Below, piece after piece: positions 1-11,790 of a stretch of 11,790 nucleotides of DNA. The notes under the pieces are model-generated. The model was not told where the DNA came from. It searched no databases and worked only from the letters and a program-made list of their open reading frames with translations. Both the position numbers and the translations under genes were made by a program. The first letter of the stretch is position 1. The number at the start of each line of letters is the position of its first letter. This DNA is from Candidatus Bipolaricaulia bacterium (GTDB lineage Bacteria > Bipolaricaulota > Bipolaricaulia > JBHIAT01), in the NCBI GenBank assembly GCA_046758705.1, contig JBHIAT010000118.1:1-11790 (forward strand), in the 5' to 3' direction.

Positions 1-15
1 CTCCCCTCCCAAGTA

Positions 16-45
16 TTGCACAGTGCCGCAGCGCTTTCATATAAT
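16..45 (+). promoter_or_regulatory. Putative sigma70 promoter of the ABC-transporter operon
   Basis: TTGCAC (16-21), 18-nt spacer, perfect TATAAT (40-45); lies upstream of SD GGGGAGG (74-80) and ATG at 89. Confidence 0.65.
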
Positions 46-88
46 CATACTAAAAACTGTAAATGCTCAAAAGGGGGAGGTTAGGCCC

Positions 89-1810
89 ATGAGTGAACCT
101 TCATCTTCAGAAGATCAACAGGCACTGCAGAAGCAGTGGGAGCCCTTGCTAAAGCTCTACAAGCAAGGCAAGATCAGTCGAAGGCAGTTCGTCAAGTTGG
201 GCCTCGCAGTCGGTGGAGCGGCTGCCCTTACAGCCGCAGGCACATCCTCTATCGTCCAGAAGGTTCTGGCACAGGGGTTAGAACCGCAGGTGCTCATCTA
301 CGCGGCCGACCAAGATATTCCCACGATCGATCCTTCGGATCGTACCGATTACTCCATCGGGGCTGTCTCGCGTCAGATCTATGATCGACTCTTCCGGTTT
401 GAGGGTGGCTGGCCAGCGCCGGTGGAACCGGGATTGGCCAGTAAGTGGGAAGCATCCCCGGATGCCCGTGAATGGATCTTTCACCTCACGGATCAGGCCA
501 AGTTCCATGACGGGACCCTGGTGACGGCTGAAGCGGTCAAATTCTCATACGAGCGCACACTGCGCATGAAGAAGCAGCGTTCCAATGTTCTCCAGCCATA
601 CCTGGATGAGACAGGCAGCGTCGAGGTCATGGACGACCACACCGTGCGCATGACCCTGAAGACGCCTTTTGGTGATTTCCCGCGACTCTTGGCATTCCAA
701 GAGCAGGGCATCGTGAACCCCAAACAGGTCAGGGATCATGAACGGGGCGGAGATGAAGGAGCGGAGTGGCTCCGGACTCATGAGGCAGGATCGGGCCCGT
801 TCACGTTGAAGAGCTGGAGGCCGGAGATATCCACTTATGAGTTCGAAGCGGTGCCAGATTACTGGCAGGGGTGGCCCGGTGAGGGACATCTGGCCGGGTT
901 CGTCTGGCGAGTCATCGGCGAGCCGACATCGCGGCGCCTGGCCCTGCTATCGGGAGAAGCGGATATCGCCGACGTGATCTCAGTCGATGACCTCGCAATC
1001 CTCAAAAACGATCCCCGAATCACAACCCAGAGCAACGCAGGTTTGCTCGCCGGCTACGTCAAGCTCAACAACACGAAGCCACCCACTTCCGATCCCAACT
1101 TCCGCAGGTTCCTGGCCTATGCTTTTGACTACCAGGCCATCGAGGACTTTCTTTTAGGTACAGCGCCCCTGATGGTTGGCCCGATCCCGCAGGGCGTGGG
1201 GGGCCACGATCCAGAGGTTCAACCCTTGTACCGTCACGATTTGAACAAGGCGCGTGAGTACCTTGACAAGACACCCTGGAAGGATGGGGGCGTAGAGGTT
1301 GACTACGTGTACGTCACCGGCCTGGACTTTGAGGAGCAGGTCGGCCTCATCCTCCTCGACCAGCTGCGCAGGTTCAACATTAAGGTCAACCTGGTGCCTA
1401 AAATCTGGCCTGACATGGTGGCCAGCTGTGCTTTCCCGGAGACCGGTCCCCACATGATCAATATCTTCGTCCAGAGCGCGCCGATCCCTGACCTCTGGTT
1501 CGTCGAGCAGTTCTACTCGCCCAACTGGGATCGCGAAACCGGAGGTTCATTCCAGACCTGCGAGTTCTACAAAAGCCCCACGGTCAACACGTTGATTGAG
1601 AAGTTGCTCGTCACAACGGACACAGAAGCTCGCTTGAGGATCATCAGAGGTCTGCAGCAACTCGTCATGGAAGATGTACCGAGCATGCCACTGTTTGTCA
1701 TATCCAACAACTTGGGATTCCGCAAGCGAGTCCAGGGCTATGAATACTTTGGCGATATCAGTGTGGACTTCTGGCGACTTTGGATCGATGACAGTAAAGA
1801 GAGGGCATAA
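89..1810 (+). CDS. ABC transporter solute-binding protein, family 5 (peptide/nickel/opine-type), Tat-exported
   Basis: Start moved from GTG 23 to ATG 89 because of the strong SD (aagggggagg, 71-80) and because GTG 23 lies inside the promoter. Twin-arginine motif SRRQFVK, hydrophobic h-region, AxA-like site VLA|Q. SBP5 hallmarks: PGLASKWEASPD..W.FHL....KFHDGT.VTAEAVKFSYER and GSGPF.L. Confidence 0.93.
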   Translation: MSEPSSSEDQQALQKQWEPLLKLYKQGKISRRQFVKLGLAVGGAAALTAAGTSSIVQKVLAQGLEPQVLIYAADQDIPTIDPSDRTDYSIGAVSRQIYDRLFRFEGGWPAPVEPGLASKWEASPDAREWIFHLTDQAKFHDGTLVTAEAVKFSYERTLRMKKQRSNVLQPYLDETGSVEVMDDHTVRMTLKTPFGDFPRLLAFQEQGIVNPKQVRDHERGGDEGAEWLRTHEAGSGPFTLKSWRPEISTYEFEAVPDYWQGWPGEGHLAGFVWRVIGEPTSRRLALLSGEADIADVISVDDLAILKNDPRITTQSNAGLLAGYVKLNNTKPPTSDPNFRRFLAYAFDYQAIEDFLLGTAPLMVGPIPQGVGGHDPEVQPLYRHDLNKAREYLDKTPWKDGGVEVDYVYVTGLDFEEQVGLILLDQLRRFNIKVNLVPKIWPDMVASCAFPETGPHMINIFVQSAPIPDLWFVEQFYSPNWDRETGGSFQTCEFYKSPTVNTLIEKLLVTTDTEARLRIIRGLQQLVMEDVPSMPLFVISNNLGFRKRVQGYEYFGDISVDFWRLWIDDSKERA

Positions 1811-1818
1811 AGCGCTAT

Positions 1819-1853
1819 AGTGTAAAGTGTAAAGAACTTTAGAGAATAGAGAG
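1819..1853 (+). repeat. Short degenerate heptamer tandem repeats in the SBP-permease spacer
   Basis: AGTGTAA x2 (1819-1832), then TAGAGAA/TAGAGAG (1840-1853). Confidence 0.4.
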
Positions 1854-1865
1854 TGAGACGTCCTG

Positions 1866-2879
1866 ATGGGCCTTGGAGGATATATATTCCGACGACTGCT
1901 GCTGATCATACCCACAGCGATTGGTTTGTCCATCTTGACTTTCATTATCTCACATATGGTTCCGGGTGATCCGGTTCGCCTGGCAGCTGGTCCCCGTGCA
2001 GGTCCCAAGGAGATCAAGGCCCTGAGGCACGAGTTCGGCTTCGATAAGCCTCTGCATATCCAATACCTGGAGTATATGAAGGGGGTGACGCGGGGAGATC
2101 TAGGTCGATCCGTCATGAGCAGCCGCCCGGTGGTGGAGGACCTGCGAAACTTTTTCCCAGCGACCCTGGAGCTCATCCTGGTCTCCATGGTGATCGCTCT
2201 CGTGCTGGGCATCCCGATCGGACTGTACTCCGCGGCTTATTCGAATCGCTGGATAGATCACTTATCACGGTTAATGGCCGTTGGCTCGATCAGCTTCCCG
2301 ATATTTTGGGTCGCCATTCTATTGCAGGTCGTTTTTGCTTGGCAGCTGGGCTGGTTTCCGGTCAGTGGTCGTTTTGATATACGCCAGGCGATACCGCCTT
2401 CACAGACAAACCTACTGTTATTGGATACCTTGCTTTCTGGAAATTGGAAGGCATTTCCGGTTGTGCTTCGCCACATCGCCTTGCCGGCCTTATGCCAGTC
2501 CCTGCTAGGTTTTGCCCTCGTGGTACGCATGTTGCGCACCGAGGCGCTCACCGTGTTATCACAAGACTTTGTGCGCGTGGCGTACGCTAAGGGGTTGGGA
2601 GAGCAGCGTGTGCTGCTTGGACACGTATTGCGGAATGCCCTGATTCCTACGATTTCGATGGTCGGGTTCCTGTTCGGGTTTCTACTGGGTGGTTCCGTGC
2701 TGATAGAGGCTGTGTTCGATTGGCCGGGCATTGGACTCTATGTCACCAAGTCGGCGCTGACCTTGGATTTTCAACCGATCATGGGGATCACCTTGTTTGT
2801 GGGTGTATTGGTGATGTTCACCACCTTGTTCACAGACATCCTTTACGGTGTCGTAGATCCGCGCATTCGACATGAGTAA
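1866..2879 (+). CDS. ABC transporter permease, OppB/DppB type
   Basis: N-terminal YIFRRLL...PGDP, GDLGRS, PATLEL, EAA loop 'QDFVRVAYAKGL', RNALIP, E.VF.WPG.G and C-terminal D.LY..VDPRIR; multiple TM segments. Confidence 0.95.
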   Translation: MGLGGYIFRRLLLIIPTAIGLSILTFIISHMVPGDPVRLAAGPRAGPKEIKALRHEFGFDKPLHIQYLEYMKGVTRGDLGRSVMSSRPVVEDLRNFFPATLELILVSMVIALVLGIPIGLYSAAYSNRWIDHLSRLMAVGSISFPIFWVAILLQVVFAWQLGWFPVSGRFDIRQAIPPSQTNLLLLDTLLSGNWKAFPVVLRHIALPALCQSLLGFALVVRMLRTEALTVLSQDFVRVAYAKGLGEQRVLLGHVLRNALIPTISMVGFLFGFLLGGSVLIEAVFDWPGIGLYVTKSALTLDFQPIMGITLFVGVLVMFTTLFTDILYGVVDPRIRHE

Positions 2880-3828
2880 ATATGTAGGTTCCACCATTGA
2901 CAAGCGACAACTGCCTGGGATTCCAGCATGGCGTGAAGGGCTCAGCCGGATACGACTCCTGTTAGGGCTAGACGAGCGTGCCATCCGCCGCTTCAAGCGT
3001 GATCCTCTGTCCTGGGTGGGACTTACGATCGTTGGGCTTCTCGCGCTCATCGCGATCACCGGGACTTACTGGGTACCCTATCCTGACGATGCAGTGGGAG
3101 CCATTCATGTTCGCGAGCGCTTCGAGCCTCCCAACTCAAAGCATCTTTTCGGCACGGACAATATGGGACGCGATGTATTCACTCGTGTGGTGCTGGGGAC
3201 GCGCATTTCACTCGCCGTAGGGGCGATTATTCTCGTCGTGGCGATAACGATTGGCACCCTATTGGGCAGTATCGCGGGATATTACGGAGGTTGGATCGGT
3301 GAGGGCATTATGCGTTTCACCGACCTGATGCTCACCATTCCCGGAATCTTTTTGGCATTGGCGATTGCTGCGGCGCTAGGCCCTGGTGTCATCAACGCGA
3401 CGTTGGCGCTTTCCGTCACCTGGTGGCCGGGCTACTGTCGCTTGGTACATGCTCAAGTGCTCGCCGCCCGTGAGAACTTCCATGTGGAAGCCGCGCGCTC
3501 GATTGGGGCGAGCAACCGGCGGATCATCTCTCGACATATCTTGCCCAACATTTTGCCTGCCGTGATCGTAAAGGCGTCCATGGATTTTGGCTTTGCGGTA
3601 TTAAGCCTTGCAGCGCTGGGCTTTATTGGCGTCGGTGCTCAACCCCCCTCTCCGGAGTGGGGCGCTATGGTTGCCTTTGGCCGGCGCTTCCTGCCTCAAT
3701 TTTGGTGGTCGTCGACCTTCCCTGGCCTGGCCATGTTTCTCACCGTCTTAGGCTTTAATCTGCTTGGTGATGGTCTTCGTGATATGCTGGACCCGCATAG
3801 TCACAGGGCAAGCCGAGGTGAGTCGTAA
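2872..3828 (+). CDS. ABC transporter permease, OppC/DppC type
   Basis: HLFGTDNMGRDVFTRV..G.RISL, EAA loop 'VEAARSIGAS..RII.RHILPN', PPSPEWG, FNLLGDGLRD.LDP; overlaps the upstream gene by 8 nt. Confidence 0.95.
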   Translation: MSKYVGSTIDKRQLPGIPAWREGLSRIRLLLGLDERAIRRFKRDPLSWVGLTIVGLLALIAITGTYWVPYPDDAVGAIHVRERFEPPNSKHLFGTDNMGRDVFTRVVLGTRISLAVGAIILVVAITIGTLLGSIAGYYGGWIGEGIMRFTDLMLTIPGIFLALAIAAALGPGVINATLALSVTWWPGYCRLVHAQVLAARENFHVEAARSIGASNRRIISRHILPNILPAVIVKASMDFGFAVLSLAALGFIGVGAQPPSPEWGAMVAFGRRFLPQFWWSSTFPGLAMFLTVLGFNLLGDGLRDMLDPHSHRASRGES

Positions 3829-3885
3829 ACATCCGAACTGTCATCGTGCCAAAGCGGTAGGCGAGTTAGGTTTCTCACGCTGACC

Positions 3886-4992
3886 ATGTGGAAGATCACA
3901 GAGGAGATGATAGAGGCGATTGCAATCGGTGCGGGTATCTTGGGTACCGGCGGCGGGGGAAATCCATATATAGGAATGCTGCGTCTACGCTCTCTGCTTC
4001 AGGAAGGACGAACCGTACAGGTCGTTTCACCTGCTGAATTGCCCGAAGATGCATTAGTTGTGATTTGTGCTGGCATCGGGGCTCCCACCGTAGGGGTTGA
4101 GAAGCTGGAGCAAGGCCATGAGGGTCTGTGGGCGCTCAGAGGGTTGGAGCGGGAGATGGGTCGCAAGGTGACCGCCGTCATCTCCGCAGAGATCGGTGGT
4201 GCGAACTCTATTGAACCGATGGTCGTCTCTGCGTTGGCAGGCCTGCCTGTGGTCGATGGTGACGGAATGGGGCGGGCATTCCCCGAGGTCCAGATGGTCA
4301 CGTTTTTTATCTACGGCGTCTCGCCCGTTCCGGGCATCCTGTGCGATGAGAAGGGCAACCAGGTGGTCATCCGACACGCTCTTGATGCCGTGAGCGTGGA
4401 GCGCTTCGCGCGTGCCGTCACGATCCAGATGGGATGTACGGCTACGATGGCGTCTTCTCCTATGACTGCAGTGGAAGTCCAAGGAACGGCCGTGCCCTAC
4501 ACGCTCAGTCTCGTCCGGGCGGTTGGGGAAGCGGTTCTGGCCGCGAGACGGACTCATACCGATCCGATAGAAGCCATCTTGGAGGTCACCGGTGGCACCG
4601 TGCTGTTTCGCGGTAAGATCGTGGACGTAGAAAGGCGTACGGTGACCGGCTTCGCCAGGGGAGAGGTGAACATCGAAGGATTGGACGCCGATCGAGGCCA
4701 ACAGCTCAACGTGCGGTTTCAAAACGAGAATCTGATCGCCGTGCGCGATGGACAGGTGATCGCCTGCGTACCCGATCTCATTTGCATCGTGGATCGGGAG
4801 ACAGGTGAACCGGTGACTACAGAGCTGTTGCGTTTTGGACAACGAGTGGCGGTTCTGGGAATCCCGTGCGCGTCGTTGTTGAGGCAACCCGAGGCGTTAC
4901 CTGTCGTCGGGCCAGCCGCTTTCGGCTATGATGACGTGACCTATCAACCTCTGCCGGGAGAGATGCCGCTTCGGCCTCGGTACGGTTCTTGA
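3886..4992 (+). CDS. DUF917 family protein (putative hydantoin/thiohydantoin- or imidazolone-type hydrolase)
   Basis: DUF917 motifs GAGILGTGGGG.P, GAPT, EIGG.N, VVDGDGMGRAFPE.QM, FQNENL, PDLI, TTE.LR.GQRV, GP.AFG. Family call is confident; the function is inference. Confidence 0.88.
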   Translation: MWKITEEMIEAIAIGAGILGTGGGGNPYIGMLRLRSLLQEGRTVQVVSPAELPEDALVVICAGIGAPTVGVEKLEQGHEGLWALRGLEREMGRKVTAVISAEIGGANSIEPMVVSALAGLPVVDGDGMGRAFPEVQMVTFFIYGVSPVPGILCDEKGNQVVIRHALDAVSVERFARAVTIQMGCTATMASSPMTAVEVQGTAVPYTLSLVRAVGEAVLAARRTHTDPIEAILEVTGGTVLFRGKIVDVERRTVTGFARGEVNIEGLDADRGQQLNVRFQNENLIAVRDGQVIACVPDLICIVDRETGEPVTTELLRFGQRVAVLGIPCASLLRQPEALPVVGPAAFGYDDVTYQPLPGEMPLRPRYGS

Positions 4993-5013
4993 GTTTCGGT
5001 GCGTGCCGTTTGG

Positions 5014-5781
5014 CTAAGGTCGATCTCCACTGATGACGCCACCCAACAGGCCGCCGATGCCTCTCTGCTCACCCTTTTGTTGGAAGCGGGCCGCTGCAAA
5101 GATACGATCCGCAAGGCGCGAGAATGGGAGGCTCTGCAGATAGAGGAGCCCTGGGCCGGTCATCTTGGCCAAAAATATCCCTTCTCCCCCGAACAGCGCG
5201 TTTTTGAATCCCCCAACAAACTGAATATCGTAGCCTACAGACGGAGAGAAGGCTACCAGACATCCGGTATCTACGCGTAAAGTCTCATTGGGTGCAAGCT
5301 CCCGTTCAATAATCGTTCCTCCGGCGTGGACAAATGCTATGCCATCCCCTTCAAGGCGCTGTAGGATAAAACCCTCACCGCCGAACAGCCCGGTGCCGAT
5401 CTTTTTTGTAAAAGCGACCTCAATTTCAATCCCCTTGGCCGCGCACAGAAACGCGTCCTTCTGGCATAGAAACTTGCCTCCGAGTTTGTCCAGTTCAAGC
5501 GGGATGATCTTGCCTGGATAGGGAGCTCCGAAGGCCACACGCCCTTTCCCCGCGCCGTCGTAAAGGAAGGTGGTAATAAAAAAACTCTCTCCGGTGACCA
5601 TACGCTTAAATCCTTTAAACAAACCGCCGCCGGTGGAGGTTTGCATCTCGATTCCATCATCCATGTACATCATCGCGCCGGCTTCGGCTCTCACGCCTTC
5701 GGTGGGATCCAATTCCACCTCAACCAATTGCATATCGTCCCCGTAAATCTTGTAATCGATGACATCGGCTATAACTGTCAC
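5014..5781 (-). CDS. AIM24/TIGR00266 family protein (TRAP-like beta fold, function unknown)
   Basis: Motifs [74 protein letters not shown]. Start is ambiguous: GTG 5781 overlaps the SD, while ATA 5772 is at optimal spacing (see findings). Confidence 0.9.
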
Positions 5782-5793
5782 CTCCTAAAGTAT

Positions 5794-5845
5794 TTGAAGT
5801 ATTCGCTCTTTCCGAATAGTATATTGAACGACTCTACCTCCGCAA
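5794..5845. promoter_or_regulatory. Putative bidirectional promoter region between the AIM24 gene and the kinase
   Basis: + strand: TTGAAG (5794-5799), N17, TAGTAT (5817-5822). - strand: TTGCGG (5845-5840), N16, TATACT (5823-5818). AT-rich 100-nt intergenic region with SDs on both sides (AGGAGG 5786-5781; GGAGGA 5869-5874). Confidence 0.5.
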
Positions 5846-5881
5846 CAACGATAATGAAGATCCAAGCTGGAGGATAGCCCC

Positions 5882-7045
5882 ATGTCCGAATCTGACACCG
5901 AGAAGCTACAACGGCGCAACCGTGAACTGGCTATCCTCAATGAGATCGCCCAGGCGCTGAACCGCGAGGTCGATCTCAACCAGGCACTGCACACCACATT
6001 GGCCCAGGTGGCTGAATTGCTCGACCTGCGGACCGGCTGGATTTGGCTGCTCGACGAAGAAACGGGTGAGTCCTATCTGGTGGCAGCGCAGAACCTTCCA
6101 CCCGCACTGGCCAACAATCCTTCTCGCATGGAGGGACGTTGCTATTGCCTGGACACCTACAGAGCGGGTGACCTGGACGGTGCGGCGAATGTCAACGTCA
6201 TTACCTGTAGTCGGCTCTACGGATTGGTGGATGGTACGGACGGACTGCGCTACCACGCGAGCATCCCACTGTATGCGCAGGGTGAGAAGAAGAAACTGGG
6301 CGTTCTCAACGTGGCCAGTCCCGACTGGCGGGAACTCTCGGCGGAAGATCTGCAACTGCTTTACACAATGGGCGATTTACTCAGCATTGCAATCGAACGG
6401 GCGCGGTTGTTTGATCGCAGTGTTCAACTGGGTGCCTTAGAGGAGCGCAATCGGTTGGCACGTGAGATTCACGACACGCTGGCGCAAGGGTTATCGGCCA
6501 TCGCTTTGCAACTGGAGACAGCCGACGCCCTGCAACAGGCAGATGTCGATCCAGAGCGCGTCCGGCAGGCGGTGTATCAAGCCCTGGTTCTGACTCGCGC
6601 CAATTTGGAGGAGGCCCGTCGCTCGGTGCTTGACCTGCGGGCCGCTCCACTGGAGGGGCGCACGCTGGCTGAAGCATTGTCTTCGCTGGCAGAGGAGTGG
6701 ATCACAAAGGGAAACCTGCAACTGCGCTTTGAGGTCGTGGGTGGGAATCGCTCGCTGCCAACACGCATTGAGATGGGGCTATACCGAATCGCTCAGGAGG
6801 CATTGACCAACGTCGTTCGCCATGCTCATGCGAACCACGTCACGGTACAACTGGTGGCGACACCGGATCAAATAAAACTGAAGGTGGAGGACGATGGCCG
6901 GGGCTTTGATTCATCCCGGATCCCTAAGGACCGGTACGGGCTCATGGGCTTGAACGAACGTGCAAAACTGCTCGGGGGCACGTTGAAGCTAAAGAGCAGC
7001 CCGGATGCAGGTACGTGCCTTGAGGTTATCGTACCTTTAACGTGA
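5882..7045 (+). CDS. Cytoplasmic GAF-domain sensor histidine kinase, HisKA_3 class (YhcY/AirS-like)
   Basis: No TM segment. N-terminal GAF (TGWIWL, LPPAL, CYC, ITC, HASIPL, LGVLNVA). H-box ERNRLAREIHDTLAQ, N-box LYRIAQEALTNV.RHA, G1 VEDDGRGF, GL.GL.ERA. SD GGAGGA 7 nt upstream. Confidence 0.93.
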   Translation: MSESDTEKLQRRNRELAILNEIAQALNREVDLNQALHTTLAQVAELLDLRTGWIWLLDEETGESYLVAAQNLPPALANNPSRMEGRCYCLDTYRAGDLDGAANVNVITCSRLYGLVDGTDGLRYHASIPLYAQGEKKKLGVLNVASPDWRELSAEDLQLLYTMGDLLSIAIERARLFDRSVQLGALEERNRLAREIHDTLAQGLSAIALQLETADALQQADVDPERVRQAVYQALVLTRANLEEARRSVLDLRAAPLEGRTLAEALSSLAEEWITKGNLQLRFEVVGGNRSLPTRIEMGLYRIAQEALTNVVRHAHANHVTVQLVATPDQIKLKVEDDGRGFDSSRIPKDRYGLMGLNERAKLLGGTLKLKSSPDAGTCLEVIVPLT

Positions 7046-7680
7046 ACAAGATGACACAGCAAATTCGTATTCTGGTCGCAGACGATCACCCGATTGTACG
7101 GGAGGGTCTGATCGCTATCCTCAGCACGCAACCTGACTTTGAGGTGGTCGGCGAGGCAGCCACAGGTGACGAGGTCGTTCAGCAGGTGACGACGCTCCAG
7201 CCCGACGTGGTGCTTCTAGACTTGGAGATGCCCCAGATGGACGGTGTTGAGACCATTAAACACTTGCGCCAGGCTGGATCAGACGTTCGGGTGATCGTTT
7301 TCACCGCTTTCGACACCGACGAGCGGATTGTGGGAGCGGTGAAAGCCGGTGCCCAAGGCTATCTGCTCAAAGGAACACCGCGTGAAGAGATCTTCCAAGC
7401 GGTGCGCGTCGTTCATGCGGGTGAATCGTTGCTTCAACCCGTTGTGACTTCTAAACTGCTCAAGCATATCAGCCAAGACGTTGAGCAACTCACACCTCGC
7501 GAACTGGACGTGCTGCGCCTGCTGGCGCAGGGCCTGAAGAATAAGGAGATCGCCGAAACACTGTTCAGAAGCGAACGCACCGTCAAGTTTCACGTCAGCT
7601 CGATCTTGAGAAAGCTGGGAGCTGAGAACCGCACTGAAGCGGTGTCGATCGCTGTTCAAAAAGGCCTCATCGATCTTTAA
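7042..7680 (+). CDS. NarL/FixJ-family response regulator (REC + LuxR HTH)
   Basis: ILVADDHPIVREG, PDVVLLDLEMP (phospho-Asp), GAQGYLLK, LTPRELDVL.LLAQGL.NKEIA..L..SERTVKFHVSSI..KLG..NRTEAV. GTGA overlap with the kinase stop; alternative ATG at 7051. Confidence 0.95.
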   Translation: MNKMTQQIRILVADDHPIVREGLIAILSTQPDFEVVGEAATGDEVVQQVTTLQPDVVLLDLEMPQMDGVETIKHLRQAGSDVRVIVFTAFDTDERIVGAVKAGAQGYLLKGTPREEIFQAVRVVHAGESLLQPVVTSKLLKHISQDVEQLTPRELDVLRLLAQGLKNKEIAETLFRSERTVKFHVSSILRKLGAENRTEAVSIAVQKGLIDL

Positions 7681-7706
7681 ATCCGTGCCAGGTTTGCCAA
7701 GGCCCA

Positions 7707-8357
7707 ATGGGTGAAAAGAAGCAAGTAAAGCGCATTACGTTTCTCCAAAAAGTCAAACGACGAAAGTGGCTCACGGCATTCGTCATCATCGGTTTACTGG
7801 TCCTTCTGACTGTTATTTTCTATCGCCCCATTCTGACCCAAATAGGAGAATTTTTGATTGTGACATCTCCCCCCCAAAAAGCCGATGTCATCAGAGTCCT
7901 CGGTGGTGACGAGGAGAGATACATCTACGGCGTTGAGCTCTACAAGCAGGGGTATGGCTCCAAGTTGATCGTGAGCCTGGGGGAGAGACTCATTCCCCTG
8001 TTACAAAGATCGAGTGCAGATATCGTGAGGGATTTCGCTTCGTCCCAAGGGATTCCAGCAAGTGATATCATCATGATGGCATCCGAAAGCACCTACGAAG
8101 AGGCCCTGTTAACTAAGGAGTTAATCAAGCAAGAGGGGATAAGATCCGTATTGGTCGTCAGTTCGCCCTTCCATATGCGCCGGGTCGCTATGACGTTCAA
8201 GCGTGTGATCGGCAGTGAAGCAGAGCTGACCTTCGTGTCAGTTCCTCTGGCTCAGAGTAGATTTGACCTGAGGTGGTGGTCAGATGAGGACTCCATCAGT
8301 GCGGTGGTCCATGAGTACGTATCCCTCATATATTATTACTTCAGGTACTTCTTTTGA
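7707..8357 (+). CDS. YdcF/DUF218 (SanA/ElyC-like) membrane-anchored protein
   Basis: Basic N-terminus plus one TM helix; KADVI.VLGG...R, STYEEA, LVVSSPFHMRR, C-terminal HEY motif. Confidence 0.88.
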   Translation: MGEKKQVKRITFLQKVKRRKWLTAFVIIGLLVLLTVIFYRPILTQIGEFLIVTSPPQKADVIRVLGGDEERYIYGVELYKQGYGSKLIVSLGERLIPLLQRSSADIVRDFASSQGIPASDIIMMASESTYEEALLTKELIKQEGIRSVLVVSSPFHMRRVAMTFKRVIGSEAELTFVSVPLAQSRFDLRWWSDEDSISAVVHEYVSLIYYYFRYFF

Positions 8358-8439
8358 CCATGCGCCAACTGCAGGGGATCGATCTGTAACGCCCTCTCTC
8401 TAAAGATATCGGGCCTCCCACCTGGATTCGAACTGTACC

Positions 8440-8470
8440 AAAGGACAGGGTTCAACCCTGTCCTTTTTTT
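8440..8470 (+). terminator. Possible rho-independent terminator (alternatively paired regulator boxes)
   Basis: Perfect 13-bp inverted repeat AAAGGACAGGGTT-C-AACCCTGTCCTTT (8440-8466) whose right arm runs into a 7-T tract (8464-8470), about 80 nt after the YdcF stop. Confidence 0.5.
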
Positions 8471-8515
8471 AGGAAAAAAACAGGCCTTGTTCCTGATGTG
8501 CACACCCATTTCTCG

Positions 8516-8565
8516 TGTTACCTTTAAGTAAAAGTAACCTTTGAGCAAAAGTCAGACGAAAGGAG
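8516..8565 (+). promoter_or_regulatory. Putative extended -10 promoter and RBS of the SDR/QueA-like operon
   Basis: TG-n-TACCTT (8516-8524) with no good -35; SD AAAGGAG (8559-8565) 7 nt before ATG 8573. Confidence 0.45.
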
Positions 8566-8572
8566 CTCGATC

Positions 8573-9289
8573 ATGGCCTTAAATAAACATCAAACCGCGC
8601 TGATCACCGGCGCATCCCGTGGACTTGGCCTGGCGCTCGCCCGCCAACTTGCCCAGCGCAGATGGCATTTGATCATTGATGCTCGTGGTGGACAGGCTCT
8701 CGAGGCCGTTCGTGTAGAACTCTCGAAACTGACAGAGGTGACGGCCATCCCTGGTGATGTGACCGATGAGACGCACCGCTGGCGGCTTGCCGAGGCTGCC
8801 AGAGCCAGTGGCGGCCTGGACGCAGTCGTGAACAACGCCAGCACCCTGGGTCCCAGTCCGCAGCCTCATCTGCTCGATTACCCTCTGGATGTGCTTGAGC
8901 AGGTCTACCGCACAAACGTGATCGCCCCACTGGCGCTGCTCCAGGCGGTCCAGGACGCGTTAAAGCCCGGCGCTCGTGTGATCAACGTGACCAGTGACGC
9001 CGGCCTCGAAGCCTACGCAGGCTGGGGTGGATACGGTTCAAGCAAGGCTGCACTCGAACAGCTCTCGGCCGTCTTCGCCGTCGAAAATCCCTCACTGCGC
9101 GTCTATTGGGTGGATCCGGGTGACATGCGTACGCAAATGCAACAGGAGGCTTTTCCCGGTGAGGACATCAGCGATCGTCCTCCACCGGAGGAGAGCGTAC
9201 CCGGTCTCCTTACGCTGCTTGAAGATAACAGGTCCAGTGGCCGCTACATGGCTCGCAAACTAAACGAGAACGAGAAGAAAAGAAAATGA
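8573..9289 (+). CDS. Classical short-chain dehydrogenase/reductase (SDR), probably NADP(H)-preferring
   Basis: TGASRGLG Rossmann motif, GDV, VVNNA, catalytic S (VTSDA), YGSSK, VDPGDMRT. Arg in the Gly motif and after beta2 (DAR) suggests NADPH. Confidence 0.93.
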   Translation: MALNKHQTALITGASRGLGLALARQLAQRRWHLIIDARGGQALEAVRVELSKLTEVTAIPGDVTDETHRWRLAEAARASGGLDAVVNNASTLGPSPQPHLLDYPLDVLEQVYRTNVIAPLALLQAVQDALKPGARVINVTSDAGLEAYAGWGGYGSSKAALEQLSAVFAVENPSLRVYWVDPGDMRTQMQQEAFPGEDISDRPPPEESVPGLLTLLEDNRSSGRYMARKLNENEKKRK

Positions 9290-10455
9290 ACGAGAATTTC
9301 AGTACAACACTATCTCTGCCATCCACAGCCGTTCCGGAGTTAAGCGCATTAGATTTTCATCTGCCGCCGGAGCTCGAGGCCAGCGAACCGCCCGAGGCTC
9401 GTGGCCTGTCACGCGACGAGGTGCGATTGATGGTCTCTTATCGTGCCGGTAACCGCATTGTGCATACGAAGTTCCACGACCTCCCCGATTTCCTCGACGC
9501 CGGCGACGTGTTGGTGATCAATACCAGCGGCACGATGAACGCGGCGATGAACGCCACCCGTGCGGACGGCACGCCACTCGAGTTGCATCTGTCCACCAAA
9601 CTCCCGGGGGGACTGTGGGTGGTGGAACTGCGTCAACCGGATGATGTGACCACAAAACCCTTCTATACAGCCACGGCTGGGGAGACCCTCTCACTACCGG
9701 ACGGCGCTTCAATCACCCTTCATGCACCGTACCGGCAGGATCATCGTACGACCGAAACGGGTGGTGAAGGTCGCGTTCGGCTGTGGATTGCGACCGTTGA
9801 CCTTCCCGATCCGTTGGACAATTATCTGACACGGCACGGTTTCCCGATTCGTTATCGCTACGTCAATCAGAGCTGGCCGCTCTCCTACTATCAGACGGCC
9901 TACGTCACTGAGATGGGCAGCGCTGAAATGCCCTCGGCCGGGCGGGCGTTCACGCCTGAACTGATGACCCAACTGGTCGCGCGGGGTGTTCAAGTGGTTC
10001 CCTTGATCCTGCACACAGGTGTCGCCAGTCTAGAGGATCACGAACCGCCGTATGAGGAGTACTACCACGTGCCACCCGAAACCGCCCGCATCGTAAACGC
10101 TGCGCATGCTGTCAGCAAGCGGATCATAGCGGTTGGTACGACGGTGGTGCGAGCCCTTGAGACCGTCACCGACGAACAGGGCATCACCCATCCAGGCAAG
10201 GGTTGGACGCGCGTGATCGTCACACCCGAACGTGGCATACGGGCCGTAGATGCGTTATTGACCGGACTGCACGAGCCGCGCGCCACACATCTCGCCATGT
10301 TAGAAGCGCTTGTCGGCCTCGATCACTTGCTCGTCACCTACGACGAGGCACTTGAGAAGGGTTACCTATGGCACGAGTTCGGGGACCTGCATTTGATATT
10401 GCCCTGGCCTCTTCCTAGCCTCACGGACAGGGAATCCGCTCCGGCCCCTGGTTGA
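9286..10455 (+). CDS. QueA-like protein (SAM:tRNA ribosyltransferase-isomerase family, divergent paralog)
   Basis: DFHLPPEL, GD.LV.N, YQT, LH.G, IAVGTTVVRALE and terminal GD..LI follow QueA order, but several signature motifs are replaced (see findings). ATGA overlap with the SDR. Confidence 0.88.
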   Translation: MNENFSTTLSLPSTAVPELSALDFHLPPELEASEPPEARGLSRDEVRLMVSYRAGNRIVHTKFHDLPDFLDAGDVLVINTSGTMNAAMNATRADGTPLELHLSTKLPGGLWVVELRQPDDVTTKPFYTATAGETLSLPDGASITLHAPYRQDHRTTETGGEGRVRLWIATVDLPDPLDNYLTRHGFPIRYRYVNQSWPLSYYQTAYVTEMGSAEMPSAGRAFTPELMTQLVARGVQVVPLILHTGVASLEDHEPPYEEYYHVPPETARIVNAAHAVSKRIIAVGTTVVRALETVTDEQGITHPGKGWTRVIVTPERGIRAVDALLTGLHEPRATHLAMLEALVGLDHLLVTYDEALEKGYLWHEFGDLHLILPWPLPSLTDRESAPAPG

Positions 10456-11347
10456 TGAATGCTTCGATGAACGCCTCGATCCGGTCGTGGTCGAACTCGT
10501 CGAACTTGTCGATCTGGCCCCAGGCGGTCAACGCAATGTTGCGATCCAGACCCGGATATGGCGCGATGATCAACCGGCAGTGCCTCTCGGTGAAACTGCG
10601 CAGCTCGTCGACGATCGAGTCGGCGATCCCGAGCCGGTACTGGATTATGACCCCTCCATGTTCCAGGTTATGGACCTGGAGTTCATCGGGGATCGGTTCG
10701 GTGTGCACCCCCCAAGGGGCGGTGAATGGATAATGCCAGCCTGAGGTGGCCGGCACGGAATTGTATGGGGGATGGGATTGTCCCTGGCCTATATGCTGGA
10801 ATCCCTGGATCGGGACCGAGATCGCCTGTAAGGCTTCGGTCTCTCTCGCCCCTTCAGGCGGCGATCCCTCCTCAGACACAGGGATACCCAGATCCATCAC
10901 GCTCTGTGCACCAACGGTAAGGATCTTCCACTCCGCCTTCTCTTTCACCACCGCGAAGATTTCCAGTTCTTCCTCCGGTTCATCGCCGAATTGAGCGATC
11001 ACACGCACGCCGGCTTTCTGTTCATCCAGATAGAAAATCTCCGGCGTGAGAGTGACATTGAGCGTACCCTCGGATGTCTCAGGTATAGATGTTCCCTCAT
11101 CGCTAAAGGCCGCGGCGATCTCAAGCTTCAGCTCCTTATAACCCAACCCCGACTCATCATGATAGGCTTTGGAGATCGTGGACATGAACAGGATTAAACT
11201 CCTCGTTTGAAACGCCCGCTCCAATCGATCGAACAGTTCGATGATCTGCTCCTCATCGGTGAGCTCGACTTCGTCCGCCACGGCAGGGAGCCAAAGCCCC
11301 CAGACGAGGATGAAGATCCATATCAAGATGTTAATGGATTTGCTCAT
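10421..11347 (-). CDS. Secreted protein: signal peptide + putative NTF2/SnoaL-like domain + C-terminal DUF3105 domain
   Basis: Sec-type signal ending PAVA|DE. C-terminal H....H..YNS.PATSGWHY, VHNLEHGGVIIQY, IIAPYPGL...IALTAWG and F......GPE match DUF3105. The N-terminal domain (EEQIIELFDRLERAF...FMSTIS..Y...KE..EWKI) resembles NTF2-like folds (lower confidence). Confidence 0.8.
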   Translation of the reverse strand: MSKSINILIWIFILVWGLWLPAVADEVELTDEEQIIELFDRLERAFQTRSLILFMSTISKAYHDESGLGYKELKLEIAAAFSDEGTSIPETSEGTLNVTLTPEIFYLDEQKAGVRVIAQFGDEPEEELEIFAVVKEKAEWKILTVGAQSVMDLGIPVSEEGSPPEGARETEALQAISVPIQGFQHIGQGQSHPPYNSVPATSGWHYPFTAPWGVHTEPIPDELQVHNLEHGGVIIQYRLGIADSIVDELRSFTERHCRLIIAPYPGLDRNIALTAWGQIDKFDEFDHDRIEAFIEAFINQGPERIPCP

Positions 11348-11348
11348 A

Positions 11349-11729
11349 TCACACCTGGCTGAGATGTTCTCCGATCTCCTGTAGTTCTTTGATAAACCGG
11401 TCGCGATCGTACAGCGACCCGCTCAAATAAGTGCTCCAGCCCGCCGTGAACTTGGCGATATGCACAACCTCCTGAACCTCTGCTGCACTCGCCCCGTGGA
11501 ACTGGGCCATTGCCGAGTGGAAGTTGGAACAGTACCAACAGTGGAGGACAGATGCGATCCCGAGTCCGATCAACTCCCGATATTTGGCCGGAATCGCGGT
11601 CTCGCCGAGTTCAAACCGTTTGAACAGCTCCCACTCGTCGTCAATGGTATCATCAGGTAAGCCCTCAAAAAACCCGGGCACCTGTCCGAGGATTCGTTTC
11701 ATTTCGGCATGTGCCGTCTCTCGTGACAT
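11349..11729 (-). CDS. Carboxymuconolactone decarboxylase/AhpD-like family protein with CxxC
   Basis: AhpD core motif KYRELIGLGIAS..HCWYCSNFH...A...GAS..E..E. Start placed at ATG 11729 (MSRETAHAEMKRILGQVPGFF); the ORF is open to 11765. Stop lies 1 nt before the DUF3105 start. Confidence 0.88.
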   Translation of the reverse strand: MSRETAHAEMKRILGQVPGFFEGLPDDTIDDEWELFKRFELGETAIPAKYRELIGLGIASVLHCWYCSNFHSAMAQFHGASAAEVQEVVHIAKFTAGWSTYLSGSLYDRDRFIKELQEIGEHLSQV

Positions 11730-11790
11730 AATTCTAACTCTCGGTTCGCTAACTTTCCTGAGCAAAAACGAAATTTGTTCAGGCGCTTTC

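Follow-up and report, generated by a model that had tools for sequence, protein, structure and literature searches.

A divergent QueA-family paralog coupled to a short-chain dehydrogenase/reductase represents a distinct subfamily with a probable role in an undescribed SAM-based pathway

Canonical QueA transfers the ribosyl part of SAM and thereby converts preQ1-tRNA to epoxyqueuosine-tRNA, with adenine and methionine as the other products. A review calls it a "unique enzyme" for the carbocycle that it derives from SAM (PMC9092360). Here, we describe a paralog that, like canonical QueA, matches the Pfam family PF02547 (Queuosine_synth) end to end but that differs from it in forming a separate clade, in carrying 4 inserted residues (PPEaRGl) within its N-terminal motif, in being paired with a short-chain dehydrogenase/reductase (SDR), and in occurring in genomes without a match for TGT. 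The closest described relatives of the partner are the classical SDRs of the YciK, glucose-1-dehydrogenase, and ketoreductase type (PF00106; nearest solved chains, 4z0t and 6yc8). The VOC superfamily (glyoxalase, bleomycin resistance, and dioxygenase proteins; PF00903) enters the comparison only as an accessory domain, which is matched by a C-terminal extension of the SDR in some relatives and is not present in our locus. A literature search that reached only some of the subscription journals found no paper on this QueA paralog/SDR family.

In the window that we analyzed, i.e., the whole stretch of 11,790 nucleotides from a Candidatus Bipolaricaulia bacterium, 13 open reading frames (ORFs) were scanned with Pfam. 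They encoded an SBP_bac_5 binding protein, two ABC permeases, S-Me-THD-like and AIM24 proteins, a GAF-HisKA_3 kinase, a NarL-type regulator, a DUF218 protein, the SDR, the QueA-like protein, a DUF3105 protein, a CMD-family protein, and a 93-amino-acid ORF without a match. No domain of tgt, queC/D/E/F/G/H, or yajC was detected in any of the 13, as the initial annotation had stated. The SDR and QueA-like genes constitute a translationally coupled two-gene operon (Table 1), and the ATGA overlap through which they had been proposed to be coupled could be read, together with both ORFs, directly in the sequence. The hairpin upstream of the pair resembles an intrinsic terminator that sets the DUF218 gene apart from the SDR/QueA-like unit: the region from 8436 to 8476 folded with -19 kcal/mol (z = -4.18; 0 of 200 shuffled sequences equally stable), and the hairpin was followed by U7. 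A promoter/terminator consensus scan did not flag the hairpin, though folding supports it. An Rfam scan at gathering thresholds, which covered the window plus 15 related loci, returned only one rRNA and one tRNA, with no riboswitch 5' of the pair, and PADLOC gave no match for the SDR, QueA-like, DUF218, and DUF3105 proteins. Mis-binning of the contig was ruled out by its GC content (0.560 versus a genome mean of 0.570 [standard deviation, 0.024]) and by a tetranucleotide distance at the 70.6th percentile of 160 contigs.

Table 1. Positions of the SDR/QueA-like pair and of neighboring features in the window
Feature	Position	Strand	Description
GAF-HisKA_3-HATPase sensor kinase	5882..7045	+	Cytoplasmic; Pfam domains; accessory
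NarL/LuxR-type response regulator	7042..7680	+	Pfam Response_reg and GerE; accessory, paired with the kinase
Terminator-like hairpin and U-run	8440..8470	+	Between the upstream DUF218 gene and the SDR/QueA-like unit
SDR gene	8573..9289	+	238-aa ORF; classical short-chain dehydrogenase/reductase, partner of the QueA-like gene
ATGA stop/start overlap, SDR to QueA-like gene	9286..9289	+	Read in the sequence; translational coupling
QueA-family paralog	9286..10455	+	389-aa ORF; GSAEMPSAGR / TGLHEP / YLWHEFGD type

The QueA-like protein scored 258 bits against PF02547 (cut-off, 25), covering profile positions 2 to 322 of 322, and the E values against three solved QueAs (1vky, 1wdi, and 1yy3) ranged from 7e-48 to 2e-36, which places it in the QueA superfamily. 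At the same time, it stayed below the cut-offs of the NCBIfam QueA equivalogs (NF001140 and TIGR00113), with 182.5 versus 324 and 157.3 versus 267.45, and a further NCBIfam score was also too low (114.4 versus 588), so that by equivalog cut-off it does not belong to QueA proper. An ESM Atlas look-up gave only the generic family name. In a phylogenetic tree, 74 paralogs formed one clade opposite 23 canonical QueAs (SH-aLRT support, 100; joining branches, 0.56 and 0.93), 22 of which came from genomes whose paralog was also in the tree; the proteins of the GSAEMPSAGR type thus proved to be a clade of their own, and they did not group with the QueAs of queuosine-making genomes. Identity between paralogs and canonical QueAs was 28 to 35% (24% for locus L110), while the paralogs of Chloroflexota classes and of Rubrobacter were about 70 to 75% identical to each other; Actinomycete proteins bear the paralog motifs as well. 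By these sequence comparisons, the protein is a member of a distinct, uncharacterized subfamily of the QueA (PF02547) superfamily.

We aligned the 74 paralogs with 22 canonical QueAs to compare their motifs. The canonical consensus (lIAQ.P, N.rV.pARl, PLPPYI, GSaAAPTAGLHF, LHvGl.TF.P.H.mh.E, TNFHLP.St, and YRF.SfGDA) agreed with the motifs given in the initial annotation, and the swaps listed there turned out to be family wide. The paralog consensus read LeA.ePPEaRG, NTSgTlnAAl, PIRY.Y, GSAEMPSAGRaF, LHTGVaSlE.hEppYeE, TGlHEP, and YLWHEFGD, i.e., family-specific replacements throughout the canonical motifs PLPPYI, GSaAAPTAGLHF, H.mh.E, TNFHLP, and YRF.SfGDA. Twenty-five columns were at least 90% conserved within each group yet differed between the groups, and these were located inside the shared motifs; a further 23 columns were conserved only in the canonical group. 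In contrast to these, 64 columns were identical and conserved across both families, including YQT, GS.A.P.AG..F, LH.G, AvGTT..R.LE, T..H.P, and Y...FGD. Compared with canonical QueA, the paralogs had lost 3 canonical histidines and 8 conserved basic positions (where they carry neutral or acidic residues instead), and they had gained five arginines, nine acidic residues, and five histidines. The basic positions R43, R47, R279, and R289 were kept in both groups. When each paralog was compared with the canonical QueA of its own genome, the paralog core was the more acidic one in 17 of 22 pairs and the less acidic one in the other 5, a modest difference (median net charge, -11.5 versus -5).

The SDR matched Pfam adh_short (PF00106) with an E value of 1.4e-34, whereas no NCBIfam model attained its cut-off (best score, 112.6 bits versus 215). 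It shares with the classical SDRs the glycine motif TGxxxGxG (T12-G13..G17.G19), the NNA motif (N87-N88-A89), and the N115/S141/Y154/K158 tetrad, all of which were invariant in 33 orthologs. Judged by these residues, the enzyme is catalytically intact. It differs from the classical SDRs in a family-specific WGGYGSSK motif and in a highly conserved DPGDMRTQMHQEAFPGEDISDRP segment beyond the catalytic region. The cofactor region carries R16 in the glycine motif and D36-A37-R38 past strand 2, and under the usual rules for SDR cofactors these residues point in opposite directions on the preference for NADPH or NADH.

Linkage of the two genes was conserved. Of 80 related loci, 72 had an ortholog of the SDR (37 to 76% identity) next to the QueA-like gene, upstream and on the same strand in 71 of the 72, with the same 4-nucleotide overlap in 23 of the linked loci and a gap of 0 to 60 nucleotides in 22 more. 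The SDR was also adjacent in all 22 Actinomycete genomes examined, comprising 20 of 20 loci plus L114 and L115; the latter two belonged to a second Actinomycete set, in which 6 of 6 loci were linked and four genomes were already among the 20. All-against-all clustering of neighbors yielded no third conserved gene in either the 80 loci or the 20 Actinomycete loci, and the one Actinomycete candidate proved to be another SDR. Thus, the SDR is the only constant companion of the QueA-like subfamily, and the loss of linkage that would have spoken against a joint pathway was not seen. In 19 of the 80 loci, the SDR was fused to a VOC domain, which Pfam confirmed in the 3 that were scanned (E values against PF00903, 2e-8 to 3e-12); the one extension scanned with NCBIfam, that of L009, received no name. 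In Brevibacillus, a VOC-like ORF lies directly downstream of the QueA-like gene. A search for longer fused forms gave 16 matches, 13 of them single-sequence clusters. Some matches link an SDR domain with a QueA-like one or include a response regulator; the fused forms were set aside as probable merged gene calls because the matches were mostly partial.

A homology search returned more than 8000 related sequences, with carriers in Chloroflexota, Actinomycetota, Deinococcota, Acidobacteriota, Gemmatimonadota, Bacteroidota, and Bacillota, among them the cultured Ktedonosporobacter rubrisoli SCAWS-G2, Brevibacillus sp. SYP-B805, and Yinghuangia seranimata. In the source databases, the QueA-like genes bear the name SAM:tRNA ribosyltransferase-isomerase. 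Paralogs could be told apart from canonical QueAs by their nonoverlapping PF02547 scores (201 to 287 bits for full-length paralogs and 296 to 479 bits for canonical proteins). By this measure, both were present together in 25 of 26 carriers from an unselected sample of 151 Chloroflexota, in 44 of 50 carrier metagenome-assembled genomes (MAGs), and in 3 of 5 carrier genomes of a further set. Among 151 sampled Actinomycetes, 44 had the paralog and 20 had TGT (PF01702), the would-be substrate supplier, but none had both; in the isolate Yinghuangia seranimata, the pair was present and tgt, queG, and queH were not found. Since none of the 44 sampled Actinomycete carriers has TGT, the paralog does not convert preQ1-tRNA to epoxyqueuosine-tRNA there, and the earlier view that the locus is probably not for queuosine synthesis is supported, also by the canonical QueA that accompanies the paralog in most other carriers. 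The expected co-occurrence with the SDR was seen throughout, and the expected absence of tgt was seen mainly in the Actinomycetes: elsewhere, 49 of 50 carriers had tgt, as do most bacteria, and the independence from tgt therefore rests mainly on one class. Canonical queA adjoined tgt in at least 5 to 6 genomes, and every queA-tgt adjacency that we saw involved the canonical gene; three genomes had the paralog and tgt on one contig, and there the two were separated by 61 to 86 kb.

The source genome behaved differently from most carriers in that no separate canonical queA was found. The paralog was its only QueA-family gene and a genuine tgt was present (477 bits), while QueC, QueF, QueG, and QueH were not found. 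Literally, this is the situation that the initial annotation had named as evidence against a role outside queuosine synthesis. However, it carries little weight because the genome lacks these four genes and because the phylum (GTDB) as a rule keeps tgt without QueA, with tgt in 66 of 74 genomes and any QueA-family gene in only 3 of 74. The combination of tgt with the paralog as the sole QueA-family gene also appeared in G031, in the 11.3-Mb chromosome G004, and in 5 of the 50 MAGs (G092, G103, G118, G126, and G127). As QueC and QueG were likewise found in G092, G103, and G126, either a canonical queA was left unassembled in these three or the paralog is able to substitute for it.

Beside the pair, the window carries a two-component system that is shared by some of the relatives. 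Orthologs of the GAF kinase (47 to 73% identity) were found in 17 of the 80 related loci, mostly directly 5' of the SDR, and orthologs of the NarL-type regulator (57 to 68% identity) were found in 19. The Cys and His columns of the kinase GAF domain (CxC...C...H) were invariant in 14 of 14 aligned orthologs. The two genes stand next to the pair in roughly one locus in four or five, including the window, and are absent from most. In this subset, the Cys-rich GAF sensor kinase and the NarL-type regulator may control the SDR/QueA-like pair.

Taken together, the SDR/QueA-like pair probably belongs to an undescribed SAM-based pathway. The reading that we favor, to which we give a probability of about 0.5, is a SAM-using ribosyl transfer and isomerization on a non-tRNA acceptor that is followed by a redox step of the SDR. 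Because the 64 columns shared with QueA have been kept, SAM binding and the QueA type of reaction are probably retained in the paralog, with release of adenine and methionine and a rearrangement of the ribosyl carbons. The switched columns inside the shared motifs, the loss of eight basic positions, and the gain of arginines, acidic residues, and histidines probably redirect this reaction toward a nucleophile other than tRNA, for which a small molecule is the likeliest candidate. The SDR would then oxidize or reduce a hydroxyl or carbonyl group of the ribose-derived product. VOC enzymes are known to open the epoxide of fosfomycin, and by analogy we speculate that the fused VOC domain, where present, may open or isomerize an epoxide or enone. 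More tentatively, and with some doubt on our part, the pair might make a previously undescribed free metabolite with a carbon ring from the SAM ribose, i.e., an epoxy-, amino-, or keto-cyclopentane polyol, if ylide chemistry of the QueA type took place on a small-molecule nucleophile and the SDR (and VOC) tailored the outcome; such a product could be a signal, a cofactor, or a stress protectant under the control of the GAF kinase in some bacteria.

Other explanations have to be weighed against this reading. The pair could instead serve catabolism or detoxification: SAM, or a sulfonium resembling it, would be split with water acting as nucleophile into adenine, methionine, and a carbonyl or epoxide that stems from the ribose, and the SDR (and VOC) would remove this reactive product. 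Domains of the SDR and VOC/glyoxalase kinds typically handle carbonyls or electrophiles, only two genes are conserved with no biosynthetic cluster around them, and the adjoining Cys-rich GAF kinase would suit a stress response; however, the high identity between Chloroflexota classes and Rubrobacter and the rebuilt conserved polar residues suggest a specific second substrate, and we regard such a split as unlikely. It is less probable still that another macromolecule, either an amine-bearing RNA or DNA base or a protein amine, receives a SAM-derived cyclopentyl group that the SDR then tailors. That the sole characterized member of the superfamily acts on tRNA, that four arginines are basic in both groups, and that the two-domain length is retained would be consistent with this, but the eight canonical basic positions turned neutral or acidic and the more negative core are not, SDR and VOC partners mostly act on small molecules, and neither a linked nucleic acid modification gene (TGT or a DpdA homologue) nor a PADLOC match was found.

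The fold also could have been recruited to a non-SAM substrate, such as another nucleoside or a sugar derivative, with no transfer of the SAM ribosyl group. Core residues that are invariant in canonical QueA are indeed replaced (e.g., GSaAAPTAGLH by GSAEMPSAGRa, and the histidines of H.mh.E by E and Y), none of the QueA structures 1vky, 1wdi, and 1yy3 is named as a SAM complex, and a 2005 survey noted that no SAM-bound QueA structure was then available. Against this, the columns identical in both families include most of the glycine- and threonine-rich motifs and the profile match spans nearly the full Pfam model, which leaves this explanation improbable. The least plausible reading, to which we give very little credence, is that the protein is a QueA isozyme, divergent yet functional, and forms epoxyqueuosine in tRNA. 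Full-length PF02547 homology, the name given in the databases, the position as sole QueA-family gene in a tgt-containing source genome, and the three MAGs that combine tgt, QueC, and QueG with the paralog alone all fit an isozyme. They are outweighed by the scores under both QueA equivalog cut-offs, the lack of TGT in all 44 Actinomycete carriers, the canonical QueA that already exists in the great majority of Chloroflexota and other carriers, the missing QueC, QueF, QueG, and QueH in the source genome and the scarcity of QueA-family genes in its tgt-rich phylum, and a partner SDR that has no role in the known queuosine pathway.

Because the paralogs bear the name SAM:tRNA ribosyltransferase-isomerase, genome-based predictions of queuosine capacity would err in many Actinomycetes, and in genomes such as the source genome, if they counted any QueA homolog. 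A second widespread branch of the QueA fold with rebuilt polar residues and a redox partner would indicate SAM chemistry of a new kind and, probably, a metabolite or modification that is also new; a free cyclopentane metabolite, if the pair does make one, would give the ribosyl group of SAM a second use in biology.

The initial annotation had described an SDR gene coupled to the gene of a divergent QueA paralog, and its observation, coordinates and list of altered motifs were all borne out by ORF, Pfam and alignment evidence. The window QueA-like protein scored below both NCBIfam models for QueA proper by a wide margin (182.5 versus a cut-off of 324 and 157.3 versus 267.45), and the SDR reached the cut-off of no NCBIfam SDR model. 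A Pfam scan found no queuosine genes among the 13 window ORFs that it covered. Because of the stable hairpin and U7 tail upstream, the pair looks like a transcription unit of its own; a terminator consensus scan missed this hairpin.

Features of the window in and upstream of the SDR/QueA-like pair
Feature	Positions	Context	Evidence
SDR gene, 238 aa	8573..9289	same strand as the QueA-like gene	Pfam adh_short, E 1.4e-34
QueA-like gene, 389 aa	9286..10455	SDR strand	Pfam Queuosine_synth PF02547, 258 bits, profile positions 2-322 of 322
ATGA	9286-9289	SDR stop and QueA-like start in common	
Hairpin with U7 tail	8440-8470	after the DUF218 gene, ahead of the SDR gene	-19 kcal/mol, z -4.18
GAF-HisKA_3 kinase, cytoplasmic	5882-7045		orthologs at 47-73% identity in 17/80 related loci
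NarL-type regulator	7042-7680		orthologs at 57-68% identity in 19/80 related loci

A database search returned at least 8000 relatives of the QueA-like protein, and the best 120 of these matches, at 67 to 75% identity, carried the generic name SAM:tRNA ribosyltransferase-isomerase. A scan with one genome per species gave 80 related loci, most of them in Chloroflexota and the others in Rubrobacteraceae, Acidimicrobiales, Yinghuangia, Meiothermus/Thermaceae, Vicinamibacterales, Gemmatimonadota, Bacteroidota and two Bacillota. The window protein was 28 to 35% identical to canonical QueAs, of which 23 were drawn from 22 carrier genomes, and 24% identical to a divergent one (L110). A 97-row maximum-likelihood tree (quick search, LG+G4) separated 74 paralogs from the 23 canonical proteins by one branch with an SH-aLRT of 100 and lengths of 0.56 + 0.93, and PF02547 scores were likewise separate (296 to 479 bits for canonical proteins, 201 to 287 bits for full-length paralogs). 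L110 (G122:C23:40375-41571; 319.7 bits, end branch 2.66) is the very divergent third PF02547 gene of a Saprospiraceae genome that also has a canonical gene (443 bits) and a paralog (241 bits). An Acidimicrobiales QueA adjoining tgt (L109, G119:C81:6095-7147; 323.7 bits) was unusually divergent too.

Column statistics for the 74 paralogs and 22 canonical proteins, with the long-branched L110 excluded, identified 64 columns with the same conserved residue in both groups, 25 in which each group conserves a different residue, 19 conserved only in the paralogs and 23 only in the canonical proteins. The switched columns fall within motifs common to both groups: canonical GSaAAPTAGLHF becomes GSAEMPSAGRaF, TNFHLP becomes TGlHEP, YRF.SfGDA becomes YLWHEFGD, PLPPYI becomes PIRY.Y and H.mh.E becomes hEppYeE. 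Compared with canonical QueA, the paralogs have lost eight conserved basic positions and three His residues and have gained five Arg, nine acidic residues and five His. Judged from these alignments, the switches reflect purifying selection on a new residue set as opposed to decay. Three paralog copies were broken, by four TGA stops (G115:C15:142204-143245), by one TGA stop (G120:C4:758189-759202) or into two pieces (G112:C4:85545-86592), which suggests occasional decay of the paralog gene.

An ortholog of the window SDR (37 to 76% identity) was found in 72 of the 80 loci. In seven of the eight loci lacking it, the sequence ahead of the QueA-like gene is shorter than 500 nt, so these cannot be judged; the remaining one (L024) has no SDR despite about 4 kb on either side. 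In 71 of the 72 loci the SDR gene precedes the QueA-like gene on the same strand; in one (L023) it is convergent and downstream. The 4-nt overlap of the window recurs in 23 loci, gaps of 0 to 60 nt occur in 22 and gaps of 61 to 300 nt in 7, while longer apparent overlaps in 13 loci are probably over-extended ORF starts. Six gaps exceed 300 nt: two contain inserted ORFs (a second SDR at L027:3070-3933; ORFs of 179 and 159 aa at L041:2897-3905), one contains short ORFs of glyoxalase-like appearance on visual inspection that had no VOC query match (L063:3112-3916), two reflect a fragmented QueA-like gene (L064 and L067) and one measures 319 nt (L060). Among Actinomycetes, every locus in two sets, one of 20 and one of 6, had the SDR immediately upstream; the sets have four genomes in common, giving 22 genomes in total. 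Across 33 aligned SDR orthologs, neither the glycine motif nor the N-S-Y-K tetrad varied. All-against-all clustering of every neighboring ORF revealed no further gene that most loci share. In the window, the last 35 nt of the QueA-like gene (10421-10455) overlap a convergent DUF3105 gene on the minus strand (10421..11347). Positions 2-5781 encode a TAT-signal SBP_bac_5 binding protein and two permeases, which make up an ABC peptide-type transporter, then an S-Me-THD-like (DUF917-type) protein, then an AIM24-family protein on the other strand. Homologues of the DUF3105 protein and its CMD-family neighbor were absent from the 80 loci, as were those of the S-Me-THD and AIM24 proteins, the two from positions 2-5781 that were queried.

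A VOC/glyoxalase domain is fused to the C-terminus of the SDR in 19 of the 80 loci and matched PF00903 with E values of 2e-8 to 3e-12 in the three scanned; the window SDR has none. Brevibacillus has a weakly similar VOC-like ORF (25% identity, E 2.7e-5) just 3' of the QueA-like gene. Orthologs of the window kinase and regulator occur near the pair in four phyla, mostly on the same strand and directly upstream, in Rubrobacter, several Chloroflexota and Vicinamibacterales, with the regulator also in Saprospiraceae (L078). C-x-C, C-[ST]-R-L and H-[AS]-S columns are invariant in the GAF domains of 14 of 14 kinase orthologs, a pattern that suggests a metal, Fe-S or redox-sensing site. A HisKA_3 kinase and a NarL regulator adjoin the SDR in divergent orientation in 6 of 20 Actinomycete loci, but the GAF domains of the four kinases examined lack the CxC motif, unlike those of the window type.

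The source genome (3.70 Mb, 319 contigs, 93.9% complete, 4.7% contamination) proved to have no separate canonical queA, a gene that the initial annotation had left to be looked for: the window gene is its sole PF02547 gene. Its tgt matches TIGR00430 at 477 bits and is a genuine bacterial one. QueF, QueG and QueH are absent, with only a 45.9-bit partial match for QueG, and no QueC match passed the cut-off. Among 74 genomes of the same GTDB phylum with at least 90% completeness, tgt was present in 66 (63 above the cut-off) and any PF02547 match in 3, so that tgt without QueA is the rule in this lineage. This fits salvage of the finished base, a proposal made for other QueA-less bacteria (PMC5699537). 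The pair of the other carrier in the phylum (G031) is only distantly similar (36% identity for the QueA-like protein and 43% for the SDR); the nearest relatives among the matches listed and in the tree are from Chloroflexota, at about 75%. We infer that the window pair was acquired sporadically by horizontal transfer. Mis-binning of the contig is countered by its composition, which is typical of the genome.

Most carriers encode both kinds of QueA: 44 of the 50 carrier genomes, 3 of 5 further ones (Ktedonosporobacter rubrisoli, Brevibacillus and Alkalihalobacillus) and 25 of the 26 with a full-length match in the paralog range in an unselected sample of 151 Chloroflexota (113 with any PF02547 match). 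Canonical queA adjoins tgt in at least six genomes (G002, G083, G088, G090, G119 and G121), and where paralog and tgt share a contig (G098, G107 and G112), they are 61 to 86 kb apart. Actinomycetes are mostly non-queuosine bacteria according to one survey (PMC10570037). In a sample of 151, PF02547 matches occurred in 44 genomes (all 175 to 257 bits) and TGT matches in 20, with no overlap. The paralog signature was evident in 20 Actinomycete proteins (GSAEM..S..R.F-type motif in 20, GWT in 18 and YLWHEFGD in 16). Since there is no preQ1 in tRNA without TGT, the paralog cannot work as QueA in those Actinomycetes. Outside this class tgt was present in 49 of 50 carriers, so the independence from tgt rests on the Actinomycetes and on one other genome (G120), in which the paralog carries an internal stop. 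A plain QueA isozyme is very improbable. Speaking against a role other than that of QueA are eight genomes besides the source genome in which the paralog is the sole QueA-family gene. Like the source genome, seven of the eight have tgt (G004, G031, G092, G103, G118, G126 and G127). QueC and QueG are present as well in G092, G103 and G126; in these three, either the canonical gene was missed in the assembly or the paralog can do the job of QueA. The 6 of 50 carriers without a canonical gene may reflect the rate expected from incomplete MAGs. The 11.3-Mb Chloroflexia chromosome G004 has tgt and QueC without canonical QueA, QueG or QueH. Within G004:C1:6841336-6949470 there are three weak TGT-family matches (28.9 to 58.3 bits), one of them about 2 kb away from QueC (197.6 bits, 6946122-6946736), an arrangement that may represent a DpdA-type DNA-modification cluster. 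Three unpublished genomes entered the counts: G127 (L058; among the 80 loci, the 72 with SDR, the tree rows and the six paralog-only genomes of 50), G147 (one of the 44 Actinomycete carriers) and G304 (one of the Chloroflexota with a canonical match only). The conclusions do not depend on them. Overall, the clade, the SDR linkage and the TGT-less carriers support the original reading, and the pair almost certainly does not serve queuosine synthesis.

We show that an intact SDR and a QueA-fold protein form an operon under strong family-specific constraint that is not tied to the queuosine pathway. QueA deprotonates SAM at C5', after which adenine is lost, the nucleophile adds, the ring closes and methionine leaves, yielding an epoxide. 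As the common motifs are retained, SAM would still be the donor for the paralog, and the reaction may still follow this route with a non-tRNA compound as the nucleophile. The SDR would next act on the product, at a hydroxyl or a carbonyl, and a VOC domain, where present, could open or isomerize an epoxide. We give this scheme as a whole a probability of about 0.5. A catabolic or detoxifying variant that has no dedicated acceptor appears unlikely, transfer to another macromolecular target rather more so, and use of a substrate other than SAM is doubtful to a still greater degree.

No description of the subfamily was found in the full-text literature, a scope that leaves most subscription journals outside, nor in the available portions of PMC5699537, PMC1282579, PMC9092360, PMC6063277, PMC10570037 and PMC11760712. 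A 2018 survey of tRNA-modification enzymes took detected homologs to have the known function (PMC6063277), and the paralog family breaks that assumption. The paralog represents a branch of the QueA fold that is widespread, conserved and uncharacterized and for which an SDR is the obligatory partner.
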